Positions 1 to 48,606 of a stretch of DNA of 48,606 nucleotides are shown piece by piece. The notes below the pieces were generated by a model. The model searched no databases. It was not told the DNA's origin and was given only the letters and a program-made list of their open reading frames with translations. The stretch is taken from contig JAZJZE010000034.1 in NCBI GenBank assembly GCA_040390065.1, positions 1 to 48,606 of the forward strand, given 5' to 3'. The stretch comes from a bacterium (GTDB lineage: Archaea; Thermoplasmatota; E2; JACPAO01; JAHFTW01). The position numbers and the translations under genes were made by a program. The stretch's first letter is position 1, and each line of letters opens with the position of its first letter.

Positions 1-1
1 C

Positions 2-190
2 ATGAACCAGCTCAAGGAGCAGAACAACGGCGTGAGCTGGCGGGACTGCGAGTCCGCAGGCCTGCGGCACAAGCTCGGCAAGGCCGAGCCGGTGCGCTCC
101 CTCTACGGGACGACCATTCGGTACGCCCGGCCGAGCACCATTCGGCACTGCCATCGGTGCCCGGTCAGCATCTACACACGAGGGGAATAA
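2..190 (+). CDS. Hypothetical early protein (possibly the C-terminal part of the ORF starting at 48335)
   Basis: ORF with phage-typical codon usage and a CxxC motif; in frame with the ORF leaving the right end. Confidence 0.6.
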   Translation: MNQLKEQNNGVSWRDCESAGLRHKLGKAEPVRSLYGTTIRYARPSTIRHCHRCPVSIYTRGE

Positions 191-209
191 CGAGAGGAGG
201 GAAAGCGTT

Positions 210-401
210 ATGACTACGAAGGCATGGGCTGAGGCATTCGACGACAACGACGCCGTCGTCCTGACGGTCACGCTCTCACGAGACGAGGCCGTTGAGCTGA
301 GCGAGGCCCTGGGCAGCGAGCTGTACGACCTGTGGAGCGCTGGCATCACGGAGCCCATCTACGACGCGCTCGACCGCGCGCTGGGAAACTCGCATGAGTG
401 A
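210..401 (+). CDS. Hypothetical acidic early protein
   Basis: GAGGAGG RBS upstream; overlaps the next start. Confidence 0.75.
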   Translation: MTTKAWAEAFDDNDAVVLTVTLSRDEAVELSEALGSELYDLWSAGITEPIYDALDRALGNSHE

Positions 402-654
402 CTACGTCGCGGGAGACGACGTGGTTGGGGAGTGGTCGTTCACGGTGATGCACGAGGCAGGCGAGGATTGCGTGCGCACCTACTGGATGGTCTACGACCC
501 GAGTACCGAGACGGAGTGGGCGGGTGACACGAAGGGCGCGCTGCCCTACGGCATCCTCGCCGCCTACGACGAGACCGGGCTGACGTGCCCGCTCATCATC
601 GACGCCGACCTGGCGAAGCTGTCGGGCCTGGCGCCGCGAGAGGAGGACGCATGA
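394..654 (+). CDS. Hypothetical protein
   Basis: Tightly packed ORF; ATGA overlap with the next gene. Confidence 0.7.
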   Translation: MSDYVAGDDVVGEWSFTVMHEAGEDCVRTYWMVYDPSTETEWAGDTKGALPYGILAAYDETGLTCPLIIDADLAKLSGLAPREEDA

Positions 655-965
655 GCTTTGAGTTCGACGAGGACGAGACCCTCGGCGCGTTCGCGCACGC
701 AGGCATGGTCGACCTGGACAACCAGGCGGTCACGCTCTACGCCGTCGTGTGCATCGGCTCGGGCGACGAGCCTCACTTCAGCCACGGCGGAGAGCTGACG
801 CTCAGTGCCGTCGAGGCGGTCCGCGTGGCGAAGGCCGGGAACCTGGAGCCAGGACCTCACGGCTGCCGCTACCTGCCCGCCGCTATGGGCCTGGACGTGG
901 AGTCGCTGTTTGCCCTGGCCAGTCAGGCCATGGCGGCCATCAAGGCAGGAGAGGAGGAGGAATGA
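651..965 (+). CDS. Hypothetical protein (MSFEFDEDETL...)
   Basis: GAGGAGG RBS before ATG 651; ATGA coupling at both ends. Confidence 0.75.
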   Translation: MSFEFDEDETLGAFAHAGMVDLDNQAVTLYAVVCIGSGDEPHFSHGGELTLSAVEAVRVAKAGNLEPGPHGCRYLPAAMGLDVESLFALASQAMAAIKAGEEEE

Positions 966-1315
966 GCAGAGAACGGGACGTGTTCCTGCAGGACCTGTTC
1001 ACGACCGCCCTTGAGGGCGGCATCGGGTACTGGTCGCAGGCCGAGACGTACCACTGGTCCGACGAGGACCCGACTTCGTTCTACGCCGACATCATCGACA
1101 ACGAGGACGACAACGAGTCGTACCACATCGACCGCGCCGTCATCGTGCGCGGCCTGGCGCTGTGCCTGGAGGGCTGCAAGTACGGCCCGGAGGGCAGGCC
1201 GAGGGCCGACCTCATGCTGGCCGCCGCCACCAACGGCGAGGACGGGGACTACGACTCGGACGTGGCCGACTGCGTGGTGCAGGCCGGGCTGTTCGGGGAG
1301 GTGGTGTACGGGTGA
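962..1315 (+). CDS. Conserved-looking phage hypothetical protein (TALEGGIGYW...DSDVADCVVQAGLFGEVVYG)
   Basis: Strong RBS; motif pattern recalled from phage early proteins of unknown function. Confidence 0.8.
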   Translation: MSRERDVFLQDLFTTALEGGIGYWSQAETYHWSDEDPTSFYADIIDNEDDNESYHIDRAVIVRGLALCLEGCKYGPEGRPRADLMLAAATNGEDGDYDSDVADCVVQAGLFGEVVYG

Positions 1316-1611
1316 CCGAGGACTGGAACGACGTGAAGCTGGCCGTCGAGGCGCTGGCCCCGGCGTACACCGCCATGCTCGCAAGCCGGGCAGTGAACCG
1401 AGAGGGGTCGAAGAAGGCCCGAGCGGCCGAGCGTGCGTGGGAGGAGGCAGTCGAGGCTCGCGCCTCTGCCGCCCGTGCCCACTGGGACGAGGAGAAGGAC
1501 GGCTACGTCATCGTCGACAACGAGTCGGTGCCGTCGCTGTCCCGGGTCATCCAGCGGTACTACAGCGAGACCATGGAGCCGCACAACAAGAAGAAGGGGA
1601 GGCAGCAGTGA
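1312..1611 (+). CDS. Hypothetical protein (VTEDWNDVKL...)
   Basis: GGAGG RBS; GTGA coupling. Confidence 0.7.
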   Translation: MTEDWNDVKLAVEALAPAYTAMLASRAVNREGSKKARAAERAWEEAVEARASAARAHWDEEKDGYVIVDNESVPSLSRVIQRYYSETMEPHNKKKGRQQ

Positions 1612-1730
1612 GCCTACTGTTCCAGCTCGGCGGCGCTATCGTCGTGTTCAGCATCGTCATCTACCCCATCGGCTACGCCGCCGTGTGGGCAGTCAAGACC
1701 TTCATCGAGTGGCAAGGGAGGTACCGATGA
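1608..1730 (+). CDS. Small membrane protein (40 aa)
   Basis: GGAGG RBS; GTG start coupled to the upstream stop; one hydrophobic segment. Confidence 0.6.
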   Translation: MSLLFQLGGAIVVFSIVIYPIGYAAVWAVKTFIEWQGRYR

Positions 1731-2047
1731 GCGACACAGCAGGGGGCACACCAGGGAAGAACTCACGCCTGACGTACGGCGCGTTCCGCGGATACACGCT
1801 CGGCACCGTTCTCATGTTCGACGGCCCCGAGGCGGACCTGGCAACCGGCGGGGTCTACACGAAGCCCGGCCTCAAGTACATCGAGTGGCTCGGGAACCAG
1901 GAGGCGAACCCCTTCATGGCGCGCGCTGCGTCGTACACGCTGGACTGGGCCAAGGCTCTGGGCCTGCTCCGTTGGCAGGAAGAGAGCCGGGTCGTCGTGA
2001 CCGAAGCCAAGTGGGTGATGAACCGCTATGACCCAGGCCCACGATGA
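1727..2047 (+). CDS. Hypothetical protein (MSDTAGG...)
   Basis: GGAGG RBS; ATGA coupling. Confidence 0.7.
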   Translation: MSDTAGGTPGKNSRLTYGAFRGYTLGTVLMFDGPEADLATGGVYTKPGLKYIEWLGNQEANPFMARAASYTLDWAKALGLLRWQEESRVVVTEAKWVMNRYDPGPR

Positions 2048-2576
2048 CGAGACCCTGAAGGACATCCGCCGCTGGTACCAGGAGCACGGCATGCCCTACC
2101 AAGAGGACGACTGGGGCCTGCGCTCCGCCACGGGCGAGAGCGAGGGGCGCCAGATGCAGGAGCCCGAGCGCGGGACGCGGTCATCCGCGTCGACGCCCGA
2201 CCGCATGTGGTGGTGGGAGAAGCAGCAGTTCCCCTGGCGGGGGCGCACACCCGGCGAACGGGAGTGGGCCGAGACGCTGGAGGACTTCTTCACGCCCTAC
2301 CTGGCCCTGCTTCCCGGCCCGAAGCTGCGGCTCATGGAGCAGGTGTTCAACGACACCCGCACCTACGCCGAGGTCGGCGAGGAGTCCGGCATCTCCCGGC
2401 AGGGGGCGCACCAGTCGGTACAGCGCGCGCTGCGCGCGCTGACCCGCGTCATCGCCGAGGACAACCCGAACTGGGAGTCGACCGGCGACGGGCGCAGCCG
2501 TGACTACGACGATGAAGAGGAGGCCGCTCGCTTCGTGTTCGTGAAGTACGTGACCGACCGGCTCGGCGCAAGCTGA
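2028..2576 (+). CDS. Sigma-70 region-4-type HTH protein (putative phage transcription regulator)
   Basis: LALLPGPKLRLMEQVF..RTYAEVGEESGISRQGAHQSVQRALRAL fits the sigma-4 HTH pattern. No region 2 is recognisable. Confidence 0.75.
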   Translation: MTQAHDDETLKDIRRWYQEHGMPYQEDDWGLRSATGESEGRQMQEPERGTRSSASTPDRMWWWEKQQFPWRGRTPGEREWAETLEDFFTPYLALLPGPKLRLMEQVFNDTRTYAEVGEESGISRQGAHQSVQRALRALTRVIAEDNPNWESTGDGRSRDYDDEEEAARFVFVKYVTDRLGAS

Positions 2577-2583
2577 GCCCGAC

Positions 2584-2664
2584 GGGGGTGTACTGGTGTT
2601 CGACCGGGAGAAGGGGCTAATCACCCTGTGAACCGGGACGGCGGTTCGATTCCGCCCACCTCCA
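2584..2664 (+). ncRNA. Mini-tmRNA: tmRNA tRNA-like domain only, alanine identity, no mRNA-like domain
   Basis: Acceptor stem GGGGGTG/CACCTCC with G3-U70 and discriminator A; stemless D-loop ending TTCGA; helix CCGG/CCGG; GAC linker; T-arm GGCGG-TTCGATT-CCGCC. Followed by CTA rather than CCA. Confidence 0.85.
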
Positions 2665-2706
2665 CTAGCCGTCCGCCGACCCTTACTTCTTGGCCGAGGC
2701 CCAGGG

Positions 2707-2922
2707 TCAGGCGGGCGGCTGAGCCTTGAACCAGAAGCGGATGCCGCCCTCAGCGGGCAGCTCGGCCATCACCGCCCCGACCGGCGGGTTGCCGCCGAAG
2801 AGGGCCGCCCACTTCTGCCCCTCCCAGCAGTCCCGGATGAAGACGAACAGCTCCGGGTCCTCGATGAAGTCCTTCGCGGACCACTCGTAGCGCCGGGTCT
2901 CCAAGAACTCAGCGTCGGTCAT
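2707..2922 (-). CDS. Hypothetical protein (MTDAEFLETRR...)
   Basis: GGAGAAGG RBS before ATG at 2922; coupled to the upstream stop. Confidence 0.65.
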   Translation of the reverse strand: MTDAEFLETRRYEWSAKDFIEDPELFVFIRDCWEGQKWAALFGGNPPVGAVMAELPAEGGIRFWFKAQPPA

Positions 2923-3071
2923 GCCTTCTCCGGCGGGGGGAGGTGGGACACTCGGATGCCGACCCAAGCGCCGCCAGGCTCAGAGTCGAGCATGTCTTGT
3001 ACCAGCTCCGCCACTTCCGCAGCGGGCGCGCGGTCGTCCACGTTGTGAAGGTAGAGCAGGACGGTCCTCAT
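2919..3071 (-). CDS. Hypothetical protein (MRTVLLYLHNV...)
   Basis: ATGA coupling at both ends. Confidence 0.6.
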   Translation of the reverse strand: MRTVLLYLHNVDDRAPAAEVAELVQDMLDSEPGGAWVGIRVSHLPPPEKA

Positions 3072-3187
3072 CGCTCCGCCTGCGTTCGGTCGAACCACAT
3101 CCAGAACTCCTCCGGCCGCAGGGCAATCGCCCACTCGGCCTCTTCCTCCGACAGCTCCAGCAGGGCTGTCTCCATCGCGTAGTCCAT
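3068..3187 (-). CDS. Small acidic protein, 39 aa (MDYAMETALLEL...), absent from the ORF track
   Basis: AAGGAGG RBS; fills the gap exactly with coupled start and stop. Confidence 0.6.
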   Translation of the reverse strand: MDYAMETALLELSEEEAEWAIALRPEEFWMWFDRTQAER

Positions 3188-3585
3188 CAGTCCTCCTTCG
3201 ATGCGTCCATGAACCAGTCGGCTACCCGACGACGGAGGCGTCCCCTTCGCATGCTCTCCACGAAGGGAACGTTCCCGTTCCGGTCCATCGACCCGACCTC
3301 CACTCGGTCCGGGTCCTGCTCATCCTCCCACACTAGCCATACGTCCATGCCCAGGCGCACGAGCGCCTTCAGCGTGAGCCGCTGCCCCATCGGCATCGGG
3401 GCGCCCTTCGACTTGTACTCCTGCACGAGGAAGTGACCCTTCCGTTCGAGCACGAAGTCCAGGTCCATCGGCGCCACACGTCCGGGCAGTACGTCGTTCA
3501 GCCAGCGGTAGTCCCGCAGCCCGAGCTTCAGCTCCGACACGGGGGTGCGGCAGACCGGGCAGCCTCTCAAAGGCGCATTAGCCAC
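3187..3585 (-). CDS. PD-(D/E)XK-fold nuclease-like protein
   Basis: PMDLDFVLE...LVQEYK...GQRLTL motif pattern; N-terminal CPVC. Confidence 0.65.
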   Translation of the reverse strand: MANAPLRGCPVCRTPVSELKLGLRDYRWLNDVLPGRVAPMDLDFVLERKGHFLVQEYKSKGAPMPMGQRLTLKALVRLGMDVWLVWEDEQDPDRVEVGSMDRNGNVPFVESMRRGRLRRRVADWFMDASKED

Positions 3586-3814
3586 TGAACACCCCTACCC
3601 ACACAGGCTCGCCGCGAGGCGACCGGAGTTGCAGGACCGAGTAGACCGCCACGTCCAGGTTGGGCAAGACAGGGTCCTCTAGGGACCACGCCATGGCGTC
3701 CTGCCACGGGTAGAACACCGGCACCCGGAAGACCGTGCCGACCTCGTCGGGGATGACGTGGCGCTGAAGGTCAGCGGGGCCGCCGAGCAGCGTCAGTACG
3801 CGCGGCATAGTCAT
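3578..3814 (-). CDS. Hypothetical protein (LLGGPAD motif)
   Basis: Coupled ORF in the polymerase operon. Confidence 0.65.
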   Translation of the reverse strand: MTMPRVLTLLGGPADLQRHVIPDEVGTVFRVPVFYPWQDAMAWSLEDPVLPNLDVAVYSVLQLRSPRGEPVWVGVFSG

Positions 3815-4032
3815 CGGGACTGGGCGATGGCCACTCGGACGGCGCGGTCCAGGACGTGTACCACCTCGTCGACGGTGTCGACCAGCTTCGCCATTGACTC
3901 CGCCAGGACCACGACCGACTCGGCCAGCAGCTCGGTCTCGGTGGGCGGCGCCAGCAGCCGGGCCTCGCGCTCCCGCGCCTCCGATGCCAGCATCACCTCG
4001 GTCGCCGTGATGTGCCTATTCGTATCCGTCAC
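3811..4032 (-). CDS. Hypothetical helical protein (VTDTNRHIT...)
   Basis: GAGGAGG RBS before GTG at 4032. Confidence 0.6.
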   Translation of the reverse strand: MTDTNRHITATEVMLASEAREREARLLAPPTETELLAESVVVLAESMAKLVDTVDEVVHVLDRAVRVAIAQSR

Positions 4033-4210
4033 TGATGTCCTCCTCGTAGACTTCAACCATGTAGTGGTGACCAGCGGCACACCACCGTGTTTCCCACCAC
4101 ACCCGGATGTCCTGGCCCTCGCGGCCGACACCAGCGGCGCTGGTCATCGGGCCGACGGCCTCGGACGGGGCGGTGCAGTTCTCCTCTAGGCACTCAGTCC
4201 AGGTCGTCAT
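4016..4210 (-). CDS. Small Cys/His, possibly Zn-binding protein
   Basis: CxxxxC...CAAGH; GGAG RBS. Confidence 0.65.
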   Translation of the reverse strand: MTTWTECLEENCTAPSEAVGPMTSAAGVGREGQDIRVWWETRWCAAGHHYMVEVYEEDISDGYE

Positions 4211-6338
4211 TGGTCATCTCCATCAGCTCGACCAGGTCCTCGTCGCCCGCCTTGGCGTGCGCCCACGTCTGCCCGGCGGCGGGGTCGAACAGTAGGGGGA
4301 CCCGCAGCTCGTAGCCGTGGGCGGTCTCGGCGAGTGGCTTCAGCTGCTGTGCCCGCTCGTATCCCCACACGCCATACTCGTCCACCTCCCACACTAGCTC
4401 GTCGTGGACCTGCGCGAGGAGGCGAAGCTCCGGCATGGCCTGGTCCGTGACGACCATGACCCGGCGGATGATGTCGGCCGCCGACCCCTGCACGATGGCA
4501 TTGACCGCCTGGCGCTCGCCGTATCCGACCATCTTCCAGTTGGCCGTGTCCTTGAAGGCGGCGCGCAGGCGGCGGCGCTGCCCTCCGATGGTGCGCACGT
4601 TCCCCCGGCGCTTGGCCGTGGCCATGACCTGCTTCTTCCAGGCGAAGAACCCTCGGTAGAAGCGGGACATCTCGGCCAGGTACCCAGCGGCCACATCCTT
4701 GGTGGTCGGGTAGCCCGCCAGCGACAGGACCTGGGCCACCTTCTTGGGCCCGGCGCCGTATCCCATGGCGAAGTTCAGCGTCTTGCCGATGCCGCGCTCG
4801 TCCCCGTCGGGGTCGATGCCCTCGCCGAAGATGCCCTGCGCCGTGATGAGGTGCGGGTCCCCTCCCTCTCGGAACACCCGCATCATGTGCGCGTCCTGGC
4901 TGAAGTGGGCCATGAGCCGCATCTCCAGCTGGTCGTAGTCCCCGACCACGAGCAGCGTGCCGGGCGCGGCGTGGAACAGGCCACGCACCTGCTTGCCCCG
5001 CTCGCCCCGGGCCGGGACGTTCTGAAGGTTGGGGCCGGAGGACGACAGCCGCCCGGTCACCGTGCCCGTCTGATTGAACCGCCCGTACAGGCGGCCCTCG
5101 TGGGCCTGCTCGGGCCAGCGGGTGAGGAACGTGGTCAGCAGGGTGTTCAGCTTGCGGTACTCCAGGCAGAGCTTCTTCACCCACGGGTCCCCGGCGTGCA
5201 TGTACAGCAGCTCGGGGGACGCAGTGCTCGGCCGCTTGCCCACGACCCCGGTCACCTTGTCCCGTGGCGGGGGCGTCGGCTTGAGGCCCCGGCCCATCAC
5301 GGTCCAGTGCCCGTGCACCCGGTCACGCCCGAGCTTGTCGAGGGTGAACCCCTCGGGCAGGTAGTCCACGACGTGCGACAGCATGGCGTTGTCCCAGTCC
5401 CCGTCGTTGTCGATGGCCGCCTGGCCATACGCGAACATCGGGTCGGGCTCGCAGTCCTCGTGCTCCCCGTCGAGGCAGGACTTGAGGCACTGGATGGTCT
5501 CCACGTCGTAGACGAGGGCGTCGTTGAACGTGACCACCCGGCTGAACAGGTAGCTCGCCAGCTGGTCGCCGCTGTTCAGGTTGAACGACGGAGGCAGCCC
5601 GCCCTCGGCAATCAGCTCGGCGCCGATGCGGTCGGCCTCGGGGCGCAGCTCTTCCGCCAGCGCCACGGTGGCGGGGATGTCGACCGGCAGACCGCGGGTC
5701 TCCATCCGCTGGAGGACCCCGGTGTACGGGACCATCTCGGTCTCGTAGTAGTCGAGCCACTCCGACTCGGCGAGCCGCGCTTCGAGCGAGTGCTCCAGCT
5801 TTCGCAGCCCGTTCACGTCGCGCCGGTTGTAGTCGATGAACTGTAGCCACTCGGGCGACATGATGGGGACGCCGTCTATCTCCCCGACCACGCCCCACTC
5901 CCGCCAGTCCGACAGGTCGAGGTCGCAGCCAGCGTCGTCCTTGAACAGGACGCGCCCGGCCACACGGTGGAGGCGCTTGTCCATGTCCAGCCCGGCGTAA
6001 CGCCATGCGAGCCAGTCGATGTCGAGCGGGGTATTCTCGTTCATGACCCACGCCATGACGGTGGTGTCGAAGATGGGACCCGCCACCTCGAACCCGGACA
6101 GCGCGAGGTACCGGGCGTCGTACTTCGTCTGCTCGACGATGCCGATGCTCGGGTCAGCGAGCAGCTCCAGGAACAGGGGGGTGCTGAGGTCGTGGTGGTC
6201 GGCGCCGTTGAAGTCGAACCAGTCGAGCACCGTCACCTGGTCCTCGCCCATGGCAAAGCCCACGAGCAACAGCTCCTCCCGGGCAGGGTGGGGCGTGACC
6301 GTGGTCTCCACGTCGAGGTACATCTTCTGCATTCGCAT
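4194..6338 (-). CDS. polA: Family A DNA polymerase with 3'-5' exonuclease
   Basis: ExoI LDVET, ExoII KYD, ExoIII YNRRD; TGRLSSSGPNLQN; motif A DYDQLEMR, motif B KTLNFAMGYG, motif C VHDE. Confidence 0.97.
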   Translation of the reverse strand: MRMQKMYLDVETTVTPHPAREELLLVGFAMGEDQVTVLDWFDFNGADHHDLSTPLFLELLADPSIGIVEQTKYDARYLALSGFEVAGPIFDTTVMAWVMNENTPLDIDWLAWRYAGLDMDKRLHRVAGRVLFKDDAGCDLDLSDWREWGVVGEIDGVPIMSPEWLQFIDYNRRDVNGLRKLEHSLEARLAESEWLDYYETEMVPYTGVLQRMETRGLPVDIPATVALAEELRPEADRIGAELIAEGGLPPSFNLNSGDQLASYLFSRVVTFNDALVYDVETIQCLKSCLDGEHEDCEPDPMFAYGQAAIDNDGDWDNAMLSHVVDYLPEGFTLDKLGRDRVHGHWTVMGRGLKPTPPPRDKVTGVVGKRPSTASPELLYMHAGDPWVKKLCLEYRKLNTLLTTFLTRWPEQAHEGRLYGRFNQTGTVTGRLSSSGPNLQNVPARGERGKQVRGLFHAAPGTLLVVGDYDQLEMRLMAHFSQDAHMMRVFREGGDPHLITAQGIFGEGIDPDGDERGIGKTLNFAMGYGAGPKKVAQVLSLAGYPTTKDVAAGYLAEMSRFYRGFFAWKKQVMATAKRRGNVRTIGGQRRRLRAAFKDTANWKMVGYGERQAVNAIVQGSAADIIRRVMVVTDQAMPELRLLAQVHDELVWEVDEYGVWGYERAQQLKPLAETAHGYELRVPLLFDPAAGQTWAHAKAGDEDLVELMEMTNDDLD

Positions 6339-6347
6339 CTACCTTTC

Positions 6348-6369
6348 CAACACTATGGAATCCGTCAAC
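6348..6369 (-). promoter_or_regulatory. Phage promoter motif copy A (GTTGAC-N7-ATAGTGTTG)
   Basis: One of 4 matching copies; directly upstream of the polymerase RBS. Confidence 0.7.
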
Positions 6370-6393
6370 GCCTATATCGGGTGCCATAAGGAA

Positions 6394-6466
6394 CACGCAC
6401 GCACGCACGCACGGATGCCTTCTGTTTGTAAACCAAGTGCAATCTGCCTGACGTATACGTATACGT
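6394..6466. repeat. (CACG)5 tandem repeat (6394-6413) and 16-bp palindrome ACGTATACGTATACGT (6451-6466)
   Basis: Read directly in the lower-GC divergent intergenic region. Confidence 0.85.
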
Positions 6467-6482
6467 GCGAGGCGGGGTCGGT

Positions 6483-6504
6483 GTTGACAGAATCCATAGT
6501 GGTG
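6483..6504 (+). promoter_or_regulatory. Phage promoter motif copy B (GTTGAC-N7-ATAGTGGTG)
   Basis: Immediately before the AAGGAGG RBS of the resolvase gene. Confidence 0.7.
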
Positions 6505-6518
6505 AAGGAGGAAAGCGA

Positions 6519-6863
6519 ATGGCGAACCCGCCCAAGAAGAAAGGCACCGGAGCCGAGACCGAGCTGGTCCGGCTGTTCGAGTCGCAGGGCCTGGCCTTCA
6601 CGCGCATGCCCGCCTCGTCCACCTACGACCTGACCAACGCCGACCCGGGGCGGCTGGAGCTGGAGCCCATCGAGGCCCTCGCCACCCGCCCGGACCGGGG
6701 CCAGTGGCTCGTCACCATCCGGCAGGAGGACTTCGCCGAGCTACTGGCTCAGGCCGCTGCCTCTCAGCTCGACCAGGTGTGGGAGACCCACGTTGAAGTC
6801 AAGCGGTACGCCCGCTTCTCCCTCCACACCATCTTCGACCAGAAGTTCGGAGGCAAGCGATGA
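6519..6863 (+). CDS. Holliday junction resolvase-like nuclease
   Basis: N-terminus MANPPKKKGTGAETELVRLF is typical of actinophage resolvases. The C-terminal half looks atypical. Confidence 0.7.
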   Translation: MANPPKKKGTGAETELVRLFESQGLAFTRMPASSTYDLTNADPGRLELEPIEALATRPDRGQWLVTIRQEDFAELLAQAAASQLDQVWETHVEVKRYARFSLHTIFDQKFGGKR

Positions 6864-7504
6864 GCCAACGAGACGAGGACGTGGTGGCCCTAGCCTGCGA
6901 GTACGCCGACAACATGGACCCCTTGGGAGGTGGAGCCGAGCAGTCCCTCGCCCGCCTCTCCTCCCGCCTAGAAGCCGCCGAAGCCGAGAACAAGAGGCTG
7001 CGGGACGGTCGGTGGACGGACGAGGAGCGCAAGCTGTTCTTGTACGAGGCGACCAAGGCGAGCTACGCCGAAGGGACGCGAGCGGGGTGCGAGAAGCTGT
7101 CCATCGCGGCCGCTGAAATGAGCGAAGAAATCGAGGGACTCACCTCCCGCCTAGAAGCCGACGAGGGAGCGTTACGGGAACTGGCGCGAGCCGTGGAAGC
7201 CGAGAACCGCGACGTGGTGATGGCATGTGGCCGTGAACGCACCGGGGTCACTCTCTCGACGTGGGACGGAGCGGTGAACGAGTACGACGACGTGTTCCGG
7301 GCGAAGAACCTCGTGCATCGCAAGTCGATGGCGGTCGAACACGCGCTGAACACCACCCGCGCCGCCCTCGCCGCCTCCCCCTCTACGTACCCCTGCCGTT
7401 GCGAGACATGGAACTACGCCGCAGCCGGACACGCACCCTCTCACAGCCCAACCTGCGAGTACTTCGTGCCCGAGCCCGACGACCCCGAAGGGTACCCATG
7501 CTGA
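6860..7504 (+). CDS. Mosaic coiled-coil hypothetical protein
   Basis: Internal repeats LxSRLEA and EAEN; C-terminal CxC...H..C. Confidence 0.7.
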   Translation: MSQRDEDVVALACEYADNMDPLGGGAEQSLARLSSRLEAAEAENKRLRDGRWTDEERKLFLYEATKASYAEGTRAGCEKLSIAAAEMSEEIEGLTSRLEADEGALRELARAVEAENRDVVMACGRERTGVTLSTWDGAVNEYDDVFRAKNLVHRKSMAVEHALNTTRAALAASPSTYPCRCETWNYAAAGHAPSHSPTCEYFVPEPDDPEGYPC

Positions 7505-8586
7505 AGCCCACCGGAAAGCAGCTGCTCTCGCTCGTCGGCAACCCCGACGTGTACGCCGTGCAGCACGAGGACGGCACGTGGCACCCGGTGCGGGAGCCGC
7601 TGAACGGCAGGGTCATCCGCCGCCACCGTGAGGGCGAGATTACCGTCGGCACCTACATCGTGAGCCCGCCGGACCAGGCGCGCACGCTCGTGTTCGACAT
7701 CGACTCGCCGAGCGGGGCGGAGCAGCGCGAGCAGGTGAACGCCATCCACCCTATCCTCGACGCCCTCGGCATCAAGTACGGCATCGAGTTCTCCGGGCGC
7801 AAGGGATACCACATCTGGGTGGTAGCCGACGACTACATGCCCGCCGAGGTGCTGTACCAGCTGGGCCGGGGAGTGCGGACGGAGGCCGGGCTCGACGCCC
7901 TGGAGGTGTTCCCCAAGCAGACCGAGGTCCGCGACCTGGGCAACCTGGTCAAGCTCCCGGGTGGGGTGCACCGGGTCACCGGCAACGCGAACGACTTCGT
8001 CGACGGCGAGGAGGACGGGCCGGTGTGGTTCCCCGGGCTGGGGTTCCCCGAGCCGAACAGCGTCATGGTGCTCATGCTCGCCGCGGCGTCCTACCCTGAG
8101 GTGGGCCTGCGCAAGCGGAAGGGCGACGCGCCCGAGGTCATCGAGTACCCGTGCGTGCACGACATCCAGGAGGGCGTCAAGGAGGGCGGGCGCAACATCC
8201 ACCTATTCCACCTCGCCGTCATGCTCCGCCGCTGGTCCATCTCGGACGAGAACGTGGAGTCCATCCTGCGCCGAGCGAACGAGCGCAGCGAGGACGGCCC
8301 GCTCGACGACGCGGAGCTGGCTGGCATCCTGGAGAACAGCCGGTACTCCGGCCCCATCTGCGGGCAGCTGGACGACGGGGTCCACTGCGGAGAGCAGTGC
8401 ATCCTCGCCAGGCACAGCGGCCTCTACACCCGGGCCGGTGCCCTGAAGTACGCGGGGGACGGCGAGGTCGTCACCGTGGAGATTCAGGACCGTACCGAGG
8501 ACGGCTTCGTCGTGGAGCTGACGCACCCGGACATCGTCCAAGGCCGCGCTATCCTGCGCGAGCCCTCAATCAAGAAGGGAACGTGA
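7498..8586 (+). CDS. Archaeo-eukaryotic-type primase with PriCT-like C-terminal domain
   Basis: VFDID, SGRKGYHIW and GNLVKLP motifs; EGGRNIHLF...PLDDAEL. Confidence 0.88.
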   Translation: MLKPTGKQLLSLVGNPDVYAVQHEDGTWHPVREPLNGRVIRRHREGEITVGTYIVSPPDQARTLVFDIDSPSGAEQREQVNAIHPILDALGIKYGIEFSGRKGYHIWVVADDYMPAEVLYQLGRGVRTEAGLDALEVFPKQTEVRDLGNLVKLPGGVHRVTGNANDFVDGEEDGPVWFPGLGFPEPNSVMVLMLAAASYPEVGLRKRKGDAPEVIEYPCVHDIQEGVKEGGRNIHLFHLAVMLRRWSISDENVESILRRANERSEDGPLDDAELAGILENSRYSGPICGQLDDGVHCGEQCILARHSGLYTRAGALKYAGDGEVVTVEIQDRTEDGFVVELTHPDIVQGRAILREPSIKKGT

Positions 8587-8840
8587 TGGCGAACCAAGCC
8601 AAGGTAGTGGGAGGCGCCGTGATGTACAGCGACGAGCTGGAGGCGCGCATCGACGAGGCGGCGCTGTCGATGACGGCCATCATCGAGGGCGGCGAGCCCG
8701 AGAAGGCGTCGGCCGACGCCATCCTCATCATCACCGCCATCCTTGGGCTCACGGTCCAGCTCGACCGCATCATTGAGTGCATCGAGATGCTCGCCGTTCA
8801 GGGCGCGCAGCGGGAAGGGACCGATGGAACGGCCAGTTGA
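8586..8840 (+). CDS. Hypothetical protein (MANQAKVV...)
   Basis: TGATG coupling to the primase gene. Confidence 0.65.
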   Translation: MANQAKVVGGAVMYSDELEARIDEAALSMTAIIEGGEPEKASADAILIITAILGLTVQLDRIIECIEMLAVQGAQREGTDGTAS

Positions 8841-8949
8841 GCTGACTGTCACGATGGTCTTCGAGGCGGAGCACGACGCGCCGCTGGAGGAGGACATCGA
8901 GTACGCCTTCGATACCACTGTGCTGTCGTACGACATCGAGGAGACGTGA
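8824..8949 (+). CDS. Small acidic protein (MERPVELTV...)
   Basis: GAAGGGA RBS; coupled to the next gene. Confidence 0.5.
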   Translation: MERPVELTVTMVFEAEHDAPLEEDIEYAFDTTVLSYDIEET

Positions 8950-9158
8950 CCTTCTCCAACCGCTGGGGGAGCTGGCCTGCGCCAGCCCCGCCCGTGCCGC
9001 GGCACTGCCCGCGATGCGAGGTGGAGTGGGCGGCCGAGGTCGGCCTGAAGTGCTGGGTCTGCGGGCGCTTCAGCCCGAAGGGCCGCCTCTCCGTAGGGTG
9101 GAGCGGCTCGCAGCACAACTGCGCCCTAGACATTGACGAACTGGAGGACCTGCTATGA
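8946..9158 (+). CDS. Zn-ribbon protein
   Basis: CPRC...CWVC; GAGGAG RBS. Confidence 0.65.
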   Translation: MTFSNRWGSWPAPAPPVPRHCPRCEVEWAAEVGLKCWVCGRFSPKGRLSVGWSGSQHNCALDIDELEDLL

Positions 9159-9328
9159 AGCAGCAACGAGTCACCGTGGTCACGCATGACCGTGAGGAGG
9201 AGCCCTACGACGACGTGCTCGACGTGAAGGTCATGGAGGGCGTCCTCGTCCTCATAATGCTTGACACCACCGTCACCTACCCGCTTCACGCGGTCTTCAA
9301 GGCTGTCGCGGAATCGGTGGAGGTCTGA
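9155..9328 (+). CDS. Hypothetical protein, 57 aa (MKQQRVTVV...), absent from the ORF track
   Basis: GGAGG RBS; coupled at both ends. Confidence 0.65.
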   Translation: MKQQRVTVVTHDREEEPYDDVLDVKVMEGVLVLIMLDTTVTYPLHAVFKAVAESVEV

Positions 9329-10311
9329 TGCCACTCATCGGAATCATCGACCCGTCGCACTACGAGAAGAGCCACGCCAAGGAAGGGCGCATCCCCAACT
9401 GGCTGACGCTCGACGAGGCGCTGATGATGGCGCAGGCTCCCCGGCCCAAGTGGTCGCCGTGGACGTTCGAGATGCTCCAGGCCGCGCTCGGTGAGCACCA
9501 GGAGCGAGGCAAGCGCCTGTCCACCACGGTGCTTACGGCCGCTTGCCCCCGGGCCACCGTCCTGGAACGGATGGAGAACTACATCGGGAGCATCGACAAC
9601 ATGTACGCCTCGCTGCGCGGGACCATGGTGCACCGCACCCTGGAGTCCTACGCCCGGCTGGGCGCCATCGCCGAGGGCCGGTTCTACACCACCATCGACG
9701 GCATCGAAATCAGCGGGTCACCCGACCTGGTCACCACCGACACGGTGTTCGACTACAAGGTGCCGACGGACCAGACCGGCGTCCCGTCCTTCGGGTACCC
9801 GTTCCGCTCCCAGACCGAGCAGCTGATGATGAACGCTTTCATCCTGCGCCACGCGGAGAAGTGGGACCTGCCCCCGTACATGACCAAGGGCCTGCCGTTC
9901 GACCCGCGCGAGGAGCAGGCGCGCCACGTGGTCATCGTGTACATCGGGCCGAAGTCCCCGAAAATCATCGAGTACCAGAAGAAGCAGGAGCTGGTGACGC
10001 CGAAGGGCATCGTCAAGTACACGCCCCAGCCCTACGTCTGGTCCGACGACGAGGTGCTCGACGGCTACGACGACGAGGACCAGAAGTACGGGGGCATGCG
10101 CGCCCGCCTGCACATCATGCAGAACGCGCTCGACTCCTACCCCGACTGGCCCGAGCCCTGGACCAACGTCGAGACCGGCAAGACCTTCACGGCCGAGCAG
10201 ATTTGGGGCGGCGAGCCGGACTGGATGTGCCCCGGCCCGCCCATCTGCAACCTGCCCTCCTGCCTGGCGCGCACGCGCCCCGGCAACTACGTGTGGGACA
10301 AGCCCTCGTGA
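9328..10311 (+). CDS. Cas4-like/RecB-family PD-(D/E)XK exonuclease
   Basis: CPR...RGTMVH...E..GSPDL..DYK...QL, plus three C-terminal cysteines. Confidence 0.85.
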   Translation: MPLIGIIDPSHYEKSHAKEGRIPNWLTLDEALMMAQAPRPKWSPWTFEMLQAALGEHQERGKRLSTTVLTAACPRATVLERMENYIGSIDNMYASLRGTMVHRTLESYARLGAIAEGRFYTTIDGIEISGSPDLVTTDTVFDYKVPTDQTGVPSFGYPFRSQTEQLMMNAFILRHAEKWDLPPYMTKGLPFDPREEQARHVVIVYIGPKSPKIIEYQKKQELVTPKGIVKYTPQPYVWSDDEVLDGYDDEDQKYGGMRARLHIMQNALDSYPDWPEPWTNVETGKTFTAEQIWGGEPDWMCPGPPICNLPSCLARTRPGNYVWDKPS

Positions 10312-10532
10312 AGCGGGTCGACCTCCGCGCCGCTGTCGACGCCGCCCTGTCCCAGGCCGACGAGATGACCACCGGCTGGTGCATCACGTTCGAGCGCATC
10401 GACGCCGACGGCGAGCAGGTCCTGGTCCACGAAATCTCCGACGGCCTCACCGACTGGCAGAGGGTCGGGATGCTCTACGCTGCACTGGAGATGGGGCCTC
10501 TGCTCTACGAGGTGGACGAAAGCCTAGAGTAG
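10308..10532 (+). CDS. Hypothetical protein (VKRVDLRAAV...WQRVGML)
   Basis: GTGA coupling; typical codon usage. Confidence 0.65.
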   Translation: MKRVDLRAAVDAALSQADEMTTGWCITFERIDADGEQVLVHEISDGLTDWQRVGMLYAALEMGPLLYEVDESLE

Positions 10533-10535
10533 GGC

Positions 10536-10557
10536 GTTGACAAAAGGTACAGTGTTG
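10536..10557 (+). promoter_or_regulatory. Phage promoter motif copy C (GTTGAC-N7-ACAGTGTTG)
   Basis: Fills the only intergenic gap in the replication operon. Confidence 0.7.
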
Positions 10558-10573
10558 AGAGACAGAAAGGGGA

Positions 10574-11101
10574 ATGCTCATGGCCTTCCAGAAAGACAAG
10601 ACCACGGCCGCCCAAACGGCGGGTAACGTGGCAGGCAACGTCGCCGCCGCTGCGCTGACAGCGGGGAAGCTCGACGTGGACTCGGCCGCGGAGTTCGTGG
10701 TCGACGTGTTCGAGGCGCTGTTCACCAAGCTCGCGCCCATCGTGGACGCGGACAACGCGAACTTCCTCGCGCAGGAGGGGGCGGCCCCTGCTTCAAAGAC
10801 CGCCAAGAGTGGCGGGGAACGCAGCTACTCGAAGACCCGCAGCTCGAAGACCCGTGGCAACAGTAGCGTGTCGCTCGACGACGCGCTCGGCATGGAGCTG
10901 AACTTCGGCGCCTTTGGCGGCGAGACCATGGGCAACGTGCTCGCGCTCTCGGCCGACGACGCCGACGAGCAGTACGGCTACGGCGATGGGGAGCGGTCCG
11001 GCCGCGACTACATCACGTGGCTCGCCACGGACAAGAACAAGAACGACTACGTCCGCACCCGCGCGCGGGTCATCGCGGACAGCGAAGGCATCAGCTACTA
11101 A
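10574..11101 (+). CDS. Hypothetical replication-region protein
   Basis: Own promoter motif and GAAAGG RBS; lies between the exonuclease and the helicase. Confidence 0.75.
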   Translation: MLMAFQKDKTTAAQTAGNVAGNVAAAALTAGKLDVDSAAEFVVDVFEALFTKLAPIVDADNANFLAQEGAAPASKTAKSGGERSYSKTRSSKTRGNSSVSLDDALGMELNFGAFGGETMGNVLALSADDADEQYGYGDGERSGRDYITWLATDKNKNDYVRTRARVIADSEGISY

Positions 11102-11102
11102 G

Positions 11103-12098
11103 GTGGCCGACGGGCTGCGTCTCTACGACTCCGGCCAGCAGGACAAGCTGCTGGACGACAGCGTCCACGACGCCCGGCCCACCATCCCGACGGGGTTCGG
11201 GGGTCTCGACTCCCTGCTCCGCCGGGGTGGGCTGCTGCCCGGCAACCTCGTCCTCCTAGGAGGCAGAACGGGAACCCGCAAGACCACCGTGATTTCAAAC
11301 ATGGCGGTCAGCATGGCTCAAGCCAACATCCCGGTCGCTATCGTGGGACTTGACGAGCAGCCCTGGCAGTACGTCGCCAAGATGATGTCCGCCCTCACCG
11401 GCCGCTCACAAGACGTGCTGGAAGAGGAGTGGGACACGGACCTCGGCGGCGAGCTGCGGTCCGAGTGGAAGGCCCTGGCCAAGGGGAGGGTATTCGTGCT
11501 GGGCGGCAAGCGCCCGGCGCCGGAGCACCTGACCAGCGTGCTGGACCTCGCCGCTCTGGGCGGGGAGCGGCCCGCGGTGGTGTTCATCGACTACGTGAAG
11601 CTGATGTCCCGCAAGGGGCCGTACGGGTACGGCGACAACAGCCGCATCCCCCAGCTGGTCGAGGACCTCCAGCTCTGGAGCACGGAGCACCAGGTCGCCG
11701 TCGTCGCCCTGCACCAGCTGAACCGGAACGACGAGCACGGCGGGCAGAACAGCCGCAACGCCGGGCACATCCCGATGACGCTCTCGCAGCTGATGTACGG
11801 CGGCGAGGACAGCGCCGACATCGTGCTCGGGACCTACCGCCCCAGCAAGAACCCGCTGGCCGCTATGCAGTTCGACGTAGCCAAGCAGGTCCTGGGCGAC
11901 AGGTTCGACGAGGACGAGTACTGGGAAGTCAAGGCGATGGCCAAGAAGTACGAGCACAGCACCTTCCTTCAGCTCCTGAAGAACCGGCCCGGCACTCACA
12001 CCGAGGAGCGTGGCATCGAGCTGCTGTCCCCGGACGAGAGCATGAGGCTAGAGGAAAAGGAAGCCGAAGAGCACACCTACGAGGAGGCCGACGCCTGA
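11103..12098 (+). CDS. DnaB-like (SF4) replicative helicase
   Basis: IPTGFGGLD, Walker A-like GGRTGTRKT, Walker B VFIDY, LHQLNR, ADIVL, LKNR. Confidence 0.92.
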   Translation: MADGLRLYDSGQQDKLLDDSVHDARPTIPTGFGGLDSLLRRGGLLPGNLVLLGGRTGTRKTTVISNMAVSMAQANIPVAIVGLDEQPWQYVAKMMSALTGRSQDVLEEEWDTDLGGELRSEWKALAKGRVFVLGGKRPAPEHLTSVLDLAALGGERPAVVFIDYVKLMSRKGPYGYGDNSRIPQLVEDLQLWSTEHQVAVVALHQLNRNDEHGGQNSRNAGHIPMTLSQLMYGGEDSADIVLGTYRPSKNPLAAMQFDVAKQVLGDRFDEDEYWEVKAMAKKYEHSTFLQLLKNRPGTHTEERGIELLSPDESMRLEEKEAEEHTYEEADA

Positions 12099-12442
12099 TG
12101 AGAAAGCCCCGTCCGTTCCTGCGCCGCCTGTTCCTGAATGAGCGCGGCCAGCAGTCTAGCGCTCACATCATCTCCAGCATCTCGACCGCCAGCGATTCGT
12201 GGACCCCGAAGGGCGGAGAGCCGACCTTCTCCAGGAACATCGGCGCTGGGTTCCGCATCGGCGACTGCACCCGGATGGTGGACCTGGAGTTCGACGCCTG
12301 GGTCGACACGAACGACGGCCCGTCACCGCAGCTGTGGAACGCGCGGCTGAAGGCCATCCGTCTGCGCCGCGAGGTGAACGACTTCGTGGCCAAGTACCTG
12401 GAGGCCATCGACTGGGCTCTGGAAGTTGAGGAGGACAAGTGA
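12098..12442 (+). CDS. Hypothetical protein (MRKPRPFLRRLFLN...IGDCTRMVDLEF)
   Basis: GAGGAGG RBS; TGATG coupling. Confidence 0.75.
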   Translation: MRKPRPFLRRLFLNERGQQSSAHIISSISTASDSWTPKGGEPTFSRNIGAGFRIGDCTRMVDLEFDAWVDTNDGPSPQLWNARLKAIRLRREVNDFVAKYLEAIDWALEVEEDK

Positions 12443-12831
12443 GCATCGAACGTAGGCGACTCCGCGTGTACGTCGCAGGCCCCATCAGCAGCGACGTGTT
12501 CGAGGGGGTCCACCGGGGCATGCGCGCCGGTCGGCAGCTGTTCCTCGACGGCCTGGCGCCGTACGTCCCGCACTGGGACGCGCTCCTGTTCCTGCCCGAG
12601 GGCAACTGGAAGCCCTACCTGGAGTGGGACCTGGAGTACGTCGCCCTGATGGAGGCCGTGTGGCGCCTCGAAGGCGAGAGCGCGGGCGCGGACCTGGAGT
12701 GCGACCGGGCACTGGCCCTCGGCATCCCCGTGTTCTACGAGGGGGACGAGGACATGGTCGACGAGTACGAGGACCTGCTGGACTTCGCCGCCCTTCAGGG
12801 CCTCCGCGGAAAGCAGGTGGCAACGGCATGA
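12439..12831 (+). CDS. Nucleoside 2-deoxyribosyltransferase-like (DUF4406/DUF1937-type) protein
   Basis: VYVAGPIS...PH...D...SAGADLE...ALGIPV. Confidence 0.8.
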   Translation: MSIERRRLRVYVAGPISSDVFEGVHRGMRAGRQLFLDGLAPYVPHWDALLFLPEGNWKPYLEWDLEYVALMEAVWRLEGESAGADLECDRALALGIPVFYEGDEDMVDEYEDLLDFAALQGLRGKQVATA

Positions 12832-13004
12832 CCGCGGGCTACGTCGAGATTGAGCTGGATGTCAGCGACCTCCTCACCGAGGCTCTCGACCGCGAGGGCT
12901 TCAACCCAGAAAAGGTGCTCGTTACCCCCCACGCTTCGTGGTTTCCTTTCTCGGGCACTAGCATCGTTCGCGTCCAGTTCTACGTGGAAGAGGAGGACGA
13001 GTGA
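12828..13004 (+). CDS. Hypothetical protein (MTAGYVEIEL...)
   Basis: Coupled at both ends. Confidence 0.55.
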   Translation: MTAGYVEIELDVSDLLTEALDREGFNPEKVLVTPHASWFPFSGTSIVRVQFYVEEEDE

Positions 13005-13570
13005 CCATCATCGGCATCACGGGCTACGCCCAGCACGGCAAGGACAGCCTGGCCACCGGCCTGGGGCTCGTGGGCTACGAGCGCATCGGCTTCGCCGACG
13101 CCCTCAAGGCCATGGCCCTGGACGTGGACCCCATCATCTACGTCCCGCTCGCCTCGAACACGGTGACGCGCCTGTCCGAGTTGGTCGGGCGGATGGGCTG
13201 GGAAGAGGCGAAGCAGTACGCCGAGGTCCGCCGGTTCCTCCAGCAGCTGGGCACGCGGGCGCGCGAGCACCTCGGCCCCGACGTGTGGGTCCAGGCACTG
13301 GAGCGCCGCTGGCTGGAGTCCGGCATCACCAACCTGGTCGTCCCGGACGTGCGCTTCCCGAACGAGGCCGAGTGGATTCACCGGCACAGCGGGGTCATGG
13401 TGCGCGTCAACCGGCCTGACTTCGACAACGGCGTGGGCACCGACCACCCGAGCGAGAAGTTCGTGCCGACCCTTCCCGTGGACTTCGAGTACGTGGTCCC
13501 GACGGGTCAGAAGCACCTGTTCACCATGATTGCGAAGGCCCTCGCCAACGGCCTGAACGCGAGCGCGTGA
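13001..13570 (+). CDS. Deoxynucleoside monophosphate kinase (T4 gp1-like)
   Basis: IIGITGYAQHGKD, FADALK, RRFLQQLGT, DVRFPNE, HPSE. Confidence 0.93.
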   Translation: MTIIGITGYAQHGKDSLATGLGLVGYERIGFADALKAMALDVDPIIYVPLASNTVTRLSELVGRMGWEEAKQYAEVRRFLQQLGTRAREHLGPDVWVQALERRWLESGITNLVVPDVRFPNEAEWIHRHSGVMVRVNRPDFDNGVGTDHPSEKFVPTLPVDFEYVVPTGQKHLFTMIAKALANGLNASA

Positions 13571-13773
13571 TGGTAGACGTGCTGCTACCTCGCGCCCCGG
13601 GCGGGCGGAAGAAGGTCCGCATGAACACGCGCAAGCACCTCCACGCGGCCAAGCGCCGCGAGCTGGAGGAGCGCAAGGCCGAGCGCATCGAGGCCGACAC
13701 CCAGTACCGCCGGGCCTCGGACGCCGAGCTGCGCAAGATGCTGAAGGGAGTCGACGTTGGCTACCTCGACTGA
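13567..13773 (+). CDS. Small basic hypothetical protein
   Basis: Coupled ORF. Confidence 0.6.
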   Translation: MMVDVLLPRAPGGRKKVRMNTRKHLHAAKRRELEERKAERIEADTQYRRASDAELRKMLKGVDVGYLD

Positions 13774-14047
13774 GGCTGAGGCCGCTCTGCATCGGCTGCT
13801 CGACCACCACCAGAAGTGGCTGATGACCCAGCCCGAGTTCCTGCTCCTCTGGACCCAGGACCGGGCGACCCGGAAGCGCGTCGCCGAGCTGCTCGTCAAG
13901 GAACTGACGACCATCCCGACCCGCGACTTCGACGAGAACACACCGCCGAACCGCGCCATGCGCCGAGCCATCCTGGCAGAGCTGAAGGCGCGGGGAGGCC
14001 CGAGTTGGTGGGGGGACGGAATGTCCTTCCTGGAGGGAACGAGATGA
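13757..14047 (+). CDS. Hypothetical protein
   Basis: AAGGGAG RBS before a TTG start. Confidence 0.6.
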   Translation: MATSTEAEAALHRLLDHHQKWLMTQPEFLLLWTQDRATRKRVAELLVKELTTIPTRDFDENTPPNRAMRRAILAELKARGGPSWWGDGMSFLEGTR

Positions 14048-14214
14048 CGTTTCAGGAGCTGAAGAAGGACCTGGACCCCGCGTTCAAGCGGATGACCAAG
14101 GCCGACTTCGTGAACTACTGCACCGGCAACGACGGCCGCGCCCGCGTGGGCGGGCCGACCGGCAAGGGTCGCATGACCGCGAAGCGCGCGCTCGCGCTGT
14201 TGGGGGTGAGCTAG
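14044..14214 (+). CDS. Hypothetical protein (MTFQELKKDL...)
   Basis: GGAGG RBS; ATGA coupling. Confidence 0.6.
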   Translation: MTFQELKKDLDPAFKRMTKADFVNYCTGNDGRARVGGPTGKGRMTAKRALALLGVS

Positions 14215-14216
14215 AT

Positions 14217-14993
14217 ATGAAGGAGAAGAGCATCGGCCGTATCTGGTGGGCACTGCTTGCGGGCGTCATCGCCCTCACGCTGGCGCTCACTACGGGCGTG
14301 GCACACGCCACACCGCCCGTCCAGCACAAGGTGACCATCTGTCACGCCCACCCGGCTGACAGCCTCACCGGGCCGTGGGTCAGCATCACCGTCGACATCG
14401 CCTCGACCGGGTACCAGCACTCAGGGCACCAGGACGAGCACGACGGGGACATCATCCCTCCGTACTCGTACGACGATGACGGCGACGGGGTCCCGGACTT
14501 CGAGTTCGCGGGCAAGAACTGGGACGAGGTCGGCCAGGCGGTCTACGCCAACGACTGCGTCGCGCCCGGCGAGACGCCGCCCCCGCCTGTGGAGCCGGAG
14601 CCTTCGCTCTCGGCCTCTGCCTTCTGCATCACGGATGGCACGCAGGTCGTGGTGGAGGGTGACGCCGACGGCGGCACCGCCAGTCCCGCCCTGCCGTTCA
14701 CGCTGGAGCTTCCGTACAAGTCGACCTACGACGGCGTTGTGACGTTCTCCTACGAGGACCACGACGACATCGTGTTGGCCTACGGCGGCAAGACCCCCTC
14801 GAAGGTCGACTGCGTCGGCGAGTGGAGCCCCTCATGGGCGCCCACGCCTCCGAGCAACGTGCCCCCGACGGGCGTCAGCCCGCGGAGCACGGCCTTCACG
14901 GGCGGCAACATCGCCGGACCGGCGACGACCGCCGGGCTCCTGGCCGCACTGGGCCTGAGCCTGCTCTACCTGGGGCGCAAGCGCCGGGTGTAA
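14217..14993 (+). CDS. Secreted, putatively sortase-anchored cell-surface protein
   Basis: Signal peptide ending AHA; KVTICH domain; DDDGDGVPD loop; Pro-rich stalk; TAFTG + hydrophobic helix + RKRR tail. Confidence 0.8.
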   Translation: MKEKSIGRIWWALLAGVIALTLALTTGVAHATPPVQHKVTICHAHPADSLTGPWVSITVDIASTGYQHSGHQDEHDGDIIPPYSYDDDGDGVPDFEFAGKNWDEVGQAVYANDCVAPGETPPPPVEPEPSLSASAFCITDGTQVVVEGDADGGTASPALPFTLELPYKSTYDGVVTFSYEDHDDIVLAYGGKTPSKVDCVGEWSPSWAPTPPSNVPPTGVSPRSTAFTGGNIAGPATTAGLLAALGLSLLYLGRKRRV

Positions 14994-15035
14994 GGTCCAG
15001 CACCGGCCAGACCCCCTCGTCCCGTCGAGGGTTGG

Positions 15036-15211
15036 GGAACTGGGTCAGGGGGCGCGAGCGGAGCGCAGTCGACACCCCGGCCGGACCACGTAGGGCACAT
15101 TCCACCGAAGGGTTAGCGTGAGCAGAACCGGCCCTAGGGTGCCGAAACGTCTCCCGCCCTGAAGTTCCGTTCAGACCGGACCGGCCGCTGGGTCTGACAG
15201 CGCGAGTGCCC
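15036..15211 (+). ncRNA. Candidate structured non-coding RNA with nested stems and a pseudoknot
   Basis: At least 6 complementary segment pairs found by eye, lying between a stop codon and the terminator. Confidence 0.55.
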
Positions 15212-15217
15212 ACACAA

Positions 15218-15249
15218 AGAAAGGCCCTCCCGCAAGGGAGGGCCTTTCT
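15218..15249. terminator. Bidirectional intrinsic terminator between converging middle and late operons
   Basis: AGAAAGGCCCTCCC-GCAA-GGGAGGGCCTTTCT, a perfect 14-bp stem. Confidence 0.9.
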
Positions 15250-15276
15250 GCTGTCCGGGGGAGGTACCGGACAGGG

Positions 15277-15414
15277 TTAGAGGAGGAGCGCGACGCCCGC
15301 GGCGCCCAGGCCGACGGCGAGTAGCTCGGTGGCTGAGAGACCCAGCACCGGAGCCGCCAGAGCGGCGAGGACGGCCGCGAGGACGGCGACCGCTCCGAGC
15401 ACACGGGTAACCAC
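15277..15414 (-). CDS. Small hydrophobic membrane protein (lysis cassette)
   Basis: GAGGAGG RBS before GTG; two hydrophobic segments. Confidence 0.65.
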   Translation of the reverse strand: MVTRVLGAVAVLAAVLAALAAPVLGLSATELLAVGLGAAGVALLL

Positions 15415-15449
15415 ATGCCCTCCTCTCCCCTCCGGGGTTGGCCGGAGGC

Positions 15450-15677
15450 TTACTTGCGGGAGTAGTCCAGCAGCGCGTTCCACACGAATGTGATGACGGC
15501 GGCGGAACCCGCGAGGCCAGCCGCTGTGAACGTGGCGGGCAGGGTGTCGTATTGCCCGGTGCTCACGAGGGCCGGGACCCCGGCCAGCAACGGCACTGCG
15601 GCCGCTACGAATGTCTTCACGGCACGGACTGCCGCGTCCTTCAGGTCTACGTCTTTCACTGTTACCTCCTGTTTCAC
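15450..15677 (-). CDS. Holin
   Basis: DAAVRAVKTFVAA motif typical of actinophage holins; 2 TM segments. The start may be the downstream GTG after GGAGG. Confidence 0.75.
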   Translation of the reverse strand: MKQEVTVKDVDLKDAAVRAVKTFVAAAVPLLAGVPALVSTGQYDTLPATFTAAGLAGSAAVITFVWNALLDYSRK

Positions 15678-15826
15678 CGCGGTGGTGAATCCTCGGTCAG
15701 TTCCTCGATGCCGAGCCAGGCGTCCATCGGCGCGTCGTGCATCCAGGACGCCTCCTCGTCGGTGCCCCGCACGAACTGGGCTACGTCCTCCTCGGTGCAG
15801 GGCGGGTTCGTCTCGGAGAACTTCAC
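15674..15826 (-). CDS. Small acidic protein, 50 aa (VKFSETNPP...), absent from the ORF track
   Basis: Fills the gap with coupled start and stop. Confidence 0.5.
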   Translation of the reverse strand: MKFSETNPPCTEEDVAQFVRGTDEEASWMHDAPMDAWLGIEELTEDSPPR

Positions 15827-16173
15827 TAGGCGTGCTGCTCCAACTCTTCTCGGAGCTTGGCGACGGTCTCCTCCAGGGTCAGTACCCGTTCACGCAGGCC
15901 CAGGTTCTCCAGGCGGAGCTTCGACGCCTCGGCGACGAGACGAGTTCGCTCATCCTCCAGGGCGGTGACCCGCGCGTTGAACCGCTCCATCTCCCGGCGG
16001 AGCGTGTCGATGACGCCGGTCTGGGCGATGACAGCACCCTGGGCCGCCATGACGGTGACCTGACCGGCCTCGGGGCGGAGCTTCAGCAGGGCGACGATGC
16101 CCCCGATGATGCCTGCGAGCAGCGTTCCTGCTGCGATGAACGGGTAGGTTGCACTTGCGTCAGCCAGCCACAT
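15826..16173 (-). CDS. N-terminal TM + coiled-coil protein (lysis-associated)
   Basis: Hydrophobic N-terminus and heptad repeats; lysis-cassette context. Confidence 0.75.
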   Translation of the reverse strand: MWLADASATYPFIAAGTLLAGIIGGIVALLKLRPEAGQVTVMAAQGAVIAQTGVIDTLRREMERFNARVTALEDERTRLVAEASKLRLENLGLRERVLTLEETVAKLREELEQHA

Positions 16174-16619
16174 TAGGGGTCCACCTTCACCACAACCTCT
16201 TGCACGAAGATGATGACCTCACGCATGAAGATGGTCTTTATTCGAGCTAGGGACGCCGCAATAATGAGGGCGTTGAAGACGAAGCTGAGCGTCGACACGT
16301 CGGTGAGGCCGAGCACGGCGAACACCGACACCGTGCGGACGACGGTCGTGGCGACGAGGAGCGAGAGGCCGACGGTCTCGATGTCCCGCCGCGGCTTGAA
16401 CAGCCCCGCCAGGATGGCGACGCCCGAGAGGGCGTACGCCGACTGCACCGCGCTGGTCAGCCACCCGGGTAGCAAGGACGACACGGCGTCCCCGCCGGTC
16501 CCGCCGTAGTGGACGAGCCCGAGCAACCCGCCGACGAGGGCGAGCACGCCGAACAGCGCCTCGAACGGCAGGACGCGGAAGTGGTTCAGCCCCCTGGGCT
16601 TGTCTGCGCGGTCGCGCAT
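16173..16619 (-). CDS. Four-TM membrane protein (lysis cassette)
   Basis: Four hydrophobic segments; directly after the endolysin. Confidence 0.75.
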   Translation of the reverse strand: MRDRADKPRGLNHFRVLPFEALFGVLALVGGLLGLVHYGGTGGDAVSSLLPGWLTSAVQSAYALSGVAILAGLFKPRRDIETVGLSLLVATTVVRTVSVFAVLGLTDVSTLSFVFNALIIAASLARIKTIFMREVIIFVQEVVVKVDP

Positions 16620-17065
16620 TACGGCCTAGGGCCGCAGGGGCCGGAGTACATCGGGTCGCCCGAGATGTGGATGTGCGGGCCGGTCGTGCCGGTGTAGGCG
16701 AACCAGCCCCGGCCCGGCTCCCAGATGCGCCGCGCGTCGTGGTCGATGACCTGCGACAGCTTCAGCTTCACGCCCCGGTTGGCCCACGTCCGCTTGGTGG
16801 CGTTGCGCACACACTCGCGGGCGATGAACCGCAGCTCGTCCTGCACGGTGCCCTTGAAGTCGGGCGTGGCCGCAGCGGACCGGGGGAACAGGTCGGCCGC
16901 GTTGCCGTAGGAATGCTGGCTCGGGGTGTCGGAGCCGACCACGAGCTTGCAGATGTACACGCCCGCGGAGGCGATGACCTTGCCCACCTTGCCCCGCTGA
17001 AGCACGCGCATGGCGCGCGTGATGCTCCGGGTCTCGATGCTGGTGCTGTTCACTGGGAATGACAT
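16619..17065 (-). CDS. Endolysin, M15-like Zn peptidase fold
   Basis: SQHSYGNAAD (H-x6-D) and HIHIS motifs. Confidence 0.8.
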   Translation of the reverse strand: MSFPVNSTSIETRSITRAMRVLQRGKVGKVIASAGVYICKLVVGSDTPSQHSYGNAADLFPRSAAATPDFKGTVQDELRFIARECVRNATKRTWANRGVKLKLSQVIDHDARRIWEPGRGWFAYTGTTGPHIHISGDPMYSGPCGPRP

Positions 17066-17076
17066 GGGGTCCTCCT

Positions 17077-20000
17077 CTAAGCAGCGGCGGCAGCGGGCTG
17101 CACCGGGCCGGGCGTGATGCCCAGGCCGGTCAGGATGCCGTCGATGCTACCGATGGTGCTGGTCAGGTCGTCCTTGGTCGGCAGTGGGTAGCCGACTTGC
17201 TTCAGGTACTCCATGGTGGGCACGATGGTCGAGTAGTAGAAGTCCAGCTCGGTCGAGGACAGAGCGGCCTCGTCCACCTTGTACCCGCCGAGCCCGAACA
17301 GGGCCGAGGTGAGCACGTGCTGGCGGTTCGTCACCCGCGCCGGGTCCTCCGTGAGGAAGTTCTTGAACCGGCTGTAGATGGGGATGGTGCCCAGCAGGTT
17401 CTGGGTCTTGTCGCTCATGTACGCCTTGCCGTCCGGGCCACGGGACGTGAGGCCCGTGGCGTCGAGCAGCGGCTCGATGATGTTGAAGAGCGGGTTCATC
17501 GGCACCTGCTTGCCGGTGATGGGCGCCCCGGTGTAGATGTTCTGGTGGAGCACGTAGCTCTGGAGGAACGGCGACACCGTGGGGAGGAAGGAGCTGATGA
17601 ACTCCCGGCCCGACATGAACAGGTCGGACATCGGCAGGTCCAGCATCATGGTGTCGTAGGTCCCGTCCTTGCCCACCGAGGTGGGGATGACGAACGACTG
17701 CATCATCCAGTCGGGGGCGCGGTACTTCTCCTTGTCGAAGTCCAGGCCCCGCGCGTCGAACACCGACCGCTGCGCCTTCTGCATGGCGAGCAGCTTCGCC
17801 GGGTTCTCTAGGAGCTGGTGAATCTGGAACGGGGTGTTGGTGCGCATCCACTTGTAGAAGGGGAGCACGTCCCGCACCCAGCCGTACTCCCAGTCGGTCA
17901 GGTCCTCGTAGTCGCCGTGCCGGACCATCGTGAACGCCCGGGCCTCCATGACCCCGCGACCCTCGCGCATGCCGCGCACGAGCGAGGCGGTGCGGAACAC
18001 GTTCTCGGTCATGGTCCCGGCGCCGCGCATGCCCTTGGCGTAGATGGGCAGGGCGCCCATCGTGCCGGACTTCCCGGCGTACTTCTTCTCGGCCTTCTCC
18101 GCAGTCAGGGCCGCTTCAGCGAACATGCGCCCGTTGGAGGCGGTGGTGTTCAGTGCGGCACCGAGCGAGGCCATGTCCGCGTAGGTCAGGTCCTCGACCT
18201 TCTTGCCCATCAGGGTCCCGCCCGGGATGCCCCGGCGGAGACCGGCGATGAACTCCGGGTCGCGTTTCATGATGGCCTCGGTGGCCCACTTGGCTTCCTT
18301 GCCGTGGGTCAGCTCGCGCTCCGCCATGCGGATGCGGCCAGCCGTCCAGTAGTCCTTGATGCTGACCCCGCCCAGCCAGTTGTTGAAGAAGGCGCCCTGG
18401 AAGTTGCGGAGGTGGAACCCGGGCATCAGCCACGTGGCCATCGACTTCCACCAGCCGTTGAACTGGCGCCACTGCCCGTGCGCGCCGTCCAGCTTGGGGA
18501 AGCCCTTCATGGCCATCTCGAACTCGTTCGCCATCACCTCGGGCATGGCGAACTGCTCGAAGCCGGGGATGCGGAGGACGGCCATGCCGGTGCGGTTGGC
18601 CGCGTCCTCGGCGGGTACGAGCGCGGCGAGCACCGGGGCGCGCTGCGTCTGCATGCGCGTAGCCAGTCGACCGGCCTCGTTCGTGGCCTCGGTCAGCTCG
18701 ACCTCCCGGAGGCGAAGCTCGCGCTGGGCCTTCTCGGCCTCGCCCTTCACGGCGTTCGCGCGCTTCTGCGCAGTGCGCTTGAACTTGTTCGTCCACTCCT
18801 TGACCGCCCCGATGTTCAGCTTCGCGCCCGCGGTGGAGAGCGACTGCGCGGCGGTGACGGTGGCGACCTCGTCCAGGTCGGTCACGTTCATGTCCGCCCA
18901 GTGGGCGTTCAGCAGCTCCCGGCCGATGCCCTTGCCCTGCCACTCGGGGGCGGTGATGGCCACGACGTTGCGCTCAAGCTGCATGCGCCGCTCGGACAGG
19001 TTGTAGTCGGGGCCGTAGCGGCGCTCGGCGGACAGGAAGCCCGAGTCGACCTTGCGGTAGCCCAGCACCTTGCCCTCGTCGTCGATGTAGTAGAAGGTCT
19101 CGGTCCCGTCGGCGTGGGCGCGCTTGATGATGCGGCCGAGCTTGCCGGTGCCCACGACGGCCATGCCGGAGTTGTCGAGGTCCCGGAGGCGGTCGAAGTC
19201 CTGCTGGGCGCGTTCGAGTCCGCCGGTTTGCTCTGCGTGTTCCAGCCCAGTGTCGACCCCGGCGTCTTCCTTGTCCGCCAGGTCGCGCTTGATGTTGTTG
19301 ATGATGCCCAGCTCACGCGCCCCGGCGTTGTCCACCAGGTCGGCGTAGGCCCGCTGCTCTTCCAGGTAGCTCTGTCCCAGGTGCTGCACCTTGAGGCGAA
19401 GCTCGGGAACCTTGCGGTCGTCGAGCAGGCGAGCGGCCCGAGTGGCGGCGACCTTGGCCTCCTCGGACATGGACTCCATGGCGTCAAGGCTCTCCGGGCT
19501 GATGACCACACGGTAGCGGCCGAACCCGGCCGCGCTCTGGCCGAAGCCCCCACGCGCCAGGCCCAGGCTCTCCGCCATGCGGAGCGTGTCGCCCGCGTGC
19601 TGGGCCACGACCTTGTTCGAGACCTGCGTCGAGGTCTCCTTGAGCACGGCCACGGGGTCGGTCTCGAAGAACGACTGCCCCTCGCGGAGCACGACGCCCT
19701 TCGCGGCCAGGCGGTCCTTGGCCAGCGCCTCGGCCTGCGGGCGCGGCATGTCGCGCGCCTCGCGCAGGATGCTCTGGATGAGGTCGGTGCCCTCGGCCCG
19801 GTTGGTGCCGAGCACGGCCTCCTTGGCCCCTATGGTCACGGCGCGCAGCTGCGACCCGCGGTTGGGGGACAGCGCGGCGGCGCGCGGGTTGACCCGCGAG
19901 AACATGGTGGTGCCGGTCTTGTCGTCGTAGAAGCCGACCACGGTGACCTTGCCGTCGGCGCCCTTGATGCGCACGCCTGTGTATCCGTCGGACTTCAGGA

Positions 20001-23000
20001 TTTCGGTGGTGATGTCGGCGAGCTGCTGCTCCTTGGCCCCGCCGCGGCGCATGACATCCCGCACTGCCTCGGCGGCCTCGGGCGACACGTCCTCGCCAAA
20101 CTGGTAGGTGCCCGCTGCGATGTCGTCGAGCACCGGGGCGTAGGCGTCCTGAATCTCCGCAATGCGGTTGACCACGCCCGACGCCTCGCGCCCTGCTCCG
20201 GCCACCACGGGGGAGTAGTCCACGTCCAGCAGGTTCTGCGGGCCGAGCCCGGCGAGGCGAGGCTGCGCGATGTAGGAGGCCTCCGGGCCGGTCAGCGTCA
20301 CGACCTGCGCCTGCACGCCCGCGGCCAGGTCGTCCTCGGGGCCGGAGCCGTTGAGGAGCTGCTGCACGCGGTCCTGTGCCGAACGGGTGCCAGCGGCGGG
20401 GACTTCCTCGGCCTTCTTCAGGACCTGGGGGTTGAGGACGGCGGTGCCCTCCCCAGCCTGGTCCTTCATCTGGATGACATCGTAGCCCTGGGCCTTGGCC
20501 TCGCGGGTCAGGCGGTCGTAGTAGTTCGCGTGGCGGCCGGTGCCGCCGACCTCCTTGGCTTCCTTGCCCGCCGCCATCACGGCGTCGAACTCGGGCGTCC
20601 CCTCGACGAGGACCTTCGCCCCCGGCTGGATGTCGTACGCCTCCACGCTCCCCCCGGGCAGCTTGGCGTAGTCCTCCGCAACGGTGCGGTCGTGGGACCC
20701 GAAGACGTTCTTGAACCACTCCTTGGTCGAGTCGTTCGCCTCCTTGCCGGGGACGTGGCCGCGGTAGAAGCGGCGGGGCGCGTCGATAGTGCCAGACGCC
20801 TCGACCGGCCCCATCAGGACGCCGGGGGCGGGCGGGGCGGCCATGCGGTCGGCGGTGTCCACCGGGCCGTATCGCGCGCTGGCGCCCACCGGCACGTTCT
20901 CGCCGATGGGGCCTACCTGCTTCGCAGCGAGCCCGCGGATGGGCAGCGTGGTGCCGTCACCCAGGTCCACCACGTCGGTCAGGGCCTCCACGTCGTTCGG
21001 ACCCTGCGACACCGTGACCATCGGTGTCTCGTACTCGTGGCCGTCGAACGAGTGAGCCTTGGCGTCCTCGGGGCGCACGTGCTCGCGGTCGGCGAGGGTC
21101 TCCCCGTCGGCGCCGAGCTGCACGTGGTCGGGTGCGAGGCCCGAGTTGACGAGCGCCTGGTCGTGCTGGTGCGCCATCGTGCGCCACAGGTCCGGGAGGT
21201 CCTCGTCATGGCCCAGCTCGACGATGCGCTGCTCCACCCGCTGCGCGGTCGCGCGGTCCTTCTCCAGGTCGGCGATGGCCTGCGTCGGGTCCTCCCCGCG
21301 CTGGGTCGCCTGGAGCTGGGCGTCGGCGATGAGCCGGTCGTAGTAGTCCTTGGCCTTGGTGCCCGGCTCGGGCACGAGGCTGCGGTACTCGTTCAGCGCG
21401 TCGGTCAGCTCAATCTGCGAGGTGAGCCCGCCCGCGTCCCCGGCGGCCTTCGAGGCCTTCACGACACGGCCGATGGACTGGTCCGGCGTGAGCACCGTCT
21501 TGCCGTCGGACAGCGTCACGGTCTGCACCTCGTCGATGACCTGCTGGCGCATGTGCTTGAGCTGGAGGTTGGCGTCCCGGGCGTACGCGGCCGGAAGCCC
21601 GCCGCCGCGGAGCACGGCCGCGTGGGAGCTGAAGTGCTCGGTCAGCTTGCCGACCTGCTCGGAGGCGGAGTAGTAGATGGAACGGGGACCCTTGGCCATG
21701 TCGCGCGCAGCCGCGCTGTTGCTCAGCGTGCGCAGGCCGGAGAAGCCCTTCTCCCAGAAGATGTGCAGGTCCTCGGCCGTGGCAGCGCCCTGGCCCACGA
21801 GGCGCGACAGCTTGACCCCGCCGGAGAGACCGGAGAAGAAGCGGCGCCCCATGGAGAAGTCCATGAAGGAGGCAGCGAAGGGCATGCGCTGCCCTGCCAC
21901 GCGGATGTCCAGCAGGGGGATAGACATACGCAGGCGCACGCCGCCGAAGGCGCCCGCTGCGGCCTTGCCCGCGGTGTAGGAGGCCTTGTCGACGCCGATG
22001 CCGGTGCCCGCCTTCACGTAGCCGCGTAGCACGTCGTCGACGGCGGACTTGGACACGCCGAGCTTGTCGGCCGTCTCGGCCGTCACGCGCTGCCAGCCGT
22101 TGGTCGTGGCCTCGCGGAACATGTCGTCGCCAAGGCGGAGCAGCTCCTGGGCGGCGACGCGCGTGCCCTCCTGGTCCAGCACGAAGGCCACGTTCGGCAC
22201 GGCGTCGGGGTGCACGCCGGTCAGCGCCTGGCGCACGCGCGAGAGGATACCAGTGGACCCCTTCTCGGCGAGGGCCTGCCCCGGCGAGGAGAGCCCGAAG
22301 ACTGCCCGGCCGATTTCGTTCACGTCCTTGGTGCCGAGCTGGTCCCCCACGACCTTCATCAGCTGCCCGATGTCGGCGGTCTCGCCTGCGGCGACCTGCA
22401 CGCCCTTCTCGGCGAGGGCGGCGGAGGTCCGTTCGGTGACCTGGATGGAGCCTTCCTTCATGGCGGCCACAACGCTGGCCTCGCCGACGGTCTTGCCGAT
22501 GACCTCGCGCCCAATGGCGCCAGCGCCGAAGGTCAGCCAGGTCAGGGGGTCAGTGGCGATGTCGCCGATGAACCCGGCAGCGGCCGTGAAGAAGTTCCGC
22601 CCCATGCCCATGTTGTCGGTCAGCACGTCGGCCCAGTTGGTGTCCGACTTGCCGAGGAGCGCGTCGCTCGTGTTCTTCCAGACGCTCTCCTTGCCCCAGT
22701 CGTGCACGATTTCGGGCAGGACGTGAGAGGCCCGGCCCATGATGTCGAACACCACGTCGAGCTTCGTGGCGTGGAGCACGTCGCCCACGCCCTTCATGAT
22801 GTCCTTGTACCAGGGCAGGTCCTCGCCCTCGCTCTTGCCGTGCTGCGCGGCGATGGACTGCGCCAGCTCGGGGTTCACCTGGGCAATCTTGGCCAGGGCT
22901 GCGTCGGTCTGAGCAGCGGCGGTCTCGGGGGTCCACGTGGCCGGGTCGCTGCCCGCGCCCAGTGCCCCGCCGGTCAGCTTCTCCAGGAAGGACATGGGGG

Positions 23001-23202
23001 CAGCCGTGCGTCCACCGGCCGCGACGGCATCGGGGGCTGCGCCGGTCGCGGTCTGCGCGCCCATCAGTACGGGCGGGTTGCCCAGCGCAGCGCCGAGCTG
23101 ACGCTCGTCGTTCGTCAGCCCGAACAGGGGGACGGGGGCGAAGGTCGGGAAGAGCGGAGCGGGCGCGGGAAGAACCGGGCTTGGTGCGGGCAAGAACGCC
23201 AT
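17077..23202 (-). CDS. Large internal virion/DNA-ejection protein with ART-like and GNAT-like domains (2041 aa)
   Basis: Third and largest gene after the tail nozzle; DPLTWL motif; PGFHLRN...PFYKW C-terminal region; FYRG..GYD and QGKGIG motifs. Confidence 0.8.
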   Translation of the reverse strand: MAFLPAPSPVLPAPAPLFPTFAPVPLFGLTNDERQLGAALGNPPVLMGAQTATGAAPDAVAAGGRTAAPMSFLEKLTGGALGAGSDPATWTPETAAAQTDAALAKIAQVNPELAQSIAAQHGKSEGEDLPWYKDIMKGVGDVLHATKLDVVFDIMGRASHVLPEIVHDWGKESVWKNTSDALLGKSDTNWADVLTDNMGMGRNFFTAAAGFIGDIATDPLTWLTFGAGAIGREVIGKTVGEASVVAAMKEGSIQVTERTSAALAEKGVQVAAGETADIGQLMKVVGDQLGTKDVNEIGRAVFGLSSPGQALAEKGSTGILSRVRQALTGVHPDAVPNVAFVLDQEGTRVAAQELLRLGDDMFREATTNGWQRVTAETADKLGVSKSAVDDVLRGYVKAGTGIGVDKASYTAGKAAAGAFGGVRLRMSIPLLDIRVAGQRMPFAASFMDFSMGRRFFSGLSGGVKLSRLVGQGAATAEDLHIFWEKGFSGLRTLSNSAAARDMAKGPRSIYYSASEQVGKLTEHFSSHAAVLRGGGLPAAYARDANLQLKHMRQQVIDEVQTVTLSDGKTVLTPDQSIGRVVKASKAAGDAGGLTSQIELTDALNEYRSLVPEPGTKAKDYYDRLIADAQLQATQRGEDPTQAIADLEKDRATAQRVEQRIVELGHDEDLPDLWRTMAHQHDQALVNSGLAPDHVQLGADGETLADREHVRPEDAKAHSFDGHEYETPMVTVSQGPNDVEALTDVVDLGDGTTLPIRGLAAKQVGPIGENVPVGASARYGPVDTADRMAAPPAPGVLMGPVEASGTIDAPRRFYRGHVPGKEANDSTKEWFKNVFGSHDRTVAEDYAKLPGGSVEAYDIQPGAKVLVEGTPEFDAVMAAGKEAKEVGGTGRHANYYDRLTREAKAQGYDVIQMKDQAGEGTAVLNPQVLKKAEEVPAAGTRSAQDRVQQLLNGSGPEDDLAAGVQAQVVTLTGPEASYIAQPRLAGLGPQNLLDVDYSPVVAGAGREASGVVNRIAEIQDAYAPVLDDIAAGTYQFGEDVSPEAAEAVRDVMRRGGAKEQQLADITTEILKSDGYTGVRIKGADGKVTVVGFYDDKTGTTMFSRVNPRAAALSPNRGSQLRAVTIGAKEAVLGTNRAEGTDLIQSILREARDMPRPQAEALAKDRLAAKGVVLREGQSFFETDPVAVLKETSTQVSNKVVAQHAGDTLRMAESLGLARGGFGQSAAGFGRYRVVISPESLDAMESMSEEAKVAATRAARLLDDRKVPELRLKVQHLGQSYLEEQRAYADLVDNAGARELGIINNIKRDLADKEDAGVDTGLEHAEQTGGLERAQQDFDRLRDLDNSGMAVVGTGKLGRIIKRAHADGTETFYYIDDEGKVLGYRKVDSGFLSAERRYGPDYNLSERRMQLERNVVAITAPEWQGKGIGRELLNAHWADMNVTDLDEVATVTAAQSLSTAGAKLNIGAVKEWTNKFKRTAQKRANAVKGEAEKAQRELRLREVELTEATNEAGRLATRMQTQRAPVLAALVPAEDAANRTGMAVLRIPGFEQFAMPEVMANEFEMAMKGFPKLDGAHGQWRQFNGWWKSMATWLMPGFHLRNFQGAFFNNWLGGVSIKDYWTAGRIRMAERELTHGKEAKWATEAIMKRDPEFIAGLRRGIPGGTLMGKKVEDLTYADMASLGAALNTTASNGRMFAEAALTAEKAEKKYAGKSGTMGALPIYAKGMRGAGTMTENVFRTASLVRGMREGRGVMEARAFTMVRHGDYEDLTDWEYGWVRDVLPFYKWMRTNTPFQIHQLLENPAKLLAMQKAQRSVFDARGLDFDKEKYRAPDWMMQSFVIPTSVGKDGTYDTMMLDLPMSDLFMSGREFISSFLPTVSPFLQSYVLHQNIYTGAPITGKQVPMNPLFNIIEPLLDATGLTSRGPDGKAYMSDKTQNLLGTIPIYSRFKNFLTEDPARVTNRQHVLTSALFGLGGYKVDEAALSSTELDFYYSTIVPTMEYLKQVGYPLPTKDDLTSTIGSIDGILTGLGITPGPVQPAAAAA

Positions 23203-24288
23203 CTATACAGCACCTCCGAAACGAGTGTAGCCATAGGTCGGTGCAGGAACTCCACCGCCATAGCTAGCAAGGGCGTCGTATGCGGCGCCGCTCGGGTCAT
23301 CAGTAGCCGCGGTTAGCGCGTCCGCGGTGAAGTAGCTGTTGATGGCACCTGTGGTGGCGGTAAGAATGGTGGGGTCCCACCCCTTCATCCCGCCGTAGAG
23401 CTTCTCGATGGCGCTGTTTACGTAGGTCGAGGCCGTATCTCCGCTGATGCCGCCAGCACGCTTGATGTTCTGAAGCGTGTAGGTCATCAGGGCCACCTCG
23501 CCGTCATCGGTCACGCCGTTCTCGTTGGCCCACGTGGTCACGGCATCGGTGACGTTCATGTCCGTGATGCCGTTCTCAGGGTCGGCTTCGTCGAGCGCCT
23601 TAGCGATGTCGTAGGCGTCGCCCGCCGTGCTTGCGGCGACCTCGGGTAGCGCGCCCGCGGCCTGTTTCATCTGGTCGTTCTGGGCCTTGTCGGCTTGCTT
23701 GACGGCGTAGTCCTGCTGCTTCTTCCACATGTCCCACTGCATGTTGTAGGACATCGCGGTCTTGTATAGGTCGCCCGTGAGACCGGCCAGCGTCTGGCTG
23801 TCGATGATGTTGCGCTGCTGAAGCGCCTGGTTCATCGAGTAGACCGCGGCCTGTTTCTGCGCGGCGACGCCCGCCTGGGCGATGCCCGCGACGGTCTCCG
23901 CGATGCGGCCCTGGGCCTGGCCCTCAGCGACCTGCCCCGAGACCACCTTGCCGGTGCCCGCGGCGACGGCCGCGGCGCGCCCGTACTGGGAGGCGACGCT
24001 GGCGCCGAGCGCGGCGCCGTAGCGGCTGGTCGTCTTGGCCTGGTCGGCCGCGACCACGCCCCGCTGCGCGCGAGCCCGGGCGCCGAGCGCGCCGAGGGCG
24101 GCCTGGTTCGTGCCCTGGCTGAGCAGCATGTCGCGCGTGTAGGCGCGCGTCTGCTTCGACAGGTTCTTCTGCCCGGCGGTGAGGGCCGACAGCGCGACCG
24201 CGTAGTCCGCGCTGGACTCCTTGCCCATCGACTTGCCGAGCTGGTTCACGACCTTGAGGGCCGCCTTGAGGTTGTATCCCTTCGCCAC
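23203..24288 (-). CDS. Putative internal virion protein
   Basis: Ala/Gln-rich helical protein; podovirus synteny; GGAGG RBS. Confidence 0.65.
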   Translation of the reverse strand: MAKGYNLKAALKVVNQLGKSMGKESSADYAVALSALTAGQKNLSKQTRAYTRDMLLSQGTNQAALGALGARARAQRGVVAADQAKTTSRYGAALGASVASQYGRAAAVAAGTGKVVSGQVAEGQAQGRIAETVAGIAQAGVAAQKQAAVYSMNQALQQRNIIDSQTLAGLTGDLYKTAMSYNMQWDMWKKQQDYAVKQADKAQNDQMKQAAGALPEVAASTAGDAYDIAKALDEADPENGITDMNVTDAVTTWANENGVTDDGEVALMTYTLQNIKRAGGISGDTASTYVNSAIEKLYGGMKGWDPTILTATTGAINSYFTADALTAATDDPSGAAYDALASYGGGVPAPTYGYTRFGGAV

Positions 24289-24297
24289 GACGCCCTC

Positions 24298-24996
24298 CTA
24301 GATTTGACCCGCGTTGTTCGCGGGCATGCCGTTGTAGTTCGCGGTGTGGCCGGTCCCGGCGGAGGCGACAGCGGCCTTGGCGTCACGGGGGCTCACGCCC
24401 GAGTTGATGAGCGACTGGTAGATGGCCTTCAGTGCGTCCATCTGCGTCTCCTGGCCGCTCACGATGAGGTTGTTCTGTAGCTGCTGGGCGAGGAGCTGCT
24501 GCTGCTGCGCCAGCTTGTTGGCCTCCAGGCCCTGGGCGCCCATGAAGTACTGGATGCCCGCCTGCTGCGCGGCGAGGCGCGTCCCCGCGACCCCCTCCAT
24601 GCGCGTGCGCTTGGCGGACTGGATGGCGGCCTCGGCCCCGGCCCGCACGCCCGCGCGGCCCTGGAGGTCGGCGGAGCTACCGGCGATGCCGCGCTCGATG
24701 GAGGCGTTCTCCGTATCAGCGAGGCCCCCAATCTTCTGGGCCTGCACGTCCGCCCGGGTCGCCATGAAGTCGGCCCGCAGGCCGACGCGCTGCTGCTTGA
24801 GCCCGGCGAGCTGGGTCTGGTAGCCCGCGTAGAGCCCGGCGAGCTGGCTGTAGTAGTTCGCCGTCGAGGCAGGGTCCAGCGCGGGGAGGGCGCTCGCGCC
24901 CCCGGGGTTGGAGTAGTCCACCTTGTTCTTGCTCAGCGCGTTGGCGAAGGTGTTGCGCAACCGCCCTGGGCTGCCGGGGACCTGGATGCCTGACAT
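24298..24996 (-). CDS. Putative internal virion protein (MSGIQVPG...)
   Basis: GAGGAG RBS at ATG 24996; Ala/Gln/Gly-rich. Confidence 0.65.
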   Translation of the reverse strand: MSGIQVPGSPGRLRNTFANALSKNKVDYSNPGGASALPALDPASTANYYSQLAGLYAGYQTQLAGLKQQRVGLRADFMATRADVQAQKIGGLADTENASIERGIAGSSADLQGRAGVRAGAEAAIQSAKRTRMEGVAGTRLAAQQAGIQYFMGAQGLEANKLAQQQQLLAQQLQNNLIVSGQETQMDALKAIYQSLINSGVSPRDAKAAVASAGTGHTANYNGMPANNAGQI

Positions 24997-25006
24997 GGCC
25001 GCTCCT

Positions 25007-27028
25007 CTACTTGTGGAACCGGCCGGAGCGAACCGGCTCGGTGTCGATGCCGACGCCATGGAGAGAGGTCTGCGCGTTGCAGGTCCCGCTCACGCGGATG
25101 CCCGCGGCGTAGTACGTGCCCTCGCCCTGGCCGACCTGCGCCTCGACGAACTCAGCTTCCTGGGTCGCCTGGCCCGTGAGGGTCCGGGTGGTGGTGGTCT
25201 TGTAGGTCGTGTTGAAGTTGCGGAACAGCCGGACGATGACAGTCTGCGCGGCCTCGCCGCCGACCAGCGCCCACGCCTTGCGCAGCCGCCGCTCGTTGCG
25301 GGTCGTGCCGAACTGGAACCACGCCGACCGCCAGTTCCACGAGATGTCCGTGGTCAGCGTCGACGAGCCGCCGTCGGTGTCGTCGTCGGTGTAGGTCTCG
25401 TTGCCCGGGTCGTCGCGGAGCTGGAACATGGTCGGGTACTTCGACCCGCCCAGCGCGGAGATGTCGGTCGAGAAGAACAGCCGCTCGGTCCCGCCGTCCT
25501 CGCCGATGTCCATGTCCATGATGGGCAGGCCCAGCTCCCACCAGCTCCCGGTCCGTGGGTCGTAGACGATGGTCGTCGACGTGGTCGGGGCCGAGGGGTC
25601 GGGGAGCGAAATCCACAGGCGGCCGTCGTGGCCGACCAGGGTCGGGAAGGCGTTGTTGGCGTGGCCGATGCTGTCGTCCAGCTGGTCCTTCAGCCACTTG
25701 CGAATCTTCTCCATGCCGGGCACGGGTTGGATGGACGTGCCGTCGGTGACGGTGAGCACGCCGTGGCGGCCGAGCTGGTAGACCAGCCCGTCCAGCTCAC
25801 AGATGGCCTTCGGGCCGACCGAGCCGTAGTCGCCCAGCTTGCGCAGGGACCACGTGGACTCGTTCGTGCCGGACAGGACGTAGCTCTGCCAGCGGCCAGC
25901 GATGATGAGGTAGTTGCCGAACGAGTAGAGCGCGCGGATGGCGTCGCCCTTCCCGGAGAAGGGGACCGTGAACCACCCGCCGCCGTCGCCCTCGTTGTCG
26001 TCGACTGCGGCCCAGTCCTTCGGGCGGAAGTCCAGGTCGGAGATGAGCGCGTCGCGCTCGGGCTTGGCCGGGGAGCTGTACTGGAGGCGCGCCCAGTTGT
26101 CGCTGTCGTCGCGGCGCAGCCACAACCGGTTCCCGTGGTAGGCGCCGACGCTCGTCTTCGCGGCAGCGGGGTTGTAGAACCAGTCGTCGTTCAGGTCCCC
26201 GTCGGCGTTCTTGACGTTCTGCAGGCGGCGGTTCTTCCAGTAGGTGGCCGTGTCCGCGCCGTCGCCCGGCGAGTTGCCTGCCGCGGCGGTGTGGGACAGG
26301 ATGCACTCCCACGAGCGCCAGTACGTCTGGCCCCCGATGGCGACCTTGTTGCTCACGCGCTCGCCCTTGCTGTAGCGCGCCCCGCTCTCCCAGGTCTTGT
26401 AGCGGATGTCGCGCGCGGCCTTGTAGTACACGGAGGAGATGACCACGTCGTCGCCCTTGCGGAAGGCGTAGTTGCGCGCCTTCTCGCTCGCCCCGGGGGA
26501 GATGGAGTCGACCCACGTGTCGGCCGAGGGCGTGGTCGGCGAGGCCTTCCAGCCGTTGGTTGGATGCCATGAGTAGGGCAGCTCGCCCCGGGTCCCGCCA
26601 TAGAACGTGCCCTCCACGACGGCGCCCCAGTGCTCGGTCTTCGCCTTGGTCCACGCGCGGTCCACCGTGTCGACCCGCGTGAACGAGTCGTTGACCAGGT
26701 CGTAGGCGTAGATGCGGATGTTGTTCGCGGCTGCGTCGGTGTTGTTGGTCAGCACGCACATGAGGTACCGCTTCCGGGTGCCGGAGTCGATGACCTCGTA
26801 GTAGTAGACCTGGCGAATCCAGTGGGTCGTGATGCCCGAGAGGCGAGCGGCCGAGGCGATGCGGCTGAAGCCCGCGCGGACGCGCAGCTCGTTGCCCCAC
26901 GGCTCGGGCAGCAGGTTGAGCGCGGCCGGGGTGGCGCTCATCGGCACCGCGGCCTCGGCCGGGTCGGGGGTGTACCCGCCCGTGAGGTCCGACAGCTCTA
27001 TGCGGTTGGGTGCAACTTCGATGGGCAC
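25007..27028 (-). CDS. Tail nozzle/stabilisation protein (T7 gp12- or P22 gp10-like) with a carbohydrate-binding-like insert
   Basis: GGAGAGGA RBS + GTG; beta-propeller-like motifs (YHGNRLW, LQYS, GSVGPKAI, IVYD..SWW). Confidence 0.75.
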   Translation of the reverse strand: MPIEVAPNRIELSDLTGGYTPDPAEAAVPMSATPAALNLLPEPWGNELRVRAGFSRIASAARLSGITTHWIRQVYYYEVIDSGTRKRYLMCVLTNNTDAAANNIRIYAYDLVNDSFTRVDTVDRAWTKAKTEHWGAVVEGTFYGGTRGELPYSWHPTNGWKASPTTPSADTWVDSISPGASEKARNYAFRKGDDVVISSVYYKAARDIRYKTWESGARYSKGERVSNKVAIGGQTYWRSWECILSHTAAAGNSPGDGADTATYWKNRRLQNVKNADGDLNDDWFYNPAAAKTSVGAYHGNRLWLRRDDSDNWARLQYSSPAKPERDALISDLDFRPKDWAAVDDNEGDGGGWFTVPFSGKGDAIRALYSFGNYLIIAGRWQSYVLSGTNESTWSLRKLGDYGSVGPKAICELDGLVYQLGRHGVLTVTDGTSIQPVPGMEKIRKWLKDQLDDSIGHANNAFPTLVGHDGRLWISLPDPSAPTTSTTIVYDPRTGSWWELGLPIMDMDIGEDGGTERLFFSTDISALGGSKYPTMFQLRDDPGNETYTDDDTDGGSSTLTTDISWNWRSAWFQFGTTRNERRLRKAWALVGGEAAQTVIVRLFRNFNTTYKTTTTRTLTGQATQEAEFVEAQVGQGEGTYYAAGIRVSGTCNAQTSLHGVGIDTEPVRSGRFHK

Positions 27029-27039
27029 GCGGTCCTCTC

Positions 27040-27477
27040 CTACAGAGCTTGCATGGTCAGGTTGACGGGGCTGGGCGGGTGCTCGCAGAACTTCTCGCCC
27101 CGGTCCCACAGGGTCCAGAAGCACTTGTCGACCGCCTGCCAGTGCACGTCCTCGGTGACGGGGCACTCGCCCAGGGCCGAGGGGCTGAACTTGGTGCACT
27201 GGAGCGAGGTGTTCAGGCCGCACCAGGGGGACGTGCACTCGGTGAGGACCTGGTAGAATCCCTGCCACGGGAGCACGTCGTGCTCCACGATGATGAAGTC
27301 GTAGCCCTCGGACCACAGCGCCCGGAAGAGGCGGCTGTACTCGAACGGGTCGCCGCTGACGTAGTCCCCTACGGGGTGCCACTCAGCCGCCACCCCCTGC
27401 ATCTGAAGGTTGCGCTCCATCGCGCGGTGCGCCACTGGGTCGTACTCCCAGTTCGCGTAGGGGACGACGACGCGCAT
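27040..27477 (-). CDS. Small GT-A-like glycosyltransferase
   Basis: MRVVVPY start, FIIVEHDVLP (DxD-like), SLQCTKFS; TAATG coupling to the fibre gene. Confidence 0.6.
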   Translation of the reverse strand: MRVVVPYANWEYDPVAHRAMERNLQMQGVAAEWHPVGDYVSGDPFEYSRLFRALWSEGYDFIIVEHDVLPWQGFYQVLTECTSPWCGLNTSLQCTKFSPSALGECPVTEDVHWQAVDKCFWTLWDRGEKFCEHPPSPVNLTMQAL

Positions 27478-30317
27478 TAGCGGAGGAGTGTCTGCATGTA
27501 GGCAATGTAGTCCAAGTAGAAGAACCTGGACGTGGTACCCGCCGACTTGATGATGCCGCATTCGTAGCCGTAGGGGTTGCTCGTGCCCGAGCTGGGCGAG
27601 GACTGCGTGCTCACGAGCACATCGTTGATGTAGAACGTGATGGAGTTGACTCCCGCAGCGGCGGTGATTCGGATTTCCAGCTTGTACCAGGTGCTGGCCA
27701 GCACGGTGACGCTCGAAGTCGAGTTGGCCCCGTTGAGCTGGCACTGCCACTTGCCCGAGTCCACGCTGTCGATGTACGAGAACTCGACGTTGCGGGCAGC
27801 CGCTGCCGTCAGTGAGCCTGTGTCGGTGAGCCCGAACCGGATGGTGTACCGGTTGGTCGAGTCCGAGAGGTTGGTCTCGGTGCGGAGCCAGCAGACGAGC
27901 CGGAGTTCGCCCGTCCCCAGGATGATGTTCTTGGGCGCGTCCGACTCCGTGGTGACCCCGGCCTTGCCCACCGAGGTCGTACCGGTGGCCCCTCGGTAGA
28001 TGCCCGGGTGCTCGGCTTCGTGGATGGTGTTCGCGCTGCCCATGACCGCGCTCGTGCCGGTGTTGGTAATGGCAATCCCGTTCAGGGCCGCTGCCTGCCC
28101 CGTCAGGAAGTCCTCTTCCTGGAAGGCGCGGTCTCCCGCGAACTTGTGGTTGATGTAGGACCCGAACCCGGTACCCGAGGCCGAGACCTCCTGGGCCAGC
28201 TCCTGAAGAGCGGCCGAGAGCGTCGTCGCGGTGATGATGCTGGCCGCGTCGGTGATGGGGATTTCGGTGTCGTCGAGGGTGATGTTGGCCTCGGTGGCCG
28301 GGGATGAGGTCACGTCGAACCCGGGGCCGAAGTCCAGGGTCGCCACGGCGGAGTCGACGGTGGCGTCCTCCTCCTGCACGGTGAGCGCGCCGGTCGGGCC
28401 CGCCGGGCCCACGCCGTTGGCGGTGTAGGCGAAGCGGACCATGAGCACGCGCGCAGCGCCCGTCGCAGTGTCGACGCCGGTCCCTGCGTTACGCTCGACG
28501 TTCACCTTGACCAGAGCGCCAGCGGCGGACGGCGTGAAGGTGGTATCCAGCGTGGTCAGCTTGACTGTGGTGGAGTCGGCGACCGTGGTGCCCGCAGCCG
28601 CGAGGCTGGAGACCTCGGCCGGGCTGTCGCCCACGGCCAGCTCGGACTCCGAGAGGAGCCAGCGCACATCGCCGGAGGAGGTCGAGGTATACCAGTAGAT
28701 GGCGCACGTGATGGCCGTTCCGGCCTTCCAGTCCCCCGGCACGACGTAGCTGCCGAAGAACCCGGTGCGGTTGCCCACCTCGGTGTGGACCGTCTGCGAG
28801 ACCAGGTCCGGGCTCGTGCCGGTGTTGCCGAGCGTGGCGTCGTCGTAGGACACCTCGTCCGGGCTGAGGTAGAAGTAGCGGGTGGCCGTGGCCACGCCGC
28901 CGATTTCGGCAAGGACTGCCTCCACGTCCGTGCCGGTGAAGTAGTTGGCGGTGTCGAGGACGCTGATGGCCGAGGCGTCGTGGGCGTCGGTCGTATCGGT
29001 GAGGTGGCCGAGGAACGTGATGGCGTCGGTCGAGTCCCACAGCGGCCGCCACCGCGTAGACGTGCCGTCGTACCAGAGGGCCATCATCTCGCCCTCTTGC
29101 ATGGTCATGTCGCTGGCGCCCGAGATGCGGTACGCGGCGGTCGACGTGCCCGCGTTCACCTTCAGGGTCACGCGGTCGGCGCCCAGGTTCACGATGTAGA
29201 GAATCTTGCCAGCCACGCCGCCCTGGATGCCCTTGATTTGCCAGTCGGCGTTCGGGGTCACGCGGATGACCGAGGCCGCGGCGTAGCCGGTCGGGGCCCA
29301 GTCGTCCACGTCGGCCGAAAGGCTCGCGTTGATGGAGCCGCTAATCTTGAACGGGCCGAGCTGCACGTCGACGCTGTCGGGGATTAGGGCGTTCGTATCG
29401 TGGTCATGCGCGCCGCCCGCTGCGGCGGCGGCAATCCACTCGCCAGGCGTGGAGTCCCAGGTGAGCACGTCCCCGTTGGTGGGGGACGGGGAGGTGTTCG
29501 CGTCGGCGTGGTCGAGGATGTCGTGGTCGGAGCCGTCCGACCCGCCCCCGCCGCCAGCCCCCAACTCCTGAAGGGCCGCTTCGACCTCGGTGCCCGTGAA
29601 GTAGTTGCCCGCATCCACGATGCTGACGGCGCTCGCGTCGTGCGCGTCGGTCGTGTCGCCCGTGTGGGCGTCCAGCTCGGCCTGGGTCGCCATGTCCGCG
29701 GCGAACGAGGGGTTGGGGTAGGTGCCCCCGAGCACGCCGCCCGCGGCGTCGCCGTCGTTGACCGCGTCGCTGTGCGCCCCGGTGTAGCCGGTGCCGTGGG
29801 CGTGGCGGTGGTCCGACCGGGCTGGGGTCGATGCGGAACCATCGGCCGCGGTGGCGGCCACGGCCACCGGGTAGCTGGAAGAGGGGGCCGGGTAGGCGTG
29901 CTGGTGGTCCGCGTTCGGGACCTCGACGGAGCTACCAGCCGCAGCGGCGTCCCCGATGTCGATGGAGGAGAGGTCGCCCGACTCGGCGGCGTTGTGGTCC
30001 CCCTGGTCGTGGGCCTGGTTGTGGTGGTCGTTCGGGGACACGTCCTCCAGCTCGTCGTGGCTGGTGACTGCGGCCCCGCCCGTGATTTCGATGACCTCGC
30101 CGTCGACCCCGTTCTCCAGGCCGACGTGCTCGGCGATGGCGTCCACGTCCCCGGCGAGCCGGTTGAACTCGTCGACGATGCCCTTCGCATCCCCCGAGAG
30201 GGAGTCGAAGTTCTCCTGTGACGCCTTGATGATGCGGTCCAGAAGCTTGCGCAGGTCCGCCTCGCTCATGTTCTTCATGTCGAACGGGAGCGAGGAGAAG
30301 CGAGCGTGGCGGGGCAC
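27477..30317 (-). CDS. Tail fibre/receptor-binding protein (946 aa)
   Basis: N-terminal coiled coil; ARSDHRH and GTYPNPS fibre motifs; three spacer repeats; beta-rich C-terminal domain. Confidence 0.8.
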   Translation of the reverse strand: MPRHARFSSLPFDMKNMSEADLRKLLDRIIKASQENFDSLSGDAKGIVDEFNRLAGDVDAIAEHVGLENGVDGEVIEITGGAAVTSHDELEDVSPNDHHNQAHDQGDHNAAESGDLSSIDIGDAAAAGSSVEVPNADHQHAYPAPSSSYPVAVAATAADGSASTPARSDHRHAHGTGYTGAHSDAVNDGDAAGGVLGGTYPNPSFAADMATQAELDAHTGDTTDAHDASAVSIVDAGNYFTGTEVEAALQELGAGGGGGSDGSDHDILDHADANTSPSPTNGDVLTWDSTPGEWIAAAAAGGAHDHDTNALIPDSVDVQLGPFKISGSINASLSADVDDWAPTGYAAASVIRVTPNADWQIKGIQGGVAGKILYIVNLGADRVTLKVNAGTSTAAYRISGASDMTMQEGEMMALWYDGTSTRWRPLWDSTDAITFLGHLTDTTDAHDASAISVLDTANYFTGTDVEAVLAEIGGVATATRYFYLSPDEVSYDDATLGNTGTSPDLVSQTVHTEVGNRTGFFGSYVVPGDWKAGTAITCAIYWYTSTSSGDVRWLLSESELAVGDSPAEVSSLAAAGTTVADSTTVKLTTLDTTFTPSAAGALVKVNVERNAGTGVDTATGAARVLMVRFAYTANGVGPAGPTGALTVQEEDATVDSAVATLDFGPGFDVTSSPATEANITLDDTEIPITDAASIITATTLSAALQELAQEVSASGTGFGSYINHKFAGDRAFQEEDFLTGQAAALNGIAITNTGTSAVMGSANTIHEAEHPGIYRGATGTTSVGKAGVTTESDAPKNIILGTGELRLVCWLRTETNLSDSTNRYTIRFGLTDTGSLTAAAARNVEFSYIDSVDSGKWQCQLNGANSTSSVTVLASTWYKLEIRITAAAGVNSITFYINDVLVSTQSSPSSGTSNPYGYECGIIKSAGTTSRFFYLDYIAYMQTLLR

Positions 30318-31186
30318 TACTCACCTCCAAGGCGGATGGTCCGCAAGTCGTAGGGCAGGTCGTTCCGGTGGAAGTGGCGCCGGAGGTAGAACGGGTTCAC
30401 AGCGGGCTCAGCAGCGCCGACGGACAGGACGCCCCCACCCGCGACCTTCACGTCGAGCGCGTCGTCGGGCCAGTCGTTCGTGGCGATGGTGCTCACCGCG
30501 CTCACGAGAGCACCCGCGCCGGTCGCGTAGCCCCCGCGCAGCCCGTCGTAGTTGTTGCTGGTTGCCCGGCGGCTCAGGTTCGTACTGGCGGTGAGTCCTG
30601 CGATGGTGTGCGTGAGGCCCGTGGTGTTATCTGCTGTGGTGCCGGACTCTCCGGCTGCTACAAGGAACCACTCGTCGACTGCGGGCGTCGACGTGGTCGT
30701 CGACGTGGCGGAGGCGGCGCTGCTCAGCCCCTCGTCCTGCTCTGCCGTGGTGGGTGCTGTGAGCGAGGGCGTGTCCGACCCGGCGAACCACCAGGCTACG
30801 GCGCCTAGGTTCTCATCCACGGAGGCCAGGCCGTCTAGGAAAGTGCCGCCGCCGGACTGGCTGTATCCCGCGGTAGAGACGATTTCCGCCGCAAGGGCGG
30901 CGGAGATGCTGTACTTTGTCCACACCGCTTGCCACGTGTCTAGGGTGTTGACGCCGGTCCCAATCTCGAACGAGTCCACGAACTCCAGGTCGCTAGACTC
31001 GGACCCCGCGGCGAGCTGGACAACGTAGTCGCCGATGCCAGACACAACGCCGACCCCGGCGAGAAGCGTACAGATGAGGATGCAGCCCTCTACTACATCT
31101 GCGGGTAGAACCCCGATGATGGGGAGCGAAAGCCCCCCGCCGTTGAGTCCCGACTCGGATGCCTGGCCTAGAAGCGTGAGGGCCAC
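30317..31186 (-). CDS. Putative minor virion protein
   Basis: Ala/Ser/Thr/Gly-rich beta-type sequence between the adaptor and the fibre. Confidence 0.6.
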   Translation of the reverse strand: MALTLLGQASESGLNGGGLSLPIIGVLPADVVEGCILICTLLAGVGVVSGIGDYVVQLAAGSESSDLEFVDSFEIGTGVNTLDTWQAVWTKYSISAALAAEIVSTAGYSQSGGGTFLDGLASVDENLGAVAWWFAGSDTPSLTAPTTAEQDEGLSSAASATSTTTSTPAVDEWFLVAAGESGTTADNTTGLTHTIAGLTASTNLSRRATSNNYDGLRGGYATGAGALVSAVSTIATNDWPDDALDVKVAGGGVLSVGAAEPAVNPFYLRRHFHRNDLPYDLRTIRLGGE

Positions 31187-31189
31187 GGG

Positions 31190-31924
31190 CTAGCCCAGCG
31201 TCGGCGGGATGCGCTCGACCCGCGGCATCATGCGGTAGCGCGGCAGCGGCTGCTCGCGCCCCCACGCCACGGTCTCGTCGATGTTGAACCCCTTCAGGTC
31301 CTTGCGGGCCTGGTCGAGCACCATGCGGTAGATGCCGAACTGCTCGTTCGCCTTCTGCGAGATGGCCAGCTCCTTGAGGAACAGCTTGCCGGTCGCCCAG
31401 GCCACGATGGCCTCCTGATACTCGGTCGGAATCATGGGCTCCTCGGAGACGCCCGTCAGCACCGTGGGCACGGCCATGTACTGGGCCTCCACGTCGTACT
31501 CGGCGTCCGCGGTCGGGATGACCTTGGCCGTGTAGATGGTCGGCGGGGCCTCGTCGTCCGGCAGGTTCGACTTCGTGATGTAGTAGTACCGGGGCGAGCC
31601 CGTCCGGTTGAAGTAGGTCTGGCGCAGGCGGAAGCCCTCCTGCGGCGTCACGCGCTCCAGCGAGCGCGGCGTGATGAGGTTGTCACCCGAGATGGTGATG
31701 TTGAAGACCCGGGTGAGGCTGATGTCGGAGGGCAGGTCGAGGTCGGTCGTAGCGGCCGCGATTGAGCTGGTCCACTCCGTGACGAGGAACGGCCAGGGCT
31801 CCTCCGCGGCGAACCGCCGGATGCCCTCGTTGATGGCCCGGTCGACCTCGTCGGTCGTGTAGAAGTCAGCGGTCAGCTCGTTGACGCGCTCGCGCACTTC
31901 CAGGCGCAGGTCTGCGAGGTCCAC
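31190..31924 (-). CDS. Head-tail adaptor (tail tubular protein A-like)
   Basis: VDLADLRLEVRERV..AINEG..WPFL, GSPRYY, IPTEYQEAIV; GAGG RBS. Confidence 0.8.
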   Translation of the reverse strand: MDLADLRLEVRERVNELTADFYTTDEVDRAINEGIRRFAAEEPWPFLVTEWTSSIAAATTDLDLPSDISLTRVFNITISGDNLITPRSLERVTPQEGFRLRQTYFNRTGSPRYYYITKSNLPDDEAPPTIYTAKVIPTADAEYDVEAQYMAVPTVLTGVSEEPMIPTEYQEAIVAWATGKLFLKELAISQKANEQFGIYRMVLDQARKDLKGFNIDETVAWGREQPLPRYRMMPRVERIPPTLG

Positions 31925-31925
31925 G

Positions 31926-32264
31926 CTAGAACACCTCTTTCGGTCCCTCGGGTCGCATCGGCCGGGCATTCCCCGGCTTGGGGTCGTGCTCGTCGTTCCA
32001 TGTGCGGATGGCTTTGGTCCCGTCCGGGTCGCCCGGGCCCGCCAGCTCCTTGGCCGTCGGCAGGAACAGGTCCCGCACAGCCGAGCTGCCGCCACGCTCG
32101 CGCTCCCGCGCGAGACCGACGACTTGGTAGCCGACCCCCTCGGCGCGGTAGTCGCGCCGGAGAGAGCCGCTACAGTCGTCCGGCCCCGAGTGGCACCGAG
32201 TCTTCCCCCGTACGGAGGACTCGAAACGGTGCCCCTCGGAGCATTCGTAGACGTAGGTCGCCAT
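31926..32264 (-). CDS. FmdB-like Zn-ribbon protein
   Basis: MATYVYECSEGHRFE...C...CSG. Confidence 0.7.
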   Translation of the reverse strand: MATYVYECSEGHRFESSVRGKTRCHSGPDDCSGSLRRDYRAEGVGYQVVGLARERERGGSSAVRDLFLPTAKELAGPGDPDGTKAIRTWNDEHDPKPGNARPMRPEGPKEVF

Positions 32265-32265
32265 C

Positions 32266-32682
32266 TTACGTGAGGTCCAGGAACAGCACCAGGATGCCGT
32301 CGTTCGCGCCGAAGTCCGCGGCAGTGAACGTGATGGTGCCTGACCCGATGGTGGCGTCGGTCAGTGCCACGCTCGTCAGGTTCGGCGTCGCATCCTTGAA
32401 GATGGCGATGAGCTGGTCGCCCACGGCGATGCCTGTGACGGTCACGGGGTTGCCGTGTGCCACGTTCACGTCGCCGGAGGCGAAGTGCTTGACCGCCGAG
32501 AAGGCGTTCGCCAGACCAGCCACAACGTGGGCCGATGAGGTGTCGCCTGTGTGGGCGTCGATTTCCGCCTGGGTCGCGGCGAGCGCGTCCAGCCGGTTGT
32601 CGGCGTCAGCCACGTTCCCCCCGGTCCCGATGACGCTTCCGTCTCCGAGGCCGAGGATGGCCTGTGTCGTTCCGTGTGCCAT
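32266..32682 (-). CDS. Putative head fibre/decoration protein (MAHGTTQAIL...)
   Basis: GGAGGAG RBS; shares ATQAE(I/L)DAHTGDT with the tail fibre. Confidence 0.65.
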   Translation of the reverse strand: MAHGTTQAILGLGDGSVIGTGGNVADADNRLDALAATQAEIDAHTGDTSSAHVVAGLANAFSAVKHFASGDVNVAHGNPVTVTGIAVGDQLIAIFKDATPNLTSVALTDATIGSGTITFTAADFGANDGILVLFLDLT

Positions 32683-32690
32683 GTCTCCTC

Positions 32691-33110
32691 CTAGAAGCGG
32701 TAGTCGCCCGCGGTCTCGTAGTACACCACGACCGTGTAGCTGGATGACGGCACGCCCGCGTCGACGGAGCACCGCACGTGGGTCACGTCGATGTAGACCT
32801 CGCCGGTCTCCCCGCTGGAGACTGCCGTGTCCGTGTCGTCCACCACCGCGGGTCCCTGGACGTGGCGCATGACGCCGTCGCCCAAGGTCGCGGAGTAGAA
32901 CAGCGAGTCGCCGATGTCGTACTCCAGCTCGACGCTGTCGTAGTTCAGCTCGTTGAGCGACACCTGCGGCGCACCGCCGGGGCTCTCGGTCATCTGAACG
33001 GCTCTCAGGACGGACGGTCTGGTCGCGGCGGTCGGCGTGATGCGCGTGTCAGTCTCACCGTAGCCGAAGCTGTCGGTGGTGACGCTGATGGTTGCCTTCC
33101 GCAGGGTCAT
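32691..33110 (-). CDS. Small virion protein, paralog family member 3
   Basis: Similar length and termini to 33112-33501 and 34543-35025. Confidence 0.65.
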   Translation of the reverse strand: MTLRKATISVTTDSFGYGETDTRITPTAATRPSVLRAVQMTESPGGAPQVSLNELNYDSVELEYDIGDSLFYSATLGDGVMRHVQGPAVVDDTDTAVSSGETGEVYIDVTHVRCSVDAGVPSSSYTVVVYYETAGDYRF

Positions 33111-33111
33111 G

Positions 33112-33501
33112 TTACACCTCGACCATCAGCTCAACGGTGATGCTGTCCGTCGCGCCTGAGGCGGTGGCCAGTGTGACGGTCACCGGGCTCTTGACCACGA
33201 CAGCGCCGCCGGACTGGTCGGTTGCGGTCGCGCCGGTCTGGAGCATCGAGTCAGGGGCGAACGGCTGAACCGTGGTCGCCACACCGAGGACGTTGTTGCC
33301 CGTCAGCGTGCCCAGCACGTCGAGCGTGGTACCGACCAGGAAGTCGATGCCGTCGGCGTCGGTCAGGGTGATGTCCACGGTGCCCGAGCCGCCGTAGCCG
33401 CGGATGCCGCAGATACGGGCGTAGGTGGCGCCGAGGGCAATGGAGCCCGAACCAGCGTTGCTCGCGCACGTGATGGTCACGCTCTTCTTCTTGTAAGCCA
33501 T
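33112..33501 (-). CDS. Small virion protein, paralog family member 2
   Basis: LGATYAR, TDADG, KSPVT and VEV motifs shared with 34543-35025. Confidence 0.7.
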   Translation of the reverse strand: MAYKKKSVTITCASNAGSGSIALGATYARICGIRGYGGSGTVDITLTDADGIDFLVGTTLDVLGTLTGNNVLGVATTVQPFAPDSMLQTGATATDQSGGAVVVKSPVTVTLATASGATDSITVELMVEV

Positions 33502-33565
33502 TGTCTGTCTCCTACTCCGCCACTCGTTTCCCTAGATGGTGCGCGCGGAGTCCTAGATGCACGTC

Positions 33566-33593
33566 GAGCCAGGCCCCGGGTGGGGCCTGGCTC
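33566..33593 (-). terminator. Stem-loop, possible terminator or attenuator
   Basis: GAGCCAGGCCCC-N4-GGGGCCTGGCTC, a 12-bp stem after a stop codon; no U-tract. Confidence 0.6.
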
Positions 33594-33602
33594 TGTGCGT
33601 GG

Positions 33603-34541
33603 TTAGCTGACGACGACCGTTCCGCGGGCGCTCCAAGGACCGACGTTGCCGTCGGCGGTCTTGTAGGCCGCGTAGCAGGCGTACGTTGCAGCGGCGAGTC
33701 CGCTGAGGCCGGTGATGTTGGCCTCAGTCGTCGCGTCGAAGTCACCCTTCGCCACGAGCGCGAGGTCCTCATCGGTGTCCGTGCCCCGCGCGAAGATGTA
33801 CACCACCATGCCAGCGAGGCCGAGGGCCCCACCCGTGATGTCATCTGCGTGCAGGTCTCCGGTCACAACGCCGACGCCGTCGCCGACGCTGACAGTCCCG
33901 GAGTTGGGGTTGGCCGCCTCCTGGATGACCGGAACCGGGATGCGCGCCGAGCCGGAGACCTTGGTCTTCCCGCTCGATGCCACCGTGACGGTGCCCGATG
34001 CCGACGTGACGCGAGTACCGCGCCCAGCCGAGCCGAGCGCCCCGCCAACACGGCCGGAGTCGCTGCGCTTGTCGATGAAGGCCGCAGCGCCGCCGTCGCC
34101 CGTCAGGCTGGAGCCTGTCGCGGCAGCGCCGCGCTGTCCGACGCGCTGCGCCGGGTAGCCAGCGACTGAGCCGCCGAACGTGCCGTTCCCGCGGAACACC
34201 TGGCGTCCGCCGTCGGCGGTCGCGCCCGGGTTCGGGCGGAGAGTGCGGGTCCCGCCCGCGCCCATGCCGAATCCGGTGGCGTCGCCGTCGACGCCCCAGC
34301 TGTTGCCCTGGCGGTACCCGGTCGAGGCGTCAACTCCGCCCGCTCCGGTTCCACCGATGGCGTGTTCGTCAGCCGTGGTGTCGCGCATGTGGTCGATGGC
34401 AGCAGCACTCAGCACGGGGCCGATGTAGATGCCGCCAGCGGCGCCACGAAGCGCGCCCTTCGGCTTCGAGGTCGTGCGCTCCTTGATGAGGTTCTTCGCC
34501 GTGACTTCGGGGTTGTGAAGTTCCTTGTCCACGTTGGACAT
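33603..34541 (-). CDS. Gly-rich virion structural protein with a beta-sandwich-like C-terminus
   Basis: Composition and location in the capsid operon; GGAGG RBS. Confidence 0.65.
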   Translation of the reverse strand: MSNVDKELHNPEVTAKNLIKERTTSKPKGALRGAAGGIYIGPVLSAAAIDHMRDTTADEHAIGGTGAGGVDASTGYRQGNSWGVDGDATGFGMGAGGTRTLRPNPGATADGGRQVFRGNGTFGGSVAGYPAQRVGQRGAAATGSSLTGDGGAAAFIDKRSDSGRVGGALGSAGRGTRVTSASGTVTVASSGKTKVSGSARIPVPVIQEAANPNSGTVSVGDGVGVVTGDLHADDITGGALGLAGMVVYIFARGTDTDEDLALVAKGDFDATTEANITGLSGLAAATYACYAAYKTADGNVGPWSARGTVVVS

Positions 34542-34542
34542 G

Positions 34543-35025
34543 TTACACCTCCACGTACAGCGTCACGCGGTGCCAGTCACCGTCGGTGCCCGAGACGATG
34601 GTGGCGGTGACAGGGCTCTTGGCGAACCGCCCGCCGCTACCGGCGCCCACGTTGTCCGTGGTGGCCACGCCGTCTGAGCCCATCGCACGGTCCTCCTCGC
34701 AAACGAGGTCGAATCCGACGCCGAACGTCGAAGCCACGGAGACCGTGGTGCCGATGATGGCGTTCTGCTGCGTGTTCTTCAGCGTGCCGTCGTCCGTCCC
34801 GCCGTCGAGGGCGACCGCGGTCAGGAGAACCCGGCCGTCGGCGTCGCTCAACGCGAGCGTGTTGTTGGTGTCTACGTCGGTGTCGTCGCCCTTGAACTCG
34901 AATCCGACGACCCGGCCGTACACGGCGCCGAGGCCGATGAGGCCGCGGGCCTCGCCCGAGACCGCGCCAGCGCCGACATGGGAGGTGCCCGTGAGCACGT
35001 CCACGTACCGCTTCTTGATGGTCAT
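34543..35025 (-). CDS. Small virion protein, paralog family member 1
   Basis: LGAVYGR, SDADG, KSPVT and VEV motifs. Confidence 0.7.
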   Translation of the reverse strand: MTIKKRYVDVLTGTSHVGAGAVSGEARGLIGLGAVYGRVVGFEFKGDDTDVDTNNTLALSDADGRVLLTAVALDGGTDDGTLKNTQQNAIIGTTVSVASTFGVGFDLVCEEDRAMGSDGVATTDNVGAGSGGRFAKSPVTATIVSGTDGDWHRVTLYVEV

Positions 35026-35030
35026 GATGT

Positions 35031-35435
35031 CTACTCCTTGGCCCCTTCATCTGGGGCATCTTCGGGGCTGGCAAGGCCCGCTTCCGCAAGGTACGCGGTT
35101 CGCACGCTGTTGCGTGGCTGCCCGAACTGCTTCAGGACTCCCCGGCGGTTCTCGCCGAACTGCTCGGCGAGCAGGTAGATGTCCAGGTCCGACGAAGACG
35201 TGGCTTGGATGAGCTGCAAGGTCTGGGGGACGTTCGCCCCGGCCAGCCTGGCCTTCGCAATCTCGACCCGCTCCACCAGCGTCTTGCTGTTCCGCCTGGC
35301 GCGAGCGTGTGCGGCCTCCGTTGCGATGCGCTTGCTTTCCATGCGCCTCGCGTTCCGCTCTTCCCACCGGCTCGAAGGCCGGGGGCTGTCTTCGATGCTT
35401 GCATCCTCGATGTCGATGCCGGTCATGGTCTTCAT
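35031..35435 (-). CDS. Hypothetical protein
   Basis: GGAGG RBS; follows the capsid gene. Confidence 0.7.
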   Translation of the reverse strand: MKTMTGIDIEDASIEDSPRPSSRWEERNARRMESKRIATEAAHARARRNSKTLVERVEIAKARLAGANVPQTLQLIQATSSSDLDIYLLAEQFGENRRGVLKQFGQPRNSVRTAYLAEAGLASPEDAPDEGAKE

Positions 35436-35452
35436 CTACCCTCCGTCGTATG

Positions 35453-35503
35453 GGTGGGGTGGGGTCCCCTCGTCATCTCTCGACGCGCCAGGGTCCCCAC
35501 CCC
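35453..35503 (-). promoter_or_regulatory. Long GC-rich hairpin after the capsid gene (terminator, processing or stability element)
   Basis: GGGGTGGGG/CCCCACCCC, CCCT/AGGG and CGTC/GACG stems. Confidence 0.6.
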
Positions 35504-35511
35504 AACCTCAC

Positions 35512-36567
35512 TTACACGGTGGTCGCGTAGGCGATACCGTGGGCCCGACGGCTGTCCGTGATGAGGTTACCCATCGACAGGACCAGCGCCGTCTTGGCGT
35601 CCTGGTTGTACGGCCGCACGAACTCGGTCGGCGAGAGCCACGAGTCGGCGTGCTGGACGAACTCCAGGCGGTCCGAGTTCAGCATGAACCAGACCCCGCC
35701 ACCGGCAACCGTGTGGTCGCCGTCGGCCCAGGCGCCCGAGGAGGGCACGTCGGGGTCGAACACGACCTCGGCGGTCTTGTGGGCGATGGTCTCGAAACCG
35801 AGGTCAGCCGCCTTCAGACTCTGGAACCGGACGTTCGGGACGGCGAGCGCCTCGTACGCCTCGTAGTTCGCCTGCGTGGTCAGCTCCAAGTCCACCTTGG
35901 AGCGGTCCACCCGGATGTTGTTGTACAGGGTGTTCAGGTCGGCGATGCCGTCGAAAGACGTGAGGTCAATCGGCGTGCTCTCGTCGACGATGTTGGACTT
36001 CCACCACGAGTACGTCGAAGCGGCGATGCCGCCGAGCGCGGTGTCGGTCGTGGAGCAGCCGGTCGGGGCGCCAGCACCCGAGTCCGAAGACCCGAACTGC
36101 TTGCCGTCCGACACGATGCCCATGAGGCCGATGAAGTCCTTGCCGCCGTTCCCGTTGCCGGAACCGAACAGCATGGCGTTGAAGTCGTCCGCGATGGACA
36201 GCTTGAGCTGGTCCATCTTGGCCTGAAGCAGGTTGATGAGGGCGGCCGAGCCGCTGTTCTTCTTGACTTCCTCACCAGAGATGGTCACGGAGCCAGCGTG
36301 CTGGCGCCACTCGAACTCGACCCAACCGAGGCCTTCCTGCGGCGTCACGTCGATGAGGTCGTACCCTGAGTACGTACCCACCGTGTCGTTGAACGCGAAC
36401 AGGAGAGGCCTGCGGATGACGGTTCCGCCGTCCACCGTGATGCGCGACTTCATGTTCAGCCATGCGAGAAGGATGTTCTCGTTGCTGATTTGGTCGGTCA
36501 GGGTGGGGCGAACCTTGTCGAGCGTCGTGGTGACCAGAACGTCGAACTGGTCGCTGTAGATGCTCAT
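35512..36567 (-). CDS. Major capsid protein
   Basis: 351 aa after the scaffold; TTTL..LTDQI, GTYSGYD, INLLQAKM, LFGSG, F.RPYNQDA, GNLITD motifs. Confidence 0.92.
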   Translation of the reverse strand: MSIYSDQFDVLVTTTLDKVRPTLTDQISNENILLAWLNMKSRITVDGGTVIRRPLLFAFNDTVGTYSGYDLIDVTPQEGLGWVEFEWRQHAGSVTISGEEVKKNSGSAALINLLQAKMDQLKLSIADDFNAMLFGSGNGNGGKDFIGLMGIVSDGKQFGSSDSGAGAPTGCSTTDTALGGIAASTYSWWKSNIVDESTPIDLTSFDGIADLNTLYNNIRVDRSKVDLELTTQANYEAYEALAVPNVRFQSLKAADLGFETIAHKTAEVVFDPDVPSSGAWADGDHTVAGGGVWFMLNSDRLEFVQHADSWLSPTEFVRPYNQDAKTALVLSMGNLITDSRRAHGIAYATTV

Positions 36568-36603
36568 TTGGGTTGGTCTCCCGTAGGACTTGGAGCACCA
36601 GGC

Positions 36604-37521
36604 TTACCCTTCAGTCTTGACCTTCCGGCCGCTGAAGATGTTCTTGAACTTCAACCCAGTTTCCTTCTCGGTCTCGGCCATCGCCTGCTTCACCGCGTCC
36701 CTCAGACTCGTGGTCTTCGGGTCGATGCTCGTGCCGATGTTTGCGGACGAGCGCGGCTTGACTCCACCTGTGGCGGCTTGCTTGGCTGCCGCCTGGCGAG
36801 CTGCTGCAACGGCGCTCTCAACCTCCCTCTTGGCGGGGGCGGAGAGCTTGAAGTAGGCCTCGAATGGGGACGCGATGCCCTCCTCGATGGCGAACTTGAG
36901 AACCTGGACCCGCTCGAACGGCAGCTTCCCGTAGGTCTCCTCCAGCTGGTTCAACTCGCCGTTCCACTGAGTCTCCACCGCGCGGGTGGTCTCGATGTTG
37001 GCGAGCTGGTCCACCCGGTCCTCAAGTTCGACGACCGTGCGGGCGAGCGGGAGAATCTTCGGGGCGAGCTGCTGTGTCTCCCAGTCCTCGGGGTCGAACC
37101 CAAGGGCCTGGAGCAGGGCCTCGTCGGTGATGACCTCCGGTTCGGAGGTCGCCTCCTGGGATGAAGCTTCTGGCTCGGTGGCCAGACGTGCCTGGAGCTT
37201 GTGGATGTAGGTGTCCTGCTTCTGGAGCGACTCGTAGATGGTACGAGCCTGCTCCTCCGGGATGCCCGTCAGGTCGACGCCGAAGTACACATCGGGGATG
37301 GGGTCCTGTACCGCCTCAGCGGCCTCGGGGTCAGCCTCGACGACTTCCTCGTCGTCCTTACCTGGGATGGAACCGTCGTCTGCCGCAGGAGCAGACACTT
37401 CCTCGGTGCTGAAGTCCCATTCGTCCTCTTCGGCGAGCTTCTCGTCGGTGGGGAACTCGGACTCCTCGACCGCTTCCGCGAGTGCGGCGCGCAGGTCGGC
37501 TTGCGTGGCCGGGTCGGCCAT
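36604..37521 (-). CDS. Capsid scaffolding protein
   Basis: Acidic, helical protein between portal and capsid; C-terminal SLRDAVKQAM. Confidence 0.8.
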   Translation of the reverse strand: MADPATQADLRAALAEAVEESEFPTDEKLAEEDEWDFSTEEVSAPAADDGSIPGKDDEEVVEADPEAAEAVQDPIPDVYFGVDLTGIPEEQARTIYESLQKQDTYIHKLQARLATEPEASSQEATSEPEVITDEALLQALGFDPEDWETQQLAPKILPLARTVVELEDRVDQLANIETTRAVETQWNGELNQLEETYGKLPFERVQVLKFAIEEGIASPFEAYFKLSAPAKREVESAVAAARQAAAKQAATGGVKPRSSANIGTSIDPKTTSLRDAVKQAMAETEKETGLKFKNIFSGRKVKTEG

Positions 37522-37652
37522 GGGTGGTACCTCCGTTGTACCCTTTGCCCCTGGCGCGATGCGCTGTGGCTAGGGCCTCGACAGCGATTGCCCCTCCGGT
37601 GGCTGCGCGCGCAGTGGGTCCCCGGAGGGGGGCGGTCATGACTCCGCCTGTT

Positions 37653-39518
37653 CTACTTGGGCGTGATGCCCAAACCTTGTGGTGAGTTGGCGAAGGGCTG
37701 CGGCTGGGTGGCGAAGCTCGCCGCCTGGTCCTGCTGCTCCTTCATCTGGACTTCCTTGTCGGACTTGACCATCGCGCGGATGTCCTCGTCGCGGAAGCCC
37801 ATCTCCCGAGCCACGAACTTCAGCAGTTCGCCTCTGTCGGTCTCAGGGAGAGGGAGGGCCAGGTTCATGAATCCCATGGCCCTCTGCACCCGCTGGTCGC
37901 GGGTGAGGTTCTCTTTCGGCGTGAGCGAGATGAGCAGGTCGCAGTCCATGGCGATGTCTTCCTTCGTCCACTTCCAGGCGAACTCCTGGCCGGTGTCGTC
38001 GGTGTAGCGCATCATGCGCTCCTGGTCGTAGTAGACCTGCATCAGCTGGAGCATGCACCGGGCGATGGCGGTGTACCAGTCCTCAAGGGCACTCCGCCGC
38101 TCAGCCTGCCGCTCCTCGCCCTTGCCCGTGACAATCTGCGTCTCGGTGGCCGTGGTACGGCGCGTGGGGAACACCCCTCGCATCGGCTCGGAGGCGCCGG
38201 TTGCCTCCTTCATCTCGTATTGAACCTGCTCGGGGATGCTGAAGGCCTCCTGGGGGAGTGAGGGAATCTGCACCTGCCCGATTTGGTCCTTGCTGTACCC
38301 GTCGTTGATGCCGACGTACTCACCCCACGTGGCCGACTTGAACGCCTGCTTGCCAGCGTCCGTCATCGCGCTCTCCGGGCCGAAGAACTTGGGGATGGTC
38401 CGCGCGACGTAGGTCGCAGCGTTGGACCTGTACTCGTCCAACTCCTCCAGCGCGGGCTGGATGATGCGCATGTCGCCGAGCCCCTCGAACTGCTGGGGGT
38501 CGTCGCGGATGATGAGTGGCTTGAAGGGGTTGCGGTCCTCCAGGTCGAGGTTCATCATCAGCGGGTTGATGCGCTGGTGCAGGACCAGCTCCTGGTTGCC
38601 GTAGGGGAACACCGTCACCAGGCCGGTCTCGAAGTCCCACATCTCGACCACCGTCACGCGGCTATCGTCGTTGGTGTCGTCCTCGCCCAGCTCACCCAGC
38701 TCGGTGTCCATGTCCATGCCGACGCTGATGTGGCAGTCGCCCTCCAGCTCGTCCAGCATCTTCGGACCCTTGCGGGCGCCGTAGCGGTCCTTGACGAACT
38801 GCTCCCACGCGGGGTTGCCCTTGACCTCGGCCTCGGGCATAAGCGTGTACTGGGCGACCCAGCGCACGTCCTCGATTTGCTTCGCGCTCGGGTCGTAGCG
38901 GATGAGGTCCCACGGCACGTAGTCGACGCAAACGCGGTCTCTCAGGACGATGGGCACCGTCTCCGTGAGTTTCAGCTCCTCTGAGGCCACTCCAGCGGCG
39001 ATGTCCTCCTCGGTCACCTCGTCCAGGCCGTGCAGGTCCTTGTACTCCTTGAGCTGCTCCTCCAGGGCCTCCTGGGGGATGTCGCGCATCTCCACGTCCT
39101 CGACGTAGTCGTAGTAGACCTTGGCCCAGCCCACGTCCACGAGGAGGGAATCCTTGATGGCCTTCTTGGCGCGCTTCTGGCCCTTGGTATCGCGCCAGGC
39201 CTGGTTCAGCCCTCGCGTAGCGACCAGCGCCTGGACCTGGGTGCCGTGCCCAATCTGCTCCAGGATGAACTGTACGTCGACGGCGGTCATCGAGGCGTAC
39301 ATCGTGTCGATGATGCCGATGCCGGAGGTCACCGTGACGCGGTGCCCGTCCTCGTTGACCTGGTCGTCCTCGACCTTGTTCGCGTAGCGGTCCATGAAGG
39401 ACTCGCGTTCGTCCTTGCCAACGTCGAACTTGCGGTCCGCGATACGAAGCCTGCGGTCGTAGACCTTGAGCATCGTCTCCTCGTCCTTGTAGACGCGGAA
39501 CACCTCGTTCGCTGCCAT
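37653..39518 (-). CDS. Portal protein (P22-like size)
   Basis: 621 aa after the terminase; VGWAKVYY, YDPSA, VVEMWD, G....TTATE motifs. Confidence 0.9.
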   Translation of the reverse strand: MAANEVFRVYKDEETMLKVYDRRLRIADRKFDVGKDERESFMDRYANKVEDDQVNEDGHRVTVTSGIGIIDTMYASMTAVDVQFILEQIGHGTQVQALVATRGLNQAWRDTKGQKRAKKAIKDSLLVDVGWAKVYYDYVEDVEMRDIPQEALEEQLKEYKDLHGLDEVTEEDIAAGVASEELKLTETVPIVLRDRVCVDYVPWDLIRYDPSAKQIEDVRWVAQYTLMPEAEVKGNPAWEQFVKDRYGARKGPKMLDELEGDCHISVGMDMDTELGELGEDDTNDDSRVTVVEMWDFETGLVTVFPYGNQELVLHQRINPLMMNLDLEDRNPFKPLIIRDDPQQFEGLGDMRIIQPALEELDEYRSNAATYVARTIPKFFGPESAMTDAGKQAFKSATWGEYVGINDGYSKDQIGQVQIPSLPQEAFSIPEQVQYEMKEATGASEPMRGVFPTRRTTATETQIVTGKGEERQAERRSALEDWYTAIARCMLQLMQVYYDQERMMRYTDDTGQEFAWKWTKEDIAMDCDLLISLTPKENLTRDQRVQRAMGFMNLALPLPETDRGELLKFVAREMGFRDEDIRAMVKSDKEVQMKEQQDQAASFATQPQPFANSPQGLGITPK

Positions 39519-39521
39519 GGA

Positions 39522-40982
39522 CTAGCTCCTTGGGGTGATGGTCGGGATGAAGGTCGGCCGCCTCTTGCGGCTGCTGCCGCCGAGCCACTGGTGGCTGGGC
39601 TTGGCCAGGAGCTGGTCGAACACGGACCCGTACTCGGTCGGCTCGTACTCGCGCTTGTCCGGCTCCGCGTCAGCGTCGCGCGGGCCGAAGGGCAGGAGCA
39701 TCGAGGCGCCGTACCGGACCGCGTCCACCGTGTGGGAGGTCCAGTCGTGCACGGGGTTCTCTCCTGTGCGCACGCCGTTCTTGTCGAGCTTCCACTTGTG
39801 CGAGCTGAAGGCGTCGCTGACGCGCTTGGCCCGCGAGCTGTTCACGAACACCCGGTCACCGGCCATCATGTTGGAGATGATGCGGATGGCGAAGTCCTGC
39901 GGGCGGCGGGGCACGGGGACCACGTGGACCCCGGCGGCGTTGAGGTCGTCGATGACGGATGTGGCCGTGACGCTGTTTCGCTGCACGCCTGCCGGGTCGC
40001 CGAAGTCACCGCGGGTCCGCTGGCCGGGGTACACCTGCTCCATGAGCGTGTGGTACGCCGAGGCCCACGTCTTGGCGGGCCAGTCCTTGGCCTCGATGCA
40101 GTCGAGGATGAACAGGTACGGCAACTTGACCTTCTTGTTGGGGCCGATTTCGATGGTCCGCCACTCGACCTGGGCCATGATGCAGACGCCGGGGTCGCCG
40201 ACGCCGAAGTCCCAGAAGCTGTAGAGCGGGAACTCCGGGTTGTACTCCAGCGGGATGCACTGGGTGTCGGGGTTCCAGTCGGGGAACACGCCGCCCTCGA
40301 CGAGGCCGACGAATCGGCCGAGGACCTCCTGCTCGTACCAGCGGCCGGAGTACGACTTCTCCATCATGTCGAGGTAGTCGTCGTCCAGGTGCGTGTTCTC
40401 GCGCATCGGCGCGTTGTACCAGACCGCGTCGGGGTATTCACGCTGGTGCGTGTCCCCCTCGGGGTTGAACACGTCGTACATCCAGTCGTACCCGTTCGGC
40501 GTGGAGGCGACCCAGGCGCCGCGCGTGTAGCCGCGCTGGCGGAGGCGGCCGGTCAGCAGCTTCCAGTCGTTCAGGGTGACGTTGCGACCCTCGTCGATGA
40601 AGGCCCATGTGTACTCGGGACCACGGATGATGTTGTCCGGGCGGTCCAGCGAGCGGAGTCGGATGATGGCCCCGTTCTTGAGGGTCAGCTCCTTCTCAGA
40701 CTTCTTGTAGTCGCGCTCCCACTCAGCTAGCCCGGTGCGGGCGGTGATTTCCTGGAGCTGGGGGATGATGATGTCTCGGAGGGCGGGGTAGGAGACCGCC
40801 GCGATGATGCCGTGCGGAGCGTGGAAGACGCCTTCCGGCTTCGGCTGCGTTGCGAACTTGAGCCCTCGGGCGATTCCGGCCCACGTCTTACCAGAGCCCA
40901 GACCGCCAATGTATGCGCTAAACTTCTCATCGCCGCGTACGAAGTCCTCCTGGGCGCCTGGGTTGAGTACGAGCTTAGCCAC
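39522..40982 (-). CDS. terL: Terminase large subunit
   Basis: GGLGSGKT, RG, FIDE, STPNG; nuclease residues WDFG, DPAG, HTVDAVRY. Confidence 0.97.
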   Translation of the reverse strand: MAKLVLNPGAQEDFVRGDEKFSAYIGGLGSGKTWAGIARGLKFATQPKPEGVFHAPHGIIAAVSYPALRDIIIPQLQEITARTGLAEWERDYKKSEKELTLKNGAIIRLRSLDRPDNIIRGPEYTWAFIDEGRNVTLNDWKLLTGRLRQRGYTRGAWVASTPNGYDWMYDVFNPEGDTHQREYPDAVWYNAPMRENTHLDDDYLDMMEKSYSGRWYEQEVLGRFVGLVEGGVFPDWNPDTQCIPLEYNPEFPLYSFWDFGVGDPGVCIMAQVEWRTIEIGPNKKVKLPYLFILDCIEAKDWPAKTWASAYHTLMEQVYPGQRTRGDFGDPAGVQRNSVTATSVIDDLNAAGVHVVPVPRRPQDFAIRIISNMMAGDRVFVNSSRAKRVSDAFSSHKWKLDKNGVRTGENPVHDWTSHTVDAVRYGASMLLPFGPRDADAEPDKREYEPTEYGSVFDQLLAKPSHQWLGGSSRKRRPTFIPTITPRS

Positions 40983-41181
40983 GGAACAGCTCTCCCAGCG
41001 CCATGATGAGGGTGGTGAATCCGACCACCATCAGCCCGGCACCGATGAGGCGCTCTTCGGCGGTGGGGACGAGGCGCCAGCCGAGCTTCCACAGCAACTT
41101 CTGGCGTGGGGTACCCTGCGGGTCCCCGAGCGGGTACTTGCCCTCTGGGACCGCCAAGGCGTCCCGAAGCCAGCGTGGCAC
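40975..41181 (-). CDS. Small membrane protein (VPRWLRDAL...)
   Basis: TAGTG coupling; C-terminal hydrophobic helix. Confidence 0.5.
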   Translation of the reverse strand: MPRWLRDALAVPEGKYPLGDPQGTPRQKLLWKLGWRLVPTAEERLIGAGLMVVGFTTLIMALGELFRG

Positions 41182-41402
41182 TAGTCGCGGTTCGCGTGGA
41201 TGCTGCCCGACGCGGTGCGCCCGGGCGTGCCCTGCGCGTTGAAGCCGTCGCGGGCGGTCCACTTTGTCTCGCGGTTCTCCCGGGGCGTGTCGTCAGCGCG
41301 CACAGAAGCCGCCGTGCCCGTCTCGGTCACGTGCGGAGTGGCGGCGGTCTGGTTCACGCCGGTCCGGGGCCAGCCTGCGGCCCGTCTGGTTGTCTCGGTC
41401 AC
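41181..41402 (-). CDS. Hypothetical protein
   Basis: AAGGAG RBS; GTGA coupling. Confidence 0.65.
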   Translation of the reverse strand: MTETTRRAAGWPRTGVNQTAATPHVTETGTAASVRADDTPRENRETKWTARDGFNAQGTPGRTASGSIHANRD

Positions 41403-41581
41403 ACTGGCTCCTTGTAGACCCAGTCGCCGTCCTGGTAGACCTTGCCGCCAGGCCAGCGGAACGTGTCATGGATGGACGGCTCGTGGAGCCGCCAGCCGCG
41501 GACGCCCTTGCCGCTCGGCGAGGGGATGCTCTTCACAGCGCGCACGGCGCGCCACACGAACAGCTTCTCTCTCAGCGTCAT
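41399..41581 (-). CDS. Hypothetical protein (MTLREKLFVW...)
   Basis: GGAG RBS; coupled at both ends. Confidence 0.6.
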   Translation of the reverse strand: MTLREKLFVWRAVRAVKSIPSPSGKGVRGWRLHEPSIHDTFRWPGGKVYQDGDWVYKEPV

Positions 41582-41832
41582 AGAGTCTCCAGTGTCAGGG
41601 GGTACAGGTGGTCGACCAGCTTGAGCGCGTCGATGAGTGCCTGCCGGGGCCGACGTTGGTCGGCGCCCTGAACCTCGGGGGTCTGTAGTACGGCGGTGAG
41701 CGAAGCGGTGACCCAGTCCAGCAGCTCCTGCGTGAGCATGTGCGTACGCAGTTGCGCGTCGTCGGCGCGAGGCTCTGAGCCGGGGCCCTCGATTGGGGCG
41801 TCCTCCGGGTTCCGGGTACGGAACAACGGCAC
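41578..41832 (-). CDS. Hypothetical protein
   Basis: GGAGG RBS before GTG. Confidence 0.65.
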   Translation of the reverse strand: MPLFRTRNPEDAPIEGPGSEPRADDAQLRTHMLTQELLDWVTASLTAVLQTPEVQGADQRRPRQALIDALKLVDHLYPLTLETL

Positions 41833-41858
41833 CAGGTCCTCCCCTCGCTGCGGTTGGG

Positions 41859-42254
41859 CTACTCGAACAGTTCGTCACCTGCCGGTGGTGCCTCTGGAGC
41901 GGCCTCCTGGGTGGGCTTGACGGACGCGGGGCGTCCCAGCTCCCACTCAAGGAGCCGCGTGAGCGCGGTGACCCGCGTTTCCAGCTTCAGGTCCTCGAAG
42001 TCGTCCTCACCGAGAGCGGCGTGGATGAGTTCGCCGACCAGCTTGTCGAGCTTCCCGCGGATGGCGTCGTGGACGCGCTCCTCCGGGGACATCAGTGCCT
42101 TGCGCCTGCGGACCTCGCCGGAGCGGCGGCCAGCTTCGGCTGCGCTCTCGGCGTCCCACGCGGTGGGCGGGGCCATGAACGCATGGCGGACCGGCTCCGT
42201 GACCCCGCGCAGGTCAGTCGTGTGGGCAGATTGCTCTGGCTCTTCGTTCATCAT
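41859..42254 (-). CDS. First late gene, possible terminase small subunit
   Basis: AAEAGRRSGEVRRRK motif and helical body ending E..LGRP; position upstream of terL. Confidence 0.55.
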   Translation of the reverse strand: MMNEEPEQSAHTTDLRGVTEPVRHAFMAPPTAWDAESAAEAGRRSGEVRRRKALMSPEERVHDAIRGKLDKLVGELIHAALGEDDFEDLKLETRVTALTRLLEWELGRPASVKPTQEAAPEAPPAGDELFE

Positions 42255-42388
42255 CTGGCTTCTCCCTAGGTTCCCGTACGTGTTGGGGAACCTGTTCCAG
42301 TGTCTGAAGAGCAACTGCAATCGGCCAGCACTTCTGTTTGGCTGAGCCGTATGGGCATCCGCCTCACTTCGTTCGGCTCTTGCTCTCT

Positions 42389-42410
42389 CACCACTGTACA
42401 GGCTGTCAAC
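42389..42410 (-). promoter_or_regulatory. Phage promoter motif copy D (GTTGAC-N7-ACAGTGGTG), likely the late promoter
   Basis: Matches copies A-C; points into the late operon. Confidence 0.7.
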
Positions 42411-42686
42411 GGGGTAAATCGCGGCCCTTGCCCTGCAAACAATCCGAGGGAAGTAGGGGCGTTGACCGAGGAGGTAACCCCAAGCGGCCTTCAGGTCCCC
42501 GTCCCCCAGCATTTGGCATGGTGATGGAGCCATTAGACCTAGGTCCTTTGCCCAGGGTGGGCATTTGGTCCCGGTCGTTAGGGGGTGGGTGTGCGTTGGC
42601 CTTAGGTCTTGAGCCCTAACACCTAGCAAAGGTCTCCCCCTCCCTAGGCCCTTAGTACTAGGACCAAAGAGAGGACCAATCGGCCG

Positions 42687-42715
42687 TAGACGCTGGCATA
42701 TGCCCGTGCTACCAT
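42687..42715 (+). promoter_or_regulatory. Housekeeping-sigma early promoter
   Basis: TAGACG-N17-TACCAT with an extended TG. Confidence 0.6.
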
Positions 42716-42782
42716 AGGCCGAAGGCCGGGGTCAGGCCCGAACAACCGTTCGGTACCCCGGCTGGCGAAGGGACTAGGACCA

Positions 42783-42872
42783 ATGACCTACGACTCTTGC
42801 ACCGACCCGGACCATGAGGCCTACGACCCTCACTACCACCGTTCGGGGGACACCTACTGGCAGAAGCCCTAG
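42783..42872 (+). CDS. Possible 29-aa peptide (MTYDSCTDPDHEAY...)
   Basis: Start and stop both lie inside TAGG-N8-CCTA boxes; weak RBS. Confidence 0.35.
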   Translation: MTYDSCTDPDHEAYDPHYHRSGDTYWQKP

Positions 42873-42954
42873 GCCCTTGGGCCTACCTTCCCCGGAGGGT
42901 AGGTCCATGGACTTAGGTCACCAGACCTAGGCCAGATGGAAGGGAGCACGGACG

Positions 42955-43401
42955 ATGGACCTAGACCGTAAGTACCTTCCGGATAGGCTGAATGCGAAGG
43001 GGGTGCGATGGGCCTACGACGGATGCCCCGGGTTGTCGACAGACGACCTACTCCGTGCGCCCTACGCCCCCGCGCGTGGCCTAGTTCGGATGCCAGAGCG
43101 CCTCGGCGCAGGACGTAGGCCGGTTCGCAACGGCTACGTCATCGGAACTAGGGCGGAAGCCATGGCCGCGGCCATCGGCCTAAGCCCTCTGGAGACCGCG
43201 AGTCGGCCGTTCGGCGAGGTCGCCTTCGTCGAAAGCCCTAGGCCGACGGTGGCGGCCCGCGAGCGGAAGGCCGTAGGCCGAACGGAGGCCGTCGAGGCCA
43301 TCCGGCCTAGGCTGGACGGCTCATCGCCCGTAGTCCTTTCGGACCACGAGATGATGGCCGCCCTAGGCATCACGCCCATCCGCATGGGCGAGATGGACTA
43401 G
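42955..43401 (+). CDS. Hypothetical early protein
   Basis: AAGGGAG RBS; first long early ORF; unusually CTAG-rich. Confidence 0.65.
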   Translation: MDLDRKYLPDRLNAKGVRWAYDGCPGLSTDDLLRAPYAPARGLVRMPERLGAGRRPVRNGYVIGTRAEAMAAAIGLSPLETASRPFGEVAFVESPRPTVAARERKAVGRTEAVEAIRPRLDGSSPVVLSDHEMMAALGITPIRMGEMD

Positions 43402-43513
43402 GCCATTGGGCCTAGGCCTCCTGCCCGGGGGTCTAGGTCCTTTGGCGTGTTCCATCGCCATCGGGCGTAGGGCGCACGAACAGGGTGAGCCGTTCGGCCT
43501 AAGTCGAAAGGGC

Positions 43514-43533
43514 TTGACACCCTGTGCTACACT
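43514..43533 (+). promoter_or_regulatory. Extended -10 promoter TGCTACACT with TTGACA only 8 bp upstream
   Basis: TTGACA-CCCTGTGC-TACACT upstream of an RBS. Confidence 0.5.
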
Positions 43534-43561
43534 GAGGGTAGTTCAGAAAGGCGGTGAGAGC

Positions 43562-43726
43562 ATGAGCGAGCCGCGTATCTACAACATTCGGTACCCTGTC
43601 GAGCAGAGGGACTACGTCGAAGGACGTACGGAGTACCCGAACGGCACAGTCCGAACGATTGAGTACGTGGGGAACGGCCTAGTCCGAGTGACCTGGGACG
43701 ATTCCCTGTTCTGGGACAGGCACTAG
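43562..43726 (+). CDS. Hypothetical early protein (MSEPRIYNIRY...)
   Basis: RBS AAAGGCGGTGA. Confidence 0.7.
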   Translation: MSEPRIYNIRYPVEQRDYVEGRTEYPNGTVRTIEYVGNGLVRVTWDDSLFWDRH

Positions 43727-43793
43727 GCCTTTGGTCCTACACCAACGACAGTGGTGGTGTAGGTCCATGGACCTATTGACAGGGGGTGAGACA

Positions 43794-43988
43794 ATGAGCT
43801 GGAACCCTGAGGCGTACGAGGCTTCGCTGACTCGCGGCTTTCGTGAGGCGGCGGAACAGTACGAGGCACAGGTACTTTCGGAGGATGGGCCGGACGGCCT
43901 AGCGGCCGTCGAGGCGGCCTACTTCGAAGAGCATCCGGACGTGAAGCTGTACGGGGGCCGCTACCTGTTGGGGCAGCGCCCGTACTAG
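43794..43988 (+). CDS. Hypothetical early protein (MSWNPEAYE...)
   Basis: RBS AGGGGGTGA. Confidence 0.7.
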   Translation: MSWNPEAYEASLTRGFREAAEQYEAQVLSEDGPDGLAAVEAAYFEEHPDVKLYGGRYLLGQRPY

Positions 43989-44059
43989 GCTGAGTGCCCT
44001 AGGTCCGTTGCTATTGACGGGCATGGGACACTGAACCTAGACGGAACGGAGGTGATTAC

Positions 44060-44224
44060 ATGGACGGGTGGTGGGGCGGTATTGAGGAGCTTGAGGACAT
44101 CATGGCCGAATCGTTGTTCGGCCTCTCCGCAGGCGTAGAGACAGTGGACGGCTGCGAGGTCGAGCCCGACGGGCAGTGCGAGCATGGCTTTCTGAGCCCG
44201 CTGCTTGAGGCGGGCCTCATCTAA
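44060..44224 (+). CDS. Small protein, 54 aa, with a DGCEVEPDGQCEHG motif; absent from the ORF track
   Basis: GGAGGTGA RBS; Cys/His motif recalled from phage early proteins. Confidence 0.75.
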   Translation: MDGWWGGIEELEDIMAESLFGLSAGVETVDGCEVEPDGQCEHGFLSPLLEAGLI

Positions 44225-44271
44225 GGTTGACGTTGAGGGTTTCACGCGAAACCCTCGACGCGAGCTTTAGA
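44220..44271 (+). promoter_or_regulatory. 24-position RNA hairpin before an RBS (RNase III-type site candidate)
   Basis: 22 of 24 positions paired, including 3 G-U pairs; 2x2 internal loop; ACGC loop. Confidence 0.7.
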
Positions 44272-44284
44272 CTGGAGGTGAGAC

Positions 44285-44674
44285 ATGACAAGGACGCGAG
44301 GCAACGGCAGCGAGCTTTCCTGGGACGGCCTAGAGGCAGACATTCGCCTCATGGCCGAGCATGCCGAGGAATACCCGCTAGGCGTGACCGCACACGAGCT
44401 TCGCAACGACGCGCAGGAACTGGCGCGACGAAGCGAAGGACGGCTTGTGACACAACGCGAAGCGTTCGACGAGGGCTTCCAACAGGGCGCCCGAATCGAG
44501 CACGCTGCGGCAGTCGCTGCGGCGGCGAACGCGCTGCTGAACATCCTCGGCAAGGATGCCGGGGACGGGCTCATCGACCTGGGGGCCGCTGGCACTTGGG
44601 GGTTCGATTCTTGGACCGAACATCGGTGGGTGCCAGCAGCGAAAACGCGAGCACACGCGCGGCACACGGAATAG
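44285..44674 (+). CDS. Hypothetical early protein
   Basis: GGAGGTGA RBS. Confidence 0.7.
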   Translation: MTRTRGNGSELSWDGLEADIRLMAEHAEEYPLGVTAHELRNDAQELARRSEGRLVTQREAFDEGFQQGARIEHAAAVAAAANALLNILGKDAGDGLIDLGAAGTWGFDSWTEHRWVPAAKTRAHARHTE

Positions 44675-44739
44675 GGCGAAAGTCCTAGCCTTCCCTTCGT
44701 TAGGCTAGGGCTTTGGACCTATTGCTAGGGGGTGAGAAA

Positions 44740-45036
44740 ATGAGGGACCTGAACGCGAAGTGGGGCGCCGACCCGCCGACGCGCGAGGACATCGTGCGTA
44801 CGCGGCTGGCGAATGCGGCGGAGGTTATCGCCGCCGTCGCTGAGCATCCGCAGACTGCGGAGTGGGACGGCGCGCTGTCGGCCATGGAAAACCTGGCCGA
44901 CCACCTGACTCACCTGCTGTTCAGTCGGACGCCCGGGGGCATGTATCCCGACGCTCACCTGGAGTCCGACTGGGGCAAGCGGCTCGGCGAAATCGTCGGG
45001 CCTAACCCGCCCAAAGCCTGGCCCAACGCCGACTGA
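44740..45036 (+). CDS. Hypothetical early protein (MRDLNAKW...)
   Basis: RBS AGGGGGTGA. Confidence 0.7.
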   Translation: MRDLNAKWGADPPTREDIVRTRLANAAEVIAAVAEHPQTAEWDGALSAMENLADHLTHLLFSRTPGGMYPDAHLESDWGKRLGEIVGPNPPKAWPNAD

Positions 45037-45092
45037 CCTTTTCGGCGGTGACTGTCTCGCATACAGTGCGAGGCAGTGACTATCGAAGGAGG
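45037..45092 (+). promoter_or_regulatory. Repeated leader hairpin, copy 1 (overlaps the RBS)
   Basis: Near-identical to 45892-45947, with compensatory changes. Confidence 0.8.
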
Positions 45093-45099
45093 TGATACA

Positions 45100-45396
45100 A
45101 TGAGCGTGACAGTGAGCATCGGCCGCAACGTCGAGGGCGAGCCCATGAGCAACAGCGACTGGGTGGTCTTCAAGCGCGACCTGCGTCACGTCTTCGCAAG
45201 GCTCGACCTAGCCGTGTACTTTCAGGGTGCGGGCATCGGCTACAGCGACGAGTGGGGCACAGAGGAGGCCTACACCGTCGTTGCCGAGAGCAACGTGGCG
45301 AAGGAGGCACTACTAAACTCGCTGCTGTACGCCGTACGGTACCTGTACGGGCAAGAGGCGGTGGCGGTCACCATCGGACCTACGCGGTTCGTCTGA
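45100..45396 (+). CDS. Hypothetical early protein (MSVTVSIGRNV...YGQEAVA)
   Basis: AAGGAGGTGA RBS. Confidence 0.75.
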   Translation: MSVTVSIGRNVEGEPMSNSDWVVFKRDLRHVFARLDLAVYFQGAGIGYSDEWGTEEAYTVVAESNVAKEALLNSLLYAVRYLYGQEAVAVTIGPTRFV

Positions 45397-45487
45397 GACC
45401 GTTTGGTCTAGGCCCTCCACCGTCGGGCCTAGGCCATGCGCTCTTGTGGCGTATGAGAGCATGAGCATAGCAGAGGAGGTGAAACAC

Positions 45488-45886
45488 ATGACCACGAAGC
45501 TAAACGGGTGTGACCCCGAGGAAAGCGAGGAGGCCATCCGGCGAGTCAAGAAGGGCGCGGCCCTTCTGGACGAGCGGGTGTTCGCCTGGCGCGACCGTGT
45601 CGAGGCTGACACGTTCGACATCGCCAGCGGTGCCAACTGCATCCTGGGCCAGACCTTCCGTTCCATGTTCGAGAGCTACACCTCAGGCGGGGCGTACGAG
45701 CAGGGCAGGAACGTGCTGGGCCTGGGCCACGAGGCCGCCGTCGAGCACGGTTTCAACGCGGGCGGCTCGGAGGCCGACCAGGAATTGTACGTCGGCTACA
45801 CAGCGCTGGGGCTCGCATGGGAGCTGGCGCTGTGGCCCGACATGTTCAAGGCCAGCAAGTCCGTGACCACCTACGAGAAGAAGTAG
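45488..45886 (+). CDS. Hypothetical phage protein (GAALLD..W...CILGQ)
   Basis: GAGGAGGTGA RBS; motif recalled from actinophage hypothetical proteins. Confidence 0.75.
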   Translation: MTTKLNGCDPEESEEAIRRVKKGAALLDERVFAWRDRVEADTFDIASGANCILGQTFRSMFESYTSGGAYEQGRNVLGLGHEAAVEHGFNAGGSEADQELYVGYTALGLAWELALWPDMFKASKSVTTYEKK

Positions 45887-45891
45887 CACTG

Positions 45892-45947
45892 CCGCTCGGC
45901 GGTGACTGTCTCACATTCAGTGTGAGGCAGTGACTATCGAGAGGAGG
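45892..45947 (+). promoter_or_regulatory. Repeated leader hairpin, copy 2
   Basis: See copy 1. Confidence 0.8.
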
Positions 45948-45955
45948 TGAAACAC

Positions 45956-46522
45956 ATGAGCAGAATCACAGGAACCGCTGGTTTCGGCGAGTTCTCGGAC
46001 TACAACGCGGTCGACTTCAACATCGATAGCGGCGACGTGGAGGTGGAGTACATCCCCGCCGTGTCGCACGACGAAGCGGTGCTGACCGAGGTGCCCGAGG
46101 GCGCGGACCCCGACGCGATGGACGTGGAGGGCCACAAGCTCTACGGCATCCCGCTGGTGGGCATCGAAGGGGTCGTGCTGACCCGCAGGGTCGTCGACAC
46201 TCCATCGCGGATGGAAACCCTGGAGGAGGCCCTCACCCGAGTGTTGCGTGAGGCCATCACCGTGGACGAAATCCAGAAGAGCGGCACGGACGAGCTGTCC
46301 ATCACGGTGGACTACGTCATCCGTGGCTCGGTGAGTCTGGAGCTGGTCAGCTACGAGCTGGAGAACTTCGACTACTTCGGAGAGACCCCCCCGGACGGCC
46401 TGGACAGCACGCTGGTCCACGAGGCCCTCGAAGGCTACATCGAGGAGGCCATCGCGGACGACGTGAAGGTGTTCGGCCGCTACGACTGGGATGTCGACGT
46501 TCGCATCGAGTCGGCATCCTGA
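45956..46522 (+). CDS. Highly acidic early protein
   Basis: GAGGAGGTGA RBS; D/E-rich. Confidence 0.75.
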   Translation: MSRITGTAGFGEFSDYNAVDFNIDSGDVEVEYIPAVSHDEAVLTEVPEGADPDAMDVEGHKLYGIPLVGIEGVVLTRRVVDTPSRMETLEEALTRVLREAITVDEIQKSGTDELSITVDYVIRGSVSLELVSYELENFDYFGETPPDGLDSTLVHEALEGYIEEAIADDVKVFGRYDWDVDVRIESAS

Positions 46523-46532
46523 ACCCGACCCA

Positions 46533-46579
46533 CCTGGGCGGTGGGTCTGCCAGCTAGCCTGGCAGGCCTTCCATTCAGG
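46533..46579 (+). promoter_or_regulatory. Leader hairpin of the same geometry but different sequence
   Basis: 11-bp upper stem, 5-nt loop, mismatch, C-A mismatch; abuts the RBS. Confidence 0.7.
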
Positions 46580-46597
46580 AGAGGAGGTGACACGAGC

Positions 46598-46780
46598 ATG
46601 AAGTCAGCATTCTACACTGTTCGGGTGGACGGATTCACCTGGGTGGTGCTTCGCCATAACGTGGACGCTGCGGACCGCAACTACGCATCGCAGCCGAACA
46701 CCTGGCGGGTGGATTCCTACTGGGAGAACGAAGACGCGGCGGTAGACCGCTGCTCGTTCCTCCGCTCGAAGCAGCGATGA
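46598..46780 (+). CDS. Hypothetical early protein (MKSAFYTV...)
   Basis: GAGGAGGTGA RBS. Confidence 0.7.
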   Translation: MKSAFYTVRVDGFTWVVLRHNVDAADRNYASQPNTWRVDSYWENEDAAVDRCSFLRSKQR

Positions 46781-47322
46781 GGCACACGTACCCGGACCAC
46801 GAGGAGCTGGTCACGAGCCTGCTGACTCACTACGAGGAGGCGGGCACGGACCACGCTGCGGGCTGGTATCGGGAAGCACGGAGCTACGCCCGGGCGCTGA
46901 CCCGGGAGCATGGCGGTGGTCTGGGGCGCGCAGCGGGCATCATAGCCGCGCTGAGCCCCCAGATTAGCTGGGGCGTGAACAAGCGCCTGGCCGCTCAAGT
47001 GATGGAACACGGGTGGCCCCAAGAGGGCTGCCTGCGCCTGAGCGAGCAACGAGCCCATGACATCTGGATGGGTGACCGGCCGCTTGCAGTGCTGGGCGGA
47101 CCTAAGACTCGCGCGTTCTATCGCGCCATCATGGGCGACGAGGACGCGGTCGTGCTGGACACGTGGATGGCAACAGCCATGGGCTGGCCCCACAACGCAT
47201 TCAGCGCGAGGCAGTACGAGCGGTGCGAGAGGGCACTGCGGGAGGCAGCGGCGGTAACGTCACTGGCCCCGTCGGCCTTCCAGGCAATCGTCTGGACGCA
47301 GGTGAGAGGAGGTGCAGAGTGA
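46777..47322 (+). CDS. Conserved phage protein, possibly DNA-glycosylase-like fold
   Basis: WY...IIAALSPQISWGVN...GPKTRAF...VVLDTW...QAIVW. Confidence 0.65.
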   Translation: MRHTYPDHEELVTSLLTHYEEAGTDHAAGWYREARSYARALTREHGGGLGRAAGIIAALSPQISWGVNKRLAAQVMEHGWPQEGCLRLSEQRAHDIWMGDRPLAVLGGPKTRAFYRAIMGDEDAVVLDTWMATAMGWPHNAFSARQYERCERALREAAAVTSLAPSAFQAIVWTQVRGGAE

Positions 47323-47501
47323 CAAGCATCGAGGACATCCTGGAGTACGAGGACGGGTCAATGGACCCCGAGGACGTGCTTCGGTTCTTCGCCGGACTGG
47401 TGAAGAGCGGAGAGGCGTGGACGCTGCAAGGCCACTACGGCCGGACGGCGCACGCCCTCATCACGCAGGGCTACATCACACCGGAAGGAGAAGTGCTATG
47501 A
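47319..47501 (+). CDS. Conserved small phage protein (YEDG...AWTLQGHYGRTA..LI..G)
   Basis: GAGGAGG RBS + GTG. Confidence 0.75.
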   Translation: MTSIEDILEYEDGSMDPEDVLRFFAGLVKSGEAWTLQGHYGRTAHALITQGYITPEGEVL

Positions 47502-47659
47502 GCCGAGACGAGCACCAGGACCCCGACTTCGTCGAGGTCTACCTGAACGACGACGGCACGGTGTCCCACGTGTGGGTACACTTCGTCGACGAGTGGATGG
47601 GCGAGTCGCGCGGGCGGTACGTGGAGGTGCCCGCGAGGACGTTCGAGGCCCAGTGGTAG
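47498..47659 (+). CDS. Hypothetical protein (MSRDEHQDP...)
   Basis: AAGGAG RBS; ATGA coupling. Confidence 0.65.
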   Translation: MSRDEHQDPDFVEVYLNDDGTVSHVWVHFVDEWMGESRGRYVEVPARTFEAQW

Positions 47660-47768
47660 GCTGGGCGAGACCCAGGTAGAACACGAATATCGGAGCGGCA
47701 ACCCAAACGCCTAGCAGCCCTGCTCCGAGGCGCGAGTTCTGTTTGGGCTGGGTCTCGCCGAACCTATC
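47655..47768 (+). ncRNA. Candidate pseudoknotted structured RNA
   Basis: 12-bp basal stem, two inner stems, and 7-bp loop-to-bulge complementarity. Confidence 0.6.
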
Positions 47769-47788
47769 CAACGAGAGGAGGTGACAAC

Positions 47789-48013
47789 ATGCAACTGGAC
47801 GTGAACATCAACGCCACCCTGGAGGTGGGCGACGAGGACTGGTACGAGCTTCTCGAATCCTGCGACGGAGACGAGGACTCGGCCATCTGCGAGCTGGTGA
47901 ACGACCTGGAGTACGGCGGGCTGGACACCATGTACGGAAGCGCCTGGGTCTGCTCGGCCGAGGGCATCATCCTGATGGCGGCCGAGGAGGACACACGACC
48001 GACGGGAGAGTGA
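47789..48013 (+). CDS. Very acidic small protein
   Basis: GAGGAGGTGA RBS. Confidence 0.7.
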   Translation: MQLDVNINATLEVGDEDWYELLESCDGDEDSAICELVNDLEYGGLDTMYGSAWVCSAEGIILMAAEEDTRPTGE

Positions 48014-48017
48014 GGAC

Positions 48018-48200
48018 ATGAAGGGACCCATCGAGCAACAGCTGGACGAGGAGCTGAACAACAAGGAGGCGGTCGAGCAGGCCATCGCGGCGCTCGACGC
48101 AGCCATCGTCGAGTTCTGGGAGGAGGAGGCACATGGAAACAGTGCGCGGTACGAAGAGAGCGCCGAGGAAACCTGGGCGCGAGAAGAGGGTCGGACCTAA
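48018..48200 (+). CDS. Acidic hypothetical protein
   Basis: RBS and typical codon usage. Confidence 0.6.
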   Translation: MKGPIEQQLDEELNNKEAVEQAIAALDAAIVEFWEEEAHGNSARYEESAEETWAREEGRT

Positions 48201-48357
48201 TCGGCCCATCGACGGCTACAAGCGGCCGCTGAAGGACCCGAACGGAGCGGTGGTCGGGTACCTGGACAGGTGGGGCAACGCCTTTATCATCCGGGTATCC
48301 GGCCCCAACGGATGGACGTGGAAGGAGGTGTATCATGCTCACAGCGTTTCAGTGTGA
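48133..48357 (+). CDS. Basic hypothetical protein (overlaps the upstream ORF by 68 nt)
   Basis: GAGGAGG RBS before ATG; fills the gap to the next gene. Confidence 0.5.
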   Translation: METVRGTKRAPRKPGREKRVGPNRPIDGYKRPLKDPNGAVVGYLDRWGNAFIIRVSGPNGWTWKEVYHAHSVSV

Positions 48358-48606
48358 GACCGGCGCGTACATGACCGAGAACGGCGAGCTGCTGTGCGAG
48401 GACTGTGCGCGGGACGACTTCACCAAGCCGGTGTCCCGCTACGAGCTGAGCTGCTGGAATGAGGGCGGCGACAGCCCGTACGATAACGGCGACGAGGGCC
48501 ACGCCCCGGAGTGCTACTGCGACTACGGCGTGACCTGCGACGGCTGTGGTGCTGAGCTGGAGGAGGCCTTCACCACGCCCGAGTGCGAGGCGCTACAGGA
48601 GGAGGA
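48335..48606 (+). CDS. Cys-rich protein running off the window end (MLTAFQCETG...CEDC...CDGC)
   Basis: AAGGAGGTG RBS; open to the end of the window. Confidence 0.7.
   Translation, partial: MLTAFQCETGAYMTENGELLCEDCARDDFTKPVSRYELSCWNEGGDSPYDNGDEGHAPECYCDYGVTCDGCGAELEEAFTTPECEALQEE

Follow-up and report, generated by a model that had tools for sequence, protein, structure and literature searches.

A tag-less tmRNA gene, very probably reduced to its tRNA-like domain, in an uncultured tailed phage and the viral RNA family to which it belongs

Almost all bacteria use trans-translation, which is a drug target, and little is known of how phages handle it. The locus considered here raises two questions in this context: can a phage carry a tmRNA gene from which the whole tag-encoding part is missing, and what might such an RNA do in an infected cell? 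The window, meaning the whole stretch of DNA that was analysed, corresponds to an entire 48.6-kb contig (C34) encoding PolA, an AEP primase, a DnaB-type helicase, a major capsid protein, a portal and adaptor of the SU10/P22 type and a large terminase. It is a tailed phage genome and the phage is apparently lytic; a search for tyrosine integrases (PF00589) returned no match on the contig. The nearest isolates show less than 31% amino-acid identity for terminase and capsid and less than 40% for PolA, with no match reaching 80% query coverage. An exact terminal repeat is absent from the contig and no SmpB gene was found on it.

At the place where the first-pass annotation had put a mini-tmRNA, both its coordinates and its structural description agree with the sequence to the base (Table 1). 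The bacterial tmRNA model RF00023 covers 2584-2667 from end to end (model positions 1-374; 55.9 bits, gathering score 47, E 2.4e-19). Only the 5′ and 3′ ends of the model are matched, in normal order, and its 316 central positions are replaced by the 25 nt (2608-2632) that separate the two halves of the tRNA-like domain (TLD), which bears out the claim that the tag-encoding domain is missing. RF00023 is the sole Rfam family above gathering score in the window, and Rfam clan competition assigns the element to it and not to RF02544. The element is 81-84 nt long (~81 nt before the CCA position) and its minimum-free-energy fold is exactly the structure proposed. Its folding energy is ordinary (z = -0.81; 47 of 200 shuffles are equally stable), so that the signal lies in sequence and structure together, not in stability.

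Table 1. Features of the element and of its surroundings in the 48.6-kb window.
Feature	Position	Strand	Basis or remark
Upstream gene, 182 aa, weak sigma-70 region-4 type helix-turn-helix	2028..2576	+	high-GC3 ORF
CDS-less (TLD-only) tmRNA gene	2584..2667	+	RF00023 match, minimum-free-energy fold, tRNA model below cut-off
Acceptor stem, 5′ strand GGGGGTG	2584-2590	+	pairs with CACCTCC at 2657-2663
Unpaired D-loop TACTGGTGTTCGA	2591-2603	+	
Helix 2a, 5′ strand CCGG	2604-2607	+	pairs with CCGG at 2633-2636
Distal module: internal loop GAGAA/GTGAA around 4-bp hairpin GGGG/CCCT, loop CTAATCA	2608..2632	+	minimum-free-energy fold
Helix 2a, 3′ strand CCGG	2633-2636	+	
Linker GAC	2637-2639	+	
T-arm GGCGG / TTCGATT / CCGCC	2640-2656	+	
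Acceptor stem, 3′ strand CACCTCC	2657-2663	+	7-bp stem including G2586-T2661 = G3-U70
Discriminator A2664	2664	+	sequence check
CTA in place of CCA	2665-2667	+	
Long GC-rich hairpin between convergent + and - gene blocks	2666..2721	.	fold energy
86-aa gene, last of converging minus-strand block	2707..2967	-	ORF and GC3 analysis
DNA polymerase A, in minus-strand block	4194-6338	-	

Set against the one-piece bacterial tmRNA that RF00023 describes, the whole TLD fits the consensus at nearly every highly conserved position. The high-posterior alignment includes the stemless D-loop GG(N)UUCGA, helix 2a, the GAC linker and the GGUUCGAnUCC T-arm. By contrast, pseudoknot 1, the resume codon, the tag ORF with its stop and pseudoknots 2-4 (~316 model positions) are missing and, with this mRNA-like part gone, a messenger function is impossible. 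ARAGORN called neither a tRNA gene nor a tmRNA nor a tag peptide anywhere in the window; that it would find no good tRNA here had been anticipated. The combination of G3-U70 with discriminator A73 is the identity rule for alanine, and the element presents both together with a 7-bp acceptor stem. A 3′-encoded CCA is lacking; CTA stands in its place, so CCA would need to be added after trimming. We therefore consider it very probable that the element is a phage-borne, tag-less tmRNA gene consisting of the TLD alone.

Genes of this kind are already described, although barely studied, and the window's element is a divergent member of what may be called the DS6A type. Hudson, Lau & Williams (2014; PMC4131195, partial text) list "Mycobacterium phage DS6A (TLD only)". 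In E. coli, a molecule resembling that of DS6A and consisting of the TLD alone is reported to be a strong inhibitor of tmRNA, possibly acting through titration of SmpB (Mao et al. 2009, as cited in PMC4131195 and in the partial text of PMC11915505), and according to the former source the inhibition held even for an unchargeable form. The same source had already proposed an SmpB-decoy or tag-less rescue function for the DS6A element. We located that element at 28478-28560 of the phage genome, between gp33 and the DNA pol III gene, where it scores 43.2 bits with RF00023, just below the cut-off; the DS6A GenBank feature table has no entry for it. Both elements are phage-borne and intergenic, of standard, non-permuted order, about 80 nt long and devoid of a tag ORF, and both have a G3-U70 acceptor, a T-arm, a short helix 2 and a discriminator A; in both, the D-loop is stemless and carries a 2-nt insertion behind its GG. 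They differ in the distal part, where DS6A has the usual 7-bp helix with a CCGC/GCGG hairpin and the window a 4-bp helix with another hairpin, and in their loops (GTCGA and AGTTCGA in DS6A, TTCGA and GGTTCGA in the window). Their carriers differ as well: DS6A is a temperate siphovirus with a tyrosine integrase, its element lying ~9.6 kb from the integrase gene, whereas the window's phage has an SU10/P22-like, podovirus-type portal and adaptor and no tyrosine-integrase match.

Two further groups of tmRNAs invite comparison. The organellar CDS-less tmRNAs, found in mitochondria (jakobid and oomycete; RF02544) and in two plastids (two ~65-bp genes; PMC11915505, partial text), have likewise lost the mRNA-like region while keeping the alanine-accepting domain, and presumably depend on SmpB as well. 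However, these organellar forms are the product of reductive evolution of a resident gene, whereas the phage form is an extra gene, present beside an intact tmRNA in four bacterial genomes. The full-length tmRNAs of cluster C mycobacteriophages and of Streptomyces phages are also phage-encoded, often beside tRNA genes, and have similar 3′ halves, but they keep the tag ORF (annotated as ANSKFAFALAA* in Streptomyces phage records) that the window's RNA does not have.

A strict pattern, combining the conserved tmRNA blocks with halves 24-54 nt apart, matched at least 120 stretches in IMG/VR. Among the matches listed there are 90 distinct sequences, mostly of 77-80 nt, and CCA is encoded in 33 of these. 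The same pattern matched 16 stretches in GTDB species genomes, 15 of them under bacterial labels that span many phyla and one under the label "archaeon"; this disproportion points to a virus-borne lineage. The four bacterial genomes mentioned above hold a mini-tmRNA along with a normal tmRNA (70-161 bits), and in them the two share 23-27 of the last 34 nt but differ in their acceptor stems, so the small genes are not fresh deletions of the host gene. Within the 120 IMG/VR loci among the matches listed, another tRNA gene was found in 40; it lies no more than 300 nt away in 28 (25 on the same strand) and no more than 50 nt away in 12, and some family loci carry 10-20 tRNA genes. The frequent occurrence of the elements within tRNA operons argues for tRNA-like expression and processing. 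As a separate observation, a location among tRNA genes is no less compatible with a role in promoting translation than with inhibition.

For a family-wide view we aligned 68 sequences, comprising the window's element, that of DS6A and 66 of the 90 distinct IMG/VR sequences, with near-duplicates and length outliers omitted. RNAalifold predicted 19 pairs on this alignment, 14 of them with compensatory changes, and the A of the GAC linker, a tmRNA-specific base that the pattern does not require, is conserved in at least 90% of the 68. The covariance model built from this alignment (R1) matched 100 sources once each at E <= 1e-6, namely the window, DS6A, the 16 GTDB loci and 82 of the 120 listed IMG/VR loci. 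It scored 61.8 bits for the window, which is in the seed, 64.1 for DS6A and 42-88 for family members. The element shares the defining traits of this DS6A-type family: standard order, a length of 65-92 nt, the TLD core, a capped helix 2 and no ORF.

In the 100 model-aligned sequences (alignment A2), which are fitted to the model and in which the pattern fixes acceptor pairs 1-4 and portions of the T-arm, standard pairs fill 96.7% of cells against 65.2% in shuffles. With the same provisos, covariation scores 0.777, a value attained by none of 500 shuffles (0.152 in shuffles), and the score falls to 0.104 or less when partners are slid by 1-3 columns. Changes on both sides occur in 14 of 19 pairs, that is, in all seven of helix 2, in four of the five of the T-stem and in acceptor pairs 5-7. 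Three helices are thus kept by compensatory changes in the related viral elements, the opposite of the decay expected of a relic, and this is the outcome of the covariation check that the first-pass annotation had suggested. The substitution pattern indicates that the elements form a functional RNA family and not an attachment-site relic.

The window's copy is an outlier within this family in its distal part. In the typical design, a 7-bp helix 2 is joined by an NAA bulge to a 4-bp hairpin; in the window's copy helix 2 measures 4 bp, the internal loop is symmetric (5x5), and the hairpin, GGGG/CCCT, closes a loop of 7 nt. Given this atypical module, the covariation backs the core of the element and not its distal part. 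When positions 2400-2800 and the 84-nt element were compared by BLAST with 50,697 phage records, no full-length relative appeared; matches to the element were limited to the T-arm and acceptor, with coverage of at most 48%. Those in SM1, BUCTxx99, VspSw_1, S-CAM1 and Calle_1 proved to be either tRNAs or tmRNAs, ordinary or partial, with 32 bits or less in R1, and were discarded. Two other family members used as queries against the phage isolates likewise returned nothing full length; BLAST is weak on RNAs this short and this negative says little. IMG/VR searches with the upstream protein and with PolA found no related locus, and the Terracoccus locus had no informative Pfam match. Since no close homologue of the window's variant or of its phage was found, the covariation support comes from the wider family and not from its own lineage.

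The immediate surroundings bear on how the RNA would be made. The TGA stop codon (2574-2576) of the upstream ORF lies 8 nt before the start of the RNA gene, a gap that makes co-transcription of the two likely. The product of that ORF has a Pfam Sigma70_r4 match of 22.3 bits (cut-off 24.1) and NCBIfam matches to YlxM and to sigma70-ECF, both also below cut-off. On the other side, overlapping the last bases of the element, the long hairpin of Table 1 has a folding energy of -38.8 kcal/mol (z = -3.70; 0 of 200 shuffles as stable), which makes it a candidate bidirectional terminator or processing site. A simple terminator scan does not call it, as it has no T-run (U-tract). The 86-aa product encoded by the converging gene had no Pfam, PHROG or NCBIfam match, and a sigma-70 promoter scan stayed at chance level. 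The one sequencing run listed as containing the whole window is a DNA run from a watershed metagenome, which may be its source; no RNA run is listed for it.

What could the RNA do? On the analogy of the DS6A molecule, we propose that it competes with host tmRNA as an alanine-chargeable binder of SmpB, in an inhibitory mode, a reading to which we give about an even chance. The RNA would be transcribed at the end of the rightward operon and bounded 3′ by the 2666-2721 hairpin; RNase P would cut its 5′ end as it does for a tRNA, the 3′ end would be trimmed and a host enzyme would add CCA. AlaRS would then charge it with alanine through G3-U70 and A73, and host SmpB and EF-Tu would bind it via the GG..UUCGA D-loop, the GAC linker and the T-loop. 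In this form it would compete for SmpB and stalled ribosomes against the host's own tmRNA and, given that it has no resume codon and no tag ORF, such competition would lead to less ssrA tagging during infection.

The same RNA and the same family evidence would also fit a productive role. The charged RNA, with SmpB and EF-Tu, would enter stalled ribosomes and the nascent chain would move onto its alanine, to be released by another pathway or after more rounds of alanine, leaving more free ribosomes for the phage. The position of family members in phage tRNA clusters, within 300 nt of a tRNA gene in the 28 of the 120 listed loci noted above and in loci with 10-20 such genes, suggests support of translation, and CDS-less tmRNAs of mitochondria are found together with SmpB, a role in dealing with incomplete mRNAs having been suggested for them (PMC11915505, partial text). 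Nevertheless, the RNA offers neither a template nor a stop codon for release. A stop triplet directly 3′ of helix 2, which might have enabled release, is present in 41 of the 100 family members only and was rejected as a conserved feature. Moreover, the sole experiment cited in print shows inhibition, even with the unchargeable form (PMC4131195, partial text). We regard tag-less rescue as possible, on balance unlikely.

Alternatively, the RNA could serve as a decoy or trigger for host defence, absorbing, or being sensed by, factors that read the TLD of tmRNA. CoCoNuT type IV restriction systems bear SmpB-like OB folds that are predicted to bind tmRNA (PMC11090510, partial text), RNases acting on tmRNA would be another case, and the strong enrichment of the family in viruses would suit such a role. 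Yet the argument is purely inferential and no defence gene was linked to the elements in this analysis. The first-pass annotation had suggested a decoy for anti-phage tRNA and tmRNA nucleases; as far as anticodon nucleases are concerned this falls, because an RNA that has no anticodon loop would make a poor decoy for them. A part in defence is improbable in our estimation.

All of the above supposes a host that has SmpB, and the contig was binned with an archaeon. The bin (2.68 Mb, 89% complete) is itself archaeal, with ribosomal protein S28e present, and the contig has the same G+C (0.669). A search of 13 genomes (the bin and 12 relatives) brought up no SmpB; in the bin, no tmRNA above cut-off besides the window's and no permuted alpha-type tmRNA were detected, and sigma-70 region 2 did not exceed its cut-off. 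A second family member (L159) comes from another metagenome-assembled genome labelled "archaeon". Were the archaeon the true host, there would be no SmpB for the RNA to bind, and it would have to act independently of SmpB, for example by mimicking a tRNA and accepting alanine, or by marking the 3′ end of the early transcript for processing by RNase P.

Several lines of evidence speak against a virus of the binned archaeon. The tetranucleotide correlation with the bin is just 0.932 for this contig, against at least 0.994 for all other contigs longer than 20 kb except C10 (0.961). A Shine-Dalgarno-like motif precedes 21 of its 49 ORFs, compared with 37 of 341, 34 of 303 and 31 of 475 on chromosome contigs (7-11%), all by crude gene calls. 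A search of 37 further genomes from the order did not find the capsid gene. No short or spacer-like matches link the contig to the rest of the bin, and an order-wide spacer search gave imperfect, chance-level DNA matches only, a weak test in which seven candidates per genome were scored. Furthermore, PolA, the DnaB-type helicase and the capsid have their relatives in bacteriophages, and tmRNA genes in archaeal metagenome-assembled genomes have been ascribed to probable misbinning (PMC11915505, partial text). A peptidoglycan hydrolase or other gene telling of the host was not found among the 39 ORFs scanned against Pfam, PHROGs and NCBIfam. A misbinned bacteriophage is much the likelier explanation and an archaeal virus a very improbable one, from which we infer a bacterial host and hence the presence of SmpB.

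In principle the element could be a relic: integration into a host tmRNA gene might have left an attachment site or a pseudogene behind, or a captured tmRNA might be decaying without function. The idea deserves mention because tmRNA 3′ ends are indeed carried by ssrA-integrating phages. The BLAST matches in the Mycobacterium phages TClif and Shandong1 are of this sort: they are attP sites, not mini-tmRNAs, and their sequence is identical or similar to the tmRNA 3′ end, as in the element. In these two phages, however, the site comprises the 3′ part only and lies directly upstream of a tyrosine integrase gene, whereas the window holds both halves, fully paired, on a contig where PF00589 is unmatched. 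The retention of acceptor pairs 5-7, helix 2 and the T-stem by compensatory changes throughout the family, and the unlikeness of its members to the resident tmRNA in the four genomes compared, make a relic hardly credible.

An unusual but ordinary decoding tRNA, which the cloverleaf-like acceptor stem and T-arm might bring to mind, is refuted by the model scores, RF00005 giving 27.6 bits (cut-off 29; 37.9-73 bits for real tRNAs of the bin) where the tmRNA model scores twice as high, and by the missing D-stem and anticodon arm and the silence of ARAGORN, so that the outcome named beforehand as fatal to the tmRNA reading, a better score as a canonical tRNA, did not materialise.

Against this background, what is new is the occurrence of a tag-less tmRNA in a phage that is apparently lytic and not related to DS6A, the only phage case published so far, and the finding that the type is common in uncultured viruses, with at least 90 distinct sequences against nine. 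The latter figure is the number of "Standard, no CDS" entries among the 97,179 sequences of the curated 2025 tmRNA database (PMC11915505, partial text), in which some of the elements found here might already be included; a large phage family of such RNAs was not found described in the literature. Routine annotation overlooks these genes. ARAGORN was right on none of the mini-tmRNAs, with an overlapping call in nine of 174 loci: eight long or permuted tmRNAs, falsely built on the 3′ end of the small gene, and one tRNA-Arg. RF00023 exceeded its gathering score in 15 of the 20 IMG/VR and DS6A loci scanned, always as a full-length match with the centre deleted; it missed L032, L035, L082, L097 and DS6A, some of the elements falling just below the Rfam cut-off. 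A family model such as R1 would permit their annotation and make the purpose of a tag-less tmRNA testable in culturable systems.

A broader reading, which we put forward tentatively and hold to be rather less likely than not, is that TLD-only tmRNAs form an old, virus-specific lineage with hundreds of members in marine, soil and gut phages, often in tRNA operons, that reprograms ribosome rescue. Its possible actions would include a block of ssrA tagging, template-free addition of alanine, or decoying of SmpB or of SmpB-like defence domains. If this reading were true, trans-translation would be a general battleground between phage and host, and a compact natural inhibitor of the process would be at hand. 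A metagenome scan with the GGTG D-loop variant of the window, a narrower pattern, returned 38 stretches, 24 of them distinct; the window's distal module is present in none of the 38, and most of the matches belong to one subfamily, on contigs with TARA or marine-metagenome names.

The bin holding the phage contig, G000, is archaeal. Ribosomal protein S28e is present in it, a search for SmpB across 13 genomes (the bin and its relatives) returned none, no sigma-70 region 2 match above the cut-off was found in the bin, and its only tmRNA above the cut-off is that of the window itself. The phage contig, C34, makes up the whole window and was probably misbinned. In tetranucleotide use it correlates with the bin at r 0.932, where every other contig longer than 20 kb except C10 reaches 0.994 or more, and a Shine-Dalgarno-like motif precedes 21 of its 49 ORFs as opposed to 7-11% on the chromosome contigs.

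Contigs C10 (67 kb) and C50 (19 kb) of the same bin also deviate in tetranucleotide use, with r 0.961 and 0.938, respectively, and the short C36 (1.3 kb) carries a sub-threshold sigma-70 region-2 match. Besides C34, the bin may contain further foreign or mobile contigs.

Besides C34, the locus L159 may also reflect misbinning, or else an archaeal association. It lies in a 1.1 Mb MAG labelled 'archaeon' (G042), and its high-scoring member of the mini-tmRNA family reaches 86.7 bits with the family covariance model R1 and 65.9 bits with the Rfam tmRNA model RF00023. No full tmRNA was found in this MAG. The sole match in an isolate genome, L165, is located on a chromosome-sized scaffold (1.13 Mb) of Terracoccus sp. 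and scores 71.9 bits with R1 and 41.4 bits with RF00023; the same organism also has a normal tmRNA (161 bits), and the mini-tmRNA may belong to a prophage within the scaffold.

In Mycobacterium phage DS6A the element comprising only the tRNA-like domain is found between gp33 and the DNA polymerase III gene, and the phage's GenBank annotation lists no feature for it. This phage also encodes an RtcB-like RNA ligase (gp76).

ARAGORN miscalls were seen at the mini-tmRNA loci L050, L075, L124, L133, L158, L181, L183, L193 and L201. The program fuses the mini-tmRNA 3′ end with an unrelated upstream start, returning 'tmRNAs' that are long or permuted and whose tags are implausible, and at one locus, L075, a tRNA-Arg was reported in place of a tmRNA. 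Mini-tmRNAs may be hidden behind calls of this kind in phage annotations.

Within the family, as seen at IMG/VR loci L017-L136, helix 2 is followed by a conserved, A-rich bulge. Its first bases are usually NAA (65 of the 100 model-aligned members), and a stop triplet is formed by the bases past the helix in 41 of the 100.

Outside the mini-tmRNA gene, the window harbors a microsatellite and a very long ORF, which may encode a giant internal or ejection protein.

Coordinates of the features discussed (window positions, except for the DS6A element, which is numbered on the phage genome)
Feature	Position	Strand	Context
(CGTG)5 microsatellite	6394-6413		Intergenic, where the PolA block and the rightward replication block diverge
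2041-aa ORF	17077-23202	-	Structural block; sole match GNAT-like, weak
DS6A element (L137)	28478-28560
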